Source: a virus | Virus genome (UHGV): UHGV-0173119 | Direction: 5' to 3' (one strand) | Length of the DNA: 48,190 nucleotides | Shown here: piece after piece, positions 1 through 48,190 of the stretch | How the letters are laid out: each line of letters begins with the position of its first letter | Numbering within the stretch: the stretch's first letter is position 1 | Made by a program: the position numbers and the translations under genes | Notes under the pieces: model-generated | What the model saw: only the letters and a program-made list of their open reading frames with translations | Database searches by the model: none | What the model was told of the DNA's origin: nothing

Positions 1-534
1 AAGCTGACGTTTATCAATGGCGCGATCGAGTATGTTCGTGATGCTAAAAACAACGTTATAGGTGCGAAATTCGGGGCCACTAACCGCGCATATATCGACA
101 CGGCTGATTTCATGGAGTCAGGGCTGTCTTTCGAAAGGATCTCCGTAGAAATTGACTTCATAAGCCCGTCAGGACAGTGCTATGTCGTAACGCTCGGTGA
201 AGCAGCGACCGGGGACAGAGCTCTGTATCAGGTAACTGCTGGTCTGCAGACCAGGGGTACTGTTTCAAGCGGTGGCGTGTCTTCAGACCTTATATCAAGT
301 GCCGCATACCCGCTGATTGCAGGCAATGTCTGTAAGTTCAGGCACTCCCTGGATATTCCAAGCAAAGTCGCCAGACTGCGCACGGAAGACGGCTATAAGG
401 TAGGGAATACCAATACCCACCAGATCACCGGCATGTCCTCTTCAATGATCACCAAGATTAAGTTCGGTTATGCATCACCAACCACATTCGGTGGTGATGT
501 AATCGTTAAGCGAGTGCGTATCTCGTTCAGATAA
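1..534 (+). CDS. 3' portion of a large ORF entering from upstream of the window; C-terminal domain of a structural protein (possibly tailspike or receptor-binding protein)
   Basis: Frame 1 is open from nt 1 to the stop at 532-534; no stop upstream of the Met at 112 given in the ORF track; Gly/Ser/Thr-rich beta-type composition. Confidence 0.5.
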   Translation, partial: KLTFINGAIEYVRDAKNNVIGAKFGATNRAYIDTADFMESGLSFERISVEIDFISPSGQCYVVTLGEAATGDRALYQVTAGLQTRGTVSSGGVSSDLISSAAYPLIAGNVCKFRHSLDIPSKVARLRTEDGYKVGNTNTHQITGMSSSMITKIKFGYASPTTFGGDVIVKRVRISFR

Positions 535-538
535 CCTT

Positions 539-727
539 TCAATTATCATCCTGATAATAACGTGCATCGTAATTGATGCACGTTAAACCAACTTTGTAAT
601 TATCATCCCTTCCTGAAGGCTCCATGCTTTGAACAAGCATTGCGAGTTTCGTACGCTCGTCATCAGTACGGATCACATAAGCTGTCCGGTCACGCATCCA
701 CCATGTATACACTTCTTCGGCAGGCAT
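539..727 (-). CDS. hypothetical protein (62 aa)
   Basis: ORF only; contains the hairpin at 559-584, which lowers confidence. Confidence 0.3.
   Translation of the reverse strand: MPAEEVYTWWMRDRTAYVIRTDDERTKLAMLVQSMEPSGRDDNYKVGLTCINYDARYYQDDN
559..584. other. perfect 10-bp-stem hairpin AACGTGCATC-gtaatt-GATGCACGTT flanked by 11-bp direct repeats AATTATCATCC (541-551 and 598-608)
   Basis: read directly from sequence; lies 25 nt after the stop of the 1-534 ORF. Confidence 0.45.
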
Positions 728-924
728 GGACTGCGCCCCTGCAATGAGTTATTCGATGACGCGCTGCGACTGTTTTTAATATTCGCAGCAGATGAGGTGT
801 TCGGCAAAAACAGCTTCAGAATCGGATTGAGGATCGCACCGATAATTTTAGTAATCGCATTGAAAGCGCCGCCTGTCGGCGCTATTGATAGGAATCCCCG
901 CTTCTGCGGGGTTAGTTTTATCAT
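673..924 (-). CDS. hypothetical small hydrophobic protein (83 aa)
   Basis: ATG overlaps the ssb stop codon (TGATG coupling); N-terminal half hydrophobic (GAFNAITKIIGAILNPILKLF). Confidence 0.4.
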   Translation of the reverse strand: MIKLTPQKRGFLSIAPTGGAFNAITKIIGAILNPILKLFLPNTSSAANIKNSRSASSNNSLQGRSPCLPKKCIHGGCVTGQLM

Positions 925-1412
925 CAGAAGGGTATTGAATCGTCGAAGTCCATCGGCGGCTCATTTCCTCCTTGTGGGATTTGTTGTTTTGGTGGCTGCT
1001 GTTGTTGTCGTTTCGGTTGTTGTCCTGATTGCTGGCGTGGTTGTTGCTGACCAGAATCATCTCGCTTACCACCAATCATCTGCATAACGCCACCAATCTG
1101 CGGAATGACAATCTCAGTAGTGTATTTGTCCACACCGTTGCTGTCAGTCCACTTGCGAGTGCGGAGCTGGCCTTCGATATAAACCTGCGAGCCTTTGCGA
1201 AGGTATTCTCCTGCAACCTCAGCAAATTTCCCGAAGATGACCACGCGATGCCACTCGGTCTGTTCTTTCTTTTCTCCTGACCGCTTATCTTTCCACTGCT
1301 CAGATGTTGCAACAGAAAGGTTGGCAATTGCAGAACCTGATGCAGAATATTTAACTTCCGGATCGTTACCGAGAGTGCCGACAATAATTACCTTATTTAC
1401 GCCGCGTGCCAT
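924..1412 (-). CDS. ssb: single-stranded DNA-binding protein
   Basis: OB-fold SSB signature ([18 protein letters not shown]...[35 protein letters not shown]), Gly/Gln/Pro-rich linker, acidic C-terminal tail DFDDSIPF. Confidence 0.9.
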
Positions 1413-1415
1413 CTA

Positions 1416-2462
1416 TTAAAATCCTTCAATTGGAGTTGGTTTATGTTCGGTTTTTTCTTCTTGCGGTTCTGGCTGCTGTGGTTTCGGTTTAGCCAGTTTT
1501 GCAGGGTTGAAATTATCCTGTGGAGTTATTACCACAGGAGATAATTGTTCATCATTGATGAAAGACTCAATGCGATCATATTCAGCGGCAGAAGCAGCGA
1601 GAGAAGGCCAGATTGCACGAATCTTATCTTTCAGGTTATCAGGTATTGACTTCGCCTCTTCCTTCAGGCCTTCCATGCCTTTTGCGGCAGAAAGCTGAAG
1701 TCGTGAGCGCCATGACTCAAACTCCTCGTCAATTTTAACGCCAGAGTCCACCCACTTGATGAGCCCTAGACCGTGAGCCTCTCCAATATAGCCATGACGA
1801 ACACTTTCACGACCAGACTCAAAGAAGATTGGGCGTAGTTCTTCTGGTAATTTTGTGAACTCCTGAATTTTGCCTCCATCGTGCATCATCATGCTCACGG
1901 TCATCTCGAACATGAAATCTTTCTCGCACACTGGCTGCAATCCAAGTGATACAGGCTCCTTCGGGTTCGCGAAATCAGTTTTCTGTCGGGCGCGAAGGCA
2001 GACAATGATATGCATATTGCTTTGCAGCATGGCATTCATGAACTTCTTGTGCTCAGCTTTGGCGCGCTTCCAGTCAGCCATCTTTTTGCCGTTAAGCAGC
2101 GGCTTCTCAGCAATCTCCGTGCAACTGCCTTCCCCTTCCCATTCGTGCGAACCTGAATCAATAACAAGAACTTTAACGCCAGCGGCCTGAAACTCTTCAA
2201 TGGCCTGACGGTAACGTGCAGGGCTGAATGGTGCATACATATCAGCGTGCAGAAATTTGCCATCAAGGATGTTTGAGTACAGGCGACCACGACCATTTTC
2301 AGTATCAAGGAATCCGATTTCTTCTGGTGAATCAACCATGCCTCTCGCCAGCTTAAGTGCGCTGTATGTTTTTCCGCTACCAGACTGGCCTGAAATACCG
2401 ATGACCACACGAGAACCGGAACGCTCTGCTGGCTTAATATTGAGAATACCCATTTGCATCAC
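1416..2462 (-). CDS. RecA-fold ATPase, Sak4/AAA_24-like ssDNA-annealing ATPase with C-terminal extension
   Basis: Walker A GISGQSGSGKT near N-terminus, Walker B-like VLVIDSGSHEWEG; located between RecB-like exonuclease and SSB. Confidence 0.75.
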   Translation of the reverse strand: MMQMGILNIKPAERSGSRVVIGISGQSGSGKTYSALKLARGMVDSPEEIGFLDTENGRGRLYSNILDGKFLHADMYAPFSPARYRQAIEEFQAAGVKVLVIDSGSHEWEGEGSCTEIAEKPLLNGKKMADWKRAKAEHKKFMNAMLQSNMHIIVCLRARQKTDFANPKEPVSLGLQPVCEKDFMFEMTVSMMMHDGGKIQEFTKLPEELRPIFFESGRESVRHGYIGEAHGLGLIKWVDSGVKIDEEFESWRSRLQLSAAKGMEGLKEEAKSIPDNLKDKIRAIWPSLAASAAEYDRIESFINDEQLSPVVITPQDNFNPAKLAKPKPQQPEPQEEKTEHKPTPIEGF

Positions 2463-2470
2463 CTCACTAA

Positions 2471-3415
2471 TTATAAATTAAATTGCTTCTTGAACCATTC
2501 AGGCGTTTCCATTTCGATGACAGGATTACCCATTGAATAACCCGGCCACGAATTGGCTTTTTTGCACGCCTTGTAAATTTCCATTGCACCGTTCAACTGA
2601 ATGCGACCGATTCGCAATTGCTCTTCAGTCAAACGAATCAAAGCAGTAATAAACGGAGATTTCTTTTCCTGAACTAAAAGGTTTACAGAACGCGGCGCAT
2701 GACCATATGCCGCAACAAACATATCGTGTTGCATAGCCATTTTCATAAAGTAGCCAAGTCGCGCAGCGTGACGGAAAAACTCTTCAGGCTTAGCGCTTAC
2801 CGCTGTCTTGTAGTCAATGATGTCACCACCTTTTGTCAGGCAGTCAAAACGAACCTTTGCTTTTTCTCCGTTAAGTTCACCGAGAATTGACACCTCGGAA
2901 TAAGCCCCAGAAAGCAGGCTGCTGTAATAGCTGTTTGCATGGATTACGGCGCGCATCTGCATGATGGCATCATAATCATCGCCTTCCAGCAAAATCCTGC
3001 CTTTCGCATTGAGTTCAGCAAACAGGCGCTCTTCATCATAGATTCTAACTGGCTCTCCAGTTGAGCGGATGATTTTAATCACCTCAGACTTTGTCTTGCC
3101 AGAAAGACCTTTAATTCCTCGCTCTTTTGCCCATGAGTTCATGTCGCTCACAGTAACAAGCAGTTCCGCGCCGAAATCCTCTTTCTTCGGCATGCGGGCA
3201 TATTCTGCCTCGAAGCGCTCAGGTTCAAGCAGAGCTGTATGGCTGCCAGTTCCGAAGACAAGAGCTTTTGACTGCTCATCTTCTTCGTCTTTGTAGCGCC
3301 ATGCTGCTGGGCATCTGTCAAGTATATTCCATAATCCAGAACCATTAATGTGATCTGTGTCAGCATGATAATCCTGATTGCTTAACTCGTTGTTGAAATA
3401 AACTCTCATCATCAC
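2471..3415 (-). CDS. PD-(D/E)XK RecB/Cas4-family exonuclease
   Basis: motifs VRFDCL and GGDIIDYKTA (D...D-x-K) typical of RecB-type nuclease domain. Confidence 0.75.
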   Translation of the reverse strand: MMMRVYFNNELSNQDYHADTDHINGSGLWNILDRCPAAWRYKDEEDEQSKALVFGTGSHTALLEPERFEAEYARMPKKEDFGAELLVTVSDMNSWAKERGIKGLSGKTKSEVIKIIRSTGEPVRIYDEERLFAELNAKGRILLEGDDYDAIMQMRAVIHANSYYSSLLSGAYSEVSILGELNGEKAKVRFDCLTKGGDIIDYKTAVSAKPEEFFRHAARLGYFMKMAMQHDMFVAAYGHAPRSVNLLVQEKKSPFITALIRLTEEQLRIGRIQLNGAMEIYKACKKANSWPGYSMGNPVIEMETPEWFKKQFNL

Positions 3416-4038
3416 TCTCCGTGGTTACAGAATTCTTTATGCATCTTTTCTCTGAATTTCATCACAGACAACCTCGCTCTCTCAATATCACTGAATAACC
3501 CAAGATGGTATCTTTTCCCGTTAACATCACAGTAAGCCTGCCACTTTTTAACCTGTTTTTGCCAATACACGCCTTTAACTCCTGATGTGTTATTTTTTGG
3601 TTTTTTGGCGTTATACTGGTTCTGCATATTTGTTGCGATTCTTAAGTTGCAAATCCTATTATCGTCACGCACACCATTGATGTGATCAATTTGACCTTCA
3701 GGCCAGAAACCATAATAAATCAACCATGCCAAGCGATGCGCGTAGTATCTTTTATTATTTATGCTTATCTCTATGTATCCGTTATGTTTTTTCCTTCCAG
3801 CAACACTACCCTTTCTTACACCTCCACCCGTCTTATTTCTAATGAAAAACCCTGTTTCAGGGTTGTAACTTAAGCTATCCAAAACAACATCACGAGGTAT
3901 TCTTTTTCTTCCGCCTATGGTGTTTGACTCTGCATTTCCCTGAGCAAAATCTTGCTTTTGCAGTTCCGATAAATTCATTTCCGCAAACCTCGCACTTCTT
4001 AACGGTGATAGCCATTTCTTAACCTCTATTGTAATCAT
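3412..4038 (-). CDS. HNH homing endonuclease with AP2 DNA-binding domain
   Basis: AHRLAWLIYYGFWPEGQIDHINGVRDDNRICNLR (HNH_3) followed by AP2-like SGVKGVYWQKQVKKWQAYCDVNGKRYHLGLFSDIERA; alternative start at MNLSELQ. Confidence 0.85.
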   Translation of the reverse strand: MITIEVKKWLSPLRSARFAEMNLSELQKQDFAQGNAESNTIGGRKRIPRDVVLDSLSYNPETGFFIRNKTGGGVRKGSVAGRKKHNGYIEISINNKRYYAHRLAWLIYYGFWPEGQIDHINGVRDDNRICNLRIATNMQNQYNAKKPKNNTSGVKGVYWQKQVKKWQAYCDVNGKRYHLGLFSDIERARLSVMKFREKMHKEFCNHGE

Positions 4039-4083
4039 TTACCGTTACATTGCAAGTAACTTTTATTTGTTACTAACAATACA

Positions 4084-4509
4084 TCAATCTACATCATTCA
4101 GCAAGCCAAAATAGAAAAGCGTGGCTTTTTTTAGTTCATCAAGACCGTAAGCGATGGCAGCATAATGACCAAGTCTGCACATCTCAGTTAATACAGTAGA
4201 TTGCTCCTTGCTCACTCTGCTTTTGCTTTTATCTCGGCGTTTTGCCTCAATCATTCCGCAGCTGTGCTTCACTCCCGGCGTCATTATTACATTGTCGCCT
4301 ATTCCAGTCTTAACGCCCATCTTCTGGCGCTTCAGCACAAACTGCACCCTGCTTGATGTGCCAGTTTCATTCGGGACGTGAAACCAGAGCACATCAGGGA
4401 AACAGTGTTGCATCCATAATCCATAACCCATCTGCTCAGTCTCTTCTTTCGGGCACTCGCCACGATAACCGCTATCAAATACCCATATACCGCTATCAAG
4501 CTGCTTCAC
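4084..4509 (-). CDS. VRR-NUC domain nuclease
   Basis: GIGDNVIM...GMIEAKRRDKSKSRVSKEQ motif (G-x-x-D ... E-x-K) of the VRR-NUC family. Confidence 0.7.
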   Translation of the reverse strand: MKQLDSGIWVFDSGYRGECPKEETEQMGYGLWMQHCFPDVLWFHVPNETGTSSRVQFVLKRQKMGVKTGIGDNVIMTPGVKHSCGMIEAKRRDKSKSRVSKEQSTVLTEMCRLGHYAAIAYGLDELKKATLFYFGLLNDVD

Positions 4510-4519
4510 TTTGTTCTCC

Positions 4520-6421
4520 TTAAAATTCTTTGCGGTGGATTATGTCACGGCCTTTATCGTTAAATCTATGCGTTATGCGCTTTGGCGCTCGGATAAGGCC
4601 AGTAAACGCCATAAATGCTTTTGCGCTGTGGCAATTCATAAGGTTATCGATTAGATTCCTGTCTGATACATGATTTAACAAACCTTTAATCTTGAACTGA
4701 TTTTTCAGATACTTCTCCTTACGATCAAAAGGATAAAATACCTCATTAGCCCATCCATCCTTCCCGTTCTCCTTCGTAATGAAATAACGATAAACAACAC
4801 CTTTTTCATCTTTCGTTAATTCAATCTTGAAGTCTTTAACTTCAGTCCATTCATTATCCGTATAAGCACGCTCATTCAATGCCGCATTCGGGTCGCGCAA
4901 AACATGATCGCAATGGCGGCAATAACGCGCAGTTGGGTCGTTTTTAGTGCCGCAACCATCATCAAAAATACGAATGCCATGCTTATCGAATCCGCAACGG
5001 ATATAACTGAAAAACTCTTCGCAACGACCATCTGGCGACAATGCGTCTTTGCCAATGCAGCGACGCGCATATGGGCTGTTCATGGTTCCGCACTTAGGAC
5101 ACGGAACCTGTTCACCACTTCGTTTTGAACGTTGCGCTTCAGCTTCTTCAAGGATTGGGTCTTCATATAGCTGACCAAGCTCAAACATCGTGCCTGAGAA
5201 ATCAAGAACCAGATGGTCTTCTTTATGATGCCCGGCATCAATTTGCTCTTTCTTCAGCAGGCGCATCCCGCGACCAAGCAACTGAACAAGAAGAGTGAGT
5301 GACATTATTTTTCGCAATATGCAACTCGTATCCCATAGCGGTATATTTACGCCAGTGGTAAGGGCGGCTATCTGGAACGTGAATTTTTTACGCCCGGTGT
5401 ATGCATCTTTTAGAGCCTTCCTTCTGGCTTTTGACCCCATATCTTCTGTAACTATTGAATAACTTCCTTCGGGTAGGTATTTTGCCGCCTCCTGACAATG
5501 TTTTTTACCAGCACATGTAATTAGCACTCCGTTCCTGTTTTTAGTCAATTCCATAACCTTGAGCATGATTTTCTGCGTCAACGTACCTTGCTCAAGAATT
5601 TCTTTCTGCATCTGCTTGAGCTGCTCGGCGGTAAAGTCCTGAGTACCATCAACATCTGAACCATGAAAATCTGAAAGGTCATAGTGCAGACTATCAACAT
5701 CATGAAGACCAAAAATTGTTGGAACAAGAAAACCGTTTTCAACCATGTACTTGGTGTCTATGTTGATAATCTCTTTCTTCCAGAAAGCGCCTTTTATTGA
5801 TGTAGTTCCGCGAAACGGTGAGCCTGTATAACCTATTATTCTCAACTCGTGGCCGTGATTATCTTTGCACCTTTTCATTAGCTCATTAATTATCACTGCA
5901 TACTGCGTATCACCATTATTAACAACATCAATGTCATTAACCATATGATTTTCATCGATAAGCAGGAATCTTGGGCAAAAGTCAGAGAGCGCACCTTTTG
6001 CAATAACATTCCCTGACTCATCCTTTTTATCAAACAAAGCATTTACAACAGTACCCTCAGAGCCACAGATTATTGGGTACGTAGAACTTTTCCTACCCAG
6101 CGAAGCACTGAATAGCGAGTTTCTTACCCCAAGCGACCATAGCTCTTCAGCATCTTGCTCCACTATTTCACCTTGTCTTGATAAAATCATCCCTGAATAG
6201 CCCATCTCCTGAAAACGCTTTGCTATCATGGCAATCATCAGTGACTTTCCGCTACCGACGCTCGCTGTTACATAACTCGGGCCAACATAATGACGAATCA
6301 CATCACCAGTTAACTTGTATATCAACCACTGATAGGGTCTTGGCTCGATATCACCAGTATCCAAGCAGGATTTCAGCAAGTTAATGTCAATCTCTGAAAT
6401 CATTTTGTCTATTTTATGCAT
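4520..6421 (-). CDS. DEXH-box superfamily II DNA helicase with C-terminal Cys-rich zinc-ribbon region
   Basis: motif I ASVGSGKS, motif II LLIDENH, C-terminal CPKCG...CRHCDH clusters. Confidence 0.85.
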   Translation of the reverse strand: MHKIDKMISEIDINLLKSCLDTGDIEPRPYQWLIYKLTGDVIRHYVGPSYVTASVGSGKSLMIAMIAKRFQEMGYSGMILSRQGEIVEQDAEELWSLGVRNSLFSASLGRKSSTYPIICGSEGTVVNALFDKKDESGNVIAKGALSDFCPRFLLIDENHMVNDIDVVNNGDTQYAVIINELMKRCKDNHGHELRIIGYTGSPFRGTTSIKGAFWKKEIINIDTKYMVENGFLVPTIFGLHDVDSLHYDLSDFHGSDVDGTQDFTAEQLKQMQKEILEQGTLTQKIMLKVMELTKNRNGVLITCAGKKHCQEAAKYLPEGSYSIVTEDMGSKARRKALKDAYTGRKKFTFQIAALTTGVNIPLWDTSCILRKIMSLTLLVQLLGRGMRLLKKEQIDAGHHKEDHLVLDFSGTMFELGQLYEDPILEEAEAQRSKRSGEQVPCPKCGTMNSPYARRCIGKDALSPDGRCEEFFSYIRCGFDKHGIRIFDDGCGTKNDPTARYCRHCDHVLRDPNAALNERAYTDNEWTEVKDFKIELTKDEKGVVYRYFITKENGKDGWANEVFYPFDRKEKYLKNQFKIKGLLNHVSDRNLIDNLMNCHSAKAFMAFTGLIRAPKRITHRFNDKGRDIIHRKEF

Positions 6422-6942
6422 TATTTCACCCTACCAAATTCACCATGATACTTTTTTGATGCTTCCGCATAAACCTTTGCTGCTTCTTCTTTTGTATCAT
6501 ATCTCCCTAGCCATATTTTTTTATTGTTTACATGTATAGAGCAAGTCCATTTTTTTGTTTGCTTGCAAAAACCGACCCCCTTTATACCTGACGTGTTATG
6601 GCTTGGAATCCTCATGTTTCTTAAGTTTCCATTAAAGTTTGTTTCTCTTAGGTTTTCTATCCTGTTGTTTAATCTATTTCCATCTTTATGGTCTATTATT
6701 AACTCAGGCCAATAACCATGAACTAACGCCCATATTATTCTATGAACCTTTATATCAACACCTAAAAAACCAACTTGAAGATATCCACTTACAGTCTTCG
6801 AGCCTGCAATAGCGCCACGTTTAACCCTGTTTGTTGTTGTTCTTTTCCATATGAGATTTATTCCGTCATATGAAAAATACTCCCGCAACGTGGATACTGG
6901 TATTGACTTTTCTTTTAGCTTCATCAATTCGAAATCATTCAC
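6421..6942 (-). CDS. HNH homing endonuclease with AP2 domain
   Basis: HRIIWALVHGYWPELIIDHKDGNRLNNRIENLR plus AP2-like IKGVGFCKQTKKWTCSIHVNNKKIWLGRYDTKEEAAKVY; GTG start at 6942 (alternative ATG 6924); overlaps helicase start. Confidence 0.85.
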   Translation of the reverse strand: MNDFELMKLKEKSIPVSTLREYFSYDGINLIWKRTTTNRVKRGAIAGSKTVSGYLQVGFLGVDIKVHRIIWALVHGYWPELIIDHKDGNRLNNRIENLRETNFNGNLRNMRIPSHNTSGIKGVGFCKQTKKWTCSIHVNNKKIWLGRYDTKEEAAKVYAEASKKYHGEFGRVK

Positions 6943-7004
6943 TTTACGTCATCCTCATTCAATGTTACGCTTAAAGCATACAAACAGTAACAGATGGAGT
7001 CAAC

Positions 7005-7955
7005 ATGTTTTACTGGGAAGAGATACAACAAAAGATGATTGGCAACTGGGAGGCGGCACTACTGTCAATAGTCAACATAGACAGGAAGATTTTTTCTGGA
7101 AAACATCAGCCATGCCCTCATTGCATGGGGGTTGACCGGTTTCGTTGGGATAATCACTTCGAAACGAAAGGCGATGGCGGTGCAATCTGCAATCAGTGCG
7201 GTTCCGGTAGCGGCATGAACTGGCTGATGAAACTATCCGGAATGAGCTTTCCTGAAGCACTTGAGGCGCTTGGTGGATTCCTGAACATGAACCCACGCGA
7301 AAAACTGGATGCAATCAGGAAGGAGTTGCCGAAGATAAATTACAACGATGACTTCATCACCGAGCAGGAAGTCGCCGCAATCATGGCTAAAACAACGCGT
7401 GTCGCAATGAATGGGTGGACATTGATAAATGGTATTGGTTGCGACATTAACGTCGTCAGAGGCAAATCTGGAGAGCTTATTGCTGTTGAGATGATGCGCG
7501 CTGACACAATGAAGCCGTGCAACGTGGCATTCATTGGCATGGATGGTGATTCATTCAGAACATTTTTCCGCGCAGGATACAACAAGGACTCAGCCATCAA
7601 CGGTAAACTCACGCGCGGCGCAATAAGCCAAATCGGAGAAGATAACGGAAAGTTCATTTACCTGGTATCTGATTATGCAGATGCGTGGAAGTGCCATTAC
7701 TTCACTGGCGCTCATGTCTGGTGCTGCTGGTCGCCGGAAAACATGTGGGAGGTTGTGCGTTCTGTTAGCGATGAGGTGAAAGCGAGGTTGCGCTGCATAG
7801 TTAATTATAAATTTGACGAACTTTGCGCTGCGGAAAATGCAGGACTACCGGTAATGCTTCCTGATGATGCTGACACAATAAGAATGGCAAAGAGAATCAG
7901 GAGAAAGATTTATGACACTTGCGAGCTGATAGACAAAATGTCAGTCAGCAGATAA
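7005..7955 (+). CDS. DNA primase with Zn-ribbon and TOPRIM-like domain
   Basis: CPHCMGVDRFRW...CNQCGSGSGMNW zinc ribbon as in phage primase-helicases; SD GGAG 5 nt upstream; sole plus-strand gene within the minus-strand replication module. Confidence 0.7.
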   Translation: MFYWEEIQQKMIGNWEAALLSIVNIDRKIFSGKHQPCPHCMGVDRFRWDNHFETKGDGGAICNQCGSGSGMNWLMKLSGMSFPEALEALGGFLNMNPREKLDAIRKELPKINYNDDFITEQEVAAIMAKTTRVAMNGWTLINGIGCDINVVRGKSGELIAVEMMRADTMKPCNVAFIGMDGDSFRTFFRAGYNKDSAINGKLTRGAISQIGEDNGKFIYLVSDYADAWKCHYFTGAHVWCCWSPENMWEVVRSVSDEVKARLRCIVNYKFDELCAAENAGLPVMLPDDADTIRMAKRIRRKIYDTCELIDKMSVSR

Positions 7956-7956
7956 A

Positions 7957-7986
7957 AGAAACCCTCCGACTGGAGGGTTTTTTGTT
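7957..7986. terminator. bidirectional Rho-independent terminator
   Basis: AAACCCTCC-gact-GGAGGGTTTTTTG. Confidence 0.8.
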
Positions 7987-8072
7987 ATTCCTTGAACTAT
8001 GGCGCTTCAGTCCAGAAGGCTACATTTCGCAGCGACTTGCCTGTGTGATCTTTCACATCCATTTTCTTGCCC

Positions 8073-8264
8073 TCACTTAATCATCATCTTTGAAATATCA
8101 ACGTGACCAACACAAAATATGTGCCAGTAATCATCAAGAACGTGGTAATTAGAGCGAATCCATACTTTGTTAATCCTACTCCAGAAAAACCACGTCGAAT
8201 AACCATGCGGCCTGAAATGCCACGAACCTTCTGAGCGACAAAGTTCGCCTGATATTGTTCTCAT
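8073..8264 (-). CDS. hypothetical Cys/His/Trp-rich small protein (63 aa)
   Basis: ATGA start/stop overlap with upstream gene; possibly degenerate. Confidence 0.35.
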   Translation of the reverse strand: MRTISGELCRSEGSWHFRPHGYSTWFFWSRINKVWIRSNYHVLDDYWHIFCVGHVDISKMMIK

Positions 8265-9814
8265 TTCAACCTCGGGTTTATGTGAACAGTATTTCCGATA
8301 AATACGCAGTAACCATCCTCTTCAAGTGATGGCAATACACTTGATCTGAGTCGGTCATAAATTTTAGGTATCCCTTTGAATGGTCGCACGTTTTTAAGTG
8401 AATCATAAAGCCATTTCACCGTTACGTTTGTTTTTCCTTTCTGAGCGGCAGAGCGTAGCTTTTCGGCAACAACATCAAATTCAGAACGCTCGCCAGCATA
8501 TCCATTTGATTCCACGGCGTCGGTGAATGTTTTTGTCAGTGCGTCATAAACACTGATGGCGCGACTAATTTCATTTTCACCGATAATTTTTGAACGTTTC
8601 CCTCCATCGCACCAGTTTTCAGCAGCGTGAAATATTGCTGCCAGACGGATTATTTGCTTATCAGCTTTACCCATCGCGCCACGAAGAAGGACGTGGTCCC
8701 ACTTACCGCCGGGAAGAAAGTTTTTCTCCCACTGGTTTCGCAACAGGCCGATCATTCTTGCTGAGTCGTTGTGAATCGTAAGCCTTGTTTTTTCTGCCGA
8801 AACAACATTATGTATAAATCTTGCATATTCCGACCTCAAGCTGTCTGGCATTGGCTTGCTTACAGGGCAGTCATTAACCATGTCCCAGTGTTCGCGATAG
8901 CCAAGCATTGATTGCTCGCGCAACATCAGGAAACGTTCAGAAAGCCCGTTCCCCCTGTCTCCAGCGGCAAGAATGGCATCAATACTTTCATCCTGCGCAA
9001 TCACACTTATGTTTCCGAGCACGTAACCAGATGAAACGCCACGACCAACACGAGCGGAACCAATGAATCCACCATCCCAGCCCTTCAGGATGACTTCGGC
9101 GTTTGCCTTTCCACCTTCCTTTCCGTAAGAGAGGCCAAGGCATGTGTTAAGAACGCTGGCCTCGTCACTTATCAGATTAAAAAAACCACCTTCATGGATT
9201 GCCTGATGCTGGACAGCCTCCGGCGTTGCGTCCGTCAGTGGATATGTAATCGTATAAAGCTCCTCCAGCTTCTCCTTTTCGCGAGCAATATCATCTCCGA
9301 TTAGTGCCTTTGCATTCTGATTACTGGCCTCTTTGTATGCCTTCATCAGTTCTTCAATGCGAAGATTTATTTTTATGATCTGCTTTTCCATCTTTTTGGA
9401 AAGATTGTCATATTCAATCTTCACCGGATTCATATGCATTGAGTTGATAGCTGTTTTCCCTGCTGATGGAGGCTGAGAAGTAACCACGTAAAGAGAAACT
9501 GGAAGTTCTGAATGGTAATACTCAACGCTAAAGTTTCTCGTCATTGCGCTGGCAACGCAACCAAGTAAATGCATGAACGATGTATTTATTGGGAACTGAA
9601 CAGCGCGAGCTGCAGCGATTGCATAACGAGACAGCAAATCAGTCCGGTGCTCGCTGGTCAGTTCTGTTTCTGAGTACGTTACATCACGCTCCTTACCTTC
9701 CTTGATATCAAGCCACATGTTTGCGCTTGGTGTCATGCCATGATGGAAGGCAACGCGAGCCGGAGATACTTTTAACTCCCTTGCTTCGTTGAAGATGTCT
9801 TGAGCTGTAATCAT
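8261..9814 (-). CDS. DUF3987-like P-loop replication protein (putative helicase or helicase-associated)
   Basis: VSLYVVTSQPPSAGKTAI P-loop preceded by hydrophobic strand, as in DUF3987 proteins that accompany phage primases. Confidence 0.55.
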   Translation of the reverse strand: MITAQDIFNEARELKVSPARVAFHHGMTPSANMWLDIKEGKERDVTYSETELTSEHRTDLLSRYAIAAARAVQFPINTSFMHLLGCVASAMTRNFSVEYYHSELPVSLYVVTSQPPSAGKTAINSMHMNPVKIEYDNLSKKMEKQIIKINLRIEELMKAYKEASNQNAKALIGDDIAREKEKLEELYTITYPLTDATPEAVQHQAIHEGGFFNLISDEASVLNTCLGLSYGKEGGKANAEVILKGWDGGFIGSARVGRGVSSGYVLGNISVIAQDESIDAILAAGDRGNGLSERFLMLREQSMLGYREHWDMVNDCPVSKPMPDSLRSEYARFIHNVVSAEKTRLTIHNDSARMIGLLRNQWEKNFLPGGKWDHVLLRGAMGKADKQIIRLAAIFHAAENWCDGGKRSKIIGENEISRAISVYDALTKTFTDAVESNGYAGERSEFDVVAEKLRSAAQKGKTNVTVKWLYDSLKNVRPFKGIPKIYDRLRSSVLPSLEEDGYCVFIGNTVHINPRLK

Positions 9815-10087
9815 TTAGACCTCGTACTCTGTTTCAAATTTCTCATGAGGATTCTCTGATAACCATTCCTTGGCTCTCAAAACTGCAGCGTTGGCTTCCT
9901 CTGCCGTTTCAAACATACCAAGCTCATATCTTTTCTTGAGTACCATCACTCTCGCTCTGAATTTTTTCGATGCCTTGTGGTAATCAACACCGTAGTATCC
10001 GGTGGTTGATTTTGATGATGCAACCCACCCAGCACCACGACCTTGTTTGTTTAATTTACGCTTTAATAAAACGCCGTGATTGCTCAT
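9815..10087 (-). CDS. free-standing AP2-domain DNA-binding protein
   Basis: GYYGVDYHKASKKFRARVMVLKKRYELGMFETAEEANAAV matches AP2 fold; no HNH motif; first gene of the leftward operon. Confidence 0.7.
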   Translation of the reverse strand: MSNHGVLLKRKLNKQGRGAGWVASSKSTTGYYGVDYHKASKKFRARVMVLKKRYELGMFETAEEANAAVLRAKEWLSENPHEKFETEYEV

Positions 10088-10181
10088 TTCCGCTCCCCAA
10101 TCAACTATTTCCCCAAAAGACTACCACCAATTCCCCAGCATTGCAACACAACTAAAAGCGGCAAAAGGGGTAAATTGGGTT

Positions 10182-10209
10182 AACGTGGGGCAACCAACCT
10201 GCCCCACGA
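10182..10209. repeat. 28-bp repeat copy 1 (AACGTGGGGCAACCAACCTGCCCCACGA) with palindrome CGTGGGGCA-accaacc-TGCCCCACG
   Basis: read directly. Confidence 0.9.
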
Positions 10210-10412
10210 AACCTTCATCTAAGTATATGTAATATAATAAAATTATTATTATTTGGGTTAATGGGTAATATTATTATTCATATTATAGATAGTAATTAAC
10301 ATAATATTAACAAATGGATTATTTAAATATATTTATAAGGGGATGGGTTAGAAATCTGCCCCTTTTTACCCACGAAAAATAAAGATATTCAAATCAATAA
10401 TTTACAATGAAA

Positions 10413-10440
10413 AACGTGGGGCAACCAACCTGCCCCACGA
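10413..10440. repeat. 28-bp repeat copy 2, identical to 10182-10209
   Basis: read directly. Confidence 0.9.
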
Positions 10441-10493
10441 CCTGCCCCACGGTCAAAAATTTACCCCACGAGCACGTTTTTAACGTATTCATG

Positions 10494-10522
10494 TTGACGT
10501 AGAATCATCGCTGATGTAGATT
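10494..10522 (+). promoter_or_regulatory. sigma70-type promoter: TTGACG - 17 bp - TAGATT, both hexamers embedded in GA(C/T)GTAGA repeats
   Basis: TTGACGTAGAatcatcgcTGATGTAGATT, 30 bp upstream of first rightward gene. Confidence 0.6.
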
Positions 10523-10552
10523 GAACTCATCGAAACAAACGAGGGTGAAGAG

Positions 10553-10699
10553 ATGAAAATCAAAGACCGTGAAGAATTTGAAGATGCTCAGGCTATGGCA
10601 CGTATCGCAGTTGATCGCACAAACAACAGCATTCCTGCCGAAGCATTCTGGAACGCAGCAATGCAGTCTTTAATATCAGCGTATGGGTTAAGCAAATGA
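10553..10699 (+). CDS. hypothetical protein (48 aa)
   Basis: SD GAGGG; MKIKDREEFEDAQAMARIAVDRTNNSIPAEAFWNAAMQSLISAYGLSK. Confidence 0.5.
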   Translation: MKIKDREEFEDAQAMARIAVDRTNNSIPAEAFWNAAMQSLISAYGLSK

Positions 10700-10770
10700 C
10701 AGGCGCAACATTCGAACTCATCGCCAGTCTTGTTATCGTGGCATTCATCATCATTGCAGTTTCAAAATAA
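10696..10770 (+). CDS. hypothetical 24-aa hydrophobic peptide (MTGATFELIASLVIVAFIIIAVSK)
   Basis: ATGA overlap with previous stop. Confidence 0.3.
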   Translation: MTGATFELIASLVIVAFIIIAVSK

Positions 10771-10789
10771 GGGTATATGGAGTAACAAA

Positions 10790-10870
10790 ATGAGCAACTG
10801 GCATAACGAACACATCATGCAATGGTATCGCCGTCGCATTAAGGCAATCATTAATTCATTCGAGGTGTAA
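10790..10870 (+). CDS. hypothetical 26-aa peptide
   Basis: SD GGAG upstream of ATG. Confidence 0.3.
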   Translation: MSNWHNEHIMQWYRRRIKAIINSFEV

Positions 10871-10873
10871 CAA

Positions 10874-11056
10874 ATGGCAAAGACTATCTATCGACGCGAG
10901 AAGCTGGAACAAGAACTCGGCCACGTTGGCGCGCAGAACTTTATGAGCAAGCAGGCACGCAATGCAATGGAATCCATCCGCGTGAATCGCGTTGTGCGAG
11001 TGTTTAATGGTGAGGGTAAGCGCAGAGTAATGGATGAACTGATTATCGTGTTTTGA
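10874..11056 (+). CDS. hypothetical protein (60 aa)
   Basis: ORF, protein-like composition. Confidence 0.5.
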   Translation: MAKTIYRREKLEQELGHVGAQNFMSKQARNAMESIRVNRVVRVFNGEGKRRVMDELIIVF

Positions 11057-11092
11057 CCTCGATTCAGCGCTCTTATTTTTAATGGTGATGAT

Positions 11093-11326
11093 ATGGCAAA
11101 AGTAAAAACATACGAGTTCTGGATAGTGCAGAACAAAATGCACGCAAGCAGGGCAATCAGGCGAGTAAGATGGTGGAATAAGTGGCTAATCATGTCCGGA
11201 TGCATCGTGCTGGCGAAGTGCAAATTCAAAGCGATTGATATCACAGATGAAGATGCACTCACAATCGCAAAGATTGAGTTTGAAGAAGATGGCTACTACG
11301 AAGAAATTATGGGGGTTAGGGTATGA
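11093..11326 (+). CDS. hypothetical protein (77 aa)
   Basis: ORF; start region resembles that of the next gene (M-x-x-VKTY). Confidence 0.5.
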   Translation: MAKVKTYEFWIVQNKMHASRAIRRVRWWNKWLIMSGCIVLAKCKFKAIDITDEDALTIAKIEFEEDGYYEEIMGVRV

Positions 11327-11829
11327 GTGAAGTTAAAACATACGCAGTAAACTGCAATGACGCGTGGCTAAATACAGATGGCGATGACATTTCTGGCTCA
11401 TATGTTAAGCATGCTGATTACATGGCTCTTGCAACAAAGCTCGATTTAGCAGAGCGTGCTTGCGCGGAGCTGGCTGCAGAGAATGCATGGATGAAGTCTG
11501 AAATACTGAAGGCCTCAGAAGATATGGAAGCACATCATGATGACCATGGCCTATTCAGCTATGACGCTGATGGCGAGCAAATGGACGCACTATTACGGCT
11601 TTGTGACGCTCAGGATTCAATAGCATCATTGGAGAATGCCAAAACCCCAGCCACCGATGCTTTCCTGGCTGAAGTACGTGCTCAGGGGGTGGATATGGCT
11701 CGTAACGCGATGATTGATTTTGTTGATGGTGAAATTGGGCCAAACAATAACGTTCCTGGGCTGATTAGAGGCGCAGAGATATGCGTAAGTGTTGCTGAAC
11801 ATCTTCGCAAAGGAGTTGAGCAAAAATGA
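11323..11829 (+). CDS. hypothetical protein (168 aa)
   Basis: ATGA overlap coupling. Confidence 0.55.
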   Translation: MSEVKTYAVNCNDAWLNTDGDDISGSYVKHADYMALATKLDLAERACAELAAENAWMKSEILKASEDMEAHHDDHGLFSYDADGEQMDALLRLCDAQDSIASLENAKTPATDAFLAEVRAQGVDMARNAMIDFVDGEIGPNNNVPGLIRGAEICVSVAEHLRKGVEQK

Positions 11830-12128
11830 CTATCACAAAACAACGTGTAAAAGAAATCATATCCCGCATTGAAATGTATGGTCATGGCGCAGGATATACC
11901 GCCGAAGAGGTTTATGACCTTGCGGTGCTGGCATTGAATTTATCAAATATCGCAAAACTAAAGCGATACGAGCTTGATATGAGCGGTTGCGACTCGTGCT
12001 GTCAGGATTGTGGTGCTGATATGACTGAATACCATGATGGTGAATTTGTCATGTTCGACGATGTTGTAAGTCTGGTTCAGTTTGACACAACCGCTAAGCA
12101 ATTCGAAAGCCTGGCAAAAAGTGAATAG
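11826..12128 (+). CDS. hypothetical Cys-rich protein (100 aa; CDSCCQDCG)
   Basis: ATGA overlap coupling. Confidence 0.55.
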   Translation: MTITKQRVKEIISRIEMYGHGAGYTAEEVYDLAVLALNLSNIAKLKRYELDMSGCDSCCQDCGADMTEYHDGEFVMFDDVVSLVQFDTTAKQFESLAKSE

Positions 12129-12151
12129 CTACCCGTTCATATTAATTATCA

Positions 12152-12177
12152 GTGCGCTCTATGTGGCGCACGCTTTA
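12152..12177 (+). terminator. weak stem-loop GTGCGC-n8-GCGCAC followed by TTT
   Basis: read directly. Confidence 0.4.
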
Positions 12178-12191
12178 GTGGAGATATTGAG

Positions 12192-12299
12192 ATGACCAAA
12201 CACCAACGACGCCGCTACACCACTGGCACTAAAATTTTCCTTGCTGTTTATGTGCTGGCACTGGTAGTAGCTATTGCAGGAGTTGTGCATTATGTTTAA
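12192..12299 (+). CDS. hypothetical small membrane protein (35 aa; basic N-terminus then transmembrane helix)
   Basis: MTKHQRRRYTTGTKIFLAVYVLALVVAIAGVVHYV. Confidence 0.4.
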   Translation: MTKHQRRRYTTGTKIFLAVYVLALVVAIAGVVHYV

Positions 12300-12471
12300 C
12301 GATATCAACGCCGCAATGGAATTCATGTGGAAACGATACTGTGACGGAATGATGACCTGTCATTACATGATGGTACAGCTCGGAAATCGAATTGAGGTTG
12401 TGACTGACACTGGCGTACATGACATCAAGTGCATGTGCTCAACGAGGGCTTTTGCTAATGCAGACAACTAA
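12292..12471 (+). CDS. hypothetical protein (59 aa; ORF track extends to TTG at 12274)
   Basis: ATG 12292 overlaps previous stop. Confidence 0.45.
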   Translation: MFNDINAAMEFMWKRYCDGMMTCHYMMVQLGNRIEVVTDTGVHDIKCMCSTRAFANADN

Positions 12472-12631
12472 ACAGAAAGTCTGGCACCTCGCAAAGCAGC
12501 ACGAATTGGACGACTTTATCGCGAAGGTTGCAAAGACATTCCCTGATGCACTTGAGGTCGTTCATGTGCAGACGCGTAATGAAAACGCATGGTGCTATGC
12601 TGGCAAGCGCGATAATGATGGTGTAAAATAA
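12419..12631 (+). CDS. hypothetical protein (alternative start 12461, MQTTKQKVW)
   Basis: ORF. Confidence 0.4.
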   Translation: MTSSACAQRGLLLMQTTKQKVWHLAKQHELDDFIAKVAKTFPDALEVVHVQTRNENAWCYAGKRDNDGVK

Positions 12632-12666
12632 GCACATAACCACCATTGCTTCACTCATATCATCAC

Positions 12667-12702
12667 CCAGCATTTAACCCGCCTTGTGCTGGTTCTTTTT
12701 TA
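12667..12702 (+). terminator. Rho-independent terminator (CCAGCA-n14-TGCTGG + TTCTTTTTT)
   Basis: read directly. Confidence 0.6.
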
Positions 12703-12748
12703 TCTGTGTTAAACTAACAATATCGAAATACGAAAAGACGAAAACAGA

Positions 12749-13195
12749 ATGGCTAATCCAAACCCTGTCATGAAATTTTCCTCTGAGTACCAGCCTGCTG
12801 GTAGAGGATTAAGCTACAGAAACAGGCTTATTGAAGCATTAAAGCGATGCGGGCTTGGGGAGGAGGAATTCCTTGACGCATTCATCAGGACGTCAATCAG
12901 GATGACGGAGGAAAACCCGACTCAGGGTGTGCAAATGCTTAAGGAAATATTCCTGCGCATCAGCCCTGTACAAAAAAGCATGGCTCCTCCTGTTAATTTT
13001 AAATACCGCAAAGATGCTACTCCAGTTGAGCAGATAGAGGACGTTATTCAATCTGTTTCCAGTGGAGAACTACCAATTGATGTTGCGTCTCAGGTTGTGT
13101 CTATGATTAAGGTTGGACTTGACGTGAAAGAATTAACCGAACTCGCAGCTCGCCTTGAGCGCCTGGAGAAATTACTGGAGCAGCAGAATGGATGA
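12749..13195 (+). CDS. putative terminase small subunit
   Basis: position immediately upstream of terL, size, C-terminal coiled coil; no motif-level proof. Confidence 0.45.
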   Translation: MANPNPVMKFSSEYQPAGRGLSYRNRLIEALKRCGLGEEEFLDAFIRTSIRMTEENPTQGVQMLKEIFLRISPVQKSMAPPVNFKYRKDATPVEQIEDVIQSVSSGELPIDVASQVVSMIKVGLDVKELTELAARLERLEKLLEQQNG

Positions 13196-13323
13196 TGAAG
13201 CAAATAACTATAAATCAAAATGTGATGAGGTACTATTGCCACGCAACAGCAGTAGTCGCGGCGTTACATTTGATAAAGCAATGACGGATGACGAAGTGAT
13301 GGCTGTTTTACAGGAACTGATTA

Positions 13324-14745
13324 ATGGCTCGTAAACGCCTCTCTGCGCTGGCAATTGAAAGGCTGGAAGCTCAGATTGATGATGCAATGACAGATGTTGC
13401 AGAGTCCGCCATCTTTGGCATCTGTGATATGCAGAAGAACGTCATCAAGCGGTTAAGGATGACCGCCATTGGCGTTGATGACGTGACCAATGCAACCACT
13501 CATACTGACCACCTGATTCCCGCAAAGCTGGAGCGACTGCTTTATCCGAAGCCGTGGAAGGTTGTATACGGAGGCCGTGGGTCGGCAAAGACCCGCACAG
13601 TGTCGACAATCCTTACTGAGTCGGCAAGATTTAAATCAGAGCGTATTGGCTGCTTCCGCGAGATTCAGCAATCCATTGAAGATTCCAGCTATCAGGAGCT
13701 GGTGGACGAGATTGATCGCAAAGGAGAATCAAAAGAGTATCGCTGCATTGATGGCAAGATAACCCACAAGAAGATGAAATCAAAGTTCAGGTTCCGTGGC
13801 CTTTATCGCAACGTGACTGGCGTGAAGGGGTTCGCTGGTATCACGAAGGCATGGATTGAGGAGGCTGAAAACGTCAGTCAGGCATCGTGGGATATCCTTG
13901 AGCCTACCGTGCGTAACCCGGGCGCTGAGATATGGGTAACATTCAACCCCAATAAAGAAACAGACGCCACATGGACGAGATGGGTTGCCCCATGGCATAA
14001 CAAGATGGTAAACGGCATTTACGAGGATGATGAAATACTCATCATTGAGTGCAACTGGACCGATAACCCGTGGATGACAGAGGAGCTAATCCGCTCAAAA
14101 GATAAAATGAAGCGAGTCGATTTCGACCGCTACATGTGGATATGGGAAGGGAAATTTAACAAACGCAGCGACGAACAGGTATTCGGCGGCAAGTGGCGCA
14201 TTGATAACTTTGAAGTCAAACCTGAATGGCATGGTCCATACTTCGGGATGGACTTCGGATTCAGTATGGACCCTACCGCAATGGTTGAAGTTTATATCGA
14301 AGAGTTACCAGGTGGACGGCGCAACATTTATATTAATCGCGAGTACGGCAAGGTTGGGCTTGAAATTACTGATACGCCAGCCGCGATGGAGCAATCATTT
14401 CCGATGGCTAAGCGCGCACGATGGTATGCCGACTGCGCTCGACCTGAAACTATCAGCCACATCAAGCGTTCTGGATTCGATATTCACCCGTGCACGAAAT
14501 GGCCGGGAAGCGTTGAGGATGGCGTGACATGGTTGCGTGGCTGCGACAGCATCATCATTCACGAACGATGCAAGGAGATGCAGAATGAGGCGGTGATGTA
14601 CAGTTATAAGGTTGATAAGCTGACGGGGAATGTGCTGACCGATATTGTTGATGCATATAACCACTTCTGGGATGCGGTTCGCTATGCACTCAATGACCAC
14701 ATTGTCCAGCGCGGTAGCGGAATGCTAATCCGTCGCAGGAGGTAA
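13324..14745 (+). CDS. terL: terminase large subunit
   Basis: Walker A VVYGGRGSAKT, ATPase-plus-nuclease organisation, 473 aa. Confidence 0.9.
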   Translation: MARKRLSALAIERLEAQIDDAMTDVAESAIFGICDMQKNVIKRLRMTAIGVDDVTNATTHTDHLIPAKLERLLYPKPWKVVYGGRGSAKTRTVSTILTESARFKSERIGCFREIQQSIEDSSYQELVDEIDRKGESKEYRCIDGKITHKKMKSKFRFRGLYRNVTGVKGFAGITKAWIEEAENVSQASWDILEPTVRNPGAEIWVTFNPNKETDATWTRWVAPWHNKMVNGIYEDDEILIIECNWTDNPWMTEELIRSKDKMKRVDFDRYMWIWEGKFNKRSDEQVFGGKWRIDNFEVKPEWHGPYFGMDFGFSMDPTAMVEVYIEELPGGRRNIYINREYGKVGLEITDTPAAMEQSFPMAKRARWYADCARPETISHIKRSGFDIHPCTKWPGSVEDGVTWLRGCDSIIIHERCKEMQNEAVMYSYKVDKLTGNVLTDIVDAYNHFWDAVRYALNDHIVQRGSGMLIRRRR

Positions 14746-14750
14746 AAATA

Positions 14751-14770
14751 AAGCCCTCATCTGAGGGCTT
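14751..14770. terminator. bidirectional hairpin terminator (AGCCCTC-atct-GAGGGCT) between convergent terL and minus-strand small genes
   Basis: read directly; T-rich on minus side. Confidence 0.7.
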
Positions 14771-14945
14771 AAAGCTCATCTCTCAATCTTGATATATCAC
14801 TCACAGCTGCATACATGTTTGATTTAATGCGTTCAGACTTTTCATTTCTGCATCTCTCTTTTATTATCGAAATAGCAATATTGAAGGCGTCTATTTTTGC
14901 CTCCCTTATCGCCTGATTTCTTGGTTTCACTTTTGCCTTCGGCAT
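14769..14945 (-). CDS. hypothetical protein (58 aa)
   Basis: protein-like C-terminal half of the 117-aa track ORF; weak RBS. Confidence 0.35.
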   Translation of the reverse strand: MPKAKVKPRNQAIREAKIDAFNIAISIIKERCRNEKSERIKSNMYAAVSDISRLRDEL

Positions 14946-14970
14946 CTCACGAAGGCATTTTGGCATGTAA

Positions 14971-15126
14971 TTAGTAGGCATTTGATGGGTAGTAACCTTC
15001 TTTGATGCCAAGCATTTTGGCGACTGTTGGTCCAACTTTTTGGGCGGTAACGATGCCAAATTTAACGTAATCAGCACCATAAGTTTCGGCAATGTACGCT
15101 TCGCATTCTTTTTTAGTCTCAAACAT
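14971..15126 (-). CDS. hypothetical protein (51 aa, MFETKKECEAYIAETYGADYVKFGIVTAQKVGPTVAKMLGIKEGYYPSNAY)
   Basis: not in ORF track (<60 aa); good composition; sits 35 nt downstream of a canonical promoter. Confidence 0.5.
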   Translation of the reverse strand: MFETKKECEAYIAETYGADYVKFGIVTAQKVGPTVAKMLGIKEGYYPSNAY

Positions 15127-15160
15127 TTCTCTTGTTCCTTAACCTCTTTTCGATAAGATG

Positions 15161-15189
15161 ATTCTACGTCACTGCCATATCTACGTCAA
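15161..15189 (-). promoter_or_regulatory. canonical promoter on minus strand: TTGACG - 17 bp - TAGAAT, formed by two direct copies of the TCTACGTCA motif
   Basis: rc of ATTCTACGTCActgccatATCTACGTCAA. Confidence 0.65.
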
Positions 15190-15216
15190 CATTTATTATT
15201 GTTGTTGATAATCTGC

Positions 15217-15255
15217 ACCACCGCACTTGACCAATCTACACCGAGCGCATAGTAT
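15217..15255 (+). promoter_or_regulatory. promoter TTGACC - 17 bp - TAGTAT for the rightward small-gene cassette, with motif copies AATCTACACC (15233-15242) in the spacer and ATCTACATCA (15256-15265) at +1
   Basis: read directly. Confidence 0.5.
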
Positions 15256-15285
15256 ATCTACATCAGGATTGCCGGAGATATCACT

Positions 15286-15492
15286 ATGCGCAGCTATGCA
15301 GGATTCACACAGGAGGAGAAAGAACAGGTTTATTCACTGGCGCGGGCTGGTGTGCCTGATGAGGTTATTTGTCGTCGTTATGACATCGATGAGGATTTCC
15401 TGCTGCGCGTCCTGGATGATGTCTTCGTTAACCTGCAAGAGAAGCGCGGGTACAAAGGCATCTGCTGCAAGAATGATTTTTTGAGAGGGTGA
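15286..15492 (+). CDS. hypothetical protein with HTH-like segment (EKEQVYSLARAGVPDEVICRRYDI)
   Basis: ORF; candidate transcription regulator. Confidence 0.5.
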   Translation: MRSYAGFTQEEKEQVYSLARAGVPDEVICRRYDIDEDFLLRVLDDVFVNLQEKRGYKGICCKNDFLRG

Positions 15493-15493
15493 T

Positions 15494-15901
15494 GTGTTTA
15501 ATAATAAACTAAAGAAAATAATCCGCGACGCTGCGGATAAGAAGTACACCAAAAAGATTGATATATCGTTCATCGACGGAACTGGACTGTACAATCACGC
15601 CTGTCATCTGAATGCAGTAAACCGTGCACGCGATGGGAGTTCGTGCGCAGTGGTTGAGGTTGTGGTGATTGATGACAAATCAGTAACTGCGCATTACATC
15701 AATATGCAATCAGATGGTGCTTATGTTGACTACACGCTCGGCTGGCACTGGTCAGGTGCTGATTATCGCTTTGTGCGATTAGTTCCGTTTACTGAATGGC
15801 CTGATATTACAGGTTCGTTAAACAGGTTGAAGGCTGAGTTGTGCAAGCCAGTTGCTAAATGGCAGAAGTTGTTAATGGTAACTGATGGTGAACTTTGTTG
15901 A
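15494..15901 (+). CDS. hypothetical protein (135 aa)
   Basis: ORF. Confidence 0.55.
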   Translation: MFNNKLKKIIRDAADKKYTKKIDISFIDGTGLYNHACHLNAVNRARDGSSCAVVEVVVIDDKSVTAHYINMQSDGAYVDYTLGWHWSGADYRFVRLVPFTEWPDITGSLNRLKAELCKPVAKWQKLLMVTDGELC

Positions 15902-15907
15902 GGTGAT

Positions 15908-16102
15908 GTGATGATTATTGATGAAACTAAAAATTGCTATGAACTGCAAGTTAGTCATAGTTTTGGTGATTACCCTATTATTATGCTTACTTCATTCCGT
16001 GAAGGTGATGATGTTAATTCTATCGGCATCGACAAACATCAGGCCGCGCAGCTAATAGAAGTCCTGCAACGTTGGGTGAATGGTGAGGAGATTGAGCGAT
16101 GA
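15908..16102 (+). CDS. hypothetical protein (64 aa)
   Basis: ORF. Confidence 0.5.
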   Translation: MMIIDETKNCYELQVSHSFGDYPIIMLTSFREGDDVNSIGIDKHQAAQLIEVLQRWVNGEEIER

Positions 16103-16287
16103 GCGTTTATTTTATTCATGCTGAAGCCGTGCTAAGTAACGGTTGCGTTGCTGAGAAGATAGGAAGAATCGCAATTGCTGATAGCGCCGTGACGGCGTTC
16201 GATAAATTCTTTTCTGATGCCACTGTTACCAAGCTACGAGAGCAAGGTATTGATGTTGTCATCGATAAATTCGAAAAGGTGGAGTGA
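16099..16287 (+). CDS. hypothetical protein (62 aa)
   Basis: overlap coupling. Confidence 0.5.
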   Translation: MSVYFIHAEAVLSNGCVAEKIGRIAIADSAVTAFDKFFSDATVTKLREQGIDVVIDKFEKVE

Positions 16288-16478
16288 TGACAAGAAAAGA
16301 GGTTCACGAGTATTCTATTGTAGACAGGGAGCGAGTCGAAGATGTATGGATGAATCATGGATTACGCAGCAATCGCGCTAAATTGTATGCAAAATGCCAT
16401 CAAGTCGTAAGTGGCGACAGGATTGAGTGTTACGCGTTTAATCAGTGGATGAAGTCTGGTGTTGTGGATAAGGAATGA
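16284..16478 (+). CDS. hypothetical protein (64 aa)
   Basis: overlap coupling. Confidence 0.5.
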   Translation: MMTRKEVHEYSIVDRERVEDVWMNHGLRSNRAKLYAKCHQVVSGDRIECYAFNQWMKSGVVDKE

Positions 16479-16526
16479 TTGTATCAGTATTGCGCACATC
16501 ATAATCAACACTACCATCATGCTATA

Positions 16527-16555
16527 ATCCCATCCAACGTGATGGGATTTTTTAT
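16527..16555 (+). terminator. Rho-independent terminator (ATCCCATC-caacgt-GATGGGAT + TTTTTTATT) just upstream of portal
   Basis: read directly. Confidence 0.7.
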
Positions 16556-16561
16556 TGGTGA

Positions 16562-17986
<1,425 letters not shown>

Positions 17987-18080
17987 TATAATCACAAGTG
18001 CAGCTAGTCCGGCCAGACGAAAAGGTGAACGTAGACACCCTGCTGCATCCTCAATCTACGAACCTACTACGGGGTTAATC

Positions 18081-18980
18081 ATGGCTAAAAGACTCACCAC
18101 GGAAGACTTCATTTCTCGCGCCAGACAAAAGCATGGTGACAAGTACATTTATGATAAATGTGAATACGTCAACGCAAAAACAAAAATCGTCATAACATGC
18201 AAAGAGCATGGCGACTTCACGCAATCACCAAGCGACCACCTGCAAGGAAAGGGATGTAAGAGGTGTGCAGATATCTCAGGGTGGGATAAGAGAAAGACAA
18301 CAACCTCAGAATTTGTCTTGAAGGCAAGTGCGATACATTCCAACAAGTACACCTATGAAAAAACCGAGTATAAGCAATGTCATTTGAAGGTGTGCATAAC
18401 ATGCAGAAAGCATGGTGATTTTTATCAATCACCAAGTAGTCATTTAAGGGGCTTTGGTTGTCCATCGTGCAAGTTTGAAGTAAATGCAGAAAGATGCAGA
18501 ATGACCAAATCAGAGTTCATATCAAGGTCAAAGGGGCTGCATGGTGATTCATATGACTACTCAATGGTGGAGTATAAAAACAATAACACCAAAGTTGCTA
18601 TATTGTGTAAGGAACACGGATTATTCATGATGTCACCTGGCAATCATCTTGCTGGCAAGGGATGCAGTGGATGCGCAAAGCACGGATTTGATTATAAGAG
18701 GGAAGGATTTGTATATTTCCTCATGGGTGATGGTGTAATAAAAGTTGGCATAACAAATGATATAAGACAAAGAATTGCAAGATTATCAAGGAGAACACCT
18801 TTTGATTTTTCCTTGATTGCAAAAATAAAAACAACCGGAGAAGAGGCTGCGGCGATTGAAAAGTATTATCATAACAAATATGAATCAGCCGGTCTTTATG
18901 GCTTTGATGGTGCAACAGAGTGGTTGAAATATTCTACAGAACTTATGAATGAGATCATGAATGAAGATACTCCGGTTTAA
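18081..18980 (+). CDS. T5orf172/GIY-YIG-like endonuclease-family protein with three N-terminal tandem ~65-aa Zn-ribbon repeats
   Basis: repeat x3 of HGDKYxYxxxEY...K(I/V)xIxCxxHGxFxQSPxxHLxGxGCxxC; C-terminal GFVYFLMGDGVIKVGITNDIRQRIARL (T5orf172/GIY-YIG-like); ORF track extends upstream to 17922. Confidence 0.8.
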   Translation: MAKRLTTEDFISRARQKHGDKYIYDKCEYVNAKTKIVITCKEHGDFTQSPSDHLQGKGCKRCADISGWDKRKTTTSEFVLKASAIHSNKYTYEKTEYKQCHLKVCITCRKHGDFYQSPSSHLRGFGCPSCKFEVNAERCRMTKSEFISRSKGLHGDSYDYSMVEYKNNNTKVAILCKEHGLFMMSPGNHLAGKGCSGCAKHGFDYKREGFVYFLMGDGVIKVGITNDIRQRIARLSRRTPFDFSLIAKIKTTGEEAAAIEKYYHNKYESAGLYGFDGATEWLKYSTELMNEIMNEDTPV

Positions 18981-19911
18981 CGCAAGGCTGCCACAACCGC
19001 GCATATCACAGAGCCTGACGGACCCGTTAGGCGCTGCGGCTCGCCTGTCGAAGATGGATAAGGTGATAACGCGCAAATACAAACAGCTAAGGACTCGTGC
19101 GCTTGGGTTGTTTAGCACTATTCCGAGCAGTCAGGCTAACGCAGAATCAAGCGGCCTGTACTTCTATGATTTCAGCAGTGCACGTGCTGCTACGTTCATG
19201 GATGAGTTGCAGGCGCTGATTGATGAAATCCTGCTTGAGGGTGATGATTTCGGTCACGGCAGGATGTGGGCTAATGTGTTCATCGGTGATGCGTATCAGG
19301 CAGGAACACAGAAGGCCAACTCCGAACTATCAAGCCTGTCTCCGGTTTATGCTGAACAGCGACCGATTGCCGCGATACTTTACAGTGAGCCTTATCTGAA
19401 TCGCCTACAGCTGGCGTACACACAAGGTTACTCCGACTGGCGCGGATTGAGTGATTATTCCAGTCAGCAACTGGCATCCGTCATTATGGAGGGCATTGCC
19501 CGTGGCGCTAACCCCCGTGATGTTGAGGCTGATATCGTTAAGCGCGTCGATGTGTCGCACAGTTACGCGAAACAGATAGCGCAAACGGAAATCACCGGAA
19601 CGCTACGGCAGGCTAACAGGCGGGAAGTCATTGAGGCGCGCGAGGAGTTGGGCATTGAAACGGTGATGCTGTGGCAGTCGGCATTAATGCGCACAACTCG
19701 CCAGACGCACGGGTCTAAACATGGACGGTTTTTTACTCCAGAGCAGATTGATGATTTCTACTCTCGTGATGGCAATAAATATAATTGCCACTGCGCACAG
19801 GTACCAACACTATTAATGGATGGCAAGCCAGTCATTCTTGAGTCATCACAGGAAAGGCTCGATAAGCAGCGCGAGGCGTGGCAATCAGCCAACAAAAAGC
19901 CCTCTAAGTGA
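18961..19911 (+). CDS. head morphogenesis protein (phage Mu gpF-like minor head protein)
   Basis: conserved Mu-F-type motifs incl. YNCHC and TEITGTLRQA region; position after portal. Confidence 0.7.
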   Translation: MKILRFNARLPQPRISQSLTDPLGAAARLSKMDKVITRKYKQLRTRALGLFSTIPSSQANAESSGLYFYDFSSARAATFMDELQALIDEILLEGDDFGHGRMWANVFIGDAYQAGTQKANSELSSLSPVYAEQRPIAAILYSEPYLNRLQLAYTQGYSDWRGLSDYSSQQLASVIMEGIARGANPRDVEADIVKRVDVSHSYAKQIAQTEITGTLRQANRREVIEAREELGIETVMLWQSALMRTTRQTHGSKHGRFFTPEQIDDFYSRDGNKYNCHCAQVPTLLMDGKPVILESSQERLDKQREAWQSANKKPSK

Positions 19912-19924
19912 GGGCTTGGTTTTA
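19897..19924. terminator. bidirectional terminator (AGCCCTC-taagt-GAGGGCT + TGGTTTTA)
   Basis: overlaps stop codon of 18961-19911. Confidence 0.7.
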
Positions 19925-19994
19925 TCTTATCAGCATGCACAGAACAAATATTATTATCGCATAGCACAATATCTCTACGACGCTGAATACTGTT

Positions 19995-20546
19995 TTAATC
20001 ATCCAGTTTAACACCTGGAATCTTGCCTGCTGCGATGGCGTCGTAAATTTTCTTTGCATGATAAAACTCATTTGGTGTGTCTGGGATGCATTCAGGCATA
20101 AACCAGTCAATCGCCTCAATCGCAGCATCACGCTTCCTGTCTGCTTCGGTGCGTAGTGGTCTGAATTGCCACATTTTTGAATCAAGAGCAGTGGGCACTC
20201 CATTGCCCCAAAAACCAAATACATGACCATCACAAACAGCAACAACCTTAAATTTAGTCCAGTCAACTTGTGAAAATTGCTTACTTTCACACTCACACCC
20301 AACCGGAGGCAGGCCTTCGCCGTTCCATGCTGGCTTTTGCGATTCCGCCAGTGCGGATTCGTATTGATCAGAGTAAATTATGCTTTTGTCATCATTAATT
20401 TTAAATGACGATAATGATTTATTATCGTGCCAGCAAGGACCAACAATGCGTGGAGTGCCATCTTTTTCTGTGCAGATATAAATTGCACCATCAGGCCACC
20501 CGCCACGCGTAGGTAATTCTTGAACTAACAGGTCGATAAGTTTCAT
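19995..20546 (-). CDS. hypothetical protein (183 aa), last gene of minus-strand accessory operon
   Basis: ATGA coupling with upstream ORF. Confidence 0.55.
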   Translation of the reverse strand: MKLIDLLVQELPTRGGWPDGAIYICTEKDGTPRIVGPCWHDNKSLSSFKINDDKSIIYSDQYESALAESQKPAWNGEGLPPVGCECESKQFSQVDWTKFKVVAVCDGHVFGFWGNGVPTALDSKMWQFRPLRTEADRKRDAAIEAIDWFMPECIPDTPNEFYHAKKIYDAIAAGKIPGVKLDD

Positions 20547-20700
20547 TTTTCATCCTCAGCATCAAATAAGTCACCGTCGCGCCATGAATTAGCTGCATTC
20601 CATGCAGCAGCACTTTGTGCATCAATCCTATTCATTCCCAATTTCTCGAGTTCAGCATTAAATAGCTGAAACCACTTCTGAAATGCCTCTCCTGATGTCA
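20543..20700 (-). CDS. hypothetical protein (52 aa, MTSGEAFQKWFQLFNAELEKLGMNRIDAQSAAAWNAANSWRDGDLFDAEDEK)
   Basis: ATGA overlaps at both ends. Confidence 0.4.
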
Positions 20701-20988
20701 TTTTGTTTCTCCCAACGCTTTATTAACCGCAGCACGCGCATTATCCAGAGCGCGACGCTTGCTTGATGTTGTCCAGGCTTTTCCTGAGTTGTCGTCGTAG
20801 ATTTCCAGTAATTGTTGTAGTGCTGATAGAATGGATTGATTGTTCTCGTGGCTATAACCAACATAGAAACCATGCCAGAGCTTGTCTTTTTCGCTATCAG
20901 TCATGCCGCCAAAACCAACAGAATCGAACCATTTGCTAAATAACTGGTAAACTTCTCGCTGCGTCATATCTAACCTCACATAAGCCAT
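20698..20988 (-). CDS. hypothetical protein (96 aa from ATG 20988; track extends to TTG 21000)
   Basis: ORF. Confidence 0.5.
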   Translation of the reverse strand: MAYVRLDMTQREVYQLFSKWFDSVGFGGMTDSEKDKLWHGFYVGYSHENNQSILSALQQLLEIYDDNSGKAWTTSSKRRALDNARAAVNKALGETK

Positions 20989-21110
20989 TTCCCGTGACAA
21001 TCAATCCATGAAATCCATCGAGATACAGTCCATGCACTTGTGTCGCCGCATGGAACTGTGCAGGTAAATTTACCTTCTTTAAATAAAATTCGCTTTACAT
21101 TCATTTCCAT
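20976..21110 (-). CDS. hypothetical Cys/Trp-rich peptide (44 aa)
   Basis: SD GAGGTTGG; overlaps neighbours. Confidence 0.3.
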   Translation of the reverse strand: MEMNVKRILFKEGKFTCTVPCGDTSAWTVSRWISWIDCHGKWLM

Positions 21111-21118
21111 CACCAACC

Positions 21119-21262
21119 TCACTTGATATATTCAACAATCTCAACTTCACGCATCTGCACCAGACCAAATGGCGCAACCACTTTACCGCACGGGCGGATT
21201 TTGATTTGTTCAAGGCTGAACACTCCGCGGCGTCCGTTTTCTTTGAATTTGACCATTACCAT
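21119..21262 (-). CDS. hypothetical protein (47 aa, MVMVKFKENGRRGVFSLEQIKIRPCGKVVAPFGLVQMREVEIVEYIK)
   Basis: starts 3 nt after stop of upstream gene. Confidence 0.35.
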   Translation of the reverse strand: MVMVKFKENGRRGVFSLEQIKIRPCGKVVAPFGLVQMREVEIVEYIK

Positions 21263-21265
21263 GAC

Positions 21266-21676
21266 TTATTCCTCAATATCTCGCCAGTCCATGTTGGACT
21301 CGTTTTGTCCGTACACCCCACCGTAAAAACCTTCACCAGGCCATACGATTTCGCCGCCATAATATCCGTTTGAATCATTGCGATAGTCAATCACCATGTC
21401 ACCTTTATTGGTTGTGATTTTCGCTCCGTAGTATTGAACGCAATCACATCCTGGTATATCACCCAAGTCGGGCATTGCCAAATCTTCACACTCAATAATA
21501 GTAAATGGCAACCCTAGCGCAGGCATTTCAACTGATTCAATCCATGTATACGAGCAGCAATCAGCATCAACGCGAACAACCAGTTCCTCACCGTTATCAC
21601 AAATAAAAAGCATAGCCAGCTTATCCTCTGCAATTTTCACATCGACAATTTTCTTGCCAATCAGTTTATTTTCCAT
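21266..21676 (-). CDS. hypothetical protein (136 aa from MENKLIGKK; Cys-rich DADCCSYTW, Gly/Tyr-rich C-terminus)
   Basis: SD GAGGTGA 5 nt upstream of ATG 21676; track extends to 21697. Confidence 0.55.
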   Translation of the reverse strand: MENKLIGKKIVDVKIAEDKLAMLFICDNGEELVVRVDADCCSYTWIESVEMPALGLPFTIIECEDLAMPDLGDIPGCDCVQYYGAKITTNKGDMVIDYRNDSNGYYGGEIVWPGEGFYGGVYGQNESNMDWRDIEE

Positions 21677-21708
21677 CTTTATCACCTCACTCATCATTTG
21701 ATGTAGAT

Positions 21709-21737
21709 ACTATGCACCACCACTCAATCTACGTCAA
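21709..21737 (-). promoter_or_regulatory. minus-strand promoter TTGACG - 17 bp - CATAGT for the 21676->19995 operon
   Basis: rc of AATCTACGTCAA motif supplies -35. Confidence 0.55.
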
Positions 21738-21755
21738 TAGCCATTGTGATAGAAT
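21727..21755 (+). promoter_or_regulatory. extended -10 promoter (TGaTAGAAT) for lysis cassette, with AATCTACGTCAA motif at the -35 position
   Basis: read directly. Confidence 0.5.
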
Positions 21756-21781
21756 TAATCATTATTTGAACAGGAGGCAGA

Positions 21782-22060
21782 ATGAAACTATCGCAACGCG
21801 GCATGGAGATACTTGGAATAAACGATGCCGTGGATATATCGCCTTACATCACCACTGAGACGACGCAGAATCAGTTCGACGCGCTGACAAGTCTCGCCAC
21901 TGACATTGGCATTGACACGTTCCGCAAATCAACACTCCTGAAGAAACACAATCTCCGCTGCTTCTCATGTGCTGTTGCGCATTTCATCGTGTGGGGCGAG
22001 AAGACTGGAGACAAAGCCAAACGCAAAGCTGAAAAAGAGGTTTACTGGTATGGCTATTAG
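21782..22060 (+). CDS. GH24 (P22 gp19/T4 e-type) lysozyme remnant with internal deletion of the catalytic region
   Basis: N-terminus MKLSQRGMEIL and C-terminal TQNQFDALTSLATDIGIDTFRKSTLLKKHNL...FIVWGEKTGD align to P22 gp19, but ~50 aa carrying the catalytic Glu/Asp/Thr is absent. Confidence 0.6.
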   Translation: MKLSQRGMEILGINDAVDISPYITTETTQNQFDALTSLATDIGIDTFRKSTLLKKHNLRCFSCAVAHFIVWGEKTGDKAKRKAEKEVYWYGY

Positions 22061-22514
22061 CAAAAACATGAAGGCGTTTCTGGATATGCTGGCGTACAGC
22101 GAGGGTACGGATAACGGGCGGCAGAAAACCAATAATCATGGTTATGATGTGATTGTCGGTGGCTCGCTATTTACTGACTACTCCGACCACCCGCGCAAGC
22201 TGATTAGCCTACCTAAGCTGGGCATCAAATCCACTGCCGCAGGGCGCTATCAGGTGCTGGCTAAATTTTATGACGCGTACAAAAAGCAACTGCGCCTGCC
22301 TGACTTCTCCCCCGCATCGCAGGACGCCATTGCAATGCAGTTAATCCGCGAATGCAAAGCCACTGCCGACATTGAAGCTGGTCGCATTGCTGATGCCATT
22401 CATAAATGCCGTTCACGCTGGGCCTCACTGCCGGGCGCTGGGTATGGTCAACATGAGCAGAAACTGGATAAGCTGATTCAGGTATACAAGGATGCTGGCG
22501 GAGCTGTGGCATGA
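22050..22514 (+). CDS. endolysin, lambda R-like lytic transglycosylase
   Basis: near-colinear match to lambda R (KAFLDMLAYSEGTDNGRQKTNNHGYDVIVGGSLFTDYSDHPRKL...WASLPGAGYGQ); SD GAAAAAGAGG; track start 21969 is an upstream extension. Confidence 0.9.
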   Translation: MAISKNMKAFLDMLAYSEGTDNGRQKTNNHGYDVIVGGSLFTDYSDHPRKLISLPKLGIKSTAAGRYQVLAKFYDAYKKQLRLPDFSPASQDAIAMQLIRECKATADIEAGRIADAIHKCRSRWASLPGAGYGQHEQKLDKLIQVYKDAGGAVA

Positions 22515-22744
22515 AAAAGCTAAGTAACTGGCTGCTCGGCGCGTGGATTTCATTCTGCTCACTGCTACAGCTATGGCCTGATGCAATGATGCATGTATGG
22601 GTAATGATGCCTGATGACCTGAAAGCAGCGCTACCGCCAATCGTGGTTAAAGGTGTGAGCTACTCAATCATGCTGGTTGGCATCCTCGGCAAAATGCACG
22701 GCATGAGGAAGGAAAACCGGAGGCTGCGCGATGAAAAGGAATAG
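22511..22744 (+). CDS. putative holin (2 TMDs)
   Basis: ATGA overlap with endolysin stop; hydrophobic segments WLLGAWISFCSLLQLW and VSYSIMLVGILG, charged C-terminus. Confidence 0.5.
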   Translation: MKKLSNWLLGAWISFCSLLQLWPDAMMHVWVMMPDDLKAALPPIVVKGVSYSIMLVGILGKMHGMRKENRRLRDEKE

Positions 22745-22846
22745 AGCAAGAGACGTGGAGTTCTTTATCGCTGCCAAAAATACATTTGGCATACAGGCGG
22801 CCTACTCAATGATTAAGAATCGGTATGCGACCATTAATTGGGCTAA

Positions 22847-23353
22847 ATGGATACTATCATGATCCCATCATTACTTGAACGATACTGGCGACCGCTGGCA
22901 ATTATTATAATTGTTGCTGCTGGAGCGCTGTGGGCGCGTGGCGAAATCATTAGCTACGGCGATCAGCGATACGCAGAAGGCAAAGCTCAAGCAATAGCAG
23001 AACAGAAGGCCGCAGACAAACAAGAGGAGCAACGACGCAATGCAGAACTGCAAAAGATTCAAGCCGACGCACAGCAACGGATTGATGCTGCGCGTAATGA
23101 TGCTGTCAATGCTGCTGCTAAGTCTGGCAGGTTGCAGCAACAACTCGCAAATATCCGCAAGCAGCTCGTCGGATATTCCGCCGCTGAGTCCATTGGCAAT
23201 CCAGCCGCAGAAACCGGAGTTTTGCTTGGAGACGTGCTCGCAGCATCTGTCGAAAGAAATAGACAGCTGGCAGATTACGCTGACAGAGCAAGAGAGGCGG
23301 GATTGACATGTGAGGCGCAGTACAATTCATTAAGGGCGAGAAATGCTGAGTAG
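22847..23353 (+). CDS. i-spanin (Rz-like)
   Basis: N-terminal TMD LAIIIIVAAGALW, long coiled-coil periplasmic domain; alternative start 22859. Confidence 0.75.
   Translation: MDTIMIPSLLERYWRPLAIIIIVAAGALWARGEIISYGDQRYAEGKAQAIAEQKAADKQEEQRRNAELQKIQADAQQRIDAARNDAVNAAAKSGRLQQQLANIRKQLVGYSAAESIGNPAAETGVLLGDVLAASVERNRQLADYADRAREAGLTCEAQYNSLRARNAE
23085..23306 (+). CDS. o-spanin (Rz1-like lipoprotein) embedded in +1 frame of i-spanin
   Basis: signal and lipobox MLRVMMLSMLLLSLAGC, Pro-rich C-terminus. Confidence 0.75.
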   Translation: MLRVMMLSMLLLSLAGCSNNSQISASSSSDIPPLSPLAIQPQKPEFCLETCSQHLSKEIDSWQITLTEQERRD

Positions 23354-23489
23354 AGATAAACGAAAGAAGTATGACAAGATGGCTGCCGATGTGGCAATCG
23401 GCCGCGCTGGTTATCGACCAGCGGTGAAATGCAGGTTAAGCAAATCGCCAAAGAAATGCTACGGAAAGCCGCCTGAATCACTGCAATAA

Positions 23490-23512
23490 AAAGCCCCGTA
23501 ATGGGGCTTTCA
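23490..23512. terminator. bidirectional terminator (AGCCCC-gtaat-GGGGCT, T-runs on both sides)
   Basis: read directly. Confidence 0.75.
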
Positions 23513-23514
23513 TA

Positions 23515-23733
23515 TTAACGATAAACTTCAATAAACGTCCTTTCCGCGTCAGTAATTTCTCCATCTGTCGTGCTAAAAATTACTGGAATCATCCTTATCT
23601 CATAAGATTCGTACTGATCACCTTCTTTTGTGATTCCCTTCGCAATCTTATGTCGAGTCGTTAGTTGCTCGGCGGCATCTGCCGTGATGTAAATTTTCCC
23701 ATCTCTGTGTTCTAACTTCATTTCACACCTCAT
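23515..23733 (-). CDS. hypothetical protein (72 aa)
   Basis: ATGA coupling with upstream 48-aa ORF. Confidence 0.5.
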   Translation of the reverse strand: MRCEMKLEHRDGKIYITADAAEQLTTRHKIAKGITKEGDQYESYEIRMIPVIFSTTDGEITDAERTFIEVYR

Positions 23734-23876
23734 TCATATAGTGGTTTAATTTTATACCCAAACATCTGCGCATTCTCATGCTCAACGCTATCAGCAAACA
23801 CCAGATAGCGGCGACCACGATTATCCGTAACGATGTAGGCAGACGGCTCACTCCGCTGTTGATGTTGCTGGTTCAT
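23730..23876 (-). CDS. hypothetical protein (48 aa, MNQQHQQRSEPSAYIVTDNRGRRYLVFADSVEHENAQMFGYKIKPLYE)
   Basis: not in track; coupled to downstream gene. Confidence 0.35.
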   Translation of the reverse strand: MNQQHQQRSEPSAYIVTDNRGRRYLVFADSVEHENAQMFGYKIKPLYE

Positions 23877-24201
23877 TAGCAGGTTCCTCTATTTGTTTGG
23901 GTTCCATTTCCACTTTCGATGTGAATTTAGCTACATTGCCATCAGCGTGATGCTCAACTCGAACATTGTAGCCATCAACAGCAGTGAACGCCATGCTACT
24001 ATCCGCGCTGGTGCACTCTATCATTTCAAGATTTATAGCTTTTGCCGGGATGCGGAATTTCACTCCTCCAGATTCAATCGTAATATCAGGAGCCACCAGA
24101 TAATGGTGATCATTACGCTTAAATACTACGTCACTACCAACATCGCTAATCAACATGCTGGCTGGTGATATTTTTTCGATTTTCATTTTACTCCTCCACA
24201 A
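23848..24201 (-). CDS. hypothetical protein (alternative start MKIEKISP at 24186)
   Basis: ORF. Confidence 0.45.
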   Translation of the reverse strand: MWRSKMKIEKISPASMLISDVGSDVVFKRNDHHYLVAPDITIESGGVKFRIPAKAINLEMIECTSADSSMAFTAVDGYNVRVEHHADGNVAKFTSKVEMEPKQIEEPANEPATSTAE

Positions 24202-24451
24202 TGCGGACTAGTGAGCACTCAAGATTAGGCGCATTATAATTGCCAGCCAAAAACAGGACGCTGCCAGTGCTAATCAGCACCTGCTTTGCGTTTGCCTGCG
24301 ACAGATTCTGCACGATGAATTGCGCTGTTTCAGTGCCGATTTTCAGCACTGCGCTGCCGTCGCTGTTTAGCGATACTAGTTGCGCAGAGGTGTCAGCAAT
24401 ATTGGTAAAGTTCGCGTTTCGTTGCGCGATAGTGATGTCGCAGAATGACAT
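24188..24451 (-). CDS. hypothetical protein (87 aa)
   Basis: ORF, overlap coupling. Confidence 0.45.
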   Translation of the reverse strand: MSFCDITIAQRNANFTNIADTSAQLVSLNSDGSAVLKIGTETAQFIVQNLSQANAKQVLISTGSVLFLAGNYNAPNLECSLVRIVEE

Positions 24452-24882
24452 TATTTAATCTCCAGATCTTTTGCGCGAATTGCGCTGTCAATGATGTCTT
24501 GCAAATCCTGTTCGCGTGATTTGTGTCCGCGCTCACCAGCCTGCAACGCCTTTTTAATCAAGTGCTGCAGCGCTGGATTTGTGACATTCCACGCCATGAG
24601 CACATCGTACACATCGACAAATACACTAGGCTTAATCTCGCGCAGGTATTTGTTGTCAGCTTCCGGTGCGCCAATGCATTCATTAAGGTCTTGTTCATCG
24701 TTAATTGGCTCGCGGTATGCAATAACAACATCCCCGCAACCCTCAATCACTTCAATGCGACCAGCATAATCTATGCTTAGATAGAAAATCTCACCAGTAC
24801 TTCCTGACTTGACTACAAGACAAGCCGTGTCATGGCCAGCAAAATCATCCTCATAACCTTTCAGATATTTCCATTTTTTCAT
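24451..24882 (-). CDS. hypothetical protein (143 aa)
   Basis: ORF, ATGA coupling. Confidence 0.5.
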   Translation of the reverse strand: MKKWKYLKGYEDDFAGHDTACLVVKSGSTGEIFYLSIDYAGRIEVIEGCGDVVIAYREPINDEQDLNECIGAPEADNKYLREIKPSVFVDVYDVLMAWNVTNPALQHLIKKALQAGERGHKSREQDLQDIIDSAIRAKDLEIK

Positions 24883-25073
24883 TTCATCGTCACCCGGTTA
24901 TTTTCATCAACATTAAAATTCGCCCGAATCAAATCATACATATCATCCTTAGGCATATCAGCCAGCGCCACATAGCAACGGGCAAAGTAGCGAACATCAC
25001 GGAGTGTCAGCGGCTGCCGCTTCTCCACAATGCTGGTGATAATGTCCATCGGCTCGCGTCGCGGTCTTGGCAT
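24879..25073 (-). CDS. hypothetical protein (64 aa)
   Basis: first gene of minus-strand early cluster. Confidence 0.5.
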   Translation of the reverse strand: MPRPRREPMDIITSIVEKRQPLTLRDVRYFARCYVALADMPKDDMYDLIRANFNVDENNRVTMK

Positions 25074-25096
25074 ATTTACTACTCCTTTCGAAATTT

Positions 25097-25153
25097 ATTA
25101 TTGACGAATCCACGTCACTTAGTCAATACTATTGGTGTAGAATGATTCTACCA
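25097..25153. promoter_or_regulatory. divergent promoter region: minus-strand TTGACT-18-AATAAT; degenerate motif copies TTGACGAATC and TCCACGTCA; palindrome GTAGAATgATTCTAC (25137-25151)
   Basis: read directly. Confidence 0.45.
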
Positions 25154-25175
25154 CAATGGAAAAGGTGATGTGGAA

Positions 25176-25373
25176 ATGCGATACAAAGAAATAGCAGCGA
25201 GATACCAGAAAGAGGTGCGCGAGGTTATGGAAATCCTTAGCGTTCGCGAGGATACCATTAAGTATGTGGAAACTACCATGTGTTCACTGGCGCTTGAAGC
25301 GGAGGTTGCGGGTCGTGAAAAGGCTGACGAACTTATATCTGCGGTGGTTTATAGTTCAACCAGTAACGGTTGA
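25176..25373 (+). CDS. hypothetical protein (track has GTG start at 25170)
   Basis: SD GGTGA 7 nt upstream of ATG 25176. Confidence 0.5.
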   Translation: MRYKEIAARYQKEVREVMEILSVREDTIKYVETTMCSLALEAEVAGREKADELISAVVYSSTSNG

Positions 25374-25433
25374 AGATGAAGGTTACCTGTGCGTTGAGCA
25401 CGTTGTCATTAAATTCTACGGGAGAAATTATAA

Positions 25434-25628
25434 ATGGCGCATGACGAACTGTACGAACAATCACTAATCCAGCAACTGAACGAAGTTGAACGTACTCGCG
25501 AATGGCTGGAATGCGAACTGCGCGAGGTGCGCAACCGCCTGCAACGCAAGCGCAATCAGCAGAGGGATGTTATCGACTGGTCAGGAGATACTCCTAAATT
25601 TAACAACATTGTAGAATGGTTGAAATGA
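25434..25628 (+). CDS. hypothetical coiled-coil protein (64 aa)
   Basis: ORF. Confidence 0.5.
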   Translation: MAHDELYEQSLIQQLNEVERTREWLECELREVRNRLQRKRNQQRDVIDWSGDTPKFNNIVEWLK

Positions 25629-25846
25629 GAAAATTCAGCACGTTGGTTGATTTAATTTTTGCTGACATAAGTGAGGATTACGCCAGAAGCAAGAAGTCAA
25701 GAAATCAGCGGCAAGATATCACATTTCGCACACTGCTTAAACAATCAATGCGCAATAAGAAGGAGTGGAGATACAGGCGCGACCGAGTTCTGATAAGACT
25801 GTGCAAGTTAAACATGAATAAGATACTTAAGGATATGACAAAATGA
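25616..25846 (+). CDS. hypothetical basic protein (76 aa)
   Basis: ORF. Confidence 0.45.
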   Translation: MVEMRKFSTLVDLIFADISEDYARSKKSRNQRQDITFRTLLKQSMRNKKEWRYRRDRVLIRLCKLNMNKILKDMTK

Positions 25847-26088
25847 GCGCACCACATATGCCGATGATGAATGATGAGGAGTTGTTAACCTGTCCGTTCT
25901 GCAATGGTCATCCTGAAATAAATGAGACCAGATATGGATATTACATCTCATGCGAGGATTGCAATGCGGAAACTGATGTGTGGCTCAAACTGGATACAGC
26001 AAAGAAAAAATGGAACACCCGAAACAGTCACCTCTACACCGCCGAAGACTTCAATCAGGCAGCAGAGGAACGCGATCATGGACTATAA
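25843..26088 (+). CDS. Lar-family restriction-alleviation-like Zn-finger protein
   Basis: CPFCNGHPE...CEDCNAETDVW...KKWNTR pattern typical of Lar/restriction alleviation family. Confidence 0.55.
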   Translation: MSAPHMPMMNDEELLTCPFCNGHPEINETRYGYYISCEDCNAETDVWLKLDTAKKKWNTRNSHLYTAEDFNQAAEERDHGL

Positions 26089-26566
26089 ATCACAGATCAT
26101 GCGCGTGATTGTCAATCACCCAGGCGCAACGCGTGCATATATTGAGAAGCATTGCGGAGGAAAGCATTCAAGCACCACAACGCATCGTCTGCATGAGATG
26201 CTTGCTCTTGGCTTCATTCGCCGCGAGAAGTCCGTGATTCGCGGCGGAAAGTGGCAGTACAAGTATTTCATCTCTGATGATGCGGCAGGTATTGATGATG
26301 CGATTAAGTGTCACCTGCTTGATAACGCTGGCGCGGAAGTAAAAGAAATCAGCGCCGCCACCGGCATTGATTACCGAATCGTGAAAAGCCGCATCCGCAT
26401 TATGTTTCATAACGGTGATGTAACGCGAAGCTATGACCACCACAAGAAGCTGTGGCGTTATTCATGGCAGGAGCGGGAAGTAAGCGTGAGCAACCTGTTT
26501 AATTCACTTCTTCGCAACGCAAGAGGTCAGCATGGGGAAAGCCAAGCGCAAGAAACAAGAGTATGA
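26078..26566 (+). CDS. hypothetical protein (163 aa from MDYKSQIMRVIVNH; possible winged-helix)
   Basis: ATG 26078 overlaps previous gene end; track start 25922 is an out-of-context extension. Confidence 0.55.
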   Translation: MDYKSQIMRVIVNHPGATRAYIEKHCGGKHSSTTTHRLHEMLALGFIRREKSVIRGGKWQYKYFISDDAAGIDDAIKCHLLDNAGAEVKEISAATGIDYRIVKSRIRIMFHNGDVTRSYDHHKKLWRYSWQEREVSVSNLFNSLLRNARGQHGESQAQETRV

Positions 26567-26708
26567 GCCTCTTCCGCCATGCGAAATGACAGGAATGCCG
26601 CAGCAGGAGGATGTGATTCTCACCGAGGAGGAGTGGCGCAAGGTGGCAAGAGTGCAAATCATGTTCCGCAAACTTGCTGAGGATGTACTAAATGAGATGG
26701 GCTATTAA
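26532..26708 (+). CDS. hypothetical protein (58 aa, MGKAKRKKQEYEPLPPCEMTGMPQQEDVILTEEEWRKVARVQIMFRKLAEDVLNEMGY)
   Basis: SD AGAGG; not in track. Confidence 0.4.
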   Translation: MGKAKRKKQEYEPLPPCEMTGMPQQEDVILTEEEWRKVARVQIMFRKLAEDVLNEMGY

Positions 26709-27096
26709 GCACAAATCCGGCAGAACTCTGTTTGTAACATCAGATGAGTTCATTGCCGATAACCGCAGAAAGATGGGCTGGATAGTGGAGGAAGTGAAGA
26801 TGACGAGTAGAGAACGGTTTGAAGAAGAAATGAGCGATAAATATGAGTGGTTCAGTGATGCGATCGCTTGTGCTGATTTTTGCGGTGACGATGATGATGG
26901 CTACTATGTTGGCGGTGATTATCTCTATTATGGAAAATCATGTTCAGAGGCTTTGTTCTGGTTATGGCGAGGGTGGCAGGCATCGCGCGCGGCGATTCAG
27001 ATTCAGGCGTGCCCATACCCAAACAACCACGGACCACATGTTGATGACTATTATCTCAAGCAAATTAATAACGCAGGCTTAAAGGTGAAAAAATGA
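26692..27096 (+). CDS. hypothetical protein (134 aa)
   Basis: ORF. Confidence 0.55.
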   Translation: MRWAIKHKSGRTLFVTSDEFIADNRRKMGWIVEEVKMTSRERFEEEMSDKYEWFSDAIACADFCGDDDDGYYVGGDYLYYGKSCSEALFWLWRGWQASRAAIQIQACPYPNNHGPHVDDYYLKQINNAGLKVKK

Positions 27097-27422
27097 TTAT
27101 CCAGTTAAACGACATTATGAAAGCAGACATTATTCAACTTGAAGATTATGACATGCAACTGGCGTTTGAAATAGAAACCGTTGAGCGGCAACTGCAATAT
27201 GCGGGTAAGAAGAACGACCGCGTCTGGCACGAGAAAGCACTTAAGGCGCGCGACCACATGAAGCGCACGCGAGCACTTATCAAAACTCGACTGGATAAGC
27301 TGTATTTTGGCGAAGAGCGAATGCTGCATGGCGCAATTCTTGCCGAGGTGCGCAAAACAATGTCAGTTGGTCGCTTCATGGAGCTGGTACATAGAGCTAA
27401 ACGTAATGCGGGGTTGGTGTGA
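27093..27422 (+). CDS. hypothetical protein (109 aa)
   Basis: ATGA coupling. Confidence 0.55.
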   Translation: MIIQLNDIMKADIIQLEDYDMQLAFEIETVERQLQYAGKKNDRVWHEKALKARDHMKRTRALIKTRLDKLYFGEERMLHGAILAEVRKTMSVGRFMELVHRAKRNAGLV

Positions 27423-27670
27423 TGAAATTTAATATAAATGAATCCGTGAAAATTAAGCTCAACGATAACGGTGTTGACATTCTGCGCAAGCGACACGATG
27501 AACTTCGTTTGAGATGCCCTAGTATTGGTGATTTTGTTGAGCCAGTAAAAGATGATGATGGATATTCGTCATTTCCTCTGTGGGCGCTATTCGATACATT
27601 TGGAGAATATGTCCACCTTGGGTGCATTCCGCCATTCGATACTACAATCATCATCCCGGAGCGAAAATGA
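27419..27670 (+). CDS. hypothetical protein (83 aa)
   Basis: ATGA coupling. Confidence 0.5.
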   Translation: MMKFNINESVKIKLNDNGVDILRKRHDELRLRCPSIGDFVEPVKDDDGYSSFPLWALFDTFGEYVHLGCIPPFDTTIIIPERK

Positions 27671-27813
27671 TTCCAATGTTATGGGTGCTTTCTGCCTACG
27701 CATTCGCGCGGGTATTTGAGGCCGATACTCTGTACCAGATGATTTGTTATGGCGCTTTGTTCTGTCTGTCAGGTGCTGCGATCGCATTCATGGATGACGT
27801 GATTTCAGACTAA
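27667..27813 (+). CDS. hypothetical small membrane protein (48 aa, MIPMLWVLSAYAFARVFEADTLYQMICYGALFCLSGAAIAFMDDVISD)
   Basis: ATGA coupling; two hydrophobic segments. Confidence 0.4.
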   Translation: MIPMLWVLSAYAFARVFEADTLYQMICYGALFCLSGAAIAFMDDVISD

Positions 27814-27868
27814 CACCGTATATCTTTTGTTCATCATGGGCTGCTATCCTTTAATCAGGAGGTAGCCC

Positions 27869-27991
27869 ATGAACATAATCCCTATCACTTACTTTCTCAC
27901 GCTATACGCACTCACCAATTCGCCATTATTTGCACTGGCTACCGCCTCATGGTGCTATATCTCCCTGTGTTATAATTCGACCACAAACTAA
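27869..27991 (+). CDS. hypothetical hydrophobic peptide (40 aa)
   Basis: strong SD AGGAGG 6 nt upstream; not in track. Confidence 0.45.
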   Translation: MNIIPITYFLTLYALTNSPLFALATASWCYISLCYNSTTN

Positions 27992-28007
27992 CCGTGGAGA
28001 GTTAACC

Positions 28008-29889
<1,882 letters not shown>

Positions 29890-29890
<1 letters not shown>

Positions 29891-30960
29891 TGGAAAAGAT
29901 TATTTTTACCAAAGATTTGGTAGCCAACTCCGCAGTGGTGGCTGACCAGTGGAAACATCTCACCATCGACCGTAAAGTATTCTGCAATGCAGAGGCTGAG
30001 CTGGCGAAAACTTACGGCGTTAACGCCACCGCACTGGTAACGAAAGATTACTGGCGCGACGTGGATAACGTCACCACCCGCGTTTTCCGTAACGAAGCTG
30101 GTCAGGATATGATGGCTGACCTGATGGGTATCGCGGCAAACATCAATATCGGTAAGACTGTGGCAATCAGCCGTATTGCTTCCGATGCTGGTAAGGTCGT
30201 CCGCACCCTGTCTGGTCAGGAACCGGAAGATTTGGATAAAACTCGCTACGATTACACTGGCGATGTGATTCCAATCTTTAAGACTGGCTACAGCCGCGAA
30301 TGGCGCGAACTGCTGGGGATGCAGTCTGAAGGTTTCGACCCGCTGCTGGACGATCAAGCTAACGTCACCTTTAACCTGCGTTCCGATATGGCGCAGTATC
30401 TGCTGACTGGCGACCAGACTCTGAACGTGAACGGAGTTTACACTGGCTACGGTATCACCAACCACCCGAACACTGTTCAGGTTAACCTGAATGCTTCCGG
30501 CGGCCTGAATATCGACCTGCAAACCGCAACGCCTGACCAAATCGTGACCTTCTTCAATCAGGATTTCCAGGCTATTCTGGATGCGCAGAACGTATTTGAG
30601 CAGGTGACTCTGTGGGTTTCCCCGGCAGTGCGTCGTAGCTTCATGCGTCCGTATTCTGATGCGGCAGGCTTCAAAGGCGGCACGGTTGAGCAGTACATCA
30701 CGCAGTTCGGCAATGGTCGTATCGGCAAGATTGGCACCAACTTCCTGCTAACTGGTAACCATTTCGTTGGTTACGTTCGCAACGACATGTACATCCGTCC
30801 GCGTGTTGCTCAGCCTGTATCCACCTATGCAGAGCCGCGCACCACTCCGCACGCTAATTTCAACTTCCTCGTGTGGTCTGCTTTCGGCCTACAGGTTCGC
30901 CGCGATTTCTCCGGCAAATCCAAAGTGTTTAACGGCTACGGCACGCAAACTCCGGTGTAA
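29890..30960 (+). CDS. major capsid protein
   Basis: 356 aa, position, followed by strong terminator (high-expression gene). Confidence 0.65.
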
Positions 30961-30965
30961 TAAAA

Positions 30966-30986
30966 GAAGGGGCGAAAGCCCCTTTA
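30966..30986 (+). terminator. Rho-independent terminator GGGGC-gaaa-GCCCC + TTTATA
   Basis: read directly. Confidence 0.85.
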
Positions 30987-31004
30987 TAACCATTAGAGGC
31001 CACC

Positions 31005-31379
31005 ATGAGCAATAAAGACATTGAGCAGGAAATCCAAGATAAAGGATTAACAGCGCCACGCATCACTCCACAGCACATTCAGTCACTCATTGCTGGTGAG
31101 TATTATTTTACGGCGGCAGACGGCGTACAGCAGTCGATGCGCAAGCAGGATGAGCTAACTAGGCTCGTTGGTCCACACAGAGAAATTGAATTTCTTACCT
31201 TTTGTGTCTTGGTATTGAAAAATGGATTCACAGTCACAGGTGAAAGCGCATGCGCCAGCCCTGAAAATTTCGATGCTGAAATTGGTCGCAAGATTGCGCG
31301 CGAAAATGCGGTTAACAAAATTTGGATGCTGGAAGGATACCTACTTAAACAGCGTCTTTCGGAGGTGAATAATGATTAA
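31005..31379 (+). CDS. Gp49/Gp66-family phage protein
   Basis: LTFCVLVLKNGFTVTGESACASPENFDAEIGRKIARENA...IWMLEGY resembles the N4 gp49/Sf6 gp66 family. Confidence 0.5.
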   Translation: MSNKDIEQEIQDKGLTAPRITPQHIQSLIAGEYYFTAADGVQQSMRKQDELTRLVGPHREIEFLTFCVLVLKNGFTVTGESACASPENFDAEIGRKIARENAVNKIWMLEGYLLKQRLSEVNND

Positions 31380-31569
31380 GTACGAAGTCATCGCTCGCGG
31401 AATCTTTGTTAAAGAGAAAGGCAAGATTCGTGAGTTGCAGCTTGGCGAGGTGATTACCGAACCAGCCGAGCATCTACTACCAAAGCTGCGCGCTATGCCA
31501 GAACTGGAAAAGTCTTTCGAAGTTGCAACCCCGCAAGAAAAGACGACAAAGAAAAAGAAAGCAGAGTAA
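31372..31569 (+). CDS. hypothetical protein (65 aa)
   Basis: overlap coupling. Confidence 0.45.
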   Translation: MIKYEVIARGIFVKEKGKIRELQLGEVITEPAEHLLPKLRAMPELEKSFEVATPQEKTTKKKKAE

Positions 31570-31574
31570 AAATA

Positions 31575-31600
31575 AAAGCCCCGTGAAGGGGCTTTGGTTT
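31575..31600. terminator. bidirectional terminator AAGCCCC-gtgaa-GGGGCTT
   Basis: between convergent units. Confidence 0.85.
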
Positions 31601-31784
31601 ACTGACGATCCTGGTCTGAATAGAAGTTAACTAACTTAATGAAATCTCGCTTTCCGCTATGGTTTAAATAAAAACCAGCAATTTCATTAAACGCTTCGTT
31701 TGCCGCTCTTACGCTGCAACCCATGTTTAAAGCATCACGCGCAGCGATGGCAGCCAGCTTTGTTTTCTCTTTGATGTCCATCAA
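31599..31784 (-). CDS. hypothetical protein (61 aa)
   Basis: ATGA coupling with clamp-like gene. Confidence 0.45.
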   Translation of the reverse strand: MMDIKEKTKLAAIAARDALNMGCSVRAANEAFNEIAGFYLNHSGKRDFIKLVNFYSDQDRQ

Positions 31785-32320
31785 TCAATCCTCATCGGCA
31801 TAACAACAATCTTCGCAGTCTCACCAGATGGCGCGCTAAGACAGCAAACTGCGGCATTTTTGTTTCCATTCAGTTCAAATTTGACGCCACAGAATTTAGG
31901 ATTAAACAGCTTAGCCGCTTTCTCGATATCAACCAGATAGCCAGCATTGAAGCCAATTGCCTCTGCGGCTTTTGTTTCCTGCGGTATCACGCGGTCAATG
32001 TCAGGGAATCGGCCGTCAATCTCTTCGCAGATACCAGCGCCAACCATCACGCCATCTCCATCATGATACGTTGCAATTTTCGACTTTGTATCAATGATGG
32101 CGTACTCATAACGTTTTGTTGGAGATTTGCCAATCTTGATAATCACATTTTCTGTCAGCTTATTGTCATGGCTTCCACCAATGAATGCGCGACGACCATC
32201 AGTTGATGCAATGCGACCATCTGGCATGAAGCAGATTCCATTCAGGTAATATCGCACATCATTGCGAGCCTGAAATATTAATGCTGATTCAAGTAATAGT
32301 TTGCTGATTTTTAGTTTCAT
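31781..32320 (-). CDS. truncated DnaN-like (DNA polymerase III beta sliding clamp) homolog, ~domain II plus shortened domain III
   Basis: NDVRYYLNGICF/TDGRRAF, DGRFPDIDRVIP, KFCGVKF and C-terminal VVMPMR all align to E. coli beta clamp residues ~148-366; only 179 aa. Confidence 0.7.
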   Translation of the reverse strand: MKLKISKLLLESALIFQARNDVRYYLNGICFMPDGRIASTDGRRAFIGGSHDNKLTENVIIKIGKSPTKRYEYAIIDTKSKIATYHDGDGVMVGAGICEEIDGRFPDIDRVIPQETKAAEAIGFNAGYLVDIEKAAKLFNPKFCGVKFELNGNKNAAVCCLSAPSGETAKIVVMPMRID

Positions 32321-32493
32321 CACTTCACCTTAATCATGTGTTGTTTTGCAACCTTCATGCATTCTTCAAAAATGGCGCCCTTCTTTGCGCTCTGATTGCG
32401 CTTGTAATACTGAATTGCCGCATCAATTGCCATCTGGTCGATGTCCGGCAGCTTGGCACGAAGTTGTTTTTCGATGAATTGTTCTGGAGTCAT
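32320..32493 (-). CDS. hypothetical helical protein (57 aa, MTPEQFIEKQLRAKLPDIDQMAIDAAIQYYKRNQSAKKGAIFEECMKVAKQHMIKVK)
   Basis: TAATG and TGATG overlaps with flanking genes. Confidence 0.4.
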   Translation of the reverse strand: MTPEQFIEKQLRAKLPDIDQMAIDAAIQYYKRNQSAKKGAIFEECMKVAKQHMIKVK

Positions 32494-33293
32494 TAAACGG
32501 ACCTCATGAATGCTTTAATGAATTCTGCTGCGACTTGTGGAACTATGGCATTGCCATAACCGCGCAATCGTCCCACTCTTGCGGATACCCCATGAGTTGC
32601 CTCGCAAAATCCGCCTGGTATGACTCTAGTTTCTTTATCTGCTCCATGGTTGGGTTTCCATGAATCCCATAAACATGAAGCCACATCTGGCGATAAAGAG
32701 TATCGTTCCTGAATTTTCCATCCTTTCTGTAAAATGACTTGCTGAGATTCCCGTAATCCTTCCATCCTCGCGCCGTTGGTGTCGCCCATCCTCGAGCCAA
32801 AGATGATTCTTTTTCTTTCCTGTGGAGAACCGACGCTGCAAGCTGGCAATACTGCCGCCCCGCAGGTGTAGCCTTTTTCTTCCAGGTTAAGGAATACAAA
32901 GTCGAGCCAGTGCTTTGCAATTGCTGCCGCAACCTGCTCTCCAAACAGCAATTCAGGCTTGCACTCTCTGATGAGCCGGAGAAATACAGGGGCAAGGTGT
33001 CGTTCGTCATCAAATCCGCGAGACTGACCGGCAACGCTAAACGGCTGGCAAGGTGGTGATCCTGTCCAGAGTCGAGTGCTTTCTGGTATTCCTGCCAGCT
33101 GGAGTGCAAGGGGCCACCCTCCGATTCCGGCAAAGAAGTGACATTGTGTAAATCCTTCCAGGTCTGAAGGTGTGACTTCGGTAATTGATCGCTCATCGAC
33201 ATATCCGTAAGGAATTAGTTTATTGTTAATTAATTCGCGCAGCCATGCCGCTGCGCCCTTGTCCCACTCATTGTAATAGTGGACTATCATCAC
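32493..33293 (-). CDS. DNA (cytosine-5) methyltransferase
   Basis: motif I FFAGIGGW, motif IV GSPPCQPFS, motif VI-like LFGEQV. Confidence 0.85.
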   Translation of the reverse strand: MMIVHYYNEWDKGAAAWLRELINNKLIPYGYVDERSITEVTPSDLEGFTQCHFFAGIGGWPLALQLAGIPESTRLWTGSPPCQPFSVAGQSRGFDDERHLAPVFLRLIRECKPELLFGEQVAAAIAKHWLDFVFLNLEEKGYTCGAAVLPACSVGSPQERKRIIFGSRMGDTNGARMEGLRESQQVILQKGWKIQERYSLSPDVASCLWDSWKPNHGADKETRVIPGGFCEATHGVSARVGRLRGYGNAIVPQVAAEFIKAFMRSV

Positions 33294-34099
33294 ATCTTCT
33301 CCAGAATTGCCATAACCTCGTGAATGTCAGCAACAGGAATCTGGATAAATTCCTCATCCTCAGCCACCACATGACCAGCTGGAAGAATCACATGGTCTGC
33401 TGGCTTCAATAACTCAATCAGGCGGTCTACTGGCTTAATCTTTTTCGACTTCAGCACTTTCGCCGTGACCTTGTCTTTGCCTTGTGCTTTAGCCTCCTCA
33501 ACAGCCTCGTCGATAACTTTAACTGCATCGTCACCATGCTCACGCGTTACTGCTACGGCATTTGCATAGCTGATTTGCCCTGCGCTGATTCGCGCTTTTA
33601 CTTCCGCAGGAACATCACCAAGCGACAGGTGCATTTGCACGTCAGACACTGAGCGACCTACCTTCTTGGCGATTTCTTCATTCGTCCAGCCAAAACCTTT
33701 CAGTCGCGTATAAGCCTTTGCGCGTTCAAATGGGTCAAGCTGCTTTCCCTGGCTGGATGACACCATGAAGGCGATTTTATCTGCCTCATCGCCAGTGAAG
33801 TCCTTACACTCAATGCGAACGATTGGTGCACCACGCTCAATGGCGCGCAATGCGCCGAGATAGCGATGCTGACCATCAAGAATGCGGATTCCATTCTCGT
33901 CAGGAATAACTGTTAATGCTGGTAATGGCTGGCCTGACTCCCAGCACTGAGCGAAATACTCCACATGCTGCTCATCTGCTTCACGGATGTTATATCCCGG
34001 CTCCAGATAGATTTGCTCCACTGGCACGAGATAGGTTTTGTTAACAGCGATACCGTTGCGCGTTTCTTTGTCTGAATAGATTTTGCTTAGTGTTTTCAT
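33290..34099 (-). CDS. ParB-like nuclease domain protein
   Basis: ParB/Srx N-terminal motif region (YLEPGYNIRE...ILDGQHRYLGALRA). Confidence 0.8.
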   Translation of the reverse strand: MKTLSKIYSDKETRNGIAVNKTYLVPVEQIYLEPGYNIREADEQHVEYFAQCWESGQPLPALTVIPDENGIRILDGQHRYLGALRAIERGAPIVRIECKDFTGDEADKIAFMVSSSQGKQLDPFERAKAYTRLKGFGWTNEEIAKKVGRSVSDVQMHLSLGDVPAEVKARISAGQISYANAVAVTREHGDDAVKVIDEAVEEAKAQGKDKVTAKVLKSKKIKPVDRLIELLKPADHVILPAGHVVAEDEEFIQIPVADIHEVMAILEKM

Positions 34100-34102
34100 T
34101 GT

Positions 34103-34381
34103 TTATTCCTCATCACCCTGAAAAATGCCGCCAAACTCTTCAACCAACTCATCAATACATTCGTCCGCCTCGGCGCAATTACCAGCGGCGCTCAGCAGAA
34201 TATCAACTGCCTCATCATCAGGAATGTTGATTGCTGAGAAGAACTCAACAATGCACATTTTCACAACCTGATATTCACCTTCTGTCTGGCAGGATGCGAA
34301 ACTGCAAGCGACCGCATCAATCAGCTTGGCTTTGTCATCACTTGGATTATCAATATCAAACATTTCCATCACCTCTAACAT
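34103..34381 (-). CDS. small highly acidic protein (92 aa, ~24 Asp/Glu vs 3 Lys); candidate DNA-mimic anti-restriction protein
   Basis: composition; first gene of operon with MTase/ParB. Confidence 0.5.
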   Translation of the reverse strand: MLEVMEMFDIDNPSDDKAKLIDAVACSFASCQTEGEYQVVKMCIVEFFSAINIPDDEAVDILLSAAGNCAEADECIDELVEEFGGIFQGDEE

Positions 34382-34391
34382 TTATTGTTGT

Positions 34392-34449
34392 TTCTACGTC
34401 ATTACTATAAACACCTCACCAATCTACGTCAACAGGAATATGCTAAAAT
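34392..34449. promoter_or_regulatory. divergent promoter region: plus-strand extended -10 TGcTAAAAT with AATCTACGTCAA at -35; minus-strand TTGACG-17-TATAGT
   Basis: two motif copies (34392-34401, 34421-34432). Confidence 0.55.
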
Positions 34450-34479
34450 CATGCTAATCAAACAACAGGAGATTTAAAC

Positions 34480-34599
34480 ATGGGTTCAACCAATTCGCCG
34501 TCTCGTTCACGCGCTACTGGCAATACCAAAACTGGCGGCAAAACTGGTGCAGTGAAGCCAAACGGCTCCACCCGTTCACCATCACGCGGCAAGAAATAA
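34480..34599 (+). CDS. 39-aa extremely basic, Ser/Thr/Gly-rich disordered peptide (MGSTNSPSRSRATGNTKTGGKTGAVKPNGSTRSPSRGKK)
   Basis: SD AGGAGA 7 nt upstream; TAATG coupling to next gene. Confidence 0.45.
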   Translation: MGSTNSPSRSRATGNTKTGGKTGAVKPNGSTRSPSRGKK

Positions 34600-35051
34600 T
34601 GTTCGGCGCAGATATTGCCATCATGATCATGTATGTGCTGGGTTTCTCCTGTACGGGCATGGTTGCGTTTCTGGTGTTCATTCCGGCAATGGTGATGTCT
34701 GTGTATCTTGGATGGGTGCTTGTTGATTCATTTCCCGCCGAATATCTGTATTACCTTGCGCAGTCTATGGTCTGGTTGTTTCCGGCTATTGCGCTGCGCA
34801 AAAGTACAAAGATGGCGCTCTGCGTGCTGACGATGAGTCTTTACGAATGGCTGGTTGCGATAGAGTCATTCGTATGGGAATTTATCACGCCTGTAGAAAC
34901 GCCGCTTCATGCGCAGTACGCATTTATTATTATCGGCATCCATCTGTTCATCCTTTCAGCTATAGCAAAGTGGGGCGGCGAAATTGGATATACTAACTGG
35001 AATAGTGCTAATCGCAGCCGTTTTCTATGTAATATGCAGAAGCTGGGCTGA
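34599..35051 (+). CDS. polytopic membrane protein (150 aa, ~4 TMDs)
   Basis: hydrophobicity. Confidence 0.55.
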   Translation: MFGADIAIMIMYVLGFSCTGMVAFLVFIPAMVMSVYLGWVLVDSFPAEYLYYLAQSMVWLFPAIALRKSTKMALCVLTMSLYEWLVAIESFVWEFITPVETPLHAQYAFIIIGIHLFILSAIAKWGGEIGYTNWNSANRSRFLCNMQKLG

Positions 35052-35071
35052 GATAAGAAAGGGTCTGGAAG

Positions 35072-35359
35072 ATGTTAGAAAAACTACAGGCGATAGCAGA
35101 AAGAATGACTGATGGCGCATATGGTGATGCCATCAGTAGGGCTGGTCAGATTGGCGGTGGGATAGGGTTGGGTATCGGCGCAGGTACTGGAGTATCATTT
35201 GCTGATATTTTTCAATATATGCCGCACACATGGCCTGAGTGGGCCGCATTCTTCTCTGTTGTGTGCGTCGTCCCAATGATTATCAGAACCATATTTACCA
35301 GTATCGCTAAAGGCATTATGTGGCTTGTGAGGTTAAAGAATGGCAGCACCAACACCTGA
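35072..35359 (+). CDS. membrane protein with glycine-zipper (GGGIGLGIGAGTG) and C-terminal TMD
   Basis: composition. Confidence 0.5.
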   Translation: MLEKLQAIAERMTDGAYGDAISRAGQIGGGIGLGIGAGTGVSFADIFQYMPHTWPEWAAFFSVVCVVPMIIRTIFTSIAKGIMWLVRLKNGSTNT

Positions 35360-35735
35360 AGAACTTGTCAGCCAGATGGCATCCCGTGGAATGACCATCA
35401 CCACAACAGATGCCTCTGGCATTCTGTGCCTTGTGGCATCAATCAGTGAATGCCTTGAGCTGAACTATCCAAATGATGAATGCCGACAAAATGCGATCAT
35501 GCTGTGGGCTTCCATCCTGATTAGCACAAATACCGCAGGGCGCTACGTCACCAGTCAGAGCGCACCGTCTGGAGCATCACAATCATTCGCGTATGGCAGT
35601 AAGCCGTGGGTGGCGCTGTACAATCAGATGAAGCTACTGGATACAGCCGGATGCACTGGCGATTTAGTAGAAGACCCTGACGGAAGCGGTAAACCGTGGT
35701 TTGCGGTTGTGCGTGGGAGTAAATGCAAATGTTAA
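35340..35735 (+). CDS. putative head-tail connector/adaptor protein
   Basis: size and position at start of connector gene block. Confidence 0.45.
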   Translation: MAAPTPEELVSQMASRGMTITTTDASGILCLVASISECLELNYPNDECRQNAIMLWASILISTNTAGRYVTSQSAPSGASQSFAYGSKPWVALYNQMKLLDTAGCTGDLVEDPDGSGKPWFAVVRGSKCKC

Positions 35736-35878
35736 TGACAAAAGATTTAATTGAACGACTTGGCAAATTAACAAAAGAGCCGTCATTTACCATTCCAGTA
35801 TGGTGTAAAACTCGTGAGCAGCGAAGAAAATTCATGCTCGATTGTGCGAAAGGTTTAGTGGAGCCTGATAAATCATGA
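35735..35878 (+). CDS. hypothetical protein (47 aa)
   Basis: TAATG and ATGA coupling on both sides; not in track. Confidence 0.45.
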   Translation: MTKDLIERLGKLTKEPSFTIPVWCKTREQRRKFMLDCAKGLVEPDKS

Positions 35879-36216
35879 CTTCACTAGCTAACTGGAGTTA
35901 CACGCAGCCATGCACAATCTGGCACAAAAGCGGCACTGACAAGTACGGAAAGCCGACTTTTGACGCGCCAGTAAGCATCATGTGCGACTATGGCTTTAAC
36001 GATGATGTATCGACCGATGCGAAAGGCAATGAGATTGTGCAGAAGAATACTTTCTGGACAGAATACACTGGCGCGAAGGTTGGTGATTACATCATGATTG
36101 GCGCGATGACAGAAGCTGACCCGCTAGCGGCTGGTGCAAACCAGATTCTGAATGTAATTAATTACGGCAATACTTTCCAAAGAAGTGAGCCACCTGATTT
36201 TGCACTGGTGACATAA
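35875..36216 (+). CDS. putative head-closure/head-tail joining protein
   Basis: size, position. Confidence 0.5.
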   Translation: MTSLANWSYTQPCTIWHKSGTDKYGKPTFDAPVSIMCDYGFNDDVSTDAKGNEIVQKNTFWTEYTGAKVGDYIMIGAMTEADPLAAGANQILNVINYGNTFQRSEPPDFALVT

Positions 36217-36614
36217 TGCCAGCAAAAATAAGAGGCATCCGCGAGGCCGTAGAAAGAACATCGCAGATTGTGGATGAGATAATCGCTACGAAAGCTGTGC
36301 GTGCTCTGAAATCGGCGACATACATCATCCGCACCGAATCAGCCACGTTGACGCCAATTGATACATCAACGCTGATTAACAGCCAGTTTGATACCGTGGA
36401 AGTTAACGGAACGCGAATCACTGGCAAGGTTGGTTATTCTGCAAAATATGCGCTGTACGTCCACAATGCCAGCGGCAAACTTGCAGGGAAACCACGCAGC
36501 AACGGCAATGGTACGTACTGGTCGCCGGGTGGTGAACCGCAATTTCTTACCAAAGCGGCACAGCGCACAAAAGACCTTGTCGATGGCGTGATTAAGAAGG
36601 AGATGAAACTGTGA
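36216..36614 (+). CDS. HK97 gp10-like neck/tail-completion protein
   Basis: 132 aa; N-terminal AKIRGIREAVERTSQIVDEIIATKAVRALKSAT typical of gp10 family. Confidence 0.55.
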   Translation: MPAKIRGIREAVERTSQIVDEIIATKAVRALKSATYIIRTESATLTPIDTSTLINSQFDTVEVNGTRITGKVGYSAKYALYVHNASGKLAGKPRSNGNGTYWSPGGEPQFLTKAAQRTKDLVDGVIKKEMKL

Positions 36615-36985
36615 ATACGCTTGAGCTGGTTGATGCATATCTTCAGGATGCCGGATTATATGATGGCTGGACTTCGCAGTTGCAGTTCTGGAATGACACC
36701 GGAGACGGCAACGAGCAATTTATTGTTCTGCAAACCAACGGCGGCACGCAGGTTATGGATGGACTCGGCGGTGATTTCTATTTCTCGCTGTATGTTGTCG
36801 GCAAACATGGTCAATACAACGTGTCGGATGTTGACGCTAAAGCCAATGAGATTATCGAATACATCAAAACTCACCCGATTGATTCATGCGTTAACTATAT
36901 CCAGTTGCAAGCGCCACTTGGTAGGCCAATGCTGACGGAAGAAAAAAGACCCGTGCATGAGTTGCTGTTGAGGGTTGTGAAATAA
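36611..36985 (+). CDS. putative tail terminator (gpU-like) protein
   Basis: size and position before major tail gene. Confidence 0.5.
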   Translation: MNTLELVDAYLQDAGLYDGWTSQLQFWNDTGDGNEQFIVLQTNGGTQVMDGLGGDFYFSLYVVGKHGQYNVSDVDAKANEIIEYIKTHPIDSCVNYIQLQAPLGRPMLTEEKRPVHELLLRVVK

Positions 36986-36987
36986 AT

Positions 36988-37012
36988 AAAGCCGCACGAA
37001 GCGGCTTTATTA
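36988..37012 (+). terminator. Rho-independent terminator AAGCCGC-acgaa-GCGGCTT + TATT
   Basis: read directly. Confidence 0.75.
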
Positions 37013-37039
37013 CTGGTTTAAGCATTACCAGCGTGCTTT

Positions 37040-37105
37040 CTTAATATCCAGCCCCGTAACCCATACATACCCCTACATATGATTGCGATAATGCTGGATA
37101 TTAAG
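37040..37105. repeat. 13-bp perfect inverted repeat CTTAATATCCAGC (37040-37052) / GCTGGATATTAAG (37093-37105) with 40-nt loop, inside a ~490-bp noncoding region
   Basis: read directly. Confidence 0.8.
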
Positions 37106-37425
37106 TGTTGTGGCTCTGGTGCCTCCAGATTGCTGGTCGGTAAAGCCAGCAGGCAGTCCCAAAATAAAAGGAGTGTTTCTTTACCTTGCCGCGTGCGCAT
37201 AGCCGCATTACCACAACGGAAAGAGCACTGGCTAACCAAGCGCGCAGACTCTTCACGATTATCTGCTCAATGCTCTTACCTGTTGCGTGCCGGTTACGCG
37301 TCCTGCGCCTCTCGACAGCTAATTATTTTTACTTCTTCAAATTGAGATTTCATTCATTTTGGTCACCTTCCTTTCAGAAAGTTGAAAACTAACTCATAAA
37401 TCAATTCATATCTTAAGTAGACTTT

Positions 37426-37469
37426 AATCTACACCACAAAATAATCACTGTCAACACCTGTGATATAAT
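37426..37469 (+). promoter_or_regulatory. promoter of major tail gene: AATCTACACC ... TGTCAACACC ... extended -10 TGaTATAAT
   Basis: same architecture repeated at 39312-39360. Confidence 0.55.
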
Positions 37470-37505
37470 CACCACGTTAGCAGCTAACACAATTCGGAGA
37501 TCGAA

Positions 37506-38222
37506 ATGGCTATTTGTGCAAATGATAAGGGCGTTCTGGTTGGTCGCATGACCCGACTGTTCCTTGCTGAAGGGTGCGGCGACGCAGTTCCGGACGCGGA
37601 AGACTGGAAATATTTAGGCTCAACCACCAGTAAGGGTGTTGACTACTCGCCGCAGACCACTACGTCGGAAGCGGATACCGCTGGCGGCTTTGTTTCCACT
37701 CTCGTTACCAGCTCTGATATGACCATCAGTGCAGAGGTTGAAATCCGCAAGAATGACCCGAGCGATGAATTTGGCTTCCATCGTCTGGTTGAGATTTACG
37801 CCACTGAACTGGAAGCGCGTCGCCAGCCTTCCTTATGGGTGCGCGAGGTAACCGGTGCAACTATCGTTACCGCGTACTGCAACATCACCAGCATCAGCTA
37901 CGAAGGTGGCACGAACGACATCGTGACTGGTAGCCTTGAGTTCAAGGTTTACGATTCTGACAGCGTTACCGTCGAAAGCCTTGAACCTCTGGCATTCACT
38001 ACAGACCTGCAATCAACTGGCACTGCTGGCAGTCCGTTAACTGTTGCCGTTGAAGGTGGTGTTGCTCCTTACACCTACGTGTGGCGTAAAGATGGCGTGG
38101 TTGTCGGTGGTGAGTCTGGCGCCTCGCTGGCAAACCCTACAGCTGGTGTGTATACCGTCACAGTAACGGATTCATCTACCGACCCTGAAATCATCATCAG
38201 CACAGCGTGCACCGTATCCTGA
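37506..38222 (+). CDS. major tail protein (gpV-like N-domain plus C-terminal Ig-like domain)
   Basis: size, position, C-terminal Ig-like segment (TAGSPLTVAVEGGVAPYTYVWRKDGVVV...GVYTVTVTD). Confidence 0.8.
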   Translation: MAICANDKGVLVGRMTRLFLAEGCGDAVPDAEDWKYLGSTTSKGVDYSPQTTTSEADTAGGFVSTLVTSSDMTISAEVEIRKNDPSDEFGFHRLVEIYATELEARRQPSLWVREVTGATIVTAYCNITSISYEGGTNDIVTGSLEFKVYDSDSVTVESLEPLAFTTDLQSTGTAGSPLTVAVEGGVAPYTYVWRKDGVVVGGESGASLANPTAGVYTVTVTDSSTDPEIIISTACTVS

Positions 38223-38227
38223 TAAAG

Positions 38228-38256
38228 AAAAAGCCCCGAAAGGGGCTTTGTTTTAT
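38228..38256. terminator. bidirectional terminator AAGCCCC-gaaa-GGGGCTT + TGTTTTA
   Basis: read directly. Confidence 0.85.
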
Positions 38257-38453
38257 TCTTCTGGTGGCTCTGGTGATTTAGCCCAATGGGTGGCTGGAAT
38301 ACCGTGACATCGGTCTAATTCGCTAACAAATATCTTGCTTCCAATTCCATCTACTGTTTTGCATATTGCTGTTCTAACAACACCACGAAACGCCGTGAGA
38401 ACCATTGAGCCTTCTTCAGGCATTATCTCACTACACTTAATCCATTGGCTCAT
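38253..38453 (-). CDS. DUF551-like small protein
   Basis: MSQWIKCSEIMPEEGSMVLTAF pattern (W-I-x-x-x-x-x-P-E ... V-L) typical of DUF551. Confidence 0.45.
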   Translation of the reverse strand: MSQWIKCSEIMPEEGSMVLTAFRGVVRTAICKTVDGIGSKIFVSELDRCHGIPATHWAKSPEPPEE

Positions 38454-38833
38454 AATTTATCCTCATTCATTTTCAGGAAGACGATCATGGCGGCGCGGAG
38501 TGGGTTTTCATGCTGGCAAATAAACACATCATCACCACGGAACATCATTACTGCACTATTTGTTGCCAACGGACAATCTTGTCCATTGTTTTGAATTACG
38601 TCAATTTCATTCTTAACAATGATAGGCCATGCGTCATCTGGGTTGTTGCAGTAGTCATGCAGTCCGTTCTTCGTGTAGCCAGCAATACCTGTCTCCCACT
38701 CCCCGCCACGAACTTTGTCTTTCCATGTTATTTTTCCTTCTCCGTGAAATGTTAATTCATATGGCTTATCTAGCAACGCATTGTGAACGGCGCTGTTAAT
38801 CTCAAAGTCACTCATATCTTCATAATTTTTCAT
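38450..38833 (-). CDS. hypothetical protein (127 aa; NinX/DUF2591-like N-terminus MKNYEDMSDFEINSAV)
   Basis: ORF, ATGA coupling. Confidence 0.45.
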   Translation of the reverse strand: MKNYEDMSDFEINSAVHNALLDKPYELTFHGEGKITWKDKVRGGEWETGIAGYTKNGLHDYCNNPDDAWPIIVKNEIDVIQNNGQDCPLATNSAVMMFRGDDVFICQHENPLRAAMIVFLKMNEDKL

Positions 38834-38973
38834 ATCACCTTATCCTCATCAAAAATCACGCCAATCACACGAAGCAAGTCTTTCGCCATGCGTTCCGCTT
38901 CTTCGTAGTCATAACCTGCATCAACATACAGTTCAGTATAGAAAATCAGGTCAGCTTTTGTTTGTTCGTTCAT
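38830..38973 (-). CDS. hypothetical acidic protein (47 aa)
   Basis: ATGA coupling; not in track. Confidence 0.35.
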   Translation of the reverse strand: MNEQTKADLIFYTELYVDAGYDYEEAERMAKDLLRVIGVIFDEDKVI

Positions 38974-38982
38974 TGGTAAGCC

Positions 38983-39276
38983 TTACATGCCATTCTTTTC
39001 GCACAAAGCAACAGCCACATCACGCAATTGCTCTTTGGTCATATCCTCGCGTGCATAAACCATTTCTACGATAGCAAGGCCGATTATTTCTGCCGATTCG
39101 TTGTTTTTTGCGGAACCTTTAACCACCACCTCGGCAAGATTCTTGCTGATACCGTTATCGCGAACATCGGCAGTATTCATGGCAATTTCTCCGATGTTTT
39201 TGCACACCTCGGAAGTTGCTACAGCAGAGAAAGAAGAAACCAATAATGCAGACGCAATCAACACTTTAATTTTCAT
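38983..39276 (-). CDS. secreted/periplasmic small protein with signal peptide (MKIKVLIASALLVSSFSAVATS)
   Basis: SD GAGGTGAG; signal peptide; first gene of minus-strand moron cassette. Confidence 0.55.
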   Translation of the reverse strand: MKIKVLIASALLVSSFSAVATSEVCKNIGEIAMNTADVRDNGISKNLAEVVVKGSAKNNESAEIIGLAIVEMVYAREDMTKEQLRDVAVALCEKNGM

Positions 39277-39311
39277 AACTCACCTCATTCATATCTCGTT
39301 TCGATGAATTG

Positions 39312-39360
39312 AATCTACATCACCACCTAGCAGGTGTCAACACCACTGAGATGATATAAT
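39312..39360 (+). promoter_or_regulatory. promoter: AATCTACATCA ... TGTCAACACC ... extended -10 TGaTATAAT; rc motif TGATGTAGATT also fronts the minus-strand cassette
   Basis: read directly. Confidence 0.5.
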
Positions 39361-39380
39361 CAACATCAGTCAAATTCAGG

Positions 39381-40097
39381 ATGCAAAACATGAGCAATCG
39401 CACGCCACTAACAGAAATCGGAGAAATGCGCATCTCGCTTTCTGACAGGAGTTTTTTCTTTAAGCCATCATTCCGTGCCATGAATGAAATCGGCACACCA
39501 AAAGAAATCGTCGAGGTATACGCTAAACTCAATGGCATTGATTATGTTGCGCCATTGCAGCACGTAGAATACCTGCCATTTGGTGCGCAGATGCAGGTCA
39601 TGAAGACTATCAGTAAGCCCGTGTATGGTCGCCACGTGCTGAGCGCGGCCTATATCGTTATGCAGTCATGCTGTGAGGATGATATTTCTGTGCTGATTGG
39701 TGGATGGAAACCAACACCGCGTGGTGTGCGATATGTTCCAGGCATCATGCCAGTGAGCGACATTATTATTATTGCGCGCAACCTGATGCAGCACGGCATC
39801 ATCGGCAAGTCACCACTCAAAGTGCCTGAGCGTCTGGAAGAGCAAGGCAAGAAAACAACAAACGAGTTTCATGCGTCACAATACATCATCTCAGCACGCA
39901 CGCATTTCGACATGACGCGCGATGAGGCAGAAAACCTGTCTATGACAGAGTTTCAGATGATGATTAAGAATAAATACCCAGAGCCGAAAGGGTTAACGAA
40001 AGAAGAGCGCGCGGCAGAGTACGATCAGGCTAAAGCAGACCGCGAGCGCATGAAGGCACTGGCTGAACGCAAATCGAAAAAAGCGAGGAATACATAA
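39381..40097 (+). CDS. tail assembly chaperone
   Basis: position immediately upstream of tape measure; likely start at ATG 39390. Confidence 0.55.
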   Translation: MQNMSNRTPLTEIGEMRISLSDRSFFFKPSFRAMNEIGTPKEIVEVYAKLNGIDYVAPLQHVEYLPFGAQMQVMKTISKPVYGRHVLSAAYIVMQSCCEDDISVLIGGWKPTPRGVRYVPGIMPVSDIIIIARNLMQHGIIGKSPLKVPERLEEQGKKTTNEFHASQYIISARTHFDMTRDEAENLSMTEFQMMIKNKYPEPKGLTKEERAAEYDQAKADRERMKALAERKSKKARNT

Positions 40098-42546
40098 TGG
40101 CTGAAGAAGTCGGCGGAATTGTCTATGAAGTCGGGATGGATGTATCCGGGCTGACGACTGGCGGGCAAAAGGTAAACAAGGTTCTTCAGGAGATTGAGAA
40201 GTCAATTGATGAGTCAATTGCCGGGATAAATAAACTTGACACAGGGCTAAAAAACACCGCATCGACAGTTGAGAAATCTGGCAGGAGTTTCTCCAGTTTA
40301 AATAACGCCATGCGGCAGGGTGGCTACCAGATTCAGGACTTTGTAGTTCAGGTGCAGAGTGGACAATCAGCACTTGTTGCTTTAAGTCAACAAGGTAGCC
40401 AGTTATTAAGCGTCTTTGGTTCTGGTGGCGCGGTTGCCGGTGCATTGCTAACCATCGGTACGGTAATCGTTGGCTCGTTAATCGCTGGCATGGATAACGC
40501 AACCGTTTCCACAAAGGCGCTCACCGCCGCACAGCAGAGACTTGCTGACATATTCCAGCTTTCTGCTAATGGGGTTGTCGTTCTCTCTGACAAGTTTGCA
40601 ACACTGGCTAAACAGTCAGAAAACGCCGCCAGAGCACAGTTAACAATGGCTCTGATTGATGCAAACAACATCATCAAGGCTTCAGTGCAGGGCGTCAATG
40701 AGCTTGGCGACGCACTTGGCTCGTGGAAAGCACCACTATCCGCCGCCATAAGTCAACTTGACACGCTGAAAGCAAGAGGTATCGATGTAAACGCAGCGCT
40801 AAAGAACCTTGGCGGGACATATGAGGGTAATATTCTCGGACTAAACCAGCTCAATCAGGTGGTAAAAAGTCTGGCTGATGAGTTTGGTATAAGCGCAGAT
40901 GACGCCCTGAAACTGGTTGAAGCTCTGGCAGCCGTAAGAAAAAATGCCAATCCTGAAACAATAGCGGAGTTGCGCGACCTAACTGTTGACCTTAGTCAGA
41001 AATATGGATATGCAAACAAGTCACTATCTGAGCTTACTGGCAAGGTTGGCGAGTATTCAATTTCGGCAGATCAGGCAGCAGAATCTACAAAGCTGGCTAC
41101 CGATATGCTGAACGGACACAAAGTAGCTTCAGAAGAGGATGCGAGAGCAACTGAAGAAAACACGAAAAGGCTTCAGGCTTACATCCAGTCGATCAAGGAA
41201 GAAGGTGAAACTATCGCCTTTACAGCAAGACAAAAGGCACTGTACAGAGCCGAACAGCTTGGAGCAAGTGATGCAGACAAGAAAACAATCAACTCGTCAT
41301 TCGACAAGATAGAGGCATACAAGGCTGAGCTTGCTGCAAAAAAAGAGCAGGAAAAGCAAGACAAAAAACGCATAGCTGCGTCAACAAAGCAAGCCAACAT
41401 TGAAGAGTCGGTAGCACAAAAGCTGGAAAAATTACGCCAGCAAACCATGCTCAATGCCACATCTACCAGCGAACTATCCCGCGAGCAAGCCATCCTCAAC
41501 GCGCAGCAATCTCTTGGCAAGGCTGCCACTCAGGAGCAAATAAAACTGGCTGGCGAGTACGCTGCGAAGATTTGGGACCAGAAGAACGCACTAAAAGAAC
41601 AGGCGGCGGCGGAAAAGAGAAGAATAGATGCCGTAAAAGGATACAGCGCACTGAAATCGCAAACCTCACCAATGTTTGCTGTAGAAACATCCTATCAGAA
41701 GGATATGGCTGATTTGGATGCCTATGCCAAAGCGTACCCGCAAAAGATGGCAGAGATACAGCAAACCAGAGCTGCAATTGAAGAGCAGTACAGACAGCAA
41801 AGAATTGAAGCCATGTGGCAGGAGTGGAGTCAGCAAAACGCAGCCACACAAGCGGCGGCGGCAGCGTTTGATGCTTTCGGGCAGACGGCCGGCAATGCTT
41901 TAACTGGCATTCTTACAGGTTCAATGTCTGTATCAGATGCACTCCGTTCTATTGGGTCGAACATCCTATCCAGCGTTATCAATGCTTTCGTTCAAATGGG
42001 TATCCAGTGGGCGCAGTCAGTGATAATGGGGCAAGCAGGTATGGCTGCGGCTTCTGCTGCGACAATGGCTCAAGCTGCGGCAATATCAGCAGCAATGGCT
42101 CCAGCGGCAGCAATGACATCCCTTGCCACAGCTGGCACAAACTCAGCCCCTGCTATGGCTGGAATATCTGCAACAGTTGGTTTGGCTAAGACACTATCCA
42201 TTGCTGGCGCACTGAAAAATGGCGGGCCAGCGCAGGAAGGCTCAATGTACAGGGTGGGCGAGAATAACCTCCCTGAGATATTCCAGGCGTCAAACGGTCA
42301 TCAGTACATGATACCGGGCGATAGTGGTCGTGTTATCAGCAACAAGGATATTACCGGAAGTGGCAGTGGCGTTGTGGTTTATAATAACGTGATAAATAAC
42401 AGCTCAGCGCAGGTTAGCAGCAGCGCCAGAGATAATGGTGATGGCAGCGTGACAATTGAGACGATTGTGAGTGATATTTCGGAAAATGGCCCAATAGGGC
42501 AAGCCATCTCAAGAAACTACAATACCAACAGGAGAGCAACCGAATA

Positions 42547-42547
<1 letters not shown>
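40097..42547 (+). CDS. tail tape measure protein
   Basis: 816 aa, Ala/Gln-rich coiled-coil, C-terminal Gly/Ala-rich hydrophobic stretch. Confidence 0.9.
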
Positions 42548-46351
<3,804 letters not shown>

Positions 46352-46390
46352 TACAATATACATCAAATTCACAAAGGAGCATTTATTATA

Positions 46391-48190
46391 ATGGCTACCG
46401 TACCAACTAATAAACCAATTCAGTCAGAAGACCCGCGCGACCTGAAATTTAATGCCGGGAAAATTGACGAAGTTGTCAACTCTGACGCTCATTACTACAC
46501 CGATCGCTTTGGTCAGCGCCGCTTGACATCTTCTGGATTTCAGCACGCCGCAGAAGAATCTATCACTGAATTTAAGCACACCGCAGAAGAAGCTATCCGT
46601 AATTATGGCTACATCACAATGGACAGCTTCGAAGATGGCGCGACACTGACGTTGCCTAATCAGGTGCTGAGATATGAAGCCACTGGCGAATATTATCGTT
46701 GGGACGGCGATTTTCCTAAAACCGTGTCTTCTGGCTCAACTCCAGAAACTGCTGGTGGTGTTGGTTCAGGCGCATGGATAAGTGTTGGGGATGCTGCTAT
46801 ACGCAGCGACCTGGCAAAATCCACTGGAGCATCAATGGTTGGGACTGCCTACGGAAAGACCCTCAGCGAGATACTGGAATCCGATCCTGCGCCAATGTCC
46901 TTTGGGTATGCGACTGAGGCAGCCAAAAACAAGCTCTGCCGTCATGGCGCGAAGGTTGTGCTGGTCGGGGATAGCCTCAGCAGCTTCTATAATATTGACA
47001 CTGCCAACATCACGTCGATATTTGAGTCATATCTGCGCAGAAAAGTACAGGAAATTAACCCTACTGCGGTATTCTATAACCGTGCTATTGGTGGCAAGCG
47101 GTATTACGATCTTGGCAGGGATGAGCCAGCACTTAACTCTGATGAAGGCTATCCGTGGTATACGGATACATCGAAGCGCTGGATGTATTATATCGATGAT
47201 ATTAAGCCTGACGTGGTGATTCTGGCATTCGGGATGAATGACGGTGCCAGATGGCTTGCGGGTAACTTCCAACAGCCAAACTTTTATAAAATGATGGACG
47301 AACTGAGAACGATCAGCAGCGAGCCTGAGATTATTTTCTGCACAAACATCCTTCCATCGAAAGACAACCCTGCAACGTCAGATTTTGATCAGCAGTCAGG
47401 TCGCGACGCGATGGCTGGATGGACCCGCTCGTATGCAAAATTCATTGGGGCAAGCTTTATCGACCTGCACCGCCGGTTTAAAGGTATGCGCGATGGAGTG
47501 GATCCTTGTGCTTTCAGTTATGCCCGCAAAACAATATCCACTCTGGTAACTCTGCCATACACCTACACCGAGATGGTGCCGTGCTTTTCAGCCAGACTGG
47601 TGGTAACCGACCCAACGGTGCTAACTGCAGGTATTCAATTTGGATTGTCGCAAGCCCCAAATAATTTTGTCACATTGTCATACGATACATCGCTGTCTAA
47701 GTGGCGTACGCAAGTTTATACAGGTACCTCGGTCGGCCTGACTCTTAACGAACTTGCGGATGGCGCCGCGCCATCCGTGGGTATGGAAATATTATTCTCG
47801 TTGAACGGTGATTCTCTGACGATTTTCATTGGAGATAATACCACCCCGGTGTTCTCCGGTAACATCATACGCTTCGGTGGCCTTTTCACGCCTAAAATAA
47901 GTGGGACTGGGCAGATTAAGGTTGATTTGATTGCAGGAACTGAAATTCCTATGGCTCCTGTATTAACCGACCATGACGTCTATAACACTGAGGGCGATGG
48001 CGGCAATGGCCTAAACCACCCAACCGCGAAAGCCAGCTCAAGAATTTACACACCACCTTTAGATTACTGGTTTGGTAGCTCTGGAGGCAAAGAAAAAAGC
48101 TATGATATCGTTGCTGACTTTATCAGTGGTAAATTAAATGTTTCTAATCATCTGAGTCCTAAATCAGCAGATGTTTCAAACTTATTTGGG
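46391..48190 (+). CDS. tailspike protein, 3'-truncated by window end: endosialidase-type N-terminal domain plus SGNH/GDSL esterase domain
   Basis: EYYRWDGDFPKTVSSGSTPETAGGVGSGAWISVGDAAIRSDL matches the N-terminal domain of K1F endosialidase-type tailspikes; GDSLSS, GGKRY, FGMNDG, DLH blocks of SGNH hydrolases; SD AAAGGAG. Confidence 0.75.
   Translation, partial: MATVPTNKPIQSEDPRDLKFNAGKIDEVVNSDAHYYTDRFGQRRLTSSGFQHAAEESITEFKHTAEEAIRNYGYITMDSFEDGATLTLPNQVLRYEATGEYYRWDGDFPKTVSSGSTPETAGGVGSGAWISVGDAAIRSDLAKSTGASMVGTAYGKTLSEILESDPAPMSFGYATEAAKNKLCRHGAKVVLVGDSLSSFYNIDTANITSIFESYLRRKVQEINPTAVFYNRAIGGKRYYDLGRDEPALNSDEGYPWYTDTSKRWMYYIDDIKPDVVILAFGMNDGARWLAGNFQQPNFYKMMDELRTISSEPEIIFCTNILPSKDNPATSDFDQQSGRDAMAGWTRSYAKFIGASFIDLHRRFKGMRDGVDPCAFSYARKTISTLVTLPYTYTEMVPCFSARLVVTDPTVLTAGIQFGLSQAPNNFVTLSYDTSLSKWRTQVYTGTSVGLTLNELADGAAPSVGMEILFSLNGDSLTIFIGDNTTPVFSGNIIRFGGLFTPKISGTGQIKVDLIAGTEIPMAPVLTDHDVYNTEGDGGNGLNHPTAKASSRIYTPPLDYWFGSSGGKEKSYDIVADFISGKLNVSNHLSPKSADVSNLFG

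Follow-up and report, generated by a model that had tools for sequence, protein, structure and literature searches.

A short phage homolog of the beta sliding clamp with a conserved clamp-binding-motif pocket and no ring interface

The central hub of replication and repair in bacteria is the beta clamp, which is also a target for antibiotics. The proteins that carry a clamp-binding motif (CBM) include the alpha, epsilon and delta subunits of Pol III, Hda, Pol II, Pol IV, Pol V, MutS and MutL. In the clamp fold, the CBM pocket spans the junction at which domain II, through its fourth strand, pairs with the last strand of domain III. E. coli beta is a protein of 366 aa with three domains and forms a beta2 ring. 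A shorter form, beta*, was reportedly described by Skaliter, Paz-Elizur and Livneh (J Biol Chem 1996) as a UV-induced product of an internal start at Met135 and is said to act as a clamp. It has complete domains II and III (232 aa).

Viral proteins are also part of this picture. The herpesvirus factors UL42, UL44, BMRF1 and PF-8 consist of two full domains, and they make direct contact with DNA as well as binding the polymerase of their own virus. In Staphylococcus phage Twort, the protein gp168 (PDB 7evp) is a small binder of the host clamp. Kazlauskas and Venclovas reported in 2011 five shorter phage polIII-beta homologs, which were described as spanning 'the second and third domains' (PMC3201878). 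The same work associated a raised pI with non-ring, DNA-binding clamp homologs (PMC3201878). Our search of the literature found no functional study of this short form of DnaN.

In this study, we analyzed a short DnaN-like gene in a virus genome of 48,190 nucleotides (UHGV-0173119), the whole of which is referred to here as the window. Its product can be compared with each of the systems above. Like beta*, it is truncated at the N terminus and begins at nearly the same place (its residue 7 corresponds to beta 136), but another 64 residues, those of the interface among them, are missing from it. In contrast to the two-domain UL42/UL44-type factors, it has about 1.5 domains, and its phage encodes no polymerase. 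Twort gp168 is unrelated to it: gp168 binds the clamp, whereas the window protein is a derivative of the clamp that would bind the clamp's partners. If the window protein does act as a decoy, the two would be alike in being phage-encoded means of interference with the host clamp network. Unlike E. coli beta, the protein cannot form a beta2 ring, is basic and scores below the cut-offs of the curated clamp families.

A widespread family of short phage clamp homologs

The earlier note had placed the gene at 31781-32320 on the minus strand, and the ORF found there (179 aa plus stop) has exactly these limits. The start codon, ATG at 32320, shares an ATGA overlap with the stop of the upstream ORF, and the stop codon, TGA at 31783-31781, overlaps the start of the downstream 61-aa ORF. 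The genome that forms the window belongs to a Skatevirus-like siphophage whose nearest relative is Escherichia phage ClaudiaMuster_Bas77, with about 93% identity in this region. Orthologs with 87-94% identity have been deposited in many Skatevirus genomes.

The product matched phrog_3007 at E=8.4e-62, with residues 1-178 aligned to profile positions 1-186 of 190, and it is thus one of the short phage polIII-beta homologs; nothing sets it apart from the others. By tblastn, 278 phage records encode the protein, and 272 of them cover at least 80% of the query. The hosts in this set include Salmonella, Escherichia, Klebsiella, Vibrio, Acinetobacter, Proteus, Burkholderia, Pseudomonas and Pantoea. 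An exhaustive HMMER search of 1.8 billion cluster representatives gave 160 clusters (50% identity) at E<=1e-10, and among the best 150 of these nearly all lengths lie between 169 and 222 aa. Many viral models in the BFVD, 163-250 aa in length, share the fold of the protein (TM up to 0.89).

These homologs are not a new discovery. Many depositors have named the gene "DNA polymerase III beta subunit" or sliding clamp, Bcep43 gp15 is annotated as "DNA Pol III b subunit fragment", and SO-1 gp07 as "possible moron". The family is old, widespread and catalogued, and it was noted in 2011 (PMC3201878); the view that such proteins had not been described as a phage family does not survive these records, and the sequence observation itself is not new. 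What differs from the 2011 description is the anatomy, since only half of the third domain was found here. In addition, PHROG 3007, RefSeq and Pharokka carry the label RusA-like resolvase. This identity was rejected because no Pfam RusA match was obtained even at E<=10 and a clamp fold was predicted instead; current annotation pipelines mislabel the family. The predicted pI is 8.5 for the window protein and 8.25 for the family median, compared with 5.25 for beta.

The relationship to the clamp was assessed at several levels. A phmmer search against all PDB chains matched enterobacterial beta sliding clamps at E=1e-10, aligning residues 7-154 with beta 136-289 and, in a second stretch, residues 118-178 with beta 313-366. 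A profile of 81 diverse family members matched E. coli beta at E=5e-31, with its own second stretch at HMM nodes 122-180 against beta 315-366. The E. coli beta reference sequence was checked against 25 residue numbers in a review (PMC11139829). All of the motif matches quoted in the earlier note were correct: NDVRYYLNG corresponds to beta 149-157, TDGRRAF to beta 172-178, DGRFPDIDRVIP to beta 238-249 and KFCGVKF to beta 277-283, while the C-terminal VVMPMR is the same letter for letter as beta 360-365. The resemblance of residues 1-12 to the N terminus of beta, which had also been suggested, is weak. Within the clamp they align with the start of domain II (its first strand and helix), and an internal repeat of the clamp domain would give just such a likeness. 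The 179-aa protein falls below the thresholds of Pfam DNA_pol3_beta_3 (13.3 bits against a cut-off of 27) and TIGR00663 (29.7 bits against 137.65), although some other members of the short family pass the cut-off of Pfam DNA_pol3_beta_2. The profile comparison nevertheless places the family as DnaN-related, and together these matches are strong evidence that the protein is a homolog of the beta clamp.

The AlphaFold2 model, computed from an alignment of representatives of the 50%-identity clusters, had a pLDDT of 96.6 and a pTM of 0.91. By fold comparison, the predicted structure is a DNA clamp fold with native geometry, and the Foldseek alignment reaches the C terminus of beta over about 260 alignment columns. 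The model thus shows the 179-aa protein in the clamp fold.

Pieces kept and lost, and the clamp-binding-motif pocket

Three parts can be distinguished in the protein. On the basis of the alignments and the secondary structure of the AlphaFold2 model, residues 1-101 (32018-32320, minus strand) are the counterpart of domain II (beta ~130-238). They are followed in the alignments by a connector, residues 102-117 (31970-32017, minus strand; DGRFPDIDRVIP/DGRFPD..RV), that corresponds to beta 238-253. Residues 118-179 (31784-31969, minus strand) form a single beta-alpha-beta-beta-beta motif, as delimited by the second HMM stretch, Foldseek and conservation. As expected for an internal repeat, both halves of domain III give a score with this C-terminal motif. 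It begins (IGFN..Y) and ends (VVMPMR) in the way of the last motif of domain III, and as judged by these features it is the functional counterpart of that motif (beta 315-366).

The protein thus spans beta ~130-250 and ~315-366, or about 1.5 domains. In the alignments the 179-aa protein has nothing that corresponds to domain I or to the first motif of domain III (beta 251-314). The earlier note was therefore accurate in describing a DnaN homolog that is truncated, with domain I absent and domain III shortened. Its alignment to the C-terminal ~220 residues of beta held for the two stretches given above but not for the 64 residues between them. In the AlphaFold2 model a 9-residue loop (residues 64-72) replaces the second helix of domain II, so that members of ~180 aa lack one of the helices of this domain that line the channel; some of the longer members of the family seem to retain it. 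No fused extra domains were found in the longer members. A DnaN protein has three domains and about 366 aa, and a PCNA-type subunit has two complete clamp domains; the present protein has one full domain and half of another. A PCNA-like trimer of two-domain subunits, which the earlier note had considered, is excluded by this composition.

One side of the beta dimer interface contributes I78, R103 and F106, and the opposite side contributes I272, L273, E298 and E304 (PMC11139829). All of them fall in the parts that are deleted from the 179-aa protein. Since these residues and the whole of domain I are missing, a conventional beta2 ring is excluded, as the earlier note had anticipated for a head-to-tail dimer. 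The same deletion contradicts its proposal that the protein pairs with domain I of host beta through a retained domain III interface, because the residues of that side (I272, L273, E298, E304) lie within beta 251-314.

The pocket has fared differently from the ring. We used as the pocket set the 18 residues of subsites I and II of the CBM pocket that are listed in a review (PMC11139829). All 18 have an aligned position in the 179-aa protein, and 15 of them (83%) are identical to those of E. coli beta (PDB 1mmi/2pol), compared with 24% identity at the 140 other aligned positions. The pocket residues in domain II are R23, L26, T40, G42, R43, R44 and A45, corresponding to beta R152, L155, T172, G174, H175, R176 and L177. 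Those in the connector are P106, R110 and V111 (beta P242, R246 and V247), and those in the C-terminal motif are N125, Y128, V172, M174, P175, M176 and R177 (beta N320, Y323, V360 and M362-R365). Across 133 family representatives, mean identity to beta was 72% in the pocket and 20% elsewhere. Ten of the 15 most conserved columns of the family are pocket residues (Fisher p=5e-8; Mann-Whitney p=1e-6). Conservation was 93% for the counterpart of L155, 92% for T172, 99% for G174, 99% for P242, 92% for M362 and 88% for P363, and the top columns include polar residues that contact the ligand, namely R152 (97%), H175 (89%), Y323 (90%) and R365 (84%). The pocket is thus selectively conserved in the sequences of the family, and binding of peptides by it is predicted. 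Since the pocket is built across the junction of domains II and III, the short protein is close to the minimal piece able to carry it.

The same junction is also where the two kept pieces pack against each other, so that part of the conservation (G174, P242, L155, M362, P363) could be structural. In genuine beta clamps, the same motifs are likewise the best conserved. Within the Skatevirus genus the pocket is not inviolable, given the substitutions in two of its members: in the window copy R replaces the near-invariant H175 and A replaces L177, and the ortholog of phage seszw carries Y25C and R177L.

Selection, dispensability and genomic setting

Among four Skatevirus orthologs dN/dS was 0.09-0.15, which shows that the gene is under purifying selection and is maintained. 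A tblastn search of the whole window with E. coli beta detected only the ORF at 31781-32320, with no remnant of domain I and no other fragment. A broken full-length dnaN was rejected on this ground. A decaying remnant of a captured dnaN, one of the possibilities raised in the earlier note, was rejected on the dN/dS, the constant length over about 150 clusters, the conserved pocket and the missing trace of domain I.

Maintenance does not mean that the gene is essential. A genome-reduction study (CiPGr) of Skatevirus seszw deposited its mutant genomes and treated genes missing from isolated mutants as non-essential (PMC9825161). We read the dispensability of the seszw copy, gene 16, from these deposited genomes. 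At 99% identity or more, the coat gene was present in 72 seszw records and gene 16 in 47, and in at least 25 viable, sequenced CiPGr mutants the coat gene was present while gene 16 was absent. Direct inspection of seszw_150S and seszw_290L (MZ375324, MZ375351) showed that genes 16 and 17 were gone and that gene 18, which is ParB-like, and gene 19 were kept. Because gene 16 is absent from viable mutants, it is an accessory gene, and an essential role in replication is unlikely, at least for the seszw copy on that host. The seszw result comes from one laboratory host and from a copy that may be weakened by its two substitutions (Y25C, R177L).

The gene belongs to a minus-strand operon of overlapping or abutting genes that is set among plus-strand capsid and head-tail genes. 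The ORFs and profile matches confirm the operon as the earlier note had drawn it, with a C5-methyltransferase, a ParB-like protein and a small acidic protein. All of its genes lie on the minus strand. The first encodes the acidic protein of 92 aa (34103-34381), which matches phrog_14587 at E=1.5e-46 and bears the database label 'anti-restriction protein'. It is followed by the ParB-like protein of 269 aa (33290-34099), with a DGQHR motif and a HTH_ParB/KorB domain, whose gene is kept in the genome-reduced seszw mutants inspected. The C5 cytosine DNA methyltransferase of 266 aa (32493-33293; Pfam DNA_methylase 8e-22, phrog_363 3e-73) is a variable cassette, and LPST10 and seszw lack it at that position. 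Next comes an ORF of 57 aa (32320-32493; phrog_4439), whose ATGA overlap couples it translationally to the DnaN-like gene; the small gene 17 of seszw, which occupies the same position, was deleted alongside the DnaN-like gene in the mutants. The DnaN-like gene is followed by the last gene of the operon, an ORF of 61 aa (31599-31784) with no family match.

A consensus scan placed candidate transcription signals at both ends of the operon. Just upstream, at 34404-34432 on the minus strand, is a sigma70-type promoter-like site, TTGACG-17-TATAGT, that matches the consensus at 10 of 12 positions. The scan gave 2 such sites in the region, where 4.5 are expected by chance, so that the site rests on its position and not on statistics. 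At 31575-31595 on the same strand, 4 nt past the last ORF, an intrinsic-terminator-like hairpin (8 bp stem with 5 GC pairs) is followed by a T-run.

The replication genes of the window phage encode SSB, exonuclease VIII, two helicases and a primase. No DNA polymerase gene was found in this phage or in LPST10, and no clamp-loader gene was present. In other phages the surroundings of the DnaN-like gene vary. It is a lone opposite-strand gene within the head module in Dhillonvirus SO-1, Naesvirus Bcep43, Kagunavirus fFiEco02 and a Jersey-like phage. Two methyltransferase genes flank it in Sortsne, where primase and helicase genes are also adjacent, and in Pseudoalteromonas phage C7 it adjoins a primase-polymerase gene. 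A link to the lack of a phage polymerase was considered and rejected, since the gene occurs both in Kagunavirus and Dhillonvirus, which encode their own PolA, and in Skatevirus, which does not. No constant neighbor was found across the genera compared. The lack of a constant phage partner and of any link to polymerase content points to a host target. We also searched the termini of phage replication proteins for CBM-like sequences. A strict pattern gave no match, and a relaxed pattern gave scattered ones: QAEMIF at the C terminus of the Sortsne Dam, QIEIM in the SO-1 Dam and QMGIL at the N terminus of a 348-aa window protein. These are suggestive as a lead to a phage partner, but they are not conserved and are possibly due to chance.

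Possible roles of the short clamp homolog

We consider it possible, with a probability of roughly 45%, that the protein is a non-ring pocket module that binds CBM proteins as a decoy or an adaptor. It would not encircle DNA as a beta2-type ring. Instead, it would be a soluble module, made by host RNA polymerase from the sigma70-type promoter, whose pocket binds CBM-type peptides and pulls clamp partners of the host off beta. Alternatively, it might serve as an adaptor that brings a CBM partner to a phage process. In either case its role would be that of a fitness or host-modulation factor and not of a core replication protein. The narrower version, in which the protein is a viral mimic of the clamp pocket and a decoy that captures or redirects host CBM proteins (delta, Pol III alpha and epsilon, Hda, the translesion polymerases, MutS or MutL), is tentative and in our judgment somewhat unlikely as stated.

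The main weakness of the decoy reading is the apparent need of the phage itself for host Pol III and beta. The phage seems to depend on both because it has no polymerase gene, so a general decoy for CBM proteins should hurt the phage too. Since such a decoy would harm the phage's own replication, selectivity or a low dosage must be assumed. The loss of half of the last domain should also expose a surface that may drive self-association, a feature that the decoy reading leaves unexplained.

That surface is the natural starting point for a different explanation, in which subunits of three half-domains assemble into an alternative clamp, and host Pol III or a phage PolA would use it as a processivity factor or toolbelt. 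In one such arrangement, a full domain would be rebuilt from two C-terminal half-domains, and four subunits would then supply the 12 motifs of a ring. The native geometry of the predicted fold, the retention of the pocket used by polymerases and the sliding clamp annotation given by many depositors are in keeping with this, as is the fold-based expectation that the half-domain bares a surface normally covered by a partner motif. E. coli beta* is likewise said to act as a clamp. However, the protein lacks the residues known to form the ring interface, its domain II in the model has only one of the two helices that line the channel, and its pI is basic, unlike that of ring clamps. There is no clamp-loader gene, and the gene is dispensable in seszw, occurs with or without a phage polymerase and is usually a lone opposite-strand gene among head genes, away from the replication genes. 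We therefore regard an alternative clamp as unlikely. Another candidate is a monomer that lays a basic face on DNA in the manner of UL42, and holds a polymerase or a CBM enzyme such as a DNA methyltransferase there without a clamp loader. The pI of the protein is well above that of beta, which has been used as a marker of non-ring DNA-binding homologs (PMC3201878), and the pocket is conserved. Methyltransferase genes are indeed close by: a C5-methyltransferase is encoded in the window operon, and of the two that flank the Sortsne gene the upstream one, Dam, carries the CBM-like QAEMIF. But a methyltransferase neighbor is not universal, being absent from LPST10, seszw and Kagunavirus, and the CBM-like motifs came from a relaxed pattern and may be fortuitous. 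On balance, such a tether seems quite unlikely.

It is also conceivable that the protein poisons the host clamp. The outer edge of domain II should be unpaired because domain I is absent, as can be inferred from the fold, and this free edge strand might mimic the edge of domain I, cap a host beta monomer and block ring closure. This arrangement is the reverse of the one in the earlier note. Phages are known to target the clamp, as with Twort gp168 (PDB 7evp). Against it, conservation is centered on the pocket and not on the edge strand, the phage has no polymerase gene and presumably needs the host clamp, and the version that relies on the domain III interface has lost that interface. We judge clamp poisoning to be decidedly improbable. 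Finally, the truncated architecture, the label of PHROG 3007 and the dispensability in seszw might suggest that a captured dnaN has left a non-functional remnant here or that the protein is a RusA-like Holliday junction resolvase. A dN/dS of 0.09-0.15, a length that is constant over about 150 divergent clusters, a conserved pocket, a fold predicted with confidence and the absence of a Pfam RusA match at E<=10 make either of these extremely improbable. Two of the three mechanisms put forward in the earlier note are thus contradicted by anatomy or by selection. Its broader suggestion, that the protein hijacks the clamp network, is still plausible by way of the peptide-binding pocket, but not by way of the ring interface.

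The pattern of a pocket kept and a ring lost provides a specific, testable hypothesis for the family. A minimized, probably monomeric pocket module would be a compact tool to probe or block the interactions of the clamp with its partners. It would also represent a new route by which phages manipulate the host replisome. If the decoy reading is correct, the family would serve phages that infect many Proteobacteria, either to rewire the replication and repair of the host or to evade one of its clamp-dependent processes. It would then be the first case of a virus that copies the pocket of the hub rather than targeting the hub itself.

Annotation of PHROG 3007

The protein family of the short DnaN gene, PHROG 3007, is labeled "RusA-like Holliday junction resolvase", and its members include the window gene (31781-32320) and the copies in two other phage loci, L001 (4240-4776) and L002 (24378-24914). 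Many phages carry this label in their RefSeq and Pharokka annotations, into which it has spread. The RusA identity was rejected since all of the tests led to the beta-clamp fold and the RusA signal was absent. The RusA label on PHROG 3007 is a systematic mis-annotation.

Genomic setting and neighboring methyltransferases

In four unrelated genera, represented by the Dhillonvirus SO-1, the Naesvirus Bcep43, the Kagunavirus fFiEco02 and a Jersey-like phage (L005 3992-4510, L006 3998-4579, L008 3962-4483 and L012 3468-3983 as a group), the short DnaN gene stands alone on the opposite strand, inserted into the head-gene module at a nearly identical, recurrent site with head-morphogenesis/portal genes on one side and scaffold/capsid genes on the other.

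In Escherichia phage Sortsne, a Dam methyltransferase gene (L007 3309-3959) lies directly upstream of the short DnaN gene. The C-terminal end of its product, ...TQAEMIFDGKTLI, contains QAEMIF, a hexamer resembling the clamp-binding motif (compare QADMF of Pol III alpha), and the SO-1 Dam (L016 15934-16419) has QIEIM close to its C-terminus. These motifs could point to a methyltransferase partner, or they could have arisen by chance. The C5-methyltransferase gene of the window (32493-33293) is a variable cassette shared with the closest relative, Bas77. A small ORF occupies its operon position in LPST10, and in seszw the ParB-like gene is directly followed by the small ORF that lies ahead of the DnaN-like gene. 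A 219-aa ORF in an alternative frame (32543-33202, minus strand) lies wholly within the methyltransferase gene and is probably spurious.

A 348-aa protein and the replication-gene block

A 348-aa protein encoded at window 1416-2462 (-) belongs to phrog_1366 and has a weak Sak4-like match. Its N-terminus, MQMGIL, fits a relaxed clamp-binding-motif pattern, in a position comparable to that of the N-terminal motif in Hda; the relaxed-pattern scan gave no N-terminal motif of this kind in LPST10, a phage with an annotated Erf-like ssDNA annealing protein. Within the replication-gene block, two HNH homing-endonuclease genes, both phrog_99 (3412-4038 and 6421-6942 (-)), flank a phrog_16 helicase gene, and a 141-aa ORF is located between the helicase and the downstream HNH gene. 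HNH genes occupy other positions in the relatives.

Pocket variation and gene retention

Codon 43 of the window gene (32192-32194) encodes Arg, where His is found in 89% of the family and in all of the close relatives inspected; it corresponds to beta H175, the residue bridging both pocket subsites. The seszw/Skate copy (L003 5001-5537) carries Y25C and R177L, both at near-invariant positions. Constraint on the pocket may be relaxed in parts of the genus.

The ParB-like gene (DGQHR motif, HTH_ParB/KorB) and its small upstream gene (window 33290-34381; L013 2890-3981; L014 2936-4027) are still present in the genome-reduced seszw mutants that were inspected and that lack the DnaN-like gene. The clamp homolog may be less important for phage growth than this pair.

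Follow-up and report, generated by a model that had tools for sequence, protein, structure and literature searches.

This locus raises the question of what is encoded by an open reading frame that leaves the right edge of the analysed DNA, a 48,190-nucleotide viral genome sequence (UHGV-0173119, hereafter the window), and of whether the partial frame found at the left edge belongs to the same gene. All features described below lie on the + strand unless otherwise stated. The right-edge frame starts with an ATG at positions 46391-46393 and stays open for exactly 600 codons, up to base 48190. A Shine-Dalgarno sequence, AAGGAG (46374-46379), is read 11 nt 5' of the ATG, and the TGA stop codon of the upstream gene occupies positions 46349-46351. 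At the left edge, frame 1 is open through position 534, in frame with the ORF leaving the right edge. The preliminary description of this DNA had noted that the gene is cut by the window edge and that the 1-534 ORF could be the C-terminus of the same protein; both statements hold. Residues 136-595 correspond to positions 215-675 of the phrog_17220 profile and the left-edge piece to positions 682-857, and the homologues of the Kayfunavirus BDX03P1 and of phage anhysbys, which are colinear, read through the junction gap-free, '...NLFT' running directly into 'KLTFINGA...'. Because these homologues align uninterrupted across the junction, the window is, as judged from its sequence, a whole genome in circularly permuted form, and the tailspike is complete at 777 amino acids: codons 1-600 at 46391-48190, as supported by the open translation and by Pfam and PHROG matches, and codons 601-777 with the stop codon (532-534) at 1-534. 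The annotation can now be completed as a whole 777-aa gene spanning the contig ends. All the strings quoted in the preliminary description were found in the protein: EYYRWDGDFPKTVSSGSTPETAGGVGSGAWISVGDAAIRSDL at residues 100-141, GDSLSS at 193-198, GGKRY at 234-238, GMNDG at 281-285 and DLH at 358-360.

The N-terminal part of the protein corresponds to a siphophage virion anchor. Residues 1-163 match Sf11 gp13 (PDB 9occ_G; phmmer, E=1.2e-70), and the first 40 residues are 90-95% identical to those of Sf11 and Bas77. In the cryo-EM structure of Sf11, gp13 residues 4-59 bundle helically with a helix of the distal tail protein (PMC12724387). The equivalent anchor helices of the window protein (residues 1-72; 46391-46606), in which Arg16 and Lys19 are conserved, are thus predicted to dock on a distal tail protein. 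Such a protein, of 157 aa, is encoded at 42547-43020: tblastn with Sf11 gp17 showed 94% identity between window positions 42547-43011 and gp17 residues 1-155, and of the glutamates, Glu129, Glu136 and Glu147 are kept while Glu152 is replaced by Asp. Its adaptor helix would, from the role described for Sf11 (PMC12724387), receive the tailspike. The distal tail protein of the window is devoid of the ~300-aa C-terminal appendage of Sf11 gp17, and the docking geometry could therefore differ. By analogy with Sf11, the N-terminal helices (residues ~4-59) would join the adaptor helix of this distal tail protein in a bundle; by analogy with Sf11, Possum and G7C, the protein would trimerise and six trimers would be placed around the tail tip.

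The anchor is followed by a Tail_spike_N domain (PF18668; residues 73-150, 46607-46840), matched by Pfam over residues 74-134 with 68 bits where the cut-off is 25 (E=7.5e-19); this match, like that to Lipase_GDSL_2 below, is far better than chance would give. This module, named after the N-terminal domain of CBA120 TSP1 and G7C gp66, is common to K1F gp17, the CBA120 tailspikes and G7C gp63.1, the PDB matches including CBA120 TSP1, TSP3 and TSP4, 4qnl and 9vvr. The preliminary description had matched the N-terminal ~135 residues to the K1F endosialidase. The similarity is real (56% identity between residues 73-149 and K1F gp17 residues 150-226, E=3e-27), but it is confined to residues 73-149, and the label 'endosialidase-type' is too narrow for what is a generic Tail_spike_N module; residues 1-72 form a siphophage-specific anchor like that of Sf11 gp13, whereas K1F has no such anchor. 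No endosialidase catalytic domain or C-terminal chaperone domain came up when the protein was scanned with Pfam and searched by sequence against the PDB, Tail_spike_N being the only shared part, and a K1F-type endosialidase tailspike was therefore ruled out.

Downstream of a hinge at residues ~150-165, sequence, profile and model together show a carbohydrate esterase module made of a split SGNH domain with an inserted lectin-like beta-sandwich, followed by a second beta-sandwich. The first part of the SGNH domain (residues 186-369; 46946-47497) carries block I, GDS, with Ser195 (codon 46973-46975), block II with Gly235, block III, GMND, with Asn283, and an invariant RDGxD motif (367-371). The invariant His543 (codon 48017-48019) belongs to block V, GGNGLNHP, in the second part (residues 526-566; 47966-48088), which is closed by helices at residues 546-562 in the AF2 model. 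Two Pfam families scored above their cut-offs, PF13472 (Lipase_GDSL_2; E=7.2e-15, 56.4 bits against 32.9) and PF00657 (27.5 bits against 23.6), and the three-layer alpha/beta/alpha fold of SGNH enzymes is present. NCBIfam gave only a sub-threshold acetylxylan-esterase match (25 bits against a cut-off of 700). In all 36 relatives compared, down to 21% identity, Ser195, Gly235, Asn283 and His543 are invariant, as are G193-D194-S195, G281-M-N283 and the RDGxD and GGN motifs; D284 is found in 35 of the 36.

These data support, with corrections, the core reading of the preliminary description, in which a widely shared tailspike domain at the N-terminus precedes an SGNH/GDSL esterase domain recognised by GDSLSS, GGKRY and GMNDG, and in which the receptor is predicted to be an acetylated polysaccharide. 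The DLH string had also been taken as an SGNH motif, but its His360 is Asn in 8 of the 36 relatives and the real block V lies ~180 residues downstream. The catalytic Ser and His, whose loss would have spoken against an esterase, are both there: Ser195 is invariant, but the His is at position 543. The residues to be mutated are consequently defined as S195 and H543, not H360. This assignment agrees with a splice test in which residues 367-532 were removed: the Lipase_GDSL_2 match extended from profile positions 2-155 to 2-174 of 178, the PF00657 match from 1-102 to 1-204 of 208, and both Pfam scores rose. A profile of the spliced family aligned His543 of the NHP motif with the His of DGVHPT in PDB 3p94. 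The Asp usually found three residues before the catalytic His is absent, position 540 being a Gly (in the family, Gly in 29 proteins, Asp in 5, Asn in 1 and Lys in 1), so the enzyme would be a Ser-His dyad or would use another acid, for which the invariant D368 and D371 are candidates on sequence grounds. Some SGNH carbohydrate esterases operate as Ser-His dyads, and the missing Asp therefore does not exclude activity. From the invariance and the profile alignment, the role of nucleophile would fall to Ser195 and that of general base to His543, with an oxyanion hole made up of Gly235 and Asn283.

The domain that splits the SGNH fold just before block V (residues 370-525; 47498-47965) was delimited by AF2, Foldseek and the splice test. 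It is modelled with strands only, at pLDDT values mostly of 85-95, and its Foldseek matches, tandem galectins, LamG pairs and ConA-like viral proteins, point to an all-beta lectin-like (ConA/LamG/galectin-type) domain; a Pfam Cyclophil_like match in this region was below threshold (E=0.01-0.08) and was disregarded. A second lectin-like beta-sandwich follows block V. Its start (residues 567-600; 48089-48190) was placed from the AF2 secondary structure and from Foldseek matches to two-domain lectins, and the rest (residues 601-777; 1-531), likewise assigned with AF2 and Foldseek, is encoded across the junction. The AF2 model has an overall mean pLDDT of 84 and a pTM of 0.73. Mean pairwise identity is highest in the SGNH core (69%) as compared to 48-56% in the beta-sandwich domains, the C-terminal one being the most variable part of the module (48%). 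Among PDB structures, the top full-length Foldseek matches are B2 gp48 (E=1.3e-15) and G7C gp63.1 (E=1.8e-14).

We wondered how this module is joined to its siphophage anchor. The gene directly upstream of the tailspike gene (43862-46351) encodes an 829-aa J-like central tail or baseplate hub protein (phrog_469, E=6e-252). The same order, J-like gene then tailspike gene, is found in Bas77 and Sf11, this site being conserved for the receptor-binding gene in these phages, and tailspikes encoded immediately downstream of the J-like gene are described in the BASEL paper (PMC11990801). Along the tailspike, the identity profile shifts from Skatevirus-type to prophage-type partners between residues 121 and 160: the receptor-binding part was acquired as a cassette, with the left crossover at the end of Tail_spike_N. 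On the right side, the - strand at 539-727 carries, convergent with the tailspike gene, a 62-aa relic that derives from the 3' end of a tail-tip (J-like) gene of Nonanavirus/Sashavirus type. It matches positions 846-896 of the phrog_469 profile (E=3e-11) and is 79-86% identical by blastn to the tail-tip genes of 9NA, Sasha, AVIO78A and BDX09P1. The native convergent arrangement of the tail-tip gene is seen in AVIO78A, and the relic is absent from Bas77. The relic is not an inverted copy of the J gene of the window itself (blastn, nothing; blastp, E=0.11). The cassette hence brought with it some 190 nt of a tail-tip gene of Nonanavirus type, and 539-727 is a recombination scar. Together with a matching short SSB gene in Bas82, the relic suggests two-way cassette traffic between two groups of siphophages.

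The partners on the far side of the crossover are of prophage type. The protein matches phrog_17220 ('GDSL-type esterase/lipase family protein', from E. coli lambdoid prophages) with E=9e-127, and in strains MDK9L1 and FDAARGOS_1250 the prophage gene that immediately follows TipJ encodes a protein 87-97% identical to it over residues 160-777; P0001 is 97-100% identical over residues 201-400. With near-identical modules in lambdoid prophages, temperate phages are shown to share this module. The Sf11-type docking system accepts an esterase module in place of a glycan-hydrolysing tailspike, and such acceptance is relevant to host-range engineering on a small-siphophage chassis.

At a functional level, the gene very probably encodes the single side tailspike of a small Skatevirus/Cedarrivervirus-like siphophage of E. 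coli/Shigella type, acting as a polysaccharide-deacetylating esterase. By analogy with characterised spikes, it most likely strips acetyl groups from a host surface polysaccharide rather than cutting the chain. As proposed from Possum gp66, G7C gp63.1 and B2 gp48/49, the two beta-sandwich domains would bind the surface polysaccharide and the SGNH site would remove O-acetyl groups without chain cleavage; again by analogy, binding of this reversible, processive kind would carry the tail tip as far as the outer membrane, at which point the J-like hub would take over. Tailspikes that deacetylate are recognised as an alternative to depolymerases, and recent surveys find them to be common (PMC13123978), so another example is not surprising.

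Two other readings of the SGNH domain have to be considered. In one, the domain is an inactive scaffold and the protein purely an adhesin binding through its lectin-like domains. The predicted esterase is missing the canonical block V Asp and its fold is interrupted by a 156-aa insertion, both of which would suit a scaffold; the insertion is however shared by Possum gp66, which is active despite the same interrupted architecture, and a scaffold would not readily account for Ser195, Gly235, Asn283, His543 and the RDGxD and GGN motifs being invariant in 36 proteins down to 21% identity, nor for the SGNH core being the most conserved part of the module. We regard this reading as very improbable. 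Equally remote is a reading in which the enzyme, instead of being a polysaccharide O-acetylesterase, is an acyltransferase or attacks lipid A or outer-membrane phospholipids as a lipase or acyl-hydrolase: structurally it is best matched by acetylesterases of carbohydrates and peptidoglycan, the SGNH domain is flanked by two folds of lectin-like, carbohydrate-binding type, and the family member with data, Possum gp66, is a polysaccharide deacetylase.

With a polysaccharide deacetylase as the preferred reading, the identity of the receptor was considered. The most likely substrate, by analogy, is an O-acetylated O-antigen. The close genomic relatives Bas77-81 and Sf11 are strictly O-antigen dependent with a narrow host range (PMC11990801; PMC12724387), and O-antigen is likewise the target of the characterised member of the family and of the structural analogues. 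The same enzyme could however recognise a serotype-independent acetylated glycan, such as colanic acid, enterobacterial common antigen or a capsule. Modules ~90% identical over residues 160-777 are found in lambdoid prophages of two E. coli strains whose O-antigen clusters differ, one having wzx/wzy of the O13/O129/O135 family and the other an O7-family wzx with vioAB, yet the two prophage proteins share 92% identity. Both strains carry a colanic-acid cluster, in which the wcaB and wcaF acetyltransferase genes were seen in FDAARGOS_1250, that of MDK9L1 having been viewed only at its wcaK-wcaM end. The O-antigen clusters of these two complete genomes being different, no serogroup could be assigned from the prophage hosts. 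O7 and O13-type O-units both contain L-rhamnose, so a shared epitope is possible. Phage anhysbys, with a 59%-identical homologue, was isolated on K-12 MG1655, which is devoid of O-antigen (K-12 phenotype: PMC11990801), but this phage has several receptor-binding proteins, and a prophage host is weak evidence for a receptor. We therefore hold a serotype-independent receptor to be unlikely. A wider proposal, which we consider distinctly doubtful, places the spike in a large, little-studied subfamily of esterases with a receptor-binding role, matched by no fewer than 292 clusters at 50% identity, in which a lectin-like insert lies just before the catalytic His and the triad Asp is dispensable. 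Under this proposal, what the spike deacetylates in E. coli may be either an acetylated glycan independent of serotype (enterobacterial common antigen or colanic acid) or an epitope with acetyl-rhamnose that several O-types share. If the substrate were such a glycan or shared epitope, the host range would be unusually broad for a one-spike siphophage.

Among known systems, the window tailspike stands closest to the tail fibre/spike gp66 of the Pectobacterium phage Possum (Cbunavirus, Schitoviridae), a member of the same module family and its closest characterised relative, rather than to G7C gp63.1 or the Vi-phage esterases named in the preliminary description as examples of esterase tailspikes. 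The family HMM matches gp66 residues 414-813 over profile positions 9-392 with 277 bits, tblastn gives 28% identity over residues 180-557, and gp66 is matched over 794 columns in a Foldseek search of BFVD (E=1.3e-38). The SGNH domain, inserted beta-sandwich and block V are colinear, in the same interrupted architecture, and the motifs GDS, GG, GMND, DxNR, RDGxD and GGNGxNHP are shared. Possum gp66 also has a Tail_spike_N-type attachment domain, but it belongs to a podophage that has an adapter protein, and its N-terminus is extended by alpha-helices. Its C-terminal domain, host and O-antigen differ too, the two proteins being only ~28% identical. Trimeric Possum Delta-gp66 takes the 2-O-acetyl group off rhamnose in the O-polysaccharide, as established by NMR (PMC9569702). 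G7C gp63.1 (E. coli phage; PDB 4QNL) and B2 gp48/gp49 (Shigella phage; PDB 9D84) are esterase tailspikes of N4-like podophages with no detectable sequence similarity to the window protein in the esterase part; what G7C gp63.1 and B2 gp48 have in common with that part is the fold, and G7C gp63.1 also the architecture. When G7C gp63.1 was tested for sequence homology in the esterase domain the outcome was negative: it scored 2.4 bits with the family HMM, phmmer matched only the N-domain, and its contiguous SGNH domain has a canonical block V, DTTHP, ~90 residues past block III and no inserted domain. The spikes of B2 and Moo19 hydrolyse pNP-acetate and require O-acetylated O-antigen (PMC11654681).

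The attachment part is in turn that of gp13 of the Shigella siphophage Sf11 (PDB 9OCC; PMC12724387), shared over residues 1-163, together with a genome backbone ~90% identical in nucleotides, the same distal tail adaptor helix and a tailspike gene likewise directly after the J-like gene. Past the hinge, Sf11 gp13 is described as a P22/Sf6-like tailspike hydrolysing LPS (PMC12724387), where the window tailspike has the esterase module. K1F gp17, from a Kayfunavirus, shares the Tail_spike_N module and differs by its T7 gp17-type N-terminus. The catalytic part of K1F gp17 is a sialidase with a C-terminal chaperone; the Kayfunavirus BDX03P1, for whose host a literature search found no paper, has a 64%-identical copy of the esterase module in place of the endosialidase. 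The prophage proteins of phrog_17220 differ in their N-terminal anchors, which fit other tail types. In a 50%-identity representative library of 1.84 billion proteins, 292 representatives match the family at E<=1e-10, and among the 150 matches listed of these 292, most align over query positions ~18-389 in one stretch. A large unannotated set of phage and prophage proteins (phrog_17220, 'GDSL-type esterase') is in this way linked to the characterised Possum gp66. The strategy of polysaccharide deacetylation is already known; the gene adds a further member to a family in which a single relative has been characterised.

An open reading frame starts with the ATG at 46391, 39 nt downstream of the stop of the upstream gene and with an AAGGAG sequence 11 nt ahead, and remains open for exactly 600 codons up to the final base of the window (46391-48190), which confirms the ORF of the preliminary description. 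At the left edge, frame 1 is open until a stop at 532-534. The two pieces are colinear on the phrog_17220 profile (length 868), positions 215-675 corresponding to aa 136-595 and positions 682-857 to the left-edge piece. Full-length homologues from BDX03P1 (Kayfunavirus, 860 aa) and from the anhysbys phage (691 aa) align without gaps through the junction ('...NLFG|KLTFINGA...' versus '...NLFTKLTFINGA...'), and the gene order across it (J-like tail protein, tailspike, convergent SSB gene) matches that of the closest genomes. The two pieces therefore form one gene, encoding a tailspike of 777 aa, and the window, at 48.2 kb, is a whole genome in circularly permuted form. Over 70-79% of a 24-kb query, it is ∼90-91% identical in nucleotide sequence to Escherichia phages Bas77-81, of the Skatevirus cluster, to phage C1 and to Shigella phage Sf11.

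The earlier interpretation of this protein as an esterase tailspike is supported, with three corrections: the N-domain is generic, block V lies elsewhere and the closest characterised relative is a different one. Two Pfam domains exceed their curated thresholds, Tail_spike_N (PF18668; aa 74-134, 68 bits) and Lipase_GDSL_2 (PF13472; aa 192-365, 56 bits). With 36 homologues as input, AlphaFold2 gave a model (mean pLDDT 84, pTM 0.73) comprising helices at the N-terminus (aa 16-71), a small beta domain (aa 75-131), an alpha/beta region (aa 188-367), an all-beta region (aa 370-520), two helices (aa 546-562) and a second all-beta region (aa 573-776).

Among the four SGNH blocks initially proposed, GDSLSS, GGKRY and GMNDG were correctly identified: none of the 36 family members, the most distant of which has 21% identity, departs from G193-D194-S195, G235 or G281-M-N283. 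The fourth, DLH, was rejected as block V. Its His360 is replaced by Asn in the eight most distant of the 36 members, the Lipase_GDSL_2 match to the intact protein ends at profile position 155 of 178, and alignment to 3p94 makes DLH the counterpart of the 'vDlh/vDyH' string common ahead of block V in ordinary SGNH enzymes. It is instead H543, within GGNGLNHPTAKAS and immediately ahead of the closing helices, that is invariant. When aa 367-532 were cut out in silico, the Lipase_GDSL_2 match reached position 174 of 178 (63.1 versus 59.8 bits) and the Lipase_GDSL match was extended from 1-102 to 1-204 of 208 positions (34.7 versus 29.9 bits). When 16 family members were spliced likewise and combined into a profile, the His of NHP paired with that of the DGVHPT string at the same position in 3p94. 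Taken together, the invariance of H543, the splice test and the profile alignment indicate that the SGNH domain is interrupted, just ahead of block V, by a lectin-like domain of ∼156 aa. The canonical Asp three residues before the His is missing (Gly540 in the tailspike; Asp in 5 of 36 relatives). The invariant RDGxD motif (367-371), located where the chain exits the SGNH core, is a candidate source of the catalytic acid.

The likeness to the K1F N-domain noted in the preliminary description is genuine, residues 73-149 being 56% identical to residues 150-226 of K1F gp17, but it is not specific to endosialidases: this generic Tail_spike_N module is also present in CBA120 TSP1/3/4 and G7C gp63.1. 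Residues 1-72 are without K1F counterpart; the stretch of residues 1-163 as a whole matches gp13, the tailspike of Sf11 (PDB 9OCC chain G, E=1.2e-70). In the Sf11 virion, which carries six gp13 trimers with a hinge near residue 162, cryo-EM showed that gp13 residues 4-59 bundle helically with the adaptor helix of gp17, the distal tail protein, with salt bridges between gp13 Arg16 and Lys19 and gp17 Glu129/136/147/152 (PMC12724387). Arg16 and Lys19 are both present in the tailspike, and the distal tail protein of the window (42547-43020, 157 aa) shares 94% identity with gp17 over residues 1-155, a stretch that takes in the adaptor helix. Sf11 gp17 is 457 aa long, as is the product of the Bas77 gene at this position, whereas the protein of the window stops right after the tailspike-docking helix and cleanly lacks the ∼300-aa C-terminal appendage. 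This appendage thus appears dispensable for carrying a tailspike. Relative to gp13, the anchor helix contains an 11-aa insertion, AAEESITEFKH (46547-46579, aa 53-63), apparently a local duplication of the TAEEAI segment that follows; it would make the helix longer by about three turns.

Over most of its first 120 aa, the tailspike is 90-100% identical to Sf11 and Bas77, and this identity is gone after about aa 160. Beyond that point, E. coli proteins are the best partners: P0001, with 97-100% identity over aa 201-400, and P0002 and a prophage protein of E. coli MDK9L1, both with 92-97% identity over aa 481-680. As judged from this switch, the left crossover lies where the Tail_spike_N domain ends, a position at which a conserved DNA motif has been proposed to aid receptor-binding domain exchange (PMC10408124). 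The receptor-binding module (46991-48190 and 1-531, aa 201-777) is itself mosaic, P0002 and the MDK9L1 protein being closer (92-97%) than P0001 (80-92%) over aa 481-720.

At the right end, about 390 nt (535-923) separate the tailspike stop from the SSB gene, compared with 42 nt in Bas77. This spacer contains a 62-aa ORF on the minus strand (539-727), convergent with the tailspike gene, that matches the phrog_469 profile at positions 846-896 (E=3e-11). Its nucleotide sequence is 79-86% identical to the tail-tip genes of 9NA, Sasha, AVIO78A and BDX09P1 at their 3' ends. It has no similarity to the J gene of the window and is absent from Bas77. This ORF is a relic, left from the 3' end of a tail-tip (J-like) gene of the Nonanavirus/Sashavirus type. 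In AVIO78A, as in Nonanavirus/Sashavirus phages, the tailspike and tail-tip genes are convergent in their native arrangement; given this arrangement and the relic, the right end of the cassette was most likely imported from such a phage, and the relic is probably the scar of that import. In Escherichia phage KarinMuster_Bas82 (Nonanavirus), a short SSB gene lies between the genes for the tail fibre and the tail protein (4006-4398 of the compared locus, L009), in a region part of which matches the SSB end of the window. It may be the reciprocal, mirror-image scar, in which case tailspike cassettes would have been exchanged both ways between Nonanavirus and Skatevirus-like phages. The DNA separating the relic from the convergent SSB gene contains a GC-rich hairpin with a T-run after it (CCCCGCTTCTGCGGGG TTAGTTTTAT, 896-911), a plausible late operon terminator, but hairpin/T-run sites in this region are no more numerous than in shuffled sequence.

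Two complete E. coli genomes, MDK9L1 and FDAARGOS_1250, carry lambdoid prophages at the yciB/ompW/trp locus in which TipJ is directly followed by a 'GDSL-type esterase' 87-97% identical to tailspike aa 160-777 (8479-10824 of locus L010 and 7479-9827 of locus L013, respectively; 92% identical to each other). Naming the receptor from these hosts failed, as their O-antigen clusters disagree: MDK9L1 has wzx/wzy of the O13/O129/O135 family, which corresponds to the Shigella flexneri-type rhamnose backbone, and FDAARGOS_1250 has a cluster of the O7 family. The receptor could be an O-acetylated O-antigen epitope common to serogroups or a common acetylated glycan, or the host pairing could be uninformative.

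Tailspikes of the esterase kind are common and well known (PMC13123978); the present protein is a further one, on a tail type whose docking mechanism was described only recently. A word-indexed search retrieved 38 homologues of the receptor-binding part, with at least five types of N-terminal anchor (PF18668, T7-tail PF03906, tail-collar PF12571, PF12708 and PF27114). A full HMMER scan of 1.84 billion cluster representatives yielded 292 at E<=1e-10; in most of the 150 matches listed among these, SGNH, insert and block V aligned in one stretch. In the K1F-like podophage BDX03P1 (L001 2629-5211), the esterase module, 64% identical over aa 45-599, sits on a T7-type tail-fibre N-terminus at the position of the K1F endosialidase. 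The Vi-capsule and G7C-type esterases first chosen for comparison are not the closest characterised kin: Pectobacterium phage Possum gp66 belongs to the same split-SGNH family (family HMM 277 bits, same motifs; Foldseek E=1.3e-38). A recombinant fragment of gp66 is trimeric and strips rhamnose in the host O-polysaccharide of its 2-O-acetyl group without depolymerisation (PMC9569702). The B2 and Moo19 spikes hydrolyse pNP-acetate, and both phages require O-acetylated O-antigen (PMC11654681). The esterase spikes G7C gp63.1 and B2 gp48 are the best full-length structural matches (Foldseek), but their esterase part has no detectable sequence similarity to that of the tailspike, and the SGNH domain of G7C is uninterrupted with a canonical DTTHP block V, in contrast to the interrupted domain described here.
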